DNA from: Methanothermococcus thermolithotrophicus DSM 2095
Lineage (GTDB): Archaea; AGJL01; Methanococci; Methanococcales; Methanococcaceae
Length of the DNA stretch: 24,000 nucleotides
Assembly (NCBI RefSeq): GCF_946463545.1
Contig: NZ_OX296583.1
Coordinates: 757,035-781,034, forward strand
Reading direction: 5' to 3'
Within the stretch, counting starts at the first letter, position 1; each line of letters begins with the position of its first letter. This document shows, one piece after another, positions 1 through 24,000 of the stretch. The position numbers and the translations under genes were made by a program. The notes under the pieces were generated by a model that ran no database searches, was not told where the DNA came from, and worked only from the letters and a program-made list of their open reading frames with translations.

Positions 1-2
1 GT

Positions 3-839
3 ATGAAAAACGTTAAATCAAAACTAAGTACCACGTTAAATATAAAATATGATGGTAAGATCATAACCCAAAATCAAATGAAAATATTAAAACTAATCTC
101 AGAAAAAAAATCACAAAATAAAGTTGCCAATATTTTAAATATACCTCCCTCCACGGTAAACATCCAATTAAAGAGGCTTGAAAAAAAATTAGGTTTTAAA
201 TTAACTTACTCCTCCCCCTCAGGCACAATATTAACTGATGAAGCCCTTGAACTGCTGGAATACTATGAATCGATGAATAAAAGAATATCAGAAAACCCAT
301 TTATCGCCTGTGGATTTATAAGCGGTGAAATAGGTAAAATACTGTTTGATGATATAGTGGTATCTTCTTTTGGAAATGTCTTAAAACTTTACAATATGGG
401 ATTAACAAACATTGTAGGTATAGATGACCCATACTGGAGTTTTAGAATGGGAGAACCTGTTCCAGTAGCTTATGATCATTTTGTGATGGTGTATAAAGAA
501 GATTTCGATTTTAAAAATCTCATAGGCATAAGTCATTCTGCACAAAGAATTGTATGGAAAACCCTAAAAAATATGAAAATTGATTTTAGTGTGACAAAAG
601 TTGTTAAAAACCCATATTACGCTATTGATCTAGTTGAAAATGGATACAGCCTATTTTTAAATAAAGGGCTTCTAAGATACGTTAAAAAGGATTATATAGT
701 TGAAAAGCCCGACTTCTACGAAAAAACCCGGCACACCATAAACTTCATTTTAAATATGGAAGACTATGAAGATGATTTTGAAAAATTAGTTTTAAAAAAG
801 AGAAAGGAAATAAGTTCTGCAGGTTTTGAACCCATCTAA
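3..839 (+). CDS. HTH transcriptional regulator (LysR/ModE-type N-terminal HTH, uncharacterised C-terminal domain)
   Basis: 278-aa ORF. Residues ~22-65 (ITQNQMKILKLISEKKSQNKVANILNIPPSTVNIQLKRLEKKLGFKL) fit the LysR/ModE HTH_1 pattern. The ATG is at nt 3, so upstream signals are off-window. Confidence 0.6.
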   Translation: MKNVKSKLSTTLNIKYDGKIITQNQMKILKLISEKKSQNKVANILNIPPSTVNIQLKRLEKKLGFKLTYSSPSGTILTDEALELLEYYESMNKRISENPFIACGFISGEIGKILFDDIVVSSFGNVLKLYNMGLTNIVGIDDPYWSFRMGEPVPVAYDHFVMVYKEDFDFKNLIGISHSAQRIVWKTLKNMKIDFSVTKVVKNPYYAIDLVENGYSLFLNKGLLRYVKKDYIVEKPDFYEKTRHTINFILNMEDYEDDFEKLVLKKRKEISSAGFEPI

Positions 840-853
840 GTTATGAATTGATA

Positions 854-1279
854 TTATTGAGGTATGTTACCACCTGGGACCATTACTGTTAGTTTTACTT
901 GTTTTACCCCTTTCTGAGATGTTAACTTATCAGTTAATTCTTTAATTACCTTGGCATCGCCTTTAACCAGTATAACTTCCATGCAGTGATCATGATCCAA
1001 ATGCATATGTAGTGTTGCTATTATTAAATCCTGATAATCATGCTGTATACTTGTTAACTTTTCCATGACGTCGGATGCGTGATGGTCGTATATTATTGTT
1101 ATTGTTCCAGCCCTTTCCCCTTCTAAACTATGTATCCACTTATGTTTTATTATATAATCCCTTATGGAGTCACGAATAGCTTCGCTTCTACTTGCATACC
1201 CCCTATCTGCAATTATCTCATCGAATTCTCCAAGTAATTTAGTTGGCAATGAGATACTTATCCTATCCATATCTACCAT
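854..1279 (-). CDS. nikR: Nickel-responsive regulator NikR (ribbon-helix-helix plus C-terminal metal-binding domain)
   Basis: MVDMDRISISLP...GYASRSEAIRDSIRDY is the NikR/CopG RHH motif, and the C-terminal domain is His-rich (HHASD, HMHLDHDHCMEV). The tracked ORF extends to 1318. I prefer the ATG at 1279 because a GGAGG lies ~8 nt upstream of it. Confidence 0.85.
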   Translation of the reverse strand: MVDMDRISISLPTKLLGEFDEIIADRGYASRSEAIRDSIRDYIIKHKWIHSLEGERAGTITIIYDHHASDVMEKLTSIQHDYQDLIIATLHMHLDHDHCMEVILVKGDAKVIKELTDKLTSQKGVKQVKLTVMVPGGNIPQ

Positions 1280-1423
1280 AGTATCAGCCTCCGAAGAGCA
1301 TTTTAAATCTAGACACATAATACATTTATATGTATATGAAAAGTATTGATTTTTATAAAATGATAATATTTAATAATATTATAATGATGATATTTAAATA
1401 TTATGTAATAAATGGTGAAAAAT

Positions 1424-2299
1424 ATGAGCGTCATAATAGGATACTATGGAAAAAATGGAGCGGTAATTGCAGGAGATAGAAGGAATATTTTATTTAGAGG
1501 CGATCCTAAAAAAAGAGAAGAGCTCGAAAAGAAACTATACAGTGGAGAATTGAAAAGTGACGAAGAACTTATCAGAGCTGCCAAAGATCTTGGAATTAAT
1601 ATCCATATAGATGATGAAAAAATCAAAGTAAGAAAAATAGAGGATGTCTTAGTTGGGGAGGTCAGTTCCATAGGAGCAGAATCCAAGAGAAGAAGAATGT
1701 ATATAACAAAGGGAAAATGTGCAATTATAGATATATTAAATGATACAATTACTAACAAATCCATAAGAGAAGGAAGTAGTATAGTAGTATTTGGGAATAA
1801 ATATATAAAGAACCTTGTCCAGCAGGAATTAGTAAAATATAAGAATAAAATCCTAAAAATGAGTATTTTAGAGATAAAAAATCTATTTGAAGAGATATTG
1901 AAAAACTGTAATAACCCTACTGTAAGTAAAAAGTATGATGTATTTTACACGGTGAATTGTAGTAAAAACTTCGAAGAGACCATTGAAAATGATATAAAAG
2001 ATTTATTTAACTACAGAAACGAATTAAATAAAAAAATGTTTGAATTTGGAAAAATAATGACTATAGTGAATAAAATAGCAAATGAAGGAGAAATTGGGAC
2101 AATAAAAAACGGAAAATTGGTTTTAAATGACGATCATATTGCCATAGATAAAGTATGCCCTAATCCAAAACTATTTACTGAAATAGAGGTTGAAGGGAAT
2201 TTTGAAGATGGAGATATAGTTGTTATTGAAAATGGAAATATGAAGATAAAGGGAAAAAACGAAAACATTACTACAAAGTATATAGTATGTAAAAAATAA
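1424..2299 (+). CDS. Conserved archaeal hypothetical protein
   Basis: Long ORF (tracked from 1412). The ATG at 1424 is preceded by GGTGA at 1414-1418. The N-terminus SVIIGYYGKNGAVIAGDRR is reminiscent of Ntn-hydrolase/proteasome-beta-like strands. I could not name a confident family. Confidence 0.6.
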   Translation: MSVIIGYYGKNGAVIAGDRRNILFRGDPKKREELEKKLYSGELKSDEELIRAAKDLGINIHIDDEKIKVRKIEDVLVGEVSSIGAESKRRRMYITKGKCAIIDILNDTITNKSIREGSSIVVFGNKYIKNLVQQELVKYKNKILKMSILEIKNLFEEILKNCNNPTVSKKYDVFYTVNCSKNFEETIENDIKDLFNYRNELNKKMFEFGKIMTIVNKIANEGEIGTIKNGKLVLNDDHIAIDKVCPNPKLFTEIEVEGNFEDGDIVVIENGNMKIKGKNENITTKYIVCKK

Positions 2300-2632
2300 T
2301 TAATTAATTATTATTTTCTTTCCCAATAATTCATCTATATCAACATTTCCAGACTTTATTTCCAACATGGCGTTTGAATATACTCTTGATCTGTAAGTTT
2401 TCCAAGGTTTCATATTTTTTACAGTATCTACAACTTCATCGTCCATCAAAAAAATAATATCCAAAGGATATTTTACAAAGTATGTATGAATATGAATCTT
2501 TCTTTTTTTGTAAAGAAACAGTAAACCCTCATCATCTTTTATATTCCTAAACATCAATCCAAAGGCCCGTTTTACAAAGTTATCGGCTAATTCTATATTA
2601 TATACTTTATTACCTATTTTTATCGTTGGCAT
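2300..2632 (-). CDS. DUF192-family protein
   Basis: 110 aa with the DUF192-like pattern (A...RAFGLMFR...GLLFLY...HIHTYFVKYPLDIIFL...MLEIKSG). Its start overlaps the upstream protease gene by 23 nt. Confidence 0.7.
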   Translation of the reverse strand: MPTIKIGNKVYNIELADNFVKRAFGLMFRNIKDDEGLLFLYKKRKIHIHTYFVKYPLDIIFLMDDEVVDTVKNMKPWKTYRSRVYSNAMLEIKSGNVDIDELLGKKIIIN

Positions 2633-3455
2633 TTAAAATCCCCTTTTTGTAAGGTACAGGTATGTACTGTACAGAAGGCCTCTGATTCACAGGTTGTTTG
2701 TAGAGGTCGAATAAATCATAAACCTTTTGAGGTACGTCGGTATTTATCTTAATTCCCATTTCCTTTAATTTTTTAACGGTTAGTGGATAGTCATGAGTCC
2801 ATTTTCCACTTGAAAGTATTTTAGCCAGTTCCCATGCCTTTTCATCATCATCCAGTTTATCCTTCAAGAGCTCATAGACAAACTCGGTAACTTGATTTAT
2901 GGCCTTTTTAGATATATCTGCTAAAATCAAAGTTTCATCATCCAGCTCATCTACATATTTTGTATTTACAGTATTTAAAATGGAAGCTGCAGGATATTGA
3001 CCTATTTGTGGATCCACAGGACCCATTACCGCATTTTTATCCATTATTATTTCATCTGCAGCAAGTGCAATTAAGCTACCCCCACTCATTGCATAATGAG
3101 GTATTATTGCAGTGGTTTTTGCCTTATGTTCCTTTAAAGCCATTGCTATTTGTTCGCTGGCTAAAACTAATCCCCCCGGTGTGTGGAGTATTATATCAAT
3201 AGGCATATCTTCAGGAGTCAGCCTAATGGCCCTTAAAATCTCTTCACTATCTTCAATATTTATGAAACGATACAGTGGTATGCCAAATAGGGCCAACTGT
3301 TCCTGCCTATGTATTAATGCAATCACTCTTGTTTTTCTTTCACTCTCTAAATTCTTTATAAATTTGTATCTTTGTAATAATTTCCACCTAAACATTATCT
3401 GCGGATAGACAAACAGGAATAAGAAGAATATCCAAAAAAGACCTGATGGATCCAT
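2610..3455 (-). CDS. Membrane-anchored ClpP-fold serine protease (SDH / serine dehydrogenase proteinase-like family)
   Basis: 281 aa with a hydrophobic N-terminal segment (LFWIFFLFLFVYPQIMF). The core IDIILHTPGGLVLASEQIA...IIPHYAMSGGSLIALAADEI is typical of ClpP/crotonase-fold S49/SDH peptidases. A GGGTG SD lies upstream of the ATG. Confidence 0.7.
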   Translation of the reverse strand: MDPSGLFWIFFLFLFVYPQIMFRWKLLQRYKFIKNLESERKTRVIALIHRQEQLALFGIPLYRFINIEDSEEILRAIRLTPEDMPIDIILHTPGGLVLASEQIAMALKEHKAKTTAIIPHYAMSGGSLIALAADEIIMDKNAVMGPVDPQIGQYPAASILNTVNTKYVDELDDETLILADISKKAINQVTEFVYELLKDKLDDDEKAWELAKILSSGKWTHDYPLTVKKLKEMGIKINTDVPQKVYDLFDLYKQPVNQRPSVQYIPVPYKKGILNANDKNR

Positions 3456-3705
3456 AGTTACACCCTACTCTTATTAAATTAAACATTATGAAAATACAAT
3501 AATAGTTATCATTATTTTACACTATATATGCTTTTTATATACTTTAACATGTGTACCGAAAAACCGATAGTGAAGCTACCCCAAACATACAATCAATATT
3601 TATTTTCCAGTTTTAGGATGGCTTTAGTTTTTACGACGCAACCTACCAATATTTAAATATCGGTGTAATATATATTAGTATCGTACAATCCTCTGAGGTG
3701 TACTC

Positions 3706-4818
3706 ATGAATAACATCAACATAAATTCAATTAAAATCAAACCTGCACTCTCAAAATCGATAATGTTATCTGACGAAGCCATGGCTTTAAAATACATTAT
3801 TTTAGAGCCGATAGGATTCCCGATTAGGATAAATGGCGAGAATGTAAAGGTTAGAGTCGAAGACCCTAAATTATTCAATGTATATGCGAGAGACCAGTGG
3901 GTTGGAGAGATTGTTAAAGAAGGAGATTACCTATTTGATAATACAATTATCCCAGATTATGCTTTCAAAGTAGTTTCAACATATCCGAAAGAAGGCGGCA
4001 TAATAACAAAAGAAACACTATTCAAGTTAGAAACTAAGGATGCATGCAGTGAAGGCGATTTCAAAAAAGCGAGATTCAGTGAAGTCATAGGTCAGGAAGA
4101 GGCAAAGAAGAAGTGTAAAATTATTATAAAATATCTACAGGACCCTGAGCTCTTTGGAGAATGGGCGCCAAAAAATGTGCTATTCCACGGAGCTCCAGGA
4201 ACCGGAAAGACATTGTTAGCCAGAGCTCTAGCAACTGAAACTAATGTTCCACTATATCTTATAAAAGCCACTGAGCTCATAGGGGAACATGTTGGAGACG
4301 GTTCAAAGCAAATCCAAAACCTCTATATGAAGGCTTCAGAAAATAGCCCCTGTATCATATTTATTGACGAGTTAGATGCTATTGCATTAAGCAGGCAATA
4401 CCAGTCACTAAGAGGAGATGTTTCTGAAGTTGTAAACGCTTTATTAACTGAATTGGATGGAATAAAAGACAATAAAGGAGTAGTTACAATTGCAGCTACA
4501 AACAACCCAGACATGCTCGATAGTGCAATAAGAAACAGGTTTGAAGAAGAGATTGAATTCAAACTACCGAATGATGCTGAGAGACTAAAAATAATGGAAT
4601 TATATGCAAAAAAAATGCCAATACCAATTAAGGCTAACTTAAAGAAGTACGTTGAAAAAACTAAAAACATGAGTGGAAGAGAGATTAAAGAGAAATTTTT
4701 AAAACCTGCTCTCCATAAAGCCATATTGGACGACAAAGAGTTCATTGGGGAAAAAGAGCTAGATGAAGTTTTAAAAAGTATTGGTAAGAAGAGTACTCCT
4801 TCAGACCTATATTGCTGA
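3706..4818 (+). CDS. Single-domain AAA+ ATPase (26S-proteasome-regulatory-subunit/CDC48-like homolog)
   Basis: Walker A is GAPGTGKTLLARALA and Walker B is CIIFIDELDA. The second region of homology is VVTIAATNNPDMLDSAIRNRF. A GAGGTG SD lies 5 nt upstream of the ATG. At 370 aa the size matches the short archaeal AAA proteins. Confidence 0.85.
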   Translation: MNNININSIKIKPALSKSIMLSDEAMALKYIILEPIGFPIRINGENVKVRVEDPKLFNVYARDQWVGEIVKEGDYLFDNTIIPDYAFKVVSTYPKEGGIITKETLFKLETKDACSEGDFKKARFSEVIGQEEAKKKCKIIIKYLQDPELFGEWAPKNVLFHGAPGTGKTLLARALATETNVPLYLIKATELIGEHVGDGSKQIQNLYMKASENSPCIIFIDELDAIALSRQYQSLRGDVSEVVNALLTELDGIKDNKGVVTIAATNNPDMLDSAIRNRFEEEIEFKLPNDAERLKIMELYAKKMPIPIKANLKKYVEKTKNMSGREIKEKFLKPALHKAILDDKEFIGEKELDEVLKSIGKKSTPSDLYC

Positions 4819-4853
4819 TTTAAAAAACATTTATTTTTATTTTTTGGATGAAT

Positions 4854-7800
4854 TTATTTAAAGAAATCATCAATTTTAACTTGTTTTCTTTTATCATTTT
4901 TAAATAAACTGTCGATACCGTCTTTAATTAAGTCCAATCTCTGTTTTATATAATTGCTCGCATTGTACCTTTCTGCCATAGTTTGAGAAACTTCCATATA
5001 TTTTTCTACAGCTCCTTTTGAAACCGTTAGTATTAACTTACTTCCGCACTTCTTACAAACTCCTTTTAATGGTATTCTCCTGTACTTTGCCCCGCATTTA
5101 CATCTGACACTCTGTCTTGAAAATGCCCTTAGATTACCGATTAGATCTGGGACAAAGTGGGATTGAATAACCTTTTCTGCAACGTCTCTTTCATTTGTAG
5201 CCCTTATTTTTTTTGCTACATTCAACTGGGCACTGGTTTTTTCAAGCATGGATCCTAAAGTCTTATATGCACAAACTAATGGTCCCTCATCTATTCTCGA
5301 AGTTTCGTGAGTATAGCCGATACCTTCATATTGGGAAGGCTTACCCAATCTGTCCTCTATAGTTTGAATTAATTCCTTTACCTCTTTTGGAGAAACCATT
5401 TCAATGGTCTTTTCATAAAACTCAAGTGGGTACTCCCACACCGAATCCATGTTGTGAACTTCACCATCGACTTCCTTTGGATCAAGTATTGTTGTTAATA
5501 CCAGTGGAGCATCCATCTGTCCCCCTCTTTTATCTGGGAGGAATTTTTTAGAGAAGTTCAGAAATGCGTCTAACAGTAGAAAGAAGGCGTCCTCATCGCC
5601 GTCGCAATTTCTCCTCTTAGATGCGTGGAAATAAGGATGTGCATAACCTACATTGGCTTTACTATAACCCACTATTCTTCCAACCATTCCTGCCGAGGTG
5701 TGAGGTGCCATACCTATAACTAAATGCCCTATCAAGTCTTCCTCATTGGTTACGTTGTAGAATCTCTCTCTTCCATAGTATTTTTCAAGTAGATCATCTA
5801 TGAACTTAGCTACATTTACGAAGTATTTGGCACACTTCTCAGGGATTATCACATCCTGAGGTTTTAACTCTAAAACTTGCTCCCCATCTTCAAGAGGAGC
5901 TCCATGAATATCCTTAGTATATCCTAACCCTATTAATTTATCAATACTTGCATTAATTTCATTAGGTCTAAAATGTGTAACTGGGACATCGGTGCAGTCA
6001 AATCTTGTTGTACCATCCTTAAACACATATATATTATTCATTGCCCTTAATATCGCCTTTTCTAATGGTTCAACTACTTTTTCTTTTGAGGTCATACCTT
6101 TGATACATTTAACATCCCCAGGTTTGTTTATACCCAAGTTTTCTAAGGTTTTATACCAGTAGTCTTTCAAAGGTATGGTTATACGTGATGGCCCAGTTAA
6201 ATTCACAGGAGCTCCACAGAATGGACATTTTCTATAAAGGCTTATTCTTTCACAGCGTGGACATTTACCATAGGAAACTTCCACATCGTCAGTTTTTCCT
6301 TCTTCAACAGCTTTATTTATCAATCTAACTTGACTTCCAGCGTTGCCTATTGGAAATAAACCATTAACTGGTGGTTTCATTTTTCTTTCTGCTGCCTTTT
6401 CAGGTCTTCCCATACGAGCTCCAACATAAACGTAGGTGTTTCTTTTTATCTCAAAAGGTGCCAACAAATTTATAAAATGCATGCTGTTCTTTGCTCTTGA
6501 ATGGGCCTCGCCTATATCTTCAACTAAATCTATATTATTTTCAACGTCATAGCCAAGTGAGTAAAGAAGCGTATAGTATTCCTCGACTTCAACGGTCTTG
6601 GTTTCTCCATTAACTTTATGACAACAACCAATTAATTCTAAAATCCTTTTAGCATTTTTATGAGCTTCATTTTTAACATCGTAAGGAATTATCCAAGTAT
6701 TACTCCTTTCATCGTAGTTTCCACTTAATACCCAATCCCTAAGTTGAAGTACATCATCCTTTGAAACATCGTGCCAACGATACGTATATTTTGGATGCAA
6801 AGGTGTTTTTGTTTTTAAGGCATAATTTACGGCGTCTTTTGGGGTTGGGTTGTTTATAAACTCTTTTTCATAAGGTATGTTTTTTGAAATTAGAATTTTT
6901 TCATACCATTCTTCACACCAACTACTTGGAAGTAATGGGTGGTTGTTCTCCAAAAAATCTCCAAAGTTAACTAATATATCCCCTAAAAACAATATTTCCT
7001 CTACTAAATTTCTATACTCCAGGGCTTTCTCAATGGTATCTATTTTAATTACACTTCCATTTTTTAATTTAACTATGGGGGGCTCTATACTATCTACTGG
7101 AACTACACAAGTTGCTTTTCCAGGTCTTTCAGTTTTTAACTGAGTTCCCACAGCCATGAAATCATCTACAAGATACATGAGCGCAGGGTGAAATCCATCC
7201 GTTGCAAATCCTGTGTTTCTACTTCTTCCATACCTTAATCTAAATCCTCCCTTTTTTGAAGGATGTGCGAAAACAGGCCTTCCCGCAATAACCTCCCCTA
7301 TAAATTTGGTTATTGCCTCAATTTCAATATCATCGTAATCCGATGAACCATCATCTTCATATACATATTCCTCCTCATTTTCTTCCTCTTCTTTTTTTTC
7401 AAAATCAACTTCTTCTTTTTTATTTTTTAATTCCTTTAACCAGTCCCATCCTTCTATTCCTAACTTATCAACATGTCTTAAGATTTTTGGAGCCTTTAAA
7501 AGTACCCCTTCTACTAATGCAAGTAGAGCTCCACCCCTTATTTGGTTGGTTTCTACCCTATCCAAATCTCTGTGACCACTAACTTCAACGTCATCAGTGG
7601 CTTCTCCAGTAATTTCAACTGAGATATTTTTAACTGCAGCCCTTATTTCCTCAGCTTTTGGGGAATACTGGAAGCTCCCAACCTCTGATTGATAGAGATC
7701 GACTTCTTCAACATATCTTTCTATCTCATCCTCAGTGGGAATGTACCTATTCAAACCCATGTTTTTTCTAACATAGTCCCCTACCAAAACCGCCAAAGCC

Positions 7801-8264
7801 TGAGCTGTACCTCCTGCACTTCTAATAGGGCCTGCAAAATATATTGCCAAGTATTCACTACCATCTTTATTTTTCTTTATTTTAACATGGGCTATACCTT
7901 CAAGTGGAGCTGCTACAATTCCCTCAGTAATAACTGCTAGTGCTGTTCTTATGGCTTGTTCAGCTGCCATCTCCCTATCAAAATTTCCAAATCTTCCTTC
8001 AACAATTTCTTTGGCAATTTCTAATGCTGCAGGCTCCTTACCAAGTTCTGAAACTAACTCTCTAATTCTCTCTGCTACGCCGTCAGGCCCCACAATACCC
8101 TCTACCCTATCAGCCATATCTTTTGCCAAAGGTATTTCCACACTTTCAGCTACATCAAAACCTTTGTTTCTACACTCCTCGGCAATTTTGTAAATTTTTT
8201 TGACATCTGTTAAAATGTGATTAAAATATTCTTCCATATCTTTTGAACACGCAACGTGAAACAT
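4854..8264 (-). CDS. polC: DNA polymerase II (PolD) large subunit DP2
   Basis: 1136-aa ORF with the characteristic DP2 N-terminus (MFHVACS...YF..I...V..IY.IAEECR..G.D) and Cys clusters ([17 protein letters not shown]; [20 protein letters not shown]). An AGGTGA SD lies upstream. The length is consistent with an intein-free protein. Confidence 0.95.
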
Positions 8265-8415
8265 GATTTCACCTAAGATGATAATAATATGCCTATTATT
8301 ACATTATTATTAAATTAAAATTTAAAACACCATTAAGTTTAATTATGTTATTTAATTGCCAAATATATAACTCTTCTAAAAAATAATAAATTTAAATTAA
8401 TAAATATAATTTACT

Positions 8416-8425
8416 AAAAATAAAA
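8416..8425 (-). terminator. Oligo-T terminator (TTTTATTTTT) after RNase P RNA
   Basis: The minus strand reads TTTTATTTTT immediately after the P1 3' strand. This matches the archaeal oligo-T termination signal and is the identical 10-mer that follows 5S rRNA. Confidence 0.6.
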
Positions 8426-8670
8426 GGCATGAGGGCTATAGCCCGCCTTCTGTAATTTCGGCGACATTCAGCTAAGCGCTAATGCTTGCACCCGTGCAGA
8501 ATGGGGCCGTTTCACCGATTCCTTAAAACTCCTCAATTTTCGGATATCATCGTCATCTGTTTTAAGGCCGTGTCGTTTCTATGCCCCATTCAATCCCTCT
8601 CGGGATTGTTGCACATAATGGGTGGGCGGAGCTTCCTCCCAATTGGATAGTCACCAGCCCTCTTGCCTGT
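8424..8670 (-). ncRNA. rnpB: RNase P RNA (compact, Methanococcales type-M-like)
   Basis: The minus strand contains GGGAGGAAGCUCCGCCCACCC (CR-I-like) and ACAGAAGGCGGGCUAUAGCCC (CR-V ACAGAA..GGC). A P1 helix forms between GGCAAGAGGGC (8657-8667) and GCCCUCAUGCC (8426-8436). The segment is GC-rich relative to its flanks and is ~245 nt long. Confidence 0.75.
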
Positions 8671-8691
8671 TGGATTGTATAAATTAAAATT

Positions 8692-8716
8692 CCATATAAC
8701 ACTCGAAAATTCGAAA
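8692..8716 (-). promoter_or_regulatory. RNase P RNA promoter: TATA (TTATAT, 8694-8699) preceded by the 14-nt box TTTCGAATTTTCGA
   Basis: The TATA centre is ~28 nt upstream of the inferred RNase P RNA 5' end. The box at 8703-8716 is identical to the one at 21431-21444. Confidence 0.55.
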
Positions 8717-8725
8717 GTAGATTGT

Positions 8726-8735
8726 AAAAATAAAA
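8726..8735 (-). terminator. Oligo-T terminator (TTTTATTTTT) after 5S rRNA
   Basis: The T-run lies directly 3' of the 5S rRNA on the minus strand. Confidence 0.6.
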
Positions 8736-8737
8736 GT

Positions 8738-8854
8738 GGCTAACGGCGTCACCCTGTTCCCACCAGATGGCAGTACTTAGGGTATCGCTGGAGGGCTTAA
8801 TTTCCGAGATCGGGACGGGATCGGATGTGGCCCCTCCGCTATGACCGTTATGCC
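8738..8854 (-). rRNA. rrf: 5S rRNA
   Basis: The minus strand reads GGCAUAACGGUCAUAGCGGAGGGGCCACAUCCGAUCCCGUCCCGAUCUCGGAAAUUAAGCCCUCCAGCGAUACC...GGGAACAGGGUGACGCCGUUAGCC, which is an archaeal 5S pattern. Ends are +/-3 nt. Confidence 0.9.
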
Positions 8855-8894
8855 AGAGAATAAAAAGTGCATAAGCCCCTTGTGTCTTTAAGTG

Positions 8895-11890
<2,996 letters not shown>

Positions 11891-11979
11891 ATATCACCAG
11901 ACACAGGGGCTTATGCACGACCTTCACTCTAAAATCCAGTCCTTCATCCATAACCTTGCGATTATGGATTGCACCTACA

Positions 11980-12052
<73 letters not shown>

Positions 12053-12104
12053 ATTATTCCTTTAAGCCCACAATCATTTGGTGCCTAGTAACGACCTTTT
12101 TTTC

Positions 12105-13575
<1,471 letters not shown>

Positions 13576-13754
13576 TAGTTGCCTTAAAGGCAACTACTCT
13601 CGTGGAGTACGTAAGGAATTGACATTGGTCGTTACTAGGTTTCACCTAGATTGTGGGCTTACATCCAACCTGAGCTCTTTAGTCAGGTTATCACATTTGC
13701 ATAATATGACCGTGATCTGGAGTTTGTATTGTTTTTAGGTATGAAACAATATGT

Positions 13755-13777
13755 TTTAAAAAAATATATAATTTTAA
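13755..13777 (-). promoter_or_regulatory. Probable rRNA operon promoter (TATA AAAATTATATAT on the minus strand)
   Basis: This is the only strong Methanococcus-style TATA between the upstream channel gene stop (13778) and the 16S leader. No TSS evidence is available. Confidence 0.4.
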
Positions 13778-14797
13778 TCATTTATCATTCAATACCAACT
13801 TCTCTAAATTATCCAGTTGTTCCCCTGTTCCAAAAGCATAAATTTCATCATTTGAATTTAAGACCACATCTGGACGAGGATTTATCACTAAATTATCACC
13901 TTTTTTAATACCTATTATTGTAGCTCCGCTTTTTTGTCTTATCTGAGTATCAGAGAGACTTTTACCAGCTATATTGGAATCTTTAGGAATGGCTATCTTT
14001 CTAATTTCCATATCTTCATTATATTCATATTTCGCAATTGACATGAATGTTGAAACAAAATCCAAAATATCGGGTTTCAATGCCAGTTCTGCAAGCCTAA
14101 GCCCTCCAATAATATATGGCGAAACTACCTTATCAGCCCCAGCCATTAGTAGTTTATCCATCGCTACAATTTCATCAGCTTTTGCAATAACGTAAAGCTT
14201 AGGGTTTAATCTTTTGGCAGACAGTACTATGTAAACATTATCTGAATCGGTAGGTAACGTAGATATAAGACATTTTGCCTTACTTATCCCTGCATCAATT
14301 AAAACTTCATCCAATGTTGCATCTCCTTTAATAAAATTAAACGTCTGATCTTTTTCTAACTCATTTTCTAAAATTTCAGGGTTGTTATCGATAACCACAA
14401 AATCCACGCCCTCTTTTCTAAGTTTATTTACTACGACCCTTCCAACTCTACCATATCCACATATTATGTAATGATCATTTAATTTTTCAATCCTATTTTT
14501 CATCTTCATCATCCATCTCGTTTTTTTAAAATGCCCTTCTATGAAAAATTCAGCAAGACTACCTAAGGTATAAAGTCCAGCACTAACACCGAATACTATA
14601 AAAACAGAAGATAGAATTTTTCCAATTTCAGTTTTTGGAGTATAATCGCCGTAACCAACGGTAGATATTGTGACTATTGAAAAATATATTGAATTCAATA
14701 AATCTAATCCTTCAACATTCATAATTATTAAAGAAAACATAATAATTATAATAAATATTGTAAGAACGCCTAATTTTATTCTCTCAATGGCTTCCAT
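13778..14797 (-). CDS. MthK-like potassium channel (2-TM pore plus RCK/TrkA-N and TrkA-C domains)
   Basis: The selectivity filter is TVGYGD and the RCK Rossmann motif is IICGYGRVGRVV. The tracked ORF starts at a TTG (14812). I prefer the ATG at 14797, which is preceded by an AGGGG SD. Confidence 0.85.
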   Translation of the reverse strand: MEAIERIKLGVLTIFIIIIMFSLIIMNVEGLDLLNSIYFSIVTISTVGYGDYTPKTEIGKILSSVFIVFGVSAGLYTLGSLAEFFIEGHFKKTRWMMKMKNRIEKLNDHYIICGYGRVGRVVVNKLRKEGVDFVVIDNNPEILENELEKDQTFNFIKGDATLDEVLIDAGISKAKCLISTLPTDSDNVYIVLSAKRLNPKLYVIAKADEIVAMDKLLMAGADKVVSPYIIGGLRLAELALKPDILDFVSTFMSIAKYEYNEDMEIRKIAIPKDSNIAGKSLSDTQIRQKSGATIIGIKKGDNLVINPRPDVVLNSNDEIYAFGTGEQLDNLEKLVLNDK

Positions 14798-14883
14798 AGT
14801 ACCCCTTAACAAATATCAGATTAAAATATATTATATAATAAACATATTCATTTTTATTACTATACTATATCAAGGGGATATAA

Positions 14884-16371
14884 ATGGAAATTGGCATATT
14901 GGATATAAAAGGCTCATTGCCTTGTTTTGAGAATTTTGGAAACTTACCTACAAAGATAATCGATGAAAACAGTATTAAGGAAATTAAAGACTTAAATATG
15001 CTTATAATACCTGGAGGAAGTTTAATTGAAAGTAAATCATTAAATGATGATTTAAAAAGATATATAACTGAATTTGACGGTTATATAATTGGAATATGTA
15101 GCGGATTTCAGGTGTTGTCTGAAAAAATAGATATAGGTAGAAAAAGCCCAATTCCCATAGTTAAAGAGGGTTTAAGCCTATTAAATGTAGAATTTTCTCC
15201 ATTAATATGTACAGATAGGGTTGAATCAAGATTAGAAAATGACTCCATCTTTGGAAACGCCGGAGAATTAGGGCATGGATTTCACTGCCATACATACGGA
15301 GATATAAAAATAAAGGATGAAAAAACTAAAATACTAACAACTTCAAAAATAAAAAAACTAAATTATAAGATGGTTGGCGAAAAAGAAATAATATCCGGTG
15401 TATTCTGTAAAAATGTATATGGAACCATGGTTCACGGACTTTTAGACAATATTAACATTAAGGAAAATATATTAAAGAGTTTAAAGGTTGATGAAAACGA
15501 AAGAGAAGAAATCTATAAAAAAAATAAAGAAATTGTTGAGAAACTAAAATCTAAACGTTTGTTCAAAGATGGAGCTCCAGATGAACATGATAAATGTAGT
15601 AAATATAATAGTTCTGAGAGTGGAAAAAACGCGAAAAAAGGCATGGTACTTCTTGCCACAGGTTCTGAGAGTGGGAAAACGTTTCTTACCACAGGTTTGG
15701 TCTCAAAACTACCTGGAAAAACTTTTGTAGCTAAAATAGGGCCTGATGTAAGGGATATTGTGCCTGCACTCTATATATTGAGAGAACCTATGACTGAGTA
15801 CAGCAGCATAAAAATCGCAGATAGGGGCTGGTGTAATGTTGATGACTTCTTAAAATTTGTTAAAAATTCGGATTATAACTACTACATAGTTGAAGGAGTA
15901 ATGGGAGCATTTACTGGAGCTCTGAATAAGAGAAACTACAGTGGAGCCGAAATATCGAAACTTCTAAATTTTCCAGTATATATTGTATCATCATGTAGCA
16001 AAAGTGGGATAGAAGGGGCATTTGTAGAAAGTTTAGGTTATTATTCACTATTAAAAGAAATGGGAGTTAATGTTGAAGGTATTATACTAAATAGAGTATA
16101 TAACTTTGATATTTTTGAGAAGGTTAAGAGAATAGGGGATGAGCTCGGTGTTAAGGTTATAGGTATCCGAAAAGCAGAAAATAGCAAATCTGAAAAAAGA
16201 GGTTTAATCCCTGAAGTTGAAATTGACTATGAGGAATTTTGTAGATTGACAAATAAATTAAACATACAACTCGAAATACCGAAACTTGAATTCAATGATG
16301 TAAAAAAAGAATATAAAAGTTTTGAAGATCATTTGAAAAACTGGAGCAAAAAAATAAAGGATATTAATTAA
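14884..16371 (+). CDS. CobB/CobQ-like amidotransferase with permuted domain order (N-terminal GATase-3, C-terminal DTBS/CbiA-type P-loop domain)
   Basis: The N-terminal half has LIIPGGS...GICSGFQVL (Cys nucleophile) and [10 protein letters not shown] (His). The C-terminal half has [17 protein letters not shown] (P-loop), [16 protein letters not shown] and GIILNRV, which resemble the CbiA/CobQ ATPase domain. An AGGGGA SD is present. Confidence 0.7.
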
Positions 16372-16617
16372 TAAGGACTCTCATTATACAACGTACTCAT
16401 AGTTTCAACAAAATAACAGCCCACTACAAAATTAGCTAAGGAATAACTCTAGAATCCACCAACAACAACTTTTTTAATTAATTTTTATTTTCATTAAAAT
16501 TTAAACATTTAACAACATTCCCGCTCCTGCCCATATCACATATAAAATACATCATATAGATAATGTAACAGACATAATTATAATACCAACAACATATAAT
16601 AATAGTTCGTGATACCA

Positions 16618-18636
16618 ATGAACGAAGGTAAAATTGAGGAACTAAAACACTTAATAACCAACTATTTAAGAAATTTTCATAGTGACGACATTATTTCAGA
16701 AAATGAGAAGGTAGTTGTAGATTTAAAGAATATTTACGACTATGGGATTATAGAATTTGTAGAATTAATACATGAAAGACCAAAATTAGGATTGGAAATA
16801 TTAAAAGAATGTTACGACAATGCATACTATACCCTAAAAAACGAAACACCAAACTGTGAAATTTCCATAAAAAACTTGCCTACAATATTCAACAAATCAG
16901 GGAAAAACAAGACAATTACTATAGAAAATATAAAAAGCAATACTTTAGGAAAACTAGTTGAATTTGAAGGCGTAGTGGTTACAGCAACAAAAATAAAATC
17001 TGCATTAAAAAAAGGAGTCTATATATGCGGTTCTTGTGGGGAAAAAACAGTTATTGAAGTTGAAAATCCATTTGAGGCTTCATTTGATCCATCCTGTAAA
17101 AAATGTGGCGGTGGAAATTTAGTACTAATTGAAGAGGAATCGGAGTTCATAGACTTTCAAGAAATAAAAGTCCAACAGCCATTAGATTTGATGGACGATC
17201 CCGAAGAACCTCCAAAGTACATAACTGTTTTTCTAACAAACTCTCCAGGAATATTCTGTGGACGTGTAAAAATAATGGGGATACCTATTAAAAACCAGAA
17301 AAATAGAAAAGTACCAATTTATGACATATATATCAAAGGACTGTATTGTGAAGTCATAGAAAACAAAATAGAAACCAGATTAAGTGAAGAAGACATTGAA
17401 AACATAGAAAAAGTAGCTAAAAATCCAAAAATTATAGATATACTGTCAGATCGACTCATTCCTGAAATAAAAGGATATAATATGGTTAAAAAGGCTATAT
17501 TCTTACAACAAATAAAAGGTGTTGAAAAAGGGAATAAAAGAGCAGACAGTCACATACTTCTAATTACCGACCCGGGAATTGGAAAGACTGTCATGTTAAG
17601 AAGGATTGCAGAATTACCCGGAAATCTCTATGGTTCTGTGACGACAGCTTCAGGCGTTGGATTAACTGCAGCAGTTATAAGAGAAAAAACAGAAATTGGA
17701 GATGACACCTGGGTCATAAAGCCAGGTTTACTTGTAAAGGCAAATAAAGGTACTGCATGTATTGACGAGCTCACTGTGAATAGAGACCTTCAAAGTTTTG
17801 TATTGGAGGCAATGGAAAGTCAAACAATACACATAAGTAAAGGAGGAATAAACGCCAAATTACCATCCAAATGTGCAATACTTGCGGCATGCAACCCACG
17901 ATGGGGAAGATTTGACCCCAATGTATCCGTTGCAGAGCAAATAAATATCCCTGCGCCTATGTTGAGTAGATTTGACTTAATATTTCCAATTAGGGATGAA
18001 GCTGATAGATCAAAAGATAAAGATATTGCAGAGCACATAATAAACGTCCATAGAGCTCTATTAAACAATGAAATTGATCAGATAGGTTTAGAATACATTG
18101 AACTAGACGGCGTTAAAATTGATAAAGATTTTATAATAAAATATATATCCTACGCAAGACAGAAAGAACCTATAATATCAAAAGATGCTGAAAAGGTTTT
18201 AATAGACTACTACTTGAGTATGAGGAAAGGTGCTGTTCAAATAACTGCAAGACAGTTAGAAGCAGCAATAAGGCTCGCCGAAGCTCATGCAAAGGCCAAA
18301 TTAAAGGACGTTGTTGATGAAGAAGATGCCAGAGAAGCTATAACTATAATCACAGAATCATTAAAAGAAATTGCCTATGACCCTGAAACTGGGCAATTTG
18401 ACATTGATAAAATAGCAGGTATCTCCAAAAAAGACAGAAATAAAATGACTCATATTTATGATATTATTAAAAAACTTGCAGAAAAGAATGAAGATGGTCT
18501 AGTAATATATGAAGATATTGTTGAAGAGGCCAAATCAGAAAACATAGATGAAGAAGAAGTGGAAAATATACTTAAAAAAATGGTCAAATATGGAGATATT
18601 GACGAGCCTAAAACTGGAAAATATAGGCTCATTTAA
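16618..18636 (+). CDS. mcm: MCM replicative helicase paralog (divergent)
   Basis: The zinc finger is CGSCGEK...CKKCGG. The AAA+ core includes ITDPGIGKTVML, ACIDELTVN, IHISKGGINAKLPSKCAILAACNP, SRFDLIF and ITARQLEAAIRLAEAHAKA. The tracked ORF starts at a GTG (16609), and the first ATG is at 16618. Confidence 0.9.
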   Translation: MNEGKIEELKHLITNYLRNFHSDDIISENEKVVVDLKNIYDYGIIEFVELIHERPKLGLEILKECYDNAYYTLKNETPNCEISIKNLPTIFNKSGKNKTITIENIKSNTLGKLVEFEGVVVTATKIKSALKKGVYICGSCGEKTVIEVENPFEASFDPSCKKCGGGNLVLIEEESEFIDFQEIKVQQPLDLMDDPEEPPKYITVFLTNSPGIFCGRVKIMGIPIKNQKNRKVPIYDIYIKGLYCEVIENKIETRLSEEDIENIEKVAKNPKIIDILSDRLIPEIKGYNMVKKAIFLQQIKGVEKGNKRADSHILLITDPGIGKTVMLRRIAELPGNLYGSVTTASGVGLTAAVIREKTEIGDDTWVIKPGLLVKANKGTACIDELTVNRDLQSFVLEAMESQTIHISKGGINAKLPSKCAILAACNPRWGRFDPNVSVAEQINIPAPMLSRFDLIFPIRDEADRSKDKDIAEHIINVHRALLNNEIDQIGLEYIELDGVKIDKDFIIKYISYARQKEPIISKDAEKVLIDYYLSMRKGAVQITARQLEAAIRLAEAHAKAKLKDVVDEEDAREAITIITESLKEIAYDPETGQFDIDKIAGISKKDRNKMTHIYDIIKKLAEKNEDGLVIYEDIVEEAKSENIDEEEVENILKKMVKYGDIDEPKTGKYRLI

Positions 18637-18706
18637 ATCATTTAAACTCTTTAGAACAAGCCGTTTAAAAAACATGCAAATATACGCCAATATATACTAA
18701 CTTTGA

Positions 18707-18723
18707 CCAACCTTTAAGGTTGG
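18707..18723. promoter_or_regulatory. Perfect 17-bp palindrome CCAACCTTTAAGGTTGG
   Basis: The arms are 8 bp around a single central T. The palindrome lies 14 nt upstream of the ATG at 18737 and ~70 nt after the MCM stop. It is GC-richer than its surroundings. Confidence 0.4.
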
Positions 18724-18736
18724 GGTGTGATACTCT

Positions 18737-19843
18737 ATGAACATGATATACAATGTGGCAGAAGATTTTTTAACTGGAGATATATGGATACTACCTACGG
18801 ACAGGGATAACCTACTAGAACTAAATGAAAATGGATGTATTAAACTAGTCAGGAATATACCTGTTTTAAGGATTTTAGCCACACCATCTATAAAAAAAAC
18901 AGTTAGTAGGTTAGCATATACAATAAAGGATAAAATGACAATGTTTAAAGGAGAAACATCAGGATGGATGAAAAATTTAATTAACTACCTCCATAAAACA
19001 TACTTCGACAAAAAGAGCAACAATTACTATAAGGCAAAAAAGGCATGGTATAGATTTATAGGAGATTTATTTAAAAATATTAGAGATTGGGAGTTTAACA
19101 AAGTAAGAGGTAAAATAATCGCACTTTTGAGAATTTTAAACCCAGTACTTGTATTCGATATCCACAATACAACAAAGTGGAATTATACTACAAGTTTTGT
19201 TAAATTCATCAAAGAATTGAAAAAAAACAATATAACCGTCGTACTAAGGTGTCCGTTCGAATCTATGGACCATGTTAAAGAACTGTTTAAAGAATCCAGA
19301 ATAAACAATATTGCAACAATTAAATACTACGGAAAAACACTCGGTCATACCATATCAGCAAAAGTTGCAAAATATTTAATCGAAATTTCGAATGGTAATT
19401 TGGATGTTATTAGATTGATACTGAAACATTCAAAAAGGGAGCTGAAATCATTGCGGGAGTTAAGGATACATTGGTTAAAAATAATACCTGAGATTGTTCC
19501 TAAAAAATATAGAAAAATTATGAAATTAGCCTGTAAACTGAAAAAATTCAATATAAAAAATATAGGCAATTATTTAAACTTCAGTTTATCCACAACCTAC
19601 AACTATATGAATGAATTGGTTGAACTGGGCCTGTTAACTAAGAGGAAAGTTAGAAAAAACGTACTATTTAAAATAAGAATTGATAAGGATTCCTTGTTGA
19701 ACGTAATAGGGAAATATAACCCCAACAACTTGCATGAGATTTTTTTAATAAATAGCAAATGTAGTAAATATGTCCAAAAAAATACGTTTTTAAAGAAAAA
19801 AGGGTTTTCTACTTTTCGAACTAAGTGTGATTATATAGAATAA
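18737..19843 (+). CDS. Hypothetical protein: apparent degenerate AAA+ (Orc1/Cdc6- or archaeal-ATPase-like) core plus C-terminal winged helix
   Basis: 368 aa. A P-loop-like but non-canonical ATPSIKKT sits at residues ~47-54, and a Walker-B-like PVLVFDIHN at ~136-144. ISNGNLDVIRLILKHS resembles a sensor-2/lid helix. The C-terminal wH reads NIKNIGNYLNFSLSTTYNYMNELVELGLLTKRKVRKNVLFKI. Confidence 0.55.
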   Translation: MNMIYNVAEDFLTGDIWILPTDRDNLLELNENGCIKLVRNIPVLRILATPSIKKTVSRLAYTIKDKMTMFKGETSGWMKNLINYLHKTYFDKKSNNYYKAKKAWYRFIGDLFKNIRDWEFNKVRGKIIALLRILNPVLVFDIHNTTKWNYTTSFVKFIKELKKNNITVVLRCPFESMDHVKELFKESRINNIATIKYYGKTLGHTISAKVAKYLIEISNGNLDVIRLILKHSKRELKSLRELRIHWLKIIPEIVPKKYRKIMKLACKLKKFNIKNIGNYLNFSLSTTYNYMNELVELGLLTKRKVRKNVLFKIRIDKDSLLNVIGKYNPNNLHEIFLINSKCSKYVQKNTFLKKKGFSTFRTKCDYIE

Positions 19844-19969
19844 TACAAAATATACAATACATAATATCAAATATGTTGAGTGTAATGTTGTGACACAGCC
19901 TTATTTTTCGAATACTACTTATGATTCATATTATAAGAAAATTATTTTGCTATTTTTTAACTTATACGA

Positions 19970-20019
19970 TTTCGAGTTTTCGAGTGTAGTGTATGTATAG
20001 AATTTTGGAAGGTATCCCC
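19970..20019 (+). repeat. Left arm of an imperfect ~50-bp inverted repeat (starts with the box TTTCGAGTTTTCGA)
   Basis: It aligns without gaps to the reverse complement of 20291-20341 at about 39 of 50 positions (hand count). Shared blocks are TTTCGRGTTTTCGA, TGTATGTATA, TTTTG.AA and GTATCC. Confidence 0.8.
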
Positions 20020-20290
20020 ATTTAGGTTTTACAAAAATTATTCCAAACGTATTCTATATGTTATTACTATTTTGATCTATAAATGTATAATATGTATAAA
20101 TAATAAACAATATGTTATAATATACACTATAGTGTGATTATACTACTAAAAACGATGTAAACAATCAATACTAATCTAGAGAAACATGTTTAATTATCAT
20201 TAAACATATTTAACAAGATGATAACTACTATGTGGTAAATACTGGATAAATTACTCTCTGTTATAATCAAAAATGCATTTTTTATTTATT

Positions 20291-20341
20291 GGTGGATACA
20301 TTTCAAAACCATATACATACATCACGTTCGAAAACCCGAAA
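20291..20341 (-). repeat. Right arm of the inverted repeat (reverse complement starts TTTCGGGTTTTCGA)
   Basis: See the left arm. The arm ends 6 nt from the stop codon of the wHTH gene at 20347. Confidence 0.8.
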
Positions 20342-20346
20342 TACTA

Positions 20347-20865
20347 TTATTTTGTAGATTGGTAATACTTTTTCAGATAGTTTATGTGCTTACATTCTTG
20401 AGATTGGCAGGATATACACCACCAAGTATCGTTTTTAGTTTTAAATACTCTCGAAACTTCTTCTCCCCTGTAGTCGTAGAATTTAAAAGTAATTCCTCCA
20501 AAATTATCGGCGAATTTTCTTATTTCAAATCCCATATTCTTTACTGGATAATACTTTGTTTCAAATTTCTTTTTCGGAAGACTTTCGAAAACACTCGAAA
20601 AACTAACGTCGAATATTTCGGGACATATTCTCTTTAATATTGATATTCCTTTCACCGTTAAGGAATATAAGACTTTATGTCTGTTTCTTTCTCTTTTAGC
20701 CACATTTAAAGCTACGCACATCCTTAAAAACTGTGAAGGTAGCCCTTTTGAAATTCGAAGGTTTTCGGATATCTGCTGGGGATAAGTTGTGCCATTAGTT
20801 AACACATAGTGTAAAATTAGTTTTCTAAATGGTGTTGAGATTATTCCTTTTACTAAGTTATCCAT
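20347..20865 (-). CDS. Small winged-HTH protein with a C-terminal Cys/His zinc knuckle (SWIM-like)
   Basis: The N-terminal wHTH reads FRKLILHYVLTNGTTYPQQISENLRISKGLPSQFLRMCVALNVAKRERNRHKVLYSLTVKG. The C-terminus WWCISCQSQECKHINYL has the spacing C-x2-C-x4-C-x-H. The tracked start (20868) is a TTG, while the ATG at 20865 has a GGTGA SD. Confidence 0.6.
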   Translation of the reverse strand: MDNLVKGIISTPFRKLILHYVLTNGTTYPQQISENLRISKGLPSQFLRMCVALNVAKRERNRHKVLYSLTVKGISILKRICPEIFDVSFSSVFESLPKKKFETKYYPVKNMGFEIRKFADNFGGITFKFYDYRGEEVSRVFKTKNDTWWCISCQSQECKHINYLKKYYQSTK

Positions 20866-21169
20866 CAAATCACCTTTTTTTAGTTATTGGGTGCTCTTTG
20901 ACTAAGATCTAATGAATATCTAATTTTTTAAACGAATATTTATCTTTAGGGTTTTTGATTCATATAACGTTTTTCGTCCAATACTAATTTACTAATAATT
21001 TTGATAGTATATATGTCTTTTTATTTGATAGTTTTTTGTTTAAAGCCAATAATTTGGATATGTTGAAAAATGTAGGGGGTATATCCGTTGTTTTAATTTT
21101 CTTATATGATACTTGATTAACTTTCAATTTTTAATATTTTATTCAAAGTTATTTTACGTTTTATGGTTA

Positions 21170-21181
21170 TATTCACAATAT
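21170..21181 (+). repeat. Partial third copy (TATTCACAATAT) of the 16-nt direct repeat
   Basis: This is a 12-nt exact match to the core of the repeats at 21322 and 21352. Confidence 0.5.
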
Positions 21182-21321
21182 ATTTTTTAGTATATAAGTA
21201 AAAAATACAATTAAAGAAAAATTTATTAAATAAGAATAATTATATATACTTTTTCTTTTTTATTAAAATAAATTTTAATTGAATTTTGAGAGTCATTTGG
21301 CTTTGTATTGTTTATATAATT

Positions 21322-21367
21322 TTTTATTCACAATATTTTTGCTATTTTATGTTTTATTCACAATATT
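21322..21367 (+). repeat. Two perfect 16-nt direct repeats, TTTTATTCACAATATT, with 30-bp phasing
   Basis: The copies lie at 21322-21337 and 21352-21367, within the 680-bp non-coding spacer upstream of the Orc1/Cdc6-like gene. Confidence 0.8.
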
Positions 21368-21430
21368 ATTGCATAGTAAATAATTTATATAGTTATATCT
21401 ATAAATATTTTTAGATGTTAAATTTTAGAT

Positions 21431-21458
21431 TTTCGAATTTTCGAAAAGTATAAAAAAG
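21431..21458 (+). promoter_or_regulatory. Box TTTCGAATTTTCGA followed by the TATA-like GTATAAAAAAG: probable promoter of the Orc1/Cdc6-like gene
   Basis: The 14-mer and its close spacing to a TATA (about 3-4 nt) match the inferred RNase P RNA promoter. It lies ~90-115 nt upstream of the ATG at 21547. Confidence 0.5.
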
Positions 21459-21489
21459 TTGATAATGCAATTATCTAATTATTATTTTA

Positions 21490-21510
21490 AAATTTTCAAA
21501 TTGAAAATTT
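21490..21510. promoter_or_regulatory. Perfect 21-bp palindrome AAATTTTCAA-A-TTGAAAATTT
   Basis: The arms are 10 bp each and the centre is at 21500. It sits between the putative TATA and the RBS (GGTGG at 21538-21542) of the Orc1/Cdc6-like gene. Confidence 0.55.
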
Positions 21511-21546
21511 GCACTAGGACGCTTCTTTTTAATTTATGGTGGTATT

Positions 21547-22773
21547 ATGTTGGACCCTATTGAATTTATATACAATTCATCATCTATAACAAGAAAAGCG
21601 ATGAATAGATTGAAACTAAAAACAAATCCTTTTTCGGAAAAACCTATTAGGGGAAATACTAAGTTTTTCGTAGGTAGAACTTCAGAGCTGAAAGAAATTG
21701 CCGACATATTGGGTGCAGCTCAGTATGGAAGTATAGCTAACGCTGCCATTGTAGGTACAAAAGGTATTGGTAAGAGCTCTATACTCAACATATTGTACTA
21801 TGCTGCAAAAAGAAAGGGTTATTGGGTAGTGGAGCTCGAGGCCTCGCAAGTTACTCCCAGGCAATTTTTAATCCAGTTAATGTATGGTATTATTAAGGAT
21901 AATTTATTTTCAATAGATGGTACTTTATCAACGGATTATATGGAACATTCCCAAAGAATTATTGAAATATATAGGCGACTGAACAACTATAGCGATAAAA
22001 CACCGGTTCACTATCCAAGGGAAAAAATAGAAAGGGATTTGGATTATCTATTGACAAATGTGAGGGAAGAAGGAAAGTTATGTATAATAACAATAGATGA
22101 GGCAGACCAATTTGCTAAAAAAAGCTGTCTAAGCCTTTTACAGTTCTTTCATTCATTCCTCTATGAAGATGGAATTTTAGTATTTTTTGCAGGTTCTCCT
22201 ACATTAATGGAGGGTTTAACAAAAGTATCTCCTGCAATGAAGGATAGAATACCTAAGGTAATAAACATGCCTCCACTCCTAAAAGAAGAAGCTTATGATT
22301 TAATTAAAAGACGATTGGAAGATGCTCACACAGTTAAAGCAGGAGATTATGAGCCATTTACCGATGCTGCAATTGATAAAATAGTTGAAGAGTGCGATGG
22401 AATCCCAAGAAAGATAATAATGACTTGTTCTGAGGCAATATCTATAGCTATGAAAAAAGGAATGGATAAAATAGATGAAGACATAGTTAGAATGGCAATG
22501 AAAAAACTAGGTATTAGTGTAGGTCATCAAATATTAAATCATTTAACACCTGCCCAATCTAAAATAGTTCAAGCACTTGCGGATTTGGGCGGCAGTTCAA
22601 CAGTAACTGAGTTAGCTAGAATTTTAAACAACTCTCCTGGAACTATTGGAACTCATTTATCGGATATTTATGAAATGGGGTATGTATATAAAGAAAGAGT
22701 GGGTAATAATGTATATTACTCATTATCAAAGGAACTAACAGAGGTTCTAATCAATGAAGATGAAGAAAATTAA
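21547..22773 (+). CDS. Divergent Orc1/Cdc6-like AAA+ ATPase with C-terminal winged helix
   Basis: The N-terminal motif is PFSEKPI....FVGRTSELKEIADIL. Walker A is GTKGIGKSS, Walker B is CIITIDEADQF, and the sensor-2-like motif is CDGIPRKII. The C-terminal wH reads SKIVQALADLGGSSTVTELARILNNSPGTIGTHLSDIYEMGYVYKERVGNNVYYSL. A GGTGG SD is present. Confidence 0.75.
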   Translation: MLDPIEFIYNSSSITRKAMNRLKLKTNPFSEKPIRGNTKFFVGRTSELKEIADILGAAQYGSIANAAIVGTKGIGKSSILNILYYAAKRKGYWVVELEASQVTPRQFLIQLMYGIIKDNLFSIDGTLSTDYMEHSQRIIEIYRRLNNYSDKTPVHYPREKIERDLDYLLTNVREEGKLCIITIDEADQFAKKSCLSLLQFFHSFLYEDGILVFFAGSPTLMEGLTKVSPAMKDRIPKVINMPPLLKEEAYDLIKRRLEDAHTVKAGDYEPFTDAAIDKIVEECDGIPRKIIMTCSEAISIAMKKGMDKIDEDIVRMAMKKLGISVGHQILNHLTPAQSKIVQALADLGGSSTVTELARILNNSPGTIGTHLSDIYEMGYVYKERVGNNVYYSLSKELTEVLINEDEEN

Positions 22774-22854
22774 TATATTCCTAATCCAAGGATGGAAACT
22801 TGTTAAAAGTCCCGGATTTTATTAAGGATTTGTTCTAGGAGCAAAGGTGGTTAA

Positions 22855-23799
22855 ATGTTGTTTTGTGATGTTCAAGCTACTGAACCTGATATTAAAGTCT
22901 CACTTACAAGGGTCGGTGTAACCAACCTAAAAAAACTTGTAAAAATAAAAAGAAAAGCAAAAAGGCCCATAGTACTTTTGCCCACTTTTGAAGTCTTTGT
23001 TGATTTGCCAAGTTCCCAAAAGGGAATACATATGTCCAGGAGCCCCGAGGTAATAGAGGAAATTATTGAAAATATAATTATCGAAAAAGATGTGTATGGT
23101 CTTGAAGAACTTTCCGTAGATATTGTAACAAAATTGTTTGAAAAACATGAGTATGCAAACAGGGCAGAAGTTCTCATATATGGGGACTATATGATGGAAG
23201 AAAAATCTCCAGTAACGGAAAAAAAATCCCAAGAAATATGTAAAATAATTGCCAGAGCATATGGTATAAAAAAAGATGGCAAAATAAACATTAAAAAAAT
23301 GGTTGGGGCAGAAGTTGTAGGAATGACTGCATGCCCTTGTGCCCAAAATCTTTTAAAGGAAAAGGCTGTGAAAAATCTGAAAGATCAAGGATTTTCAGAT
23401 GAAGATATTAAAAAAATAATGAGCTCGGTAGTCATAGCAACCCACAATCAAAGAGGGATAGGTACTGTAATGATCGAAGTACCTCATGGTTACGATGTTG
23501 GAATTTCAAATATAATTGAAATAATAAAGAAGTCAATGAGTGGAGAAGTATATGAACTTCTAAAGAGAAGTGATGAAGCTTATGTTGTAGAAACTGCCCA
23601 TAATAATCCTAAATTTGTTGAAGATTGTGCCAGAGAAATGATTAAAAGAGTCGTAGATGAATTTAGCTATCTTCCGGATGATACTCAAGTTTTAGTAAGG
23701 CAAGTAAATAAGGAAAGTATTCATAGGCATGATGCATTTGCAGAAAGGTTTTCGACAATGGGTGAGCTAAGGGAAGAATTATCTAAAACACACAAATAG
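22855..23799 (+). CDS. mptA: GTP cyclohydrolase MptA (FolE2/MptA family, type IV)
   Basis: Family motifs are present: DVQ...P.....LTRVGV, LPSSQKGIHMSRS, MTACPCAQ, ATHNQRGIG and FVEDCAREM. An AAGGTGG SD is present. Confidence 0.85.
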   Translation: MLFCDVQATEPDIKVSLTRVGVTNLKKLVKIKRKAKRPIVLLPTFEVFVDLPSSQKGIHMSRSPEVIEEIIENIIIEKDVYGLEELSVDIVTKLFEKHEYANRAEVLIYGDYMMEEKSPVTEKKSQEICKIIARAYGIKKDGKINIKKMVGAEVVGMTACPCAQNLLKEKAVKNLKDQGFSDEDIKKIMSSVVIATHNQRGIGTVMIEVPHGYDVGISNIIEIIKKSMSGEVYELLKRSDEAYVVETAHNNPKFVEDCAREMIKRVVDEFSYLPDDTQVLVRQVNKESIHRHDAFAERFSTMGELREELSKTHK

Positions 23800-23805
23800 T
23801 TAAAC

Positions 23806-24000
23806 TCGACGAAAATCAAAGATTTTTGTGAATCGACATCGAAGCAAATCTTCGATTTGCTGTCGAAGCGAATCCAAAGGATTCGCTGACTTACGAAAAC
23901 CTGAAAGGTTTTCGTTAAGACTCACAAAATCTGAAGGATTTTGTCTAGAATTCCAAGGAAATTTGTCTCGATCAGCAAATCACCAACTTCGTTGGTGAGC
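23806..24000. other. Array of six perfect, sequence-distinct short hairpins/dyads plus one imperfect dyad, truncated by the window edge
   Basis: The hairpins are 23809-23829 (ACGAAAATC/AAA/GATTTTTGT, one G-T pair), 23843-23861 (AGCAAATC/TTC/GATTTGCT), 23867-23887 (AGCGAATCC/AAA/GGATTCGCT) and 23893-23915 (ACGAAAACC/TGAAA/GGTTTTCGT). They continue with 23924-23944 (ACAAAATC/TGAAG/GATTTTGT) and 23980-23998 (TCACCAAC/TTC/GTTGGTGA). A weak dyad lies around 23949-23964. Confidence 0.8.

Follow-up and report, generated by a model that had tools for sequence, protein, structure and literature searches.

Where does chromosome replication start in the Methanococcales, and which DNA sites mark the place? 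The gap is acknowledged: according to reviews the order lacks Orc1/Cdc6 or has only very divergent forms of it, and no origin in it has been mapped experimentally (PMC3984812, PMC5333045). In-silico work puts oriC beside the gene for Mc-pRIP, a divergent initiator of the MJ0774 family (PMC4009838, PMC3531139), predictions to this effect coming from DoriC 5.0 (PMC3531139), PMC4009838, Ori-Finder 2 (PMC4164010) and the Ori-Finder-Arch preprint of 2026. The question raised by the locus in Methanothermococcus thermolithotrophicus DSM 2095 concerns a 14-base box, TCGAAAAYYCGAAA, that recurs next to this gene. A sequence-only reading of the window (the whole stretch of 24,000 nucleotides that was analysed, in which positions are counted below) had proposed either an upstream promoter element or, for the pair at 19970 and 20328, ORB-like elements.

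Each box consists of two TCGA-centred units in tandem, spaced 8 bp. Four exact matches are found in the whole 1,706,496-bp genome and all four fall in the window, for which shuffles predict 0.02, a count that answers the earlier call for a genome-wide search. The copies at 8703, 19970, 20328 and 21431 had been placed correctly, coordinates and strands alike. Three of them lie within 1.5 kb, between ORF368 and Mc-pRIP (Table 1). The proposed clustering of single units at 19.4–24 kb is equally real: in 4.6-kb sliding windows the counts of CGAAAAYY (9; mean 0.67), TCGAAAA (11) and CGAAAA (19) reach their genome-wide maxima in this interval, and that of TCGAAA (12, against 0.72) in the interval 19.7–21.6 kb, in a genome with a CpG observed/expected ratio of 0.59. 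To our knowledge, the binding sites of EarA (TACATA), NrpR and Ptr2 do not resemble the box.

Table 1. Boxes, repeats and genes of the locus, in window positions.
Feature	Positions	Strand	Description
Distal box	8703..8716	+	In the gap from 5S rRNA (22 nt upstream) to RNase P RNA (37 nt downstream), both of them on the minus strand
MCM helicase gene	16609..18636	+	Directly upstream of ORF368; Pfam MCM, MCM_OB, MCM_lid
ORF368	18737..19843	+	Orc1/Cdc6-fold protein with winged helix (predicted model)
Degenerate third box A	19805..19820	-	TTCGAAAAGTAGAAAA; 165 nt from B; overlaps ORF368 3' end
Long inverted repeat B	19970..20002	-	Box TCGAAAACTCGAAA (19970-19983) with an ATACATACAC module on the side of the core
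AT-rich, ORF-free core between B and C	20003..20308	.	16-27% GC in 100-nt windows
Long inverted repeat C	20309..20341	+	TATACATACAT-CACGT-TCGAAAACCCGAAA; box 20328-20341
ORF173	20347..20868	-	ArsR-like winged-helix protein, C-terminal CxxCx4CxH motif; between two AT-rich spacers
Intragenic box variant	20583..20604	+	TTTCGAAAACACTCGAAAAACT inside ORF173; codons F90-S91...F94-E95
Three TATTCACAATAT repeats	21167..21366	+	At 21170, 21325 and 21355; published 'Methanococcaceae ORB' type
Box D	21431..21444	-	Followed by AAAG, then TATAAAAAAG (21449-21458)
Mc-pRIP	21547..22773	+	Divergent Orc1/Cdc6-like initiator (MJ0774 family); AAA+ domain and ArsR-type wHTH

The boxes at 19970 and 20328 form the outer ends of two 33-bp inverted repeats, B and C, with the long-form layout TATACATACAT-N5-box. 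A 33-bp profile finds only these two in the genome, with genome-wide E values of 9e-6 for B and 4e-7 for C, the latter ending 6 nt past the stop codon of ORF173. B is orthologous to the class found in relatives at about −1585 from the Mc-pRIP ATG, and C corresponds to that at about −1225; their start-to-start distance is 358 bp here and 353–375 bp in 18 genomes, with a GC content of 16–26% in the interval. The core that they enclose is a candidate unwinding region; in relatives it carries an inner inverted pair, ATTATCACAAA/TTTGTGATAAT. No transcript-like conserved sequence was seen between B and C, and an Rfam search of the island returned no RNA family. The degenerate unit that had been noted near 19813 coincides with A, the position of a third box that is exact in relatives and lies 163–168 bp beyond B. 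TATA-like AT-rich sequence stands on the outer side of A, B and C, although the modules at B and C are imperfect.

A further variant, with its TCGA units 10 nt apart as against 8 in the box, is embedded in ORF173. Its codons TTT-TCG and TTC-GAA do not vary among 17 genomes from four genus-level groups, even though just 4.4% of Ser codons are TCG, and in one genome (G026) the nucleotide motif is kept although the encoded residues have changed, all of which points to selection at the nucleotide level at this site. Two other sequences that had been counted with the box family do not belong to it. The palindrome at 19380–19391 is coding and common only to two other genomes, as orthologous copies of a single coding coincidence, and the hairpin arms at 23.8 kb belong to an array (23806–24070) that is one of at least 13 multi-hairpin arrays in the genome and is absent from this position in relatives.

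Comparison across the order, which the sequence-only reading had recommended for orthologous regions, shows that sequence, position, orientation and spacing of the box are all kept. The B/C pair with its spacing of about 360 bp, the third copy some 166 bp away and the promoter-proximal copy are present in 23 of the 23 cassette-bearing Methanococcales genomes examined. In four genomes that lack Mc-pRIP, ORF368 and ORF173 the box is absent even at one mismatch. In 40 Methanococcales genomes the box pattern gives 113 matches and a reversed control 6; among the first 27 genomes, 56 of 94 matches are no more than 2.5 kb from ORF173, a neighbourhood that makes up about 0.3% of a genome. Measured from the Mc-pRIP ATG, A is kept at about −1750 (minus strand), B and C at the positions given above (minus and plus, respectively) and D at −58 to −125. 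Across three families TATACATACAT-N5-box is unchanged at every base, and conservation reaches beyond TCGA into the A-runs, the YY positions and the ATACATACAT module. Variant B/C pairs persist in genomes of the M. maripaludis/vannielii and M. aeolicus types. An apparent loss of B in M. maripaludis-type genomes proved an artefact of a one-mismatch limit, B being present there at two mismatches with a ATGTATATAT module, and the idea that B/C degenerate together with ORF173 was dropped for the same reason. Among 185,579 species genomes, long-form inverted pairs are confined to the Methanococcales. A mobile-element origin is unsupported, since the long-form pattern has no match in viral contigs, nor do Mc-pRIP and the B–C region match plasmids; terminal inverted repeats of a MITE or transposon were likewise rejected, each genome having a single 33-bp pair at a syntenic site.

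Three proteins encoded at the locus carry winged helices. ORF368 has no match in Pfam, and its predicted model (pLDDT 79.6) finds its best PDB fold match in 2qby_A (E 3e-5), the Cdc6/Orc1 protein of S. solfataricus on origin DNA; the gene always adjoins boxes A and B and is syntenic in 26 of 31 genomes. ORF173, syntenic in 26 of 31 as well, gives a low-confidence model (pLDDT 58) with weak, generic ArsR/SmtB wHTH matches. Mc-pRIP matches Pfam AAA_16 and HTH_5 and NCBIfam TIGR02928 with sub-threshold scores; it is 72–83% identical across the order and its wHTH is almost invariant, at most a circumstantial sign that this domain may bind the box. In two genomes (G024 and G026) the Mc-pRIP gene has moved 190–446 kb away and the boxes have stayed with ORF368 and ORF173. 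This rearrangement cannot discriminate between the two spacers, because the whole ATTCA-repeat spacer also stays with the cassette.

The claim that the box sits 3–4 nt upstream of a TATA element is true both at 21431, where the gap is AAAG, and at 8703, where it is GTG. In box D the proximal unit, CGAAAAG, stands directly before TATAAAAAAG, 90 nt before the Mc-pRIP ATG, and probably serves as the BRE for Mc-pRIP as well. D reads TTTCGrnTTTTCGAAAnnTATAAAAAAG in Methanococcaceae, is replaced in Methanocaldococcus by one or two units and a TATA (for example a single TTTCGAAA with TATATAA), and in most genera both adjoins and overlaps the predicted BRE/TATA of Mc-pRIP. This copy fits the idea of an upstream promoter element. 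For the distal copy it is plausible: read on the minus strand, the box and GTG are followed by TTATATGG (8699–8692), about 30 nt short of position 8666, where Rfam puts the 5' end of RNase P RNA. This arrangement of 5S, box and RNase P occurs in four genomes of one group (g2), and the copy is conserved in five genomes; the TTATATGG-adjacent copy is not BRE-like. The RNase P copy has no obvious replication role and counts against an origin reading.

How does the box relate to the motif already published for this island? The Ori-Finder 2 motif TT[TA][GT]ATTCA[TC][GA]AT[AT]T[AT]T[AT] matches the window at 21167 and 21322, and of the six genome-wide copies of TATTCACAATAT three are found here, between ORF173 and Mc-pRIP. 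The regular expression given for the Methanococcaceae ORB does not fit the box, whose sequence lacks the ATTCA core; this agrees with the earlier remark that the box was not recognised as a described Methanococcales motif. By comparison with the Ori-Finder 2 motifs it is apparently an undescribed second element class of the computer-predicted origin, though the family-specific motif table of the 2026 Ori-Finder-Arch preprint may already include it. The predicted oriC and our locus share the island, the initiator gene and the Z-curve logic (here the MK peak), whereas the published ATTCA direct repeats occupy the ORF173/Mc-pRIP spacer and the TCGA long forms surround that between ORF368 and ORF173. 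The latter spacer is reportedly not the intergenic region listed as oriC in the coordinates of Zhang & Zhang 2004.

The likeness to the ORB and mini-ORB elements of Pyrococcus, Sulfolobus and Methanothermobacter lies in arrangement. In both, repeats stand in intergenic DNA by an initiator gene (an orc1/cdc6-type gene here and in 23 genomes), occur in long and short forms, are conserved among related species and have copies that overlap the initiator's promoter; the order ORB(−)/DUE/ORB(+) has its counterpart in B(−)/core/C(+), inverted copies around an AT-rich element. The sequences are unrelated. The canonical ORB is a TCCA-N3-GAAA dyad, often with a G-string (Ori-Finder 2 Table 1, PMC4164010). 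When the box was compared by eye with the motifs of Ori-Finder 2, both the common one and those of families, it showed no TCCA...GAAA dyad; the nearest thing, in some genera, is a loose TTCC/GGGG stretch located further inside. The presumed binders differ too, ArsR-type wHTH here and the Cdc6_C winged helix for archaeal ORB. An origin-type site in coding sequence, as in ORF173, has a parallel in the ORB/mini-ORB repeats within the PolD DP1 gene near oriC of Thermococcales (PMC2643942), from which it differs in host gene, motif and the 10-nt unit spacing. The searchable literature holds no report of an initiator binding the box.

The MK (amino/keto) disparity curve of the genome is a clean tent that peaks at genome position 776,905 (window 19,871), about 100 bp from box B, and has its minimum 780 kb from there; for slope contrast the locus comes second among 1,507 positions. 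Skew is an indirect surrogate for replication start and places the switch to about ±10 kb. In G024 the MK skew is ambiguous, as the segment from cassette to Mc-pRIP has its own slope, which fits an inversion and gives no position for the origin. The most AT-rich stretch of the island is the other spacer, at 21.15–21.45 kb (11–16% GC) beside the ATTCA repeats, and therefore the unwinding site may lie there, with the box perhaps accessory. Origins can be dispensable in some archaea, as is reported from work on Haloferax and Thermococcus.

Could the boxes instead be operators, through which the winged-helix regulator of the locus (ORF173 or ORF368) controls replication genes without any direct role in origin recognition? 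The targets would be the Mc-pRIP promoter, ORF173, perhaps transcripts of the AT core and, in some genera, RNase P RNA. Such a role is consistent with the overlap of D with the Mc-pRIP BRE/TATA, with the conserved arrangement in which the RNase P copy lies 3 nt from a TATA-like element, with the annotation and folding of ORF173 and ORF368 as ArsR/MarR-like wHTH proteins, and with the boxes that remain by these genes in the two species with a distant Mc-pRIP. It leaves unexplained, however, the 33-bp inverted forms, their fixed spacing around a non-coding AT-rich core and the fact that they coincide with the skew switch. The fold of ORF368 is that of Orc1/Cdc6, not of a simple repressor, and identity in ORF173 falls to 23–40% in Methanococcus species, which keep the boxes all the same. 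We regard this as unlikely. It is still harder to believe that the boxes are core-promoter sequence, that is, duplicated BREs or bidirectional promoters, with transcription running from B and C into the spacer or out of it. CGAAA makes a good BRE in Euryarchaeota, the structure of D and of its Methanocaldococcus equivalent fits such a role, and so does the TATA-like sequence outside A, B and C; yet the single unit CGAAAA has 928 copies in the genome and the doublet four, all in the window, and TBP/TFB sites tolerate drift whereas TATACATACAT-N5-box is fully held across three families. The embedded coding copy and the fixed B–C distance are not promoter features, and the B–C interval shows neither transcript-like conservation nor an Rfam hit. 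Because TATA-like sequence follows each box, the boxes may nonetheless have some transcriptional role.

A methylation-dependent origin mark read through hemimethylation, like the GATC clusters in E. coli oriC, would account for units centred on the palindrome TCGA and for the genome-wide TCGAAA maximum in the island. Conservation well past TCGA speaks against it, however, as does the number of TCGA sites in the genome (2,874), no lower than CpG depletion predicts, and we consider it very improbable. Chance or codon-driven coincidence in AT-rich DNA can explain many matches outside the origin in Methanocaldococcus and M. maripaludis, which are coding and orthologous copies of one coincidence, as with the 19380 palindrome. 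As an account of the box as a whole it is hardly credible against the shuffle expectation and the reversed control, and for the non-coding copies, fixed order-wide, it is effectively refuted.

The box is thus left as rare, clustered, conserved across the order, tied to the cassette in its occurrence and coincident with the skew switch. Its copies are probably initiator-binding, ORB-like sites, the one at 21431 overlapping the Mc-pRIP promoter; for the 19970/20328 pair the ORB-like interpretation gains from context (33-bp inverted repeats, AT core, Orc-fold genes, fixed geometry and MK peak), not from likeness of sequence. In archaea, initiators commonly have sites that overlap the promoter of their own gene, so the ORB-like and promoter readings are compatible. 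The box would then be the conserved core of a second class of protein site in the Methanococcales origin island: two inverted copies of TATACATACAT-N5-TCGAAAAYYCGAAA about 360 bp apart around the AT-rich core, a third about 166 bp outside the pair, a variant in ORF173 and a short copy on the Mc-pRIP BRE/TATA. We infer that one of the three winged-helix proteins of the locus, Mc-pRIP, ORF368 or ORF173, binds it; Mc-pRIP, whose wHTH varies as little as the box, is slightly favoured for that reason. Binding would set the initiator complex on either flank of the unwinding region and lead to MCM loading and origin firing here, and at D it could feed back on Mc-pRIP transcription.

A bolder version, which we think doubtful, is that the TCGA-box inverted repeats rather than the ATTCA repeats are the true helicase-loading sites, bound, at their set spacing of about 360 bp, by an ORC-like hetero-complex peculiar to the lineage and made up of Mc-pRIP (active), ORF368 (a catalytically degenerate Orc-fold paralog) and ORF173 (wHTH-zinc). 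If so, the origin would lie one intergenic region off the database oriC.

For the order as a whole, a vague 'origin region' is replaced by exact, order-wide sites, namely two 33-bp repeats, an outer copy, an in-gene copy and a promoter copy, together with three named, locus-encoded candidate binders. The motif on which origin-prediction servers rely for Methanococcaceae becomes just one of two element classes in the island, and the box offers a concrete candidate docking site for the unusual initiator proteins of the Methanococcales.

By scanning for TCGAAAAYYCGAAA, a 14-nt doublet of TCGA units 8 bp apart (the box), we found four matches in the window, which spans 757,035–781,034 of the contig, against 0.02 expected from shuffles, and a search of the whole 1,706,496-bp genome of this member of the Methanococcales (32.9% GC, CpG observed/expected 0.59) returned the same four and no others. 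All four boxes proposed by the sequence-only reading are thus present, with none elsewhere in the genome. The clustering it described for CGAAAAYY units also holds at genome scale, since CGAAAAYY, TCGAAAA and CGAAAA each reach their genome-wide maximum at 19.4–24 kb of the window, and TCGAAA does so at 19.7–21.6 kb.

Coordinates of the boxes, genes and repeats in the window
Feature	Position	Strand or direction	Remarks
rRNA operon, 5S rRNA, RNase P RNA	8.4–13.6 kb	leftward	
RNase P copy of box	8703–8716	+	
MCM gene	16609–18636		
ORF368	18737–19843		next after MCM; Orc1/Cdc6-like fold from model
Palindrome	19380		
Copy A	19805–19820		degenerate
Spacer 1			500 bp, ORF368 to ORF173
Box B	19970	−	
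Box C	20328	+	
ORF173	20347–20868	−	ArsR-like winged helix and CxxCx4CxH motif
Spacer 2			680 bp, ORF173 to Mc-pRIP
ATTCA repeats	21170, 21325, 21355		published motif
Box D	21431	−	
21-bp palindrome	21490–21510		predicted Mc-pRIP 5′ leader
Mc-pRIP	21547–22773		divergent Orc1/Cdc6-like protein, MJ0774 family
Hairpin array	23806–24000		continues to ~24070

Three genes of this neighbourhood flank the two spacers. The predicted model of ORF368 (pLDDT 79.6) has as its top fold match 2qby_A (E 3e-5), the S. solfataricus Cdc6/Orc1 protein bound to origin DNA, and Mc-pRIP retains 72–83% identity across the order. Among 40 Methanococcales genomes the box pattern gave 113 matches compared to 6 for the reversed control, and in 27 genomes 56 of 94 matches lay within 2.5 kb of the winged-helix gene ORF173. 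The other matches are orthologous coding coincidences, the conserved RNase P copy next to 5S rRNA, and a few isolated ones. We conclude that the box is a real element of extreme specificity and deep conservation. Isolated matches include two CRISPR arrays of one genome (G006; L071 and L073, positions 377–414), in each of which the last spacer, at the trailer end, holds TGCAC-TCGAAAACTCGAAA; this resembles the origin repeat of that genome, with identity that does not extend beyond the box.

Eight of the 40 genomes (G001, G007, G013, G015 and G036–G039; 0.9–1.5 Mb) lack the box. In the four of these that were examined (G001, G007, G013 and G015) we found no Mc-pRIP, ORF368, ORF173 or any Cdc6_C domain, and each has a single full-length MCM. 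These four genomes probably form one clade and would therefore reflect one event, not four. Judged from them, the box-less lineage is without any recognisable replication initiator.

Copies B and C, flanks included, form the outer ends of inverted repeats with the order-wide consensus caTATACATAcATgcaacTCGAAAActCGAAA, the 33-bp long form being the box, N5 and a ATACATACAT module. A profile of this repeat recovers B (E 9e-6) and C (E 4e-7) and no other site in the genome; the RNase P copy and D resemble it through the box portion only. In 18 genomes B and C lie 353–375 bp apart (mostly 356–364 bp), and the interval is of 16–26% GC and poorly conserved except for an inner inverted pair, ATTATCACAAA/TTTGTGATAAT. 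In most genera the members of this pair lie ~75 nt inward from the long repeats, as an alignment of 20003–20308 with the orthologous intervals shows; the copies in the window are degenerate. At the core of the pair is TCACAA, similar to the ATTCACAAT repeats in spacer 2. Copy A is found 163–168 bp beyond B on the outer side in many genomes, and variant B/C pairs are retained in M. maripaludis/vannielii-type and M. aeolicus-type genomes. Among the species-representative genomes searched, long-form inverted pairs are confined to Methanococcales, and none was found in the viral contigs or plasmids searched.

The genome GC skew is noisy. The amino/keto (MK) disparity curve is a clean tent, with its maximum at 776,905 (window 19,871), ~100 bp from box B, and its minimum at 1,556,625; the MK slope contrast at the locus ranks 2 of 1,507 positions. 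This peak agrees with Z-curve studies that put the Methanococcales oriC next to Mc-pRIP (PMC4009838, PMC3531139), predictions that are computational and have never been experimentally tested (PMC5333045, PMC3984812). The published 'Methanococcaceae ORB motif', TT[TA][GT]ATTCA[TC][GA]AT... (PMC4164010), is an ATTCA-type direct repeat found at separate sites in the window, so the TCGA box adds another, distinct class of element to the island. No prior description of the box was found in the searchable literature, the 2026 Ori-Finder-Arch motif table lying outside that search. Since the sequence of the box fits neither canonical ORBs nor the published motif, we file it as ORB-like in its presumed action and a member of neither motif family.

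Copy D abuts AAAG-TATAAAAAAG, and in the Methanococcaceae the arrangement TTTCGrnTTTTCGAAAnnTATAAAAAAG is kept 58–125 nt upstream of the Mc-pRIP start; in Methanocaldococcus it has shrunk to one or two units and the TATA. The 21-bp palindrome follows the TATA box and precedes the start codon. We regard a core-promoter role for the box as very improbable and a purely transcriptional operator role as unlikely. Our preferred reading, which we hold to be somewhat probable, is that the boxes are ORB-like initiator-binding sites belonging to the predicted origin, and that one of them also serves as an operator at the initiator's own promoter.

The run of units reported inside the winged-helix coding sequence is borne out by its codons: TTT-TCG...TTC-GAA are identical across 17 genomes although adjacent codons vary and TCG accounts for just 4.4% of Ser codons, and one species keeps the nucleotides though the encoded residues differ. 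The run is thus a genuine embedded site. The palindrome at 19380, taken as a control, has no conservation of this kind, and its proposed kinship with the box was not upheld. The RNase P copy is conserved in five genomes, the source and four labelled g2 (L065–L068), 20–73 nt from the 5S rRNA 3′ end and 34–111 nt from the RNase P RNA 5′ end. The copy may help to transcribe the RNase P RNA or to terminate the rRNA operon; alternatively, it may be an initiator site that lies 11 kb out from the predicted origin.

Downstream of the FolE2/MptA gene lie ~10 different perfect hairpins of 7–10 bp with loops of 3–5 nt. At least 13 loci of the source genome hold 8–12 such hairpins per 300 bp, and no array was found at the corresponding position in 13 relatives. 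The array is a species-specific multi-hairpin repeat class unrelated to the box, and the link once drawn through shared 8-mers is not supported.

The lowest GC (11–16%) is in spacer 2, with its ATTCA repeats; the strict inverted geometry surrounds spacer 1 and not the ATTCA spacer. The Mc-pRIP wHTH is, like the box, nearly invariant order-wide, and the helices of ORF173 and ORF368 are less conserved, which mildly favours Mc-pRIP as the putative binder. In G024 (C1, ~80–300 kb; L092–L111) the segment between the origin cassette (105 kb) and a relocated, inverted Mc-pRIP (297 kb) shows a positive MK slope of its own. The slope is in keeping with an inversion of ~190 kb, one end of which lies immediately upstream of Mc-pRIP, and does not place the origin. 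In two Methanocaldococcus genomes, G024 among them, Mc-pRIP lies 190–446 kb away, with ORF368, both spacers and ORF173 still together. Thus, Mc-pRIP is able to function in trans, and ORF368 and ORF173 are the genes that the cis elements accompany.

Follow-up and report, generated by a model that had tools for sequence, protein, structure and literature searches.

The stretch of DNA considered here, referred to as the window, comprises 24,000 nucleotides of Methanothermococcus thermolithotrophicus DSM 2095 and carries a cluster of replication genes. Within this cluster, the genes p368 and p173 converge on a spacer (19844–20346) that holds a 372-bp unit composed of two inverted arms and an AT-rich core. 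A further spacer, designated IGR-B, separates p173 from the gene of the presumed initiator, Mc-pRIP, so that the unit lies about 1.2 kb from that gene. The features relevant to the analysis are listed below by their coordinates in the window.

8703–8716, minus strand: outlying box TTTCGAATTTTCGA, followed by GTGT and TATATGG, between the 5S rRNA terminator, which it directly follows, and the RNase P RNA, 36 nt further on
16609–18636, plus strand: MCM helicase gene (Pfam MCM, MCM_OB and MCM_lid, E 1e-74)
18737–19843, plus strand: p368, a Methanococcales-specific gene whose product has a C-terminal ArsR-like winged helix; orthologues 35–58% identical, at all loci
19806–19819, plus strand: third box TTTCTACTTTTCGA (two mismatches), in left-arm orientation, 164 bp upstream of the left arm and within the last p368 codons
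19870–19908, plus strand: conserved block AAATATGTT..TGTGTAAnGTTGTGACACA, then a T-run (columns about 150–205 of the spacer alignment)
19970–20019, plus strand: left arm, with box TTTCGAGTTTTCGA (19970–19983), linker, pyrimidine-purine (YR) tract TGTATGTATA and less conserved TTTTGGAAGGTATCC
20020–20291, no strand assigned: AT-rich core, 272 bp, 20% G+C, with inner motif AAATTATTCCA at 20035–20045
20292–20341, minus strand: right arm, with box TTTCGGGTTTTCGA (20341 to 20328) starting 5 nt past the p173 stop codon
20347–20868, minus strand: p173, encoding an N-terminal ArsR-type winged helix and, from the alignment, a conserved C-terminal WWC..C..C.H cysteine/histidine cluster
20869–21546, plus strand: IGR-B, with five same-orientation ATTCA(C/T) repeats (20958, 21141, 21171, 21326 and 21356) around a conserved central inverted repeat
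21431–21457, plus strand: Mc-pRIP promoter, box TTTCGAATTTTCGA followed by AAAG and TATAAAAAA, an arrangement conserved in the aligned genomes
21547–22773, plus strand: Mc-pRIP (MJ0774 family), a divergent Cdc6/Orc1-like AAA+ protein with an ArsR-type HTH (Pfam AAA_16, ATPase_2 and HTH_5)

The order (MCM)-p368-[unit]-p173-[IGR-B]-Mc-pRIP is kept among relatives; in Methanococcus, Methanothermococcus and Methanotorris, the MCM gene immediately precedes p368. The MCM counterpart of Methanococcus maripaludis occupies the same syntenic position and is presumably MMP0030, judging from gene order with MptA as MMP0034. MMP0030 is the one MCM reported to be essential (PMC3984812). The product of p368 has no Pfam match. 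Its C-terminus aligns with the winged helix of Mc-pRIP in hhalign (E 3e-4, probability 40%), and its AF2 model (pLDDT 81) gave weak top matches in Foldseek (E about 1e-3) to Apaf-1, ORC subunits, RFC and many wHTH regulators. For p173, a PDB profile search returned ArsR/CzrA at E 1.7e-5, and one orthologue compared with Pfam EarA gave a non-significant E of 0.22. The HTH domains of p173 and Mc-pRIP both resemble those of the ArsR family, with a weak likeness to the pNOB8 centromere binder AspA as well. Mc-pRIP, which is 72–83% identical across the order, is only a distant relative of Cdc6, with an E of 9e-10 against TIGR02928 (orc1/cdc6) that falls below the cut-off. The p368 and p173 orthologues of M. 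maripaludis are presumed to be MMP0031 and MMP0032; a literature search found no paper mentioning MMP0031-33 or MJ0772-73.

A sequence-only reading of the window had described inverted arms bracketing an AT-rich, ORF-free core at this site, and the description holds. Positions 19970–20019 match the reverse complement of 20292–20341 at 39 of 50 positions without gaps; the right arm had been placed one base off, at 20291. When the whole 503-bp spacer was shuffled 200 times, the best inverted match over 50 nt averaged 31.6 and peaked at 36, and a score of 39 was never reached. The box TTTCGRGTTTTCGA occurs without mismatch at 19970 on the plus strand and at 20328–20341 on the minus strand, and it has 10 matches in the window at two mismatches or fewer, compared with 0.48 expected. 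Together with this box, the other blocks said to be shared by the arms (TGTATGTATA, TTTTG.AA and GTATCC) were all found. The core has a G+C fraction of 0.20, and its longest ORFs, of 21–36 aa, are not credible. The palindrome ACACTATAGTGT (20124–20135) and the hairpin ATGTTTAAT/TATC/ATTAAACAT (20186–20207) are present as described, but neither is conserved in relatives, and a perfect stem of at least 9 bp appears in 20 of 300 dinucleotide shuffles, which is not beyond chance. A functional palindrome or hairpin in the core was rejected for these reasons, and both are taken as chance products of AT-rich sequence.

Two extra boxes had also been noted to the left of the unit. The copy at 19806–19819 (TTTTCGA at 19813) is real and recurs in 9 of 13 genomes, preceding the left arm by about 164 bp in eight of them and by 129 bp in one, but the copy at 19905 is unconserved. 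This third box is followed by 4 nt and then TATATA in Methanocaldococcus and Methanotorris. The conserved block AAATATGTT..TGTGTAAnGTTGTGACACA may be a p368 terminator or a protein-binding palindrome.

Conservation of the arms among related Methanococcales, which the same reading had proposed as a check, was found in 13 genomes. All 13 (three of Methanothermococcus, Methanococcus aeolicus, M. maripaludis, M. voltae, Methanotorris igneus, four of Methanocaldococcus including M. villosus, and two MAGs) have a plus/minus pair of inward-facing boxes in the spacer between convergent p368 and p173. The spacing is rigid: the outer box ends are 360–389 bp apart in the 13 genomes, and 374 ± 6 bp apart over the 12 that were aligned. 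In these 12, the core is 260–289 bp long with 9–21% G+C, and its central 150 bp shows no sequence conservation. The convergent spacer itself measures 457–620 bp, compared with 20–81 bp for other convergent spacers at the same loci.

The arm consensus across genomes is TTTCGaGTTTTCGAGTngcATGTATGTATA, and only the first 30–32 nt are conserved across the order, similarity over the full 50 nt being specific to the genome of the window. Over 24 arms, this 30-nt consensus is kept at 70–100% per position, compared with only 35–75% identity for the flanking proteins. The arm sequence predates the divergence of the order. Identity between arms is higher within a genome (0.84) than between genomes (0.76), and lineage-specific variants recur in both arms of a genome, as with CATATATGTATA in the two arms of M. 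villosus. Such within-genome likeness would fit recognition of both arms by one protein. In Methanocaldococcus indicus, where the initiator gene has been relocated, no such spacers occur within the 7 kb fetched on either side of it, which indicates that gene and element are separable.

The unit is not a dispersed element. There is one arm pair per locus, always at the same syntenic site (13 genomes, four named genera), and the 30-nt arm pattern had no matches in viral contigs and seven in metagenomes, all seven at this locus. These counts refute the suggestion, for which a copy-number check had been proposed, of a 372-bp MITE-like mobile element. Such an element would be expected to have a non-coding interior between imperfect inverted repeats at its ends, as seen here over about 50 nt (39/50), but a single pair at a fixed position in 13 genomes leaves it practically no probability. 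By eye, the flanks (...ATACGA and TACTAT...) show no obvious target-site duplication. Non-coding copies of the box are equally restricted. Within about 330 kb of Methanococcales sequence sampled, they are confined to the region of the unit, the Mc-pRIP promoter (thus two spacers) and one site after the 5S rRNA, so the box is not a general promoter element, and that candidate role was rejected. The remaining matches are coding coincidences: in p368 and an ATP-grasp gene, the box complement encodes F-E-N-S-K, and a related match inside a GATase gene seems, by eye, to encode L-E-I-P-K. A box upstream of MCM was rejected as well, since the matches there fall inside the preceding gene and the MCM upstream spacers lack the box.

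The box after the 5S rRNA is found at the same position in M. maripaludis and M. voltae, giving three species in all. Its distance to the 5S terminator is constant, and its gap to the RNase P RNA varies (22, 36 and 117 nt). It has no obvious link to origin function. In the window, the RNase P RNA and its box are found just upstream of PolD DP2, the gene for which lies 11 kb from the unit, and this prompted the idea of a “replication regulon” motif upstream of DP2. This candidate was rejected, since RNase P and the box are both missing within 4 kb of DP2 in M. jannaschii and Mt. igneus.

Origins of the Methanococcales have been predicted in silico (DoriC, Ori-Finder) in the spacer directly upstream of the Cdc6-like gene (PMC3531139, PMC4009838, PMC4164010), and the published Methanococcaceae ORB motif is TT[TA][GT]ATTCA[TC][GA]AT[AT]T[AT]T[AT] (PMC4164010, Table 1). 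With no more than one mismatch, this motif matches the window only at 21167, 21322 and 21352, all in IGR-B, and nowhere in 19844–20346. Since the published repeat is restricted to IGR-B, the arm unit is apparently a second, undescribed module and not the sole origin candidate. Most genera do have a related half-site, ATTATCACAA, on the inner side of each arm. Reviews have held that the origin cannot be recognised in an order that lacks a recognisable Orc1/Cdc6 (PMC3984812), and later work consists of in silico predictions built on one spacer and one repeat (PMC3531139, PMC4164010). A literature search found no experimental origin mapping for any member of the Methanococcales, and no paper in the searchable literature presents the box or arm sequences in this context. 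The earlier remark that these origins were never mapped convincingly agrees with this for experiments, but it passed over the predictions in the neighbouring spacer.

The least stable 100-bp window of the 15-kb locus falls in the core in 7 of 12 genomes and in IGR-B in 4 of 12, so the duplex-stability profile is indecisive between them. It is IGR-B, not the arm unit, that abuts the initiator gene, and its AT content equals or exceeds that of the unit.

The reading favoured here, with a probability of about 50%, is that the unit is one half of a two-part origin, in which winged-helix proteins encoded nearby bind the arms on either side of an unwinding region. The 372-bp unit would serve as a cis-acting module of the chromosomal origin region of the Methanococcales. 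In each arm, about 30 nt long, a tandem TTTCGAG/TTTTCGA box precedes the alternating pyrimidine-purine tract ATGTATGTATA, and the arm is a predicted binding site for one or more of Mc-pRIP, p173 and p368. Proteins bound in mirror orientation would bracket an easily melted stretch of roughly 270 bp, and duplex opening and loading of the neighbouring MCM helicase would take place in this core. The arrangement would follow an ORB-DUE-ORB logic with a non-canonical recognition sequence. The other half of the putative origin would be IGR-B, with its five ATTCAC repeats and its earlier prediction as oriC, and the two halves would be split by the p173 gene. Because the same box occupies the BRE position of the initiator promoter, its occupancy would be expected to feed back on initiator expression. 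An origin had already been proposed in the sequence-only reading. The inverted arms, the AT-rich core and the replication-gene setting on which that proposal drew are conserved order-wide, but the canonical ORB sequence (TCCA[CG]T[TG]GAAA[TC][GA]AAGGGGT) has no match in the window at three mismatches or fewer, and a second candidate lies next door.

Comparison with known systems brings out both sides of this reading. Archaeal origins of the ORB(-)/DUE/ORB(+) type, such as Sulfolobus oriC1, Pyrococcus oriC and Aeropyrum ori1, likewise have long inverted elements facing an AT-rich, easily melted stretch. They resemble the present locus, too, in their location in a replication-gene cluster near the initiator gene, in having a copy of the element in the initiator's own promoter, and in being kept among relatives. 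In contrast, the tandem TTTCGAG box and ATGTATGTATA tract are unrelated to the TCCA[CG]T[TG]GAAA..GGGG consensus, and p173 and IGR-B separate the unit from the initiator gene. The usual distance between ORBs in archaeal origins is about 70–150 bp, whereas the arms here are about 300 bp apart. The presumed initiator also differs, carrying an ArsR-type HTH where Cdc6 has its winged helix. The oriC predicted next to Mc-pRIP (DoriC, Ori-Finder 2, Ori-Finder-Arch) has the same neighbourhood, the same presumed initiator of the MJ0774 family and an AT-rich, repeat-bearing, conserved spacer, but its motif copies share one orientation and lie in 20869–21546, whereas the arm unit occupies the adjoining spacer and carries another motif, in inverted arrangement.

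Bipartite origins are familiar from bacteria, where oriC1/oriC2 of Helicobacter pylori and oriC of Bacillus subtilis flank dnaA. By analogy, the locus could be viewed as two repeat-bearing non-coding modules with a gene of the initiation circuit between them and an unwinding region in one module. The bacterial cases belong to another domain of life and use other initiators, and the gene in between here encodes the small wHTH protein p173 and not the initiator. Archaeal BRE/TATA promoters with a regulator site offer a further parallel, as in the EarA-dependent fla promoter of M. maripaludis with its TACATA sites (PMC10665913). Here too the box abuts a TATA-like tract at the BRE position, the same module drives Mc-pRIP, and the YR tract of the arms contains TACATA on the opposite strand. 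The arms differ from such promoters in facing each other with neither a gene nor a structured RNA downstream, and the EarA/TACATA link is a lead only.

The promoter parallel underlies an alternative that the analysis strengthened, although it is still less probable than the origin reading. The arms could be two convergent, regulated “box + TATA” promoters that drive short inward transcripts of about 40–50 nt, stopping at a T-run near +100, or promoters that are poised with a regulator bound. In that case the unit would control transcription in the replication gene cluster and would not be an initiation site. A promoter function of the arms had been raised before, and it is strengthened by the conserved Mc-pRIP promoter, in which 4 nt separate the box from TATA(A/T), by the same spacing at the third box of Methanocaldococcus and Methanotorris and upstream of the RNase P RNA of the window, and by the box after the 5S rRNA in three species. 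In addition, the RNase P promoter of the window aligns with the arms over about 45 nt. In the arms, a TATA-like YR tract spans +19 to +32, and the conserved ATTATCACAA follows at about +70. Farther inward comes a run of T5-7, found between +79 and +101 on the left arm (11 of 12 genomes) and at about +100 on many right arms. However, the best TATATGG of the arms is 12 nt from the box, compared with 4 nt in the clear promoters, and at 4–5 nt there is only a poor CATGTATG. The variable gap between the post-5S box and the RNase P RNA is a poor fit to a fixed promoter geometry, and the 374 ± 6 bp spacing across the order is left without explanation. Nothing downstream would be expressed, as the core has no ORF over 36 aa, no Rfam family and no folding signal (z +0.5 and 0.0), and a structured RNA at 80–90% A+T is implausible in thermophiles. 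Convergent promoters and an origin are partly compatible, because the transcripts could help to open the origin.

Much the same observations bear on the view that the core is itself a structured non-coding RNA, with the arms as promoter and terminator context. A conserved core length of 260–289 bp and the likeness of the arm to the promoter of a stable RNA (RNase P) would agree with it. The core nonetheless has no Rfam match even at E ≤ 1, folds with the energy of its shuffles on both strands and is not conserved in sequence over its central 150 bp, and 9–21% G+C would be odd in organisms whose stable RNAs are G+C-rich. The idea is highly improbable. A different division of labour would make IGR-B alone the origin and the unit an origin-proximal organising site, for instance a centromere-like partition site or a chromatin boundary, bound by p173 and/or p368 in analogy with centromere binders of the AspA type. 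Partition sites typically adjoin origins and are made of repeated or inverted motifs; IGR-B, which abuts the initiator gene, has a repeat array of its own, and the ArsR-like HTH domains of p173 and Mc-pRIP extend weakly to pNOB8 AspA. Against it, no ParA/SegA-like ATPase gene was seen in the cluster at the loci compared, the long AT-rich core of conserved length would have no role, and a box shared with the initiator promoter speaks for the initiation circuit and not for segregation. Overall, an organising site seems unlikely.

A more specific form of the two-part origin is put forward tentatively, at a low probability. In it, the arm unit would be the unwinding module, and the arms would constitute a new, non-ORB class of recognition element (tandem TTTCGAG heptads plus YR tract) read by an ArsR-type winged helix, either that of Mc-pRIP or that of the lineage-specific p173 or p368. 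The arms would double as BRE-overlapping promoter modules that couple initiator occupancy, short inward transcription and duplex opening.

A two-part arrangement would matter in practice, since origin-prediction tools limited to the spacer next to the initiator gene may miss half of the structure. It also supplies concrete probes (the 30-nt arm, the 14-nt box and the ATTCAC repeat), three candidate binders and, in M. maripaludis, a genetically tractable, highly polyploid host. How replication starts in the Methanococcales is an acknowledged gap, and the spacer neighbouring the predicted origin holds a second, equally conserved element, which has the classic layout of inverted repeats and an unwinding region, an unrelated recognition sequence, and three winged-helix proteins encoded around it.

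The inverted-arm unit is a 372-bp element in IGR-A, the spacer between the convergent genes of the winged-helix proteins p368 and p173. From left to right, the features of the window are:

4854-8264, minus strand: PolD DP2
8427-13575, all on the minus strand: RNase P RNA, 5S, 23S, tRNA-Ala and 16S
between the rRNA cluster and MCM: a TrkA-type channel gene and a CobQ-like amidotransferase gene
16609-18636: MCM
18737-19843: p368, 368 aa, unannotated
19844-20346: IGR-A, a 503-bp spacer, site of the inverted-arm unit
20347-20868, minus strand: p173, 173 aa
20869-21546: IGR-B, a 678-bp spacer of 14–19% G+C
21547-22773: Mc-pRIP, a 408-aa AAA+/HTH_5 protein
last, after Mc-pRIP: GTP cyclohydrolase, MptA type

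The sequence-only reading described the unit as an inverted repeat around an AT-rich, ORF-free core, and both observations hold. The left arm (19970-20019) matches the reverse complement of the right arm (20292-20341) at 39 of 50 positions, against a maximum of 36 when the best match was scored in each of 200 shuffles of IGR-A. The 272-bp core is 20% G+C, with ORFs that are all ≤36 aa. A palindrome and a hairpin described in the core are present but unremarkable, because a 9-bp stem arises in 20 of 300 shuffles and neither feature is conserved. Both arms start with a 14-nt motif, the box (TTTCGRGTTTTCGA), which occurs ten times in the window with ≤2 mismatches versus 0.48 expected.

The gene order p368, IGR-A, p173 (minus strand), IGR-B, Mc-pRIP, MptA is found in 13 fetched genomes, and MCM lies immediately upstream of this block in Methanococcus, Methanothermococcus and Methanotorris. 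The window MCM, matched by gene order, is presumably the counterpart of M. maripaludis MMP0030. The latter is the sole MCM of M. maripaludis reported to be essential (PMC3984812). This neighborhood is the replication island of Methanococcales.

The arms, whose conservation had been left to comparison with related Methanococcales, are retained throughout, with facing (+) and (-) boxes in the IGR-A of 13 of 13 genomes. IGR-A spans 457–620 bp between its convergent genes, as opposed to 20–81 bp for other convergent spacers of the same loci. The outer ends of the two boxes are 360–389 bp apart in the 13 genomes (374±6 bp in the 12 aligned genomes), and the core between the boxes is 260–289 bp long and 9–21% G+C across the genomes compared. 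The consensus over 24 arms is TTTCGaGTTTTCGAGTngcATGTATGTATA, with 70–100% conservation at most positions and a drop beyond ~32 nt. The flanking proteins are far less conserved than the arms, at 35–58% identity for p368 and 23–75% for p173. Lineage-specific variants are common to both arms of one genome, such as CATATATGTATA in each arm of M. villosus, and arm identity is 0.84 within a genome versus 0.76 between genomes.

Other elements accompany the arms. In most genera, ATTATCACAA is located at ~+70 inward of each arm in mirror orientation, and on the left-arm side in Methanocaldococcus it becomes a palindrome, about TGTGATnATCACA. A third box (19806-19819 in the window), in left-arm orientation, overlaps the p368 stop codon in nine of 13 genomes; in eight of these nine, ~164 bp separate it from the left arm downstream. 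In 11 of 12 genomes, 1–5 nt separate the p173 stop codon from the start of the right-arm box. The interval from the third box to the left arm includes a conserved block at window positions 19870-19908, AAATATGTTT-TGTGTAnnGTTGTGACACAA with a T-run behind it. This block includes a near-palindrome, TTGTG-N-CACAA, whose CACAA half-site is common to the ATTCAC and ATCACA motifs, and it could be a p368 terminator or a further dimer-binding site.

No experimental origin mapping for Methanococcales was found in the literature searched, and initiation in Methanococcales has been called an "intriguing unknown" in reviews (PMC3984812). A single oriC next to Mc-pRIP is an in silico placement (Z-curve, DoriC 5.0, Ori-Finder 2, Ori-Finder-Arch), and the published Methanococcaceae "ORB" is TT[TA][GT]ATTCA[TC][GA]AT[AT]T[AT]T[AT] (PMC4164010, Table 1). 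With 0–1 mismatch, this motif occurs in the window only at 21167, 21322 and 21352, all within IGR-B. The arms match neither it nor the universal ORB, and no paper in the searchable literature contains box or arm sequences in such a context. Thus, the inverted-arm unit is apparently a second, undescribed module beside the predicted origin.

IGR-B is as rigidly conserved as the inverted-arm unit, and the same spacer is seen in the relatives' loci L006-L018 and L030. Counted from the start of p173, its repeats, (T/G)ATTCA(C/T)(A/G)AT, are in the same orientation at ~+94, +278, +309, +465 and +496 and include two pairs with 31-bp spacing, 156 bp from pair to pair. A conserved inverted repeat, the block AATAAACTTTATT..TATATATA..ATTAAAGTTTATT, lies in their middle, and at least the four promoter-proximal repeat positions are occupied in every genome examined. 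The repeats are the published "ORB" array. While an ORB(-)/DUE/ORB(+) pattern has been claimed for M. jannaschii, all copies that the scan detected in IGR-B point one way. In favor of an unwinding module, the inverted-arm unit has the layout of characterized archaeal origins, in which long inverted sites stand on either side of AT-rich DNA.

Also in favor of an unwinding module, no 100-bp window of the 15-kb locus is less stable than the core in seven of 12 genomes; in four of 12, the minimum lies in IGR-B. The most economical reading treats IGR-A and IGR-B as two modules within a single putative origin region, and we assign it a probability of about 0.5. It is unlikely that the arms instead have an origin-proximal organizing or partition role, and two minor rivals pooled with unlisted readings are unlikely as well. 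The suggestion of a MITE is ruled out, since a search of 2.9 million viral contigs for the 30-nt arm pattern gave none, and in the metagenome collection all seven hits are the unit's own locus.

That the arms act purely in transcription is less likely than the two-module origin, but the promoter reading proposed from the sequence alone has gained support. The arrangement "box + 4 nt + TATA" is clearly that of a promoter. Mc-pRIP has it in the form box + 4 nt + TATAAAAAA, with a recognizable box in every aligned genome (0–3 mismatches), and it is also seen at the third box of Methanocaldococcus and Methanotorris, and upstream of the window RNase P RNA. The arms contain a TATA-like YR tract and are followed inward by T5-7 runs (left arm, +79 to +101 in 11 of 12 genomes; right arm, ~+100 in many), so that each arm could be a tiny transcription unit of 40–50 nt. 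However, there is no product to express downstream, the best TATA of the arms is 12 nt from the box rather than 4 nt, and a conserved distance of ~374 bp between convergent promoters has no rationale. A purely transcriptional role and the two-module origin are not mutually exclusive.

The box also follows the 5S rRNA in the window (8703-8716, minus strand), M. maripaludis and M. voltae (L020 3310-3323 and L022 61-74 among the relatives' loci). In these three species, it keeps ~10–18 nt from the 5S T-run terminator, and the gap that follows it, up to the 5′ end of RNase P RNA, is variable (36 nt in the window, 22 in M. maripaludis, 117 in M. voltae). The box was rejected as a general promoter element, as other hits in the ~330 kb sampled are only coding coincidences, and as a mark of replication genes in general, as the DP2 loci of M. 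jannaschii and Mt. igneus lack it. The peptide F-E-N-S-K is the translation of its reverse complement and yields perfect "box" matches in an ATP-grasp gene (Methanocaldococcus) and p368 (Methanothermococcus, M. aeolicus), at L008 9443-9475, L014 4772-4785 and L015 4538-4551; coding sequence needs masking in motif scans.

DP2 differs in intein content. The window protein is intein-free (1136 aa), whereas a 1620-aa DP2 from public assemblies (P0017/P0018) has a LAGLIDADG intein and is 100% identical over the common parts; intein presence thus varies among very close relatives, as it does across Methanococcales. In Methanotorris igneus, DP2 has CRISPR arrays (Rfam CRISPR-DR39) on both sides (L021 3153-3586 and 9187-9702), adjoining a Cas10/Cmr2 gene.

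The genes around the unit encode three ArsR-type winged-helix domains, one each in the C-terminus of Mc-pRIP, the N-terminus of p173 (PDB profile E 1.7e-5) and the C-terminus of p368. These domains and the box in the Mc-pRIP promoter speak for a link between the unit and the initiation circuit. The 408-aa window protein is the MJ0774 orthologue, for which the DoriC and Ori-Finder papers use the name Mc-pRIP; this distant Cdc6 relative is 72–83% identical in every Methanococcales genus, and the window copy is identical to a Cdc6-like protein labelled Methanothermococcus sp. MAG at NCBI. The p173 C-terminus has an invariant WWC-x2-C-x4-C-x-H cluster, which probably binds zinc in a module similar to a SWIM finger. 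No Pfam family covers the Methanococcales-specific p368. The AF2 model of p368 (pLDDT 81) has a clear C-terminal winged helix and weak Foldseek matches to Apaf-1, ORC subunits and RFC, and the protein may be Orc-like but degenerate, lacking Walker motifs. At the p368 C-terminus, the residues FRVFG and IRIFEFSK are a mere translation of the third box.

Co-variation offers a weak hint of which protein might read which element. The third box, ATTATCACAA and the TGTGACACA block are lineage-variable and all absent in M. maripaludis and M. voltae, the two genomes with the most diverged p173 (identities of 37% and 23%, respectively), while the invariant box and ATTCAC repeats parallel Mc-pRIP, whose recognition helix is near-invariant. 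In Methanocaldococcus indicus SL43 (L013 5870-8218), the Mc-pRIP gene is 24 nt behind a 369-aa gene that by eye resembles a NiFe-hydrogenase subunit, and p368, p173, the box, the ATTCAC array and both spacers are absent from the 7 kb fetched on each side. The initiator gene and the cis elements are therefore separable.

In a two-module origin, the inverted-arm unit would supply mirror-image protein-binding sites around a melting stretch, and the box would couple origin occupancy with transcription of the initiator.

Follow-up and report, generated by a model that had tools for sequence, protein, structure and literature searches.

Experimentally characterised archaeal origins, such as oriC of Pyrococcus abyssi and oriC1 and oriC2 of Sulfolobus, lie next to orc1/cdc6 genes, and in archaea with multiple origins (Sulfolobus, haloarchaea) an origin is the target of the particular initiator whose gene adjoins it. 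The Methanococcales and Methanopyrales, which have neither a canonical Orc1/Cdc6 nor an experimentally tested origin, are the archaea whose replication initiation is least understood, and reviews treat initiation in these orders as an intriguing unknown (PMC3984812). Origin activity in Methanococcales is without experimental demonstration in the literature (PMC5333045, PMC3984812), and Z-curve analysis of M. maripaludis was reported to be inconclusive (PMC3984812). What exists are predictions. In M. jannaschii, Z-curve analysis alone led to the proposal of an origin beside MJ0774, a distant Cdc6 homologue (PMC3531139, PMC4009838); this origin has been flagged as not validated (PMC5333045). DoriC holds origin predictions for 11-14 Methanococcales genomes (PMC3531139, PMC4009838), and an origin recognition box (ORB) motif, TT[TA][GT]ATTCA[TC][GA]AT[AT]T[AT]T[AT], was published for the Methanococcaceae from Ori-Finder 2 and DoriC (PMC4164010, Table 1).

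The locus described here lies in a stretch of 24,000 nucleotides of the Methanothermococcus thermolithotrophicus DSM 2095 genome (the window), where a gene-free right spacer runs from the start of a minus-strand gene of 172 or 173 codons (20865 or 20868) to the ATG, at 21547, of the gene for the Orc1/Cdc6-like protein Mc-pRIP (Table 1). It is orthologous to the Mc-pRIP-adjacent oriC predicted in Methanococcales by DoriC and Ori-Finder, and shares with it the initiator-like gene that precedes mptA, the long AT-rich spacer and the exact ORB motif (PMC4164010). Nothing essential differs from that prediction; the present analysis adds the fixed geometry of five boxes, compensating indels that preserve a 156-bp gap within it, the purely direct orientation of the boxes and a TATA palindrome at the centre, all newly described, together with a module in the adjoining left spacer and cases of lost adjacency to the initiator gene. 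Because a 16-mer in the right spacer matches the published Methanococcaceae motif, its finding is a rediscovery of the in-silico origin, and as a predicted Methanococcales origin this spacer is already known by computation.

Table 1. Features of the locus (positions in the window; a full stop marks features without strand)
Feature	Position	Strand	Remarks
MCM helicase gene	16609..18636	+	syntenic with the locus in Methanococcus, Methanothermococcus and Methanotorris
368-aa protein gene	18737..19843	+	Methanococcales only; Walker A equivalent degenerate (TPSIKKT)
Left spacer	19844..20346	.	32-bp inverted repeat around ~310 bp of unconserved AT-rich DNA
32-bp repeat, left arm	19970-20001	+	TTTCGrGTTTTCGA-N5-ATGTATGTATA
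32-bp repeat, right arm	20310-20341	-	as left arm
173-aa protein gene	20347..20868	-	conserved; N-terminal winged helix and C-terminal CxxCx4CxH
Right spacer	20866..21546	.	gene-free; 18.7% GC; no ORF >=60 aa
Box 1	20954..20971	+	ATTCA core at 20958; 183 bp before A1; ~90 bp upstream of 173-aa gene start
Box A1	21137..21154	+	ATTCAAAG here, ATTCATAG in most genera; degenerate ORB motif copy, 3 mismatches
Box A2	21167..21184	+	published Methanococcaceae ORB motif, 0 mismatches; 30 bp after A1
Conserved central block	21202..21287	.	AATTAAAG..TTTATT, TATA box TATATATA (21241-21248), then TTTTATTAAA
Box B1	21322..21339	+	ORB motif, 0 mismatches; 155 bp after A2 (156 bp in most loci)
Box B2	21352..21369	+	ORB motif, 1 mismatch; 30 bp after B1
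Double box and TATA-like element	21431..21458	+	TTTCGAATTTTCGA, then GTATAAAAAA
Palindrome	21490..21510	.	10-bp arms, central A; in this genome, not conserved in other genera
Mc-pRIP gene	21547..22773	+	divergent Orc1/Cdc6-like AAA+ ATPase; C-terminal ArsR-type winged helix
mptA (GTP cyclohydrolase MptA)	22855..23799	+	TIGR00294, E 1e-129

The initial annotation had singled out the right spacer as a candidate oriC on account of its size, composition and repeats, and its description of the sequence was accurate: the spacer of about 680 bp contains 18.7% GC, against roughly 30-35% in the flanking genes, and its longest ORFs encode 47 and 42 amino acids. Gene-to-gene spacers elsewhere in the window, said to be mostly 15-250 bp, do not exceed 250 bp, with the 503-bp left spacer as the exception. 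Also present are the two perfect copies of TTTTATTCACAATATT that it reported 30 bp apart (21322 and 21352), the partial copy at 21170 (TATTCACAATAT), which belongs to box A2, and the TTTCGAATTTTCGA box at 21431. The duplicate of TTTGATAGT at 21000 and 21024 and the palindrome at 21490-21510 exist as well, but neither is conserved; both are thus probably incidental and were dropped from the model.

A 16-nt exact repeat is by itself modestly unusual (20 of 1000 dinucleotide-preserving shuffles of the right spacer reach it); the strong evidence is conservation. Orthologous spacers upstream of the Mc-pRIP gene in Methanococcales span 564-854 bp, and the 16-mer, for which conservation there had been proposed as a check, is clearly retained. 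Complete chromosomes with this locus include CP157522, CP000743 and CP002737, where it is found near 0.65, 1.2 and 1.14 Mb respectively. The boxes number five, compared with the three first recognised, the additional ones lying at 20958 and 21141, and their core, strand and spacing recur in every orthologous spacer examined. Across 14 loci from four genera (Methanococcus, Methanothermococcus, Methanotorris and Methanocaldococcus) the geometry is 180-186/30-31/147-157/30-31 bp, typically about 183/30/156/30, and in every locus all five boxes are direct repeats on the plus strand. Within the 24-kb window, matches to the ORB motif with at most one mismatch occur in the right spacer only; across all Methanococcales loci those with 0-1 mismatch are likewise confined to the orthologous spacer, always on the strand that encodes the initiator in most loci. 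In Methanocaldococcus, an insertion of about 10 bp on one side of the TATA core is compensated by a deletion on the other, so that the distance from A2 to B1 stays at 156 bp. A box-pair pattern with which metagenome contigs were scanned proved too loose, as it returned 120 loci of which 2 were orthologous and the others chance matches; that scan therefore says nothing on other sites in Methanococcales genomes.

Between the box pairs lies a conserved block, overlooked in the initial annotation, that forms an imperfect palindrome with 43-nt arms. By nearest-neighbour free energy, the least stable 100 bp of the window (21178-21277) fall here, and the least stable 100-bp and 200-bp stretches both lie between and around the box pairs. 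The block is a candidate unwinding element, a candidate promoter, or both. Conservation is lowest downstream of the central TATA box, where indels occur. Closer to the Mc-pRIP gene stands the TTTCGAATTTTCGA double box, which most loci that retain the Orc-like gene have kept at 53-255 bp before the ATG; together with GTATAAAAAA, which follows it directly, it probably constitutes the proximal promoter of this gene.

The left spacer has a different architecture. The 32-bp inverted repeat TTTCGAGTTTTCGAGTTGCATGTATGTATATG is found there in all loci, with arms 346-375 bp apart, mostly 356-364, and short copies of the repeat lie outside each arm and face inward, at 19806 (plus strand) and at 20585 (minus strand, within a gene). 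The latter copy, a double box at 20585-20600 inside the coding sequence of the 173-aa protein, makes use of TCG, a rare codon for Ser. By its sequence layout the left spacer is a better match than the right spacer to the classical arrangement of an unwinding element (DUE) between inverted ORBs (ORB/DUE/ORB), and its motif differs. This inverted layout adds weight to an earlier remark that the two spacers could be halves of one origin split by the small winged-helix gene. Double boxes also occur directly upstream of TATA boxes, at the RNase P RNA gene and at the initiator gene; they may therefore be promoter elements rather than origin boxes. Viral contigs scanned for the 32-bp repeat gave no match.

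Downstream of the right spacer, the predicted pairing of an Orc1/Cdc6-like AAA+/winged-helix gene with mptA was supported by domain matches, and the comparison drawn in the initial annotation with MJ0774 and MJ0775, beside an origin known from Z-curve analysis alone, agrees with the literature on MJ0774 (PMC3531139, PMC4009838). In the Methanocaldococcus loci an MJ0774-type gene is followed by mptA. Profile searches of Mc-pRIP returned AAA_16, ATPase_2 and AAA_22 together with HTH_5 (AAA_16, E 5e-10); its Walker A sequence GTKGIGKS and its Walker B sequence IDEADQ are invariant in 16 homologues, and it shares 71-83% identity with proteins of Methanococcales that are annotated as ArsR-family or Cdc6-like. 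Its match to TIGR02928 (orc1/cdc6) is sub-threshold (E 9e-10, 37.9 bits against a cut-off of 181.3), and the curated Orc1/Cdc6 family score was reached for neither TIGR02928 nor PRK00411. A Cdc6 winged-helix domain was not found in Mc-pRIP, the C-terminal domain being HTH_5 of the ArsR type, and in a profile search against the PDB the best AAA+ match was Drosophila Cdc6 (E 0.096). The 368-aa protein, whose gene adjoins the left spacer, carries a C-terminal winged helix homologous to that of Mc-pRIP, and its predicted fold most resembles those of Orc1/Cdc6 and ORC subunits, with low TM-scores. For the 173-aa protein the structural model is poor (pLDDT 58) and all fold matches have E above 0.03; these include the partition proteins AspA and TubR alongside many ArsR/MarR regulators. 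A literature search found no paper mentioning the locus tags of the neighbouring genes. A mobile-element origin was rejected: the phage collection yielded no match to Mc-pRIP, plasmids yielded remote AAA matches only, and the synteny with housekeeping genes extends across the order.

Natural rearrangements separate the array from the initiator gene. In the Methanocaldococcus genome GCA_054025895.1, the array (185/31/156/31 bp) and the inverted repeat of the left spacer remain with genes for 345-aa and 175-aa proteins, while the initiator gene, on a different contig, follows an unrelated gene at a distance of 6 bp and has no boxes. In M. indicus, too, another gene immediately precedes the initiator gene, and the 6 kb upstream contain no array. 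Because the array stayed with the two upstream genes after the initiator gene had moved, it is not the promoter or leader of that gene, and its persistence in GCA_054025895.1 without an Orc-like gene indicates that adjacency to such a gene is not obligatory.

These features invite comparison with the characterised origins of P. abyssi and Sulfolobus, which likewise combine an AT-rich region beside the initiator gene with recognition boxes around an easily melted stretch, and in which the initiator promoter overlaps one class of box. Unlike those origins, the right spacer has all its boxes in direct orientation instead of facing each other from the two sides of the unwinding element; two motif families occupy two adjacent spacers, and the initiator has the ArsR-type HTH_5 in place of the Cdc6 winged-helix domain. 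The locus recalls the multi-origin archaea in that each of its two initiator-like paralogues (the 368-aa protein and Mc-pRIP) is encoded next to a long spacer that carries a repeated motif of its own; here, unlike there, the two spacers are only 520 bp apart and always linked, and the Orc-like nature of the 368-aa protein is that of a predicted fold with low TM-scores.

The best explanation, to which about an even chance is assigned, is that the right spacer is the Methanothermococcus orthologue of the predicted Mc-pRIP-adjacent oriC and makes up half of a conserved replication-initiation locus that has two parts and lies at 19.8-21.55 kb. The locus itself encodes three winged-helix candidates, Mc-pRIP, the 173-aa protein and the degenerate Orc-like 368-aa protein, one of which would occupy the paired boxes; as the boxes of a pair are three helical turns apart, the bound proteins would share one face of the DNA. 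Sitting on both sides of the AT-rich TATA core, they may then distort and open it, and the MCM helicase, encoded 3 kb upstream, would be loaded at the opened core. The TTTCGA double box by the initiator TATA box may couple expression of the initiator to the same set of sites, and the inverted 32-bp pair that encloses the AT-rich core in the left spacer would consist of TTTCGA-type sites too. In favour of an origin are the presence of an easily unwound AT-rich element (21178-21277) and the genes that flank the locus, which encode MCM, a protein of predicted Orc fold and an Orc-like ATPase. Against it, inverted boxes on both sides of an unwinding element were not found in the right spacer at any locus, and neither the TCCA..GGAAA dyad nor the G-string typical of canonical ORBs is present in the box (PMC4164010, Table 1). 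With its canonical TATA box and symmetric flanks, the middle of the array could moreover simply be a promoter. Within the 24-kb window, GC skew changes sign at about 14.8 kb and not at the locus; local skew was discarded as an origin marker, since it follows gene orientation and cannot place an origin. On these data the candidate-oriC reading of the initial annotation is supported in part.

Several other explanations bear on the same data. The locus could be an origin that is unwound and loaded with helicase between the inverted repeats of the left spacer (19970-20341), the right spacer being an auxiliary or regulatory array that perhaps controls the divergent 173-aa and initiator genes or licenses firing. 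This is a possibility of some substance, though on balance an unlikely one: the 32-bp inverted repeat encloses unconserved AT-rich DNA in all loci in the classical layout, inward-pointing copies lie beyond each arm (one of them spelled with the rare codon), the neighbouring 368-aa protein has a predicted Orc fold, and the repeat persists where the initiator gene was translocated; yet the same double box stands at ordinary promoters, the AT-rich core of the left spacer melts less easily than the centre of the right one, and the published motif and DoriC predictions indicate the right spacer. That there is no origin at all, and that the right spacer is instead a large region of transcription control upstream of the 173-aa gene, in which operator arrays for a winged-helix regulator (the 173-aa protein or an autoregulating Mc-pRIP) lie on either side of a central promoter that may be bidirectional, is considered improbable. 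A canonical TTTATATA stands exactly in the middle, between inverted AAACTTTA/TAAAGTTT flanks at start-site distances; this would suit such a control region, as would direct repeats like those of many operator arrays and the ArsR/MarR-type winged-helix proteins encoded by both flanking genes; the array also remains beside the 173-aa gene once the initiator gene has gone, and replication origins in the order are undemonstrated (PMC3984812). However, both genes have their own proximal TATA-like elements, the array reaches about 490 bp upstream of the 173-aa gene, and a 400-bp geometry kept to the base pair in four genera, with compensating indels, goes far beyond ordinary archaeal promoters, quite apart from a genomic context of MCM and two Orc-like proteins.

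Sites of the plasmid R1 parC type and iteron arrays have phased direct-repeat clusters on both sides of a promoter core, and the array may resemble R1 parC in this respect. A centromere-like segregation site, to which a small winged-helix adaptor would bind in the manner of plasmid partition, would also agree with the presence of AspA and TubR, among many ArsR/MarR regulators, in the weak fold matches of the 173-aa protein. It is nevertheless very improbable: those matches all have E above 0.03 and come from a poor model, no ParA/SegA-type ATPase gene is present at the locus in most genomes and, unlike R1 parC, the site has no partition ATPase gene here, is chromosomal and is conserved across the order. 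Lowest of all is the probability that a small RNA or a small protein is what the conserved sequence specifies. A transcript could start from the central TATA box, and a 42-aa ORF exists at 21286-21414; but the region downstream of this box is the one that tolerates indels, and neither this ORF nor the 47-aa ORF is conserved, on which ground a small conserved ORF was rejected. A structured RNA in the array was rejected too, as RNAalifold predicted no base pairs in an 11-genome alignment and Rfam gave nothing significant, its one match, near E = 1 and far below the gathering score, lying inside the 173-aa gene.

Returning to the two-part locus, a bolder version of it may be offered as a conjecture that is doubtful as a whole. 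The Methanococcales origin would extend beyond the Orc-like ATPase gene and the spacer beside it: it would be an inseparable module in which two lineage-specific DNA-binding proteins, a degenerate Orc-fold protein and a winged-helix/zinc protein, are joined to the inverted 32-bp pair around its AT-rich core and to the five-box direct array around the TATA palindrome, with the initiator ATPase acting on both in trans and BRE/TATA-like promoter elements serving as part of the origin machinery. The comparative anatomy makes the prediction sharply testable, since it specifies five fixed boxes, a 100-bp candidate melting site, an inverted-repeat module and three candidate binders. The natural rearrangement shows that selection keeps the cis elements together, not their adjacency to the initiator gene, and origin finders based on adjacency will miss or misplace the site in GCA_054025895.1 and probably in M. 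indicus too.

The origin proposed for the right spacer, the AT-rich interval ahead of the Orc1/Cdc6-like AAA+/HTH_5 gene (the initiator-like gene), is not new; a known prediction, still unvalidated, has been rediscovered correctly. In M. jannaschii, MJ0774, a proposed distant Cdc6 homologue, adjoins an origin predicted by Z-curve analysis. Its protein family received the name Mc-pRIP in DoriC 5.0 and subsequent papers, where "Mc-pRIP-adjacent" origins are predicted for 11-14 Methanococcales genomes, M. okinawensis and M. aeolicus among them (PMC3531139, PMC4009838). According to reviews, Methanococcales origin predictions are in silico only, an origin has been demonstrated among methanogens for Methanothermobacter only, and origin analysis in M. 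maripaludis was inconclusive (PMC5333045, PMC3984812). The 16-mer noted in the initial annotation is, by its sequence, the Methanococcaceae ORB motif of Ori-Finder 2, TT[TA][GT]ATTCA[TC][GA]AT[AT]T[AT]T[AT] (PMC4164010, Table 1). This motif matches at 21167 and 21322 without mismatch and at 21352 with one, and the rest of the window holds no match with one mismatch or fewer.

All features that the initial annotation named in the right spacer were recovered at their coordinates: extreme AT-richness (GC, 18.7%), absence of any ORF of 60 aa or more, two perfect copies of the 16-mer at 21322 and 21352 with a 12-nt partial copy at 21170, and the TTTCGAATTTTCGA box at 21431. The duplicated TTTGATAGT and the palindrome at 21490-21510 (10-bp arms) are likewise present in the sequence but are not conserved in orthologous spacers. 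An exact 16-nt repeat is only modestly unusual in DNA this rich in AT, as 20 of 1000 dinucleotide-preserving shuffles also contained one, and the case for the right spacer therefore rests on conservation. Conservation of the 16-mer was borne out, as motif matches in the fetched Methanococcales loci fall in orthologous spacers only.

Features of the locus in window coordinates
Feature	Position	Strand	Remark
rRNA operon with RNase P RNA	8427-13575	minus	
Potassium channel gene	between rRNA operon and cobyrinic-acid diamide synthase gene	minus	
Cobyrinic-acid diamide synthase gene	between potassium channel gene and MCM	plus	
MCM	16609-18636		
368-aa gene	18737-19843		
Left spacer	between 368-aa and 173-aa genes		503 bp
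Left-spacer inverted-repeat arm	19970-20001	plus	
Left-spacer inverted-repeat arm	20310-20341	minus	
173-aa gene	20347-20868	minus	
Right spacer	between 173-aa and AAA+/HTH_5 genes		680 bp
Box 1, ATTCA core start	20958	plus	right-spacer alignment
Box A1, ATTCA core start	21141	plus	right-spacer alignment
Box A2, ATTCA core start	21171	plus	right-spacer alignment
Box B1, ATTCA core start	21326	plus	right-spacer alignment
Box B2, ATTCA core start	21356	plus	right-spacer alignment
AAA+/HTH_5 gene	21547-22773		408 aa
mptA	22855-23799		
Hairpin region	23800-24000		runs past window end; full copy L010:11955-12235

Orthologous loci were compared from Methanothermococcus (Ax23, SCGC AD-155), Methanococcus aeolicus, M. 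maripaludis, M. voltae, Methanotorris igneus, and several Methanocaldococcus genomes and metagenome-assembled genomes. Nearly all share the order 36x-aa gene, spacer, 17x-aa gene (minus strand), spacer, Orc-like gene and mptA (36x and 17x denoting orthologues of the 368-aa and 173-aa genes), and in Methanococcus, Methanothermococcus and Methanotorris MCM lies directly upstream of this block. Alignment of the right spacers revealed five boxes, versus three in the initial annotation, all with the core KATTCAY on the plus strand and separated successively, in 14 loci, by 180-186, 30-31, 147-157 (mostly 156) and 30-31 bp. Position-specific variants of the boxes are also kept, box A1 for example being ATTCATAG in nearly every genus.

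Between A2 and B1, a block of about 75 bp is kept in all genera and comprises, in order, AATT.AAA..AAcTTTATT, (G/A)ATAGTTTATATAT and TTTTATTAAAGTTTATTT, with a canonical archaeal TATA box inside it (window positions 21241-21248). The block is also an imperfect palindrome, its 43-nt arms showing 77% complementarity. Judged by nearest-neighbour free energy, the 100 bp of lowest stability in the window (21178-21277) lie at this block; neither a conserved RNA structure nor an Rfam match was found for it. In Methanocaldococcus the block lies 9-10 bp farther from A2 and 7-8 bp nearer B1 than in Methanococcus, so that the A2-to-B1 distance stays 156 bp. The indels thus compensate each other, direct evidence of selection on the distance itself.

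Rearranged genomes show the initiator-like gene apart from the array that usually precedes it. In M. indicus SL43 only 24 bp lie between the initiator-like gene and an unrelated gene ahead of it, and neither boxes nor 36x-aa and 17x-aa genes were found within 6 kb of it. Both halves of such a rearrangement are visible in GCA_054025895.1 (Methanocaldococcus sp.). On contig 112, the initiator-like gene lies 6 bp behind another gene, with mptA next and no boxes found, while contig 142 retains a 345-aa gene, the left spacer (inverted-repeat arms at 5973 and 6337), a 175-aa gene and a right spacer of 564 bp, in which the five boxes (185/31/156/31 bp apart) and the central TATA box are present; an F420-ligase gene comes next. 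The promoter-proximal double box, a 14-bp TTTCGA-type motif, alone moved with the initiator gene. Because the five-box array stays behind, it is not that gene's leader or promoter; instead, the array, the left spacer and the two upstream genes are kept together as one unit. Across M. indicus and this assembly, the displaced initiator-like gene occurs with or without mptA. Origin finders based on adjacency to the initiator gene would miss the site in genomes such as GCA_054025895.1 and probably M. indicus.

The TTTCGA motif of the initial annotation is part of a second system, independent of the five-box array. The window holds 14 copies of TTTTCGA versus 5.3 expected, with 9 of the 14 within 19813-21447. 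The left spacer of every locus contains an inverted repeat of 32 bp, consensus TTTCGAGTTTTCGAGTTGCATGTATGTATATG; its arms, at a distance of 346-375 bp (mostly 356-364 bp) from each other, enclose AT-rich DNA without sequence conservation. Shorter copies, the 14-bp double boxes, lie beyond both arms and point inward, the left one at the 3' end of the 36x-aa gene, 163-166 bp from the arm, and the right one within the 17x-aa coding sequence, where it uses TCG, a rare Ser codon (6.6% of all Ser codons across the genes of the window). The spacing of about 360 bp between arms and 163-166 bp to the outer left box is conserved almost as strictly as the right-spacer geometry. The conserved in-frame TTTCGAGTGTTTTCGA of the 173-aa gene contains this rare codon, which suggests DNA-level constraint inside the coding sequence.

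Among the encoded proteins, the AAA+/HTH_5 protein combines an ArsR-type winged helix with intact Walker A and Walker B motifs, and its matches to orc1/cdc6 models stay below threshold. An identical protein bears the name "Methanothermococcus sp." in NCBI, and the window is from a Methanothermococcus. The 368-aa protein, annotated as helix-turn-helix or ArsR-family only, was found in Methanococcales only (13 matches among 1.84 billion representatives). Among PDB structures, its AlphaFold model (pLDDT 80, pTM 0.75) best matches Cdc6/Orc1 of S. solfataricus on origin DNA (2qby_A, E 7.6e-5), ORC subunits, Apaf-1 and A. pernix ORC1, with low TM-scores. The C-terminal winged helices of the 368-aa and AAA+/HTH_5 proteins are homologous (hhalign E 9e-6), and the P-loop equivalent of the former, TPSIKKT, is degenerate. 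With moderate confidence, the 368-aa protein is probably a degenerate Orc-like paralogue, possibly a second, unrecognised one. The 173-aa protein (model poor, pLDDT 58) combines an ArsR/MarR-like winged helix with a C-terminal WWC..CQS..C.H motif (CxxCx4CxH) that is invariant and probably zinc-binding.

Comparison of the loci firmly establishes the right spacer as a strongly constrained, putative protein-binding scaffold within a conserved module of about 1.75 kb. The most likely reading is a two-part predicted origin, because MCM and two Orc-like genes lie in the neighbourhood, the right spacer is extremely easy to melt, the array is independent of the adjacent promoter, and skew evidence has been published for M. 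jannaschii. That the locus as a whole is an origin is judged quite probable, and direct participation of the right spacer is an evenly balanced proposition. The left spacer has the classical layout, in which inverted recognition boxes flank an unwinding element with satellite mini-boxes outside, whereas the right spacer does not. Initiation might instead occur in the left spacer with the right-spacer array as a regulator, although this is considered unlikely. Still less likely is that the region serves transcription control purely.

Another double box lies 53-255 bp upstream of the ATG of the initiator-like gene, directly followed by a TATA-like element. In addition, TTTCGAATTTTCGA occurs at 8703-8716 (minus strand), between the 5S rRNA and RNase P RNA genes and about 33 bp before the latter, with the TATA-like TTATATGG directly after it. 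The double box thus also occurs outside the candidate origin locus, and it may act as a promoter-type (BRE-like) element, which counts against a role as an origin box. Together, the fixed box spacing, the left-spacer module and the rearranged genomes bring a long-standing open question within reach of direct tests.

Two further observations concern the flanks. Cumulative GC skew and gene orientation both flip at about 14812-14884, a 72-bp AT-rich gap between the potassium channel and cobyrinic-acid diamide synthase genes, 5-6 kb left of the candidate origin, which probably reflects transcription direction only. Downstream of mptA, about 270 nt form some nine short hairpins nested within a long closing stem. 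Even with E <= 1 allowed, Rfam gave no match for this region, which was found in the same species only, not in other genera; it is expanded in one assembly, and its RNA minimum free energy is -105.9 kcal/mol versus -59.9 +/- 4.9 for shuffles (z = -9.4).

Follow-up and report, generated by a model that had tools for sequence, protein, structure and literature searches.

The gene at positions 21547 to 22773 of the window, by which we mean the whole 24,000-nucleotide stretch of the Methanothermococcus thermolithotrophicus DSM 2095 genome analysed here, is by sequence the local orthologue of MJ0774 of Methanocaldococcus jannaschii, also called Mc-pRIP (Methanococcales putative replication initiation protein). 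We consider it probable that this gene encodes the chromosomal replication initiator and that the origin lies in two AT-rich spacers just upstream. How replication starts in the Methanococcales and in Methanopyrus, which have no recognisable Orc1/Cdc6, has been asked ever since the sequencing of the first archaeal genome, and for the Methanococcales the MJ0774 family has long been the candidate for this initiator. It was proposed for this role in 2004 (Zhang and Zhang) and in 2012, MJ0774 appears as Mc-pRIP in DoriC and Ori-Finder (DoriC 5.0, PMC3531139; PMC4009838), and a Cdc6-like predicted structure of Mc-pRIP is already contained in the Ori-Finder-Arch preprint of 2026 (10.64898/2026.08.15.744077). 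We found no experiment on any member of the MJ0774 family in the literature. An earlier note on this DNA, made from the sequence alone, described the gene as a divergent Orc1/Cdc6-like initiator candidate in an order reported to be without Orc1/Cdc6, with distant candidates only; this picture of the literature agrees with the published accounts (PMC3914693, PMC3984812, PMC5333045), and the reading of the gene is sound but not new because the MJ0774 family has been proposed since 2004. The finding of the gene as such thus adds one more orthologue only. The comparative analysis further gave the separation of gene and spacer in two species, the absence of the gene and its two upstream neighbours from eight genomes, and the identification of a non-canonical ATPase family as the nearest relatives.

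The Mc-pRIP orthologue and its conservation

The open reading frame proposed in the earlier note was confirmed, and the protein begins with an N-terminal extension, which is followed by an AAA+ core, a lid and, at the C-terminus, an ArsR-like winged helix. Its features are as follows.

21547..22773, + strand: Mc-pRIP / MJ0774 orthologue, 408 aa (ORF, orthology, AlphaFold2 model)
21625..21690, + strand: N-terminal signature NPF...FFVGR..EL, NPFSEKPIRGNTKFFVGRTSEL, aa 27-48 (ORF translation, alignments)
21754..21780, + strand: Walker A GTKGIGKSS, aa 70-78 (invariant among orthologues)
22087..22110, + strand: Walker B ITIDEADQ, aa 181-188 (D184 and E185 invariant)
22240..22257, + strand: KDRIPK, aa 232-237 (invariant R234)
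22396..22413, + strand: DGIPRK, aa 284-289, beginning of lid helix (alignments, model)
22549..22725, + strand: winged helix-turn-helix, aa 335-393 (Pfam HTH_5 at aa 335-382, E 9e-11; model)

The N-terminus, MLDPIEF, is the same start as in the orthologues, and a Shine-Dalgarno-like GGTGG stands 5 nt before the ATG. The P-F...VGR.EL, Walker A, Walker B and DGIPRK motifs that had been picked out in the earlier note are each found at the expected place in the translation. The C-terminal winged helix that it had also proposed is recovered both by the Pfam HTH_5 match and by the AlphaFold2 model, in which aa 335-393 form three helices and a beta-hairpin; the same model contains a four-helix lid at aa 246-332. 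Among 16 orthologue cluster representatives K76, D184, E185, R234 and R288 are invariant, and of these K76, D184 and R288 show no variation in the wider family of ATPases with a winged helix either; P28, F29 and R44 of the NPF signature are kept even in relatives of 22-28% identity. By analogy with Orc1/Cdc6, R234 would occupy the box VII or arginine-finger position, and R288 of DGIPRK, judged by its position, would be a sensor-2-like residue. All nucleotide-handling residues of the protein appear to be intact. The recognition helix and the wing are almost invariant throughout the order, with invariant columns from T366 to I374.

The orthologue is 72.9% identical to MJ0774 (Q58184) over 406 aa, that is, over its full length, and full-length orthologues with 71-83% identity were found in 31 of the 40 Methanococcales genomes. 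These orthologues, together with the invariant catalytic residues, show that the frame is a genuine gene and did not arise by chance. Compared with M. jannaschii, the Mc-pRIP orthologue (73%) is better conserved than the neighbouring enzyme MptA (67%). The gene is single-copy, and the order MJ0773-like gene, spacer, Mc-pRIP gene, mptA is conserved. Family, domains and neighbours (MJ0773-like gene, AT-rich spacer, mptA) are the same as for MJ0774, and nothing essential is different. Pfam models AAA_16, AAA_22, AAA and HTH_5 match the protein, and the AAA+ domain, lid and HTH_5 winged helix by which the Ori-Finder-Arch preprint defines its candidates are all present; the position beside a long, AT-rich, repeat-bearing intergenic region (predicted oriC), which is characteristic of the MJ0774 family, is found here as well.

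The genes around the locus are the following.

16609..18636, + strand: MCM helicase, best-conserved MCM copy (linked to the locus in Methanococcaceae)
18737..19843, + strand: MJ0772-like protein, 368 aa (hhalign, phyletic pattern)
20347..20868, - strand: MJ0773-like protein, 173 aa, with a winged helix and a Cys/His cluster, divergent (ORF, Pfam, synteny)
22855..23799, + strand: GTP cyclohydrolase MptA, downstream neighbour (TIGR00294, 431.8 bits)

The mptA gene is an unrelated housekeeping gene. The MJ0773-like gene was always present or absent together with the Mc-pRIP gene in the 40 genomes; this also holds for the MJ0772-like gene, and the three are syntenic in most genomes. The lid and winged helix of the MJ0772-like protein are homologous to those of the Mc-pRIP family (hhalign probability 75%, E 2.6e-5), its sensor-2 arginine is replaced (GNLD), and to judge from its sequence it is probably an inactive paralogue of Mc-pRIP. 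The MCM gene and the gene for the PolD large subunit lie within the same 18 kb as the Mc-pRIP gene, and the linkage of MCM to the locus is kept in four other Methanococcaceae genomes.

Two kinds of exception to this arrangement were observed. Eight of the 40 genomes, including the closed genome of Methanofervidicoccus sp. A16, lack the Mc-pRIP gene and both upstream neighbours, and the gene is therefore not indispensable to every member of the Methanococcales; a lineage without these three genes would use either another initiator or replication without a defined origin. In M. indicus and M. infernus the Mc-pRIP gene has been relocated by 447 kb and 192 kb, respectively. The spacer was left at the old locus in both species, with the box array described below intact in M. 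indicus and with one weaker box in M. infernus.

Relation to Orc1/Cdc6

The Orc1/Cdc6 model TIGR02928 scores 37.9 bits on the M. thermolithotrophicus protein (E 9e-10, aa 132-347), far below its cut-off of 181.3, and similar sub-threshold matches occur in 13 of 22 members of the family. PRK00411 models reach 17 bits, and neither the Cdc6 lid (PF22703) nor the Cdc6 winged helix (PF09079) is among the best 25 of 29 Pfam families matched at E<=1, so that any match to them would be weaker than E 0.097. The protein hence lies outside every curated Orc1/Cdc6 sequence definition. A search of the M. thermolithotrophicus genome and of 40 Methanococcales genomes gave no canonical Orc1/Cdc6, while the Haloferax, Sulfolobus and Methanosarcina genomes used as positive controls all gave matches.

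By its predicted fold, the protein nevertheless comes closest to Orc1/Cdc6. An AlphaFold2 model built with a 39-sequence alignment (pLDDT 84.7, pTM 0.75; a single-sequence model reached a pLDDT of only 41.5 and was discarded) shows the three-domain Orc1/Cdc6 fold of AAA+ base, lid and winged helix. Structure prediction with a Foldseek comparison had been proposed in the earlier note as a check, and in the PDB search ranks 1-16 are all Orc1/Cdc6, ORC1, ORC4 or Cdc6 chains, whereas RuvB and STAND proteins score lower. The top match is 2qby_A, the DNA-bound Orc1-1 of S. solfataricus (E 4e-13, TM 0.64/0.70, 406 columns), 2v1u_A is also among the best, and a profile search of PDB sequences likewise gave 2qby_A as the best multi-domain match (E 2e-15). 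Only generic AAA+ and RFC matches were obtained in a fold search of BFVD. The fold search supports the Orc1/Cdc6-like reading; the role as an initiator is inferred.

Compared with archaeal Orc1/Cdc6 proteins (2QBY Orc1-1/Orc1-3; A. pernix ORC1 2V1U and ORC2 1W5S), the Mc-pRIP orthologue has the same three domains with a full-length structural match, Walker A, Walker B, arginine-finger-like and sensor-2-like residues in equivalent places, and a gene that adjoins an AT-rich, repeat-bearing spacer. However, identity is only 16-19%, the winged helix belongs to the ArsR type, and the N-terminal NPF motif is specific to the family. In addition, Mc-pRIP has about 80 residues between strands 2 and 3, where Orc1 carries the initiator-specific motif; in the model three helices (aa 104-172) lie between strand 2 and the Walker B strand, a region that is highly variable in the wider family. 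The boxes next to the gene also differ from those of Orc1/Cdc6, as their sequence is unlike ORB or mini-ORB and they are direct repeats.

Comparison with other ATPase families

The nearest relatives in sequence, in a search of 1.84 billion cluster representatives, belong to an uncharacterised family that combines an AAA_16/ATPase_2 domain with an ArsR-type winged helix. These proteins of about 380-430 aa (e.g. P0018, P0019, P0028, P0168) match over the full length with E 2e-39 to 1e-20 at 22-28% identity and share the NPF...FVGR..EL signature, Walker A and B, GNPR and the winged-helix layout, and all ten full-length relatives that were checked score under the Orc1/Cdc6 cut-off. In contrast to these relatives, which are scattered over other archaea and metagenomes, the Methanococcales proteins form one tight chromosomal clade. 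At least two distant relatives are found in mobile-element-like contexts: one is accompanied by an RHH protein, an MCM-OB fragment and small ORFs, another by a TraG/VirD4-like coupling protein.

The earlier note had named membership in an Arch_ATPase/DUF234 type clade as evidence that would speak against its reading. One half of this holds: the Pfam model ATPase_2 (the former Arch_ATPase, PF01637) is just over threshold on the N-terminal half (35.4 vs 33.2 bits), as is AAA_16. The other half does not, as DUF234 is absent, the C-terminus being HTH_5 where the Arch_ATPase type has DUF234, and the fold search does not favour this assignment. STAND NTPases also have the order NTPase, helical region, winged helix. 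However, the STAND models are all below threshold (nSTAND3 22.3 vs 27.2, nSTAND1 16.1 vs 27.1, NB-ARC 15.6 vs 23.5 bits), Apaf-1 and NLR structures appear only at Foldseek ranks 47-50, and their scores against the model are worse than those of Orc1/Cdc6 structures by about five orders of magnitude; with models under threshold and STAND structures low in the fold search, we rejected an identity as STAND NTPase.

The upstream spacer and its box array

The AT-rich, repeat-bearing spacer upstream of the gene that the earlier note had pointed out is real, and so is the hairpin array that it had noticed beyond mptA, for which an Rfam search gave no match. The elements of the spacer are listed below.

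20869..21546, no strand: AT-rich spacer, 678 bp, GC 0.187, between the divergent MJ0773-like gene and the Mc-pRIP gene (composition, orthologous spacers)
21171..21179, + strand: box 1, ATTCACAAT, 376 nt before the ATG (PWM 26.0 bits, the genome's best match)
21188..21317, no strand: AT-rich core between box 1 and box 2, 130 bp, GC 0.131 (composition)
21326..21334, + strand: box 2, ATTCACAAT, 221 nt before the ATG and 155 nt after box 1 (PWM 24.8 bits)
21356..21364, + strand: box 3, ATTCACAAT, 191 nt before the ATG and 30 nt after box 2 (PWM 20.6 bits)

We regard this spacer as the candidate oriC half that holds the boxes, and the AT-rich core as a candidate unwinding element. The core contains a 43-nt imperfect palindrome, and only 0.15% of 120-bp windows of the genome are equally AT-rich. 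The three boxes, with the consensus ATTCAYRAT and all on the same strand, are the three best matches to the position weight matrix in the entire genome. At the 27 loci with a complete spacer, the orthologous spacers measure 494-782 bp with a GC content of 0.11-0.22; three more loci are rearranged or truncated by the end of a contig. Boxes recur in the orthologous spacers under all five genus labels, with the orientation unchanged and at distances of about 30 and 155-157 bp. In the group labelled g3 they are weak or absent at this stringency, with 0-1 exact boxes in its five loci, and the exact pair is absent in g3 and g4. The paired box pattern occurs 11 times in 9 genomes, each time directly upstream of the Mc-pRIP orthologue, compared with 0 occurrences of the reversed control pattern. 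These comparative results define the exact box motif and its geometry.

This geometry differs from that of characterised archaeal origins, which have an inverted ORB/DUE/ORB layout, and from the published ORB(-)/DUE/ORB(+) model of the M. jannaschii origin, as every box found in this spacer points in the same direction. Inverted copies of at least 10 bits were found in neither spacer (window positions 18,500-22,000).

Genome polarity

The (A+C)-(G+T) disparity curve of the genome peaks only once, at genome position 776,905 (window position 19,871), 1.7 kb upstream of the Mc-pRIP gene, and its range is 14 SD over that of block shuffles. The locus lies on the plateau of this polarity switch, but the peak does not pinpoint the spacer because the plateau spans about 774-788 kb. 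The GC disparity has its minimum at genome position 771,905 and is by itself irregular through the first 550 kb. The two species in which gene and cis element are far apart could help to tell which of them marks the origin. In M. indicus, the range of the amino/keto disparity (2049) is within that of shuffles (2418 +/- 533), and the purine-type curves are lowest near 933-937 kb, matching neither the box array nor the relocated gene, which in strain SL43 lie at about 864 kb and about 1,311 kb, respectively.

Proposed role and alternative explanations

Mc-pRIP is a single-chain protein with Orc1/Cdc6 architecture. We propose that its monomers, with ATP bound, use the nearly invariant winged helix to recognise the ATTCAYRAT boxes. 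Because the boxes are spaced by about 30 bp and 155 bp, or about 3 and 15 helical turns, the bound proteins would all sit on the same face of the DNA, and they would distort the 13%-GC DNA that separates box 1 from box 2. Mc-pRIP would also load the MCM helicase encoded 3 kb upstream, probably with the inactive MJ0772-like paralogue and the MJ0773-like winged-helix/zinc protein as its partners.

An Orc1-type fold does not prove initiator function, because Orc1-2 of Sulfolobus, a non-initiator Orc1/Cdc6 homologue with the same combination of Orc1-fold ATPase and winged helix, is a DNA-damage-response transcription regulator that binds promoter DNA (PMC6061795, PMC9738581). With this precedent, Mc-pRIP might be an ATP-switched transcription factor that acts through the boxes on the divergent MJ0773-like gene, on its own gene or on a wider regulon, which we consider rather unlikely. 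Databases do label the protein an ArsR-family regulator, its winged helix is nearest in sequence to ArsR/SmtB and Csa3-type regulators, and the boxes are directly repeated within a promoter-containing spacer; their persistence beside the MJ0773-like gene in M. indicus would fit regulation of that gene. However, Sulfolobus Orc1-2 coexists with true initiator paralogues, whereas Mc-pRIP is a single-copy, nearly universal and exceptionally conserved protein in an order, and in this genome, without any other Orc-like protein. The boxes are confined to a single locus of the genome and do not form a regulon, they lie about 190-375 nt before the ATG, where they flank the most AT-rich 130 bp and do not cover an obvious core promoter, and the locus is linked to MCM and situated on the composition-polarity plateau. 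Less probable still is a division of labour in which Mc-pRIP is only the helicase-loading, Cdc6-like part and the MJ0773-like protein, the MJ0772-like protein or both recognise the origin. The joint presence or absence of the three genes and their synteny would be compatible with this, as would the fact that the spacer remained beside the other two genes when the Mc-pRIP gene moved away in M. indicus and M. infernus. On the other hand, the box core and the recognition helix of Mc-pRIP are both (nearly) invariant across the order, whereas the MJ0773-like protein falls to 28-40% identity in Methanococcus, and Mc-pRIP has a complete winged helix of its own, which aligns with the DNA-binding domain of DNA-bound Orc1 structures.

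The contexts of the two distant relatives, together with weak profile matches to BrxC/D, Sll1717 and 'anti-phage' families, might also point to an NTPase of mobile-element or defence type that has been domesticated and today has no part in chromosome replication. We regard this as very improbable: the gene is highly conserved and single-copy at a fixed chromosomal position, tblastn gave no match to phage records and only weak, remote matches to plasmids (haloarchaeal plasmid Orc1 genes were not matched), and PADLOC gave no match to a defence ATPase, only the winged helix matching Csa3/CasR, with SngB reaching 21.8 bits on the P-loop only. Mc-pRIP as the replication initiator remains the reading that we prefer.

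A wider reading, which we put forward tentatively and hold to be possible rather than probable, joins these observations in a three-gene origin module acting on an autonomous cis element. The module may consist of the inactive MJ0772-like paralogue, the MJ0773-like winged-helix/zinc protein and MJ0774/Mc-pRIP, and it would have been lost in Methanofervidicoccus. Hundreds of kb may come to lie between cis element and initiator gene, as they do in M. indicus and M. infernus. Mc-pRIP itself may have been recruited from the separate ATPase and winged-helix family that is also found on mobile elements, instead of being a fast-evolving, vertically inherited Orc1/Cdc6. If this is true, Methanofervidicoccus would be a natural archaeal group that replicates without any Orc1/Cdc6-type protein.

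Identity and fold of the Mc-pRIP gene

The most likely function of the gene at window 21547-22773, and one that we consider rather probable, is that of an Orc1/Cdc6-like, ATP-dependent replication initiator which binds short repeats (boxes) at the adjacent spacers. The earlier note had read the gene as a highly divergent Orc1/Cdc6-like initiator candidate; this interpretation is supported, yet it repeats a published proposal. For the M. jannaschii orthologue MJ0774, distant homology to Cdc6 was proposed in 2004; in DoriC 5.0 (PMC3531139) the protein was renamed Mc-pRIP and applied to origin prediction in Methanococcales. Some reviews state that Methanococcales lack Orc1/Cdc6, others that their orc genes are highly divergent, and a preprint of August 2026 (10.64898/2026.08.15.744077) reports AlphaFold 3 models of Mc-pRIP similar to Cdc6 and defines an 'Mc-pRIP lid'. 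We found no experimental work on the Mc-pRIP family in the literature. The new comparative points, among them the relocated gene and a joint gene loss, are leads.

Features of the Mc-pRIP locus (window coordinates) and of the Mc-pRIP protein (aa)
16609-18636: MCM gene
18737-19843, plus strand: MJ0772-like protein, 368 aa, just after MCM
20347-20868, minus strand: MJ0773 orthologue, 173 aa, between two AT-rich spacers
20869-21546: upstream spacer, GC 0.187
21547-22773, plus strand: Mc-pRIP gene, ORF of 408 aa
aa 27-48: NPF...FFVGR..EL motif
aa 70-78: Walker A, GTKGIGKSS
aa 181-188: Walker B, ITIDEADQ
aa 284-289: DGIPRK motif
aa 335-382: C-terminal winged helix (Pfam HTH_5, E 9e-11; also in the structure model)

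The N-terminal, Walker A, Walker B and DGIPRK motifs quoted in the earlier note are all found in the 408-aa ORF, and the C-terminal winged helix that it claimed is seen both by Pfam and in the structure model. GGTGG stands ahead of the start codon, whose position matches that in the orthologues; these are present at full length and in single copy in 31 of the 40 Methanococcales genomes searched (71-83% identity). The M. jannaschii orthologue (73% identity) was identified by exact look-up as Q58184, 'Uncharacterized HTH-type transcriptional regulator MJ0774'; the 173-aa ORF of window 20347-20868 shares 62% identity with MJ0773, the divergent upstream neighbour of MJ0774. The downstream neighbour of the Mc-pRIP gene is the MptA gene.

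The description of the protein as very far from canonical Orc1/Cdc6 is accurate: it falls short of the curated models, its TIGR02928 match (aa 132-347, E 9e-10) reaching 37.9 bits where the cut-off is 181.3, and neither the Cdc6 lid nor the Cdc6 winged-helix Pfam domain is among the 25 best of its 29 Pfam matches (E up to 1). AAA_16, ATPase_2 and AAA_22 match its N-terminal half just over threshold. A profile of the Methanococcales Mc-pRIP proteins, searched against 1.84 billion cluster representatives, retrieved a related family of about 380-430 aa with the same layout (E down to 2e-39, 22-28% identity), whose members are likewise not canonical Orc1/Cdc6. A tblastn search of 72,556 plasmids did not reach the haloarchaeal plasmid Orc1 genes, which are numerous.

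Structure prediction, which the earlier note had named as a check of the fold, places the protein with Orc1/Cdc6. In an AlphaFold2 model (pLDDT 84.7, pTM 0.75; 39-sequence alignment), strand 2 and the Walker B strand are separated by three helices, a possible counterpart of the initiator-specific motif. Each of the 16 best Foldseek matches in the PDB is an archaeal Orc1/Cdc6 or a eukaryotic ORC1, ORC4 or Cdc6. DNA-bound S. solfataricus Orc1-1, 2qby_A, ranks first (E 4e-13, TM 0.64/0.70 over 406 columns), and 2v1u_A, A. pernix ORC1, is also among the top matches; RuvB follows, and STAND proteins come no higher than about rank 50. With the family profile, 2qby_A was again the best multi-domain match among PDB sequences (E 2e-15). 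The Mc-pRIP gene is also the best TIGR02928 match in the M. thermolithotrophicus genome, where nothing lies at or over the cut-off. At E 1e-30, canonical Orc1/Cdc6 was found in none of the 40 Methanococcales genomes, and control genomes did match.

Boxes in the upstream spacer

The AT-rich, repeat-bearing upstream spacer noted earlier was confirmed. On the same strand as the gene it holds ATTCACAAT three times, 376, 221 and 191 nt ahead of the ATG, and the 130 bp between box 1 and box 2 (GC 0.131) fall in the lowest 0.15% of genome windows. Boxes lie about 375, 219 and 189 nt before the ATG in Methanocaldococcus loci, with a fourth at 590, and as pairs at 339/309 and 153/123 nt in Methanococcus loci; their orientation is identical in all loci compared. 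Two boxes exactly 30 nt apart occur 11 times in 9 genomes, always directly upstream of the orthologue, and the reversed control gave 0 occurrences. By a weight matrix built from 63 sites, boxes 1-3 are the three best matches in the M. thermolithotrophicus genome, and no inverted copy was found near them.

As a side observation, local enrichment was seen at window 19813-21445 for the octamer TTTTCGAA and its relatives. Eight of its 91 genome copies lie in the 24-kb window, most of them within or beside the two spacers, and a tandem pair (21430-21445) lies in the leader of the Mc-pRIP gene.

Alternative functions and evidence from relocated and lost genes

One main rival reading is that Mc-pRIP acts as an ATP-switched regulator of transcription, for which Sulfolobus Orc1-2 (PMC6061795, PMC9738581) is a precedent. 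The Mc-pRIP gene lies 447 kb from the MJ0772-like/MJ0773-like pair in M. indicus SL43 and 192 kb from it in M. infernus, in both species within a tight gene row without spacer (upstream gap of 24 nt in M. indicus, overlap with the preceding ORF in M. infernus). An AT-rich spacer still adjoins the MJ0773-like gene in both. That of M. indicus (in G003:861500-868500) retains four boxes, spaced by 31 and 157 nt, which include the two best weight-matrix matches in that genome, on which the matrix was not trained; that of M. infernus has only one box of at least 12 bits (17.1 bits). The box array is therefore an autonomous locus and more than the gene's own operator. No skew of the replication type is seen in the composition curves of M. 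indicus, which thus do not locate its origin.

Mc-pRIP might alternatively be a loader that needs two co-inherited neighbours for origin recognition. The lid and winged helix of the MJ0772-like protein (in M. jannaschii, ORF 692431-693444) align with the Mc-pRIP family (hhalign probability 75%, E 2.6e-5), its GNPR is changed to GNLD, replacing the sensor-2 arginine, and it occurs in 30 of the 40 genomes in nearly the same pattern as MJ0774. The MJ0773-like protein combines a winged helix at its N-terminus with a Cys/His cluster at its C-terminus, and with 28-40% identity in Methanococcus it is much less conserved than the initiator candidate. All three genes are jointly absent from eight Methanococcaceae genomes of one genus label, an absence of which we found no mention in the literature, and no canonical Orc1/Cdc6 was found in these genomes. 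One of them, Methanofervidicoccus sp. A16, is closed (1,504,113 bp); there, a 617-aa Lon_C protease-like gene precedes mptA (L059:5182-7980). The remaining main rival, a domesticated mobile-element protein, can be set beside the distant relatives of Mc-pRIP (22-25% identity). On the two usable contigs these lie among small ORFs (L067:8001-11076; L069:735-7234), one, from a Thermoplasmatota MAG, adjoining an RHH protein, an AAA_14 NTPase and a short MCM_OB-only protein, and the other near a TraG/VirD4-like coupling protein, which suggests mobile-element contexts in these two cases.

Compositional polarity and gene neighbourhood

From position 1 on, the (A+C)-(G+T) (amino/keto) disparity climbs until 776,905 (window 19,871), where it is highest, and falls thereafter; its top is a plateau at about 774-788 kb, and its range is 14 SD over block shuffles. 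The GC disparity, irregular in the first 550 kb, is lowest at 771,905 and highest at 1,611,755. As these extremes are 49% of the genome apart and the minimum is near the Mc-pRIP locus, the terminus may lie at about 1,611,760. Extremes of the purine (RY) disparity lie at 194,588 and 1,611,773, unlike those of the amino/keto curve; the RY maximum is within 20 nt of the GC maximum.

In M. thermolithotrophicus and four other Methanococcaceae genomes, 2.9-3.1 kb separate Mc-pRIP from the best-conserved MCM copy upstream of it; in M. jannaschii this linkage is not kept, the MCM orthologue being about 766 kb distant. On its minus strand the window also carries the genes for the PolD large subunit and RNase P RNA as well as an rRNA operon.

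The hairpin array reported beyond mptA is indeed present. Running from window 23800-24000 on to L070:135-405 (genome 780,834-781,104), it gave no match in Rfam and crowds about ten distinct, short, perfect hairpins (stems of 8-10 bp, loops of 3-5 nt) into some 270 nt; many have an AAATC...GATTT core, and the folding z-score is -8.5.
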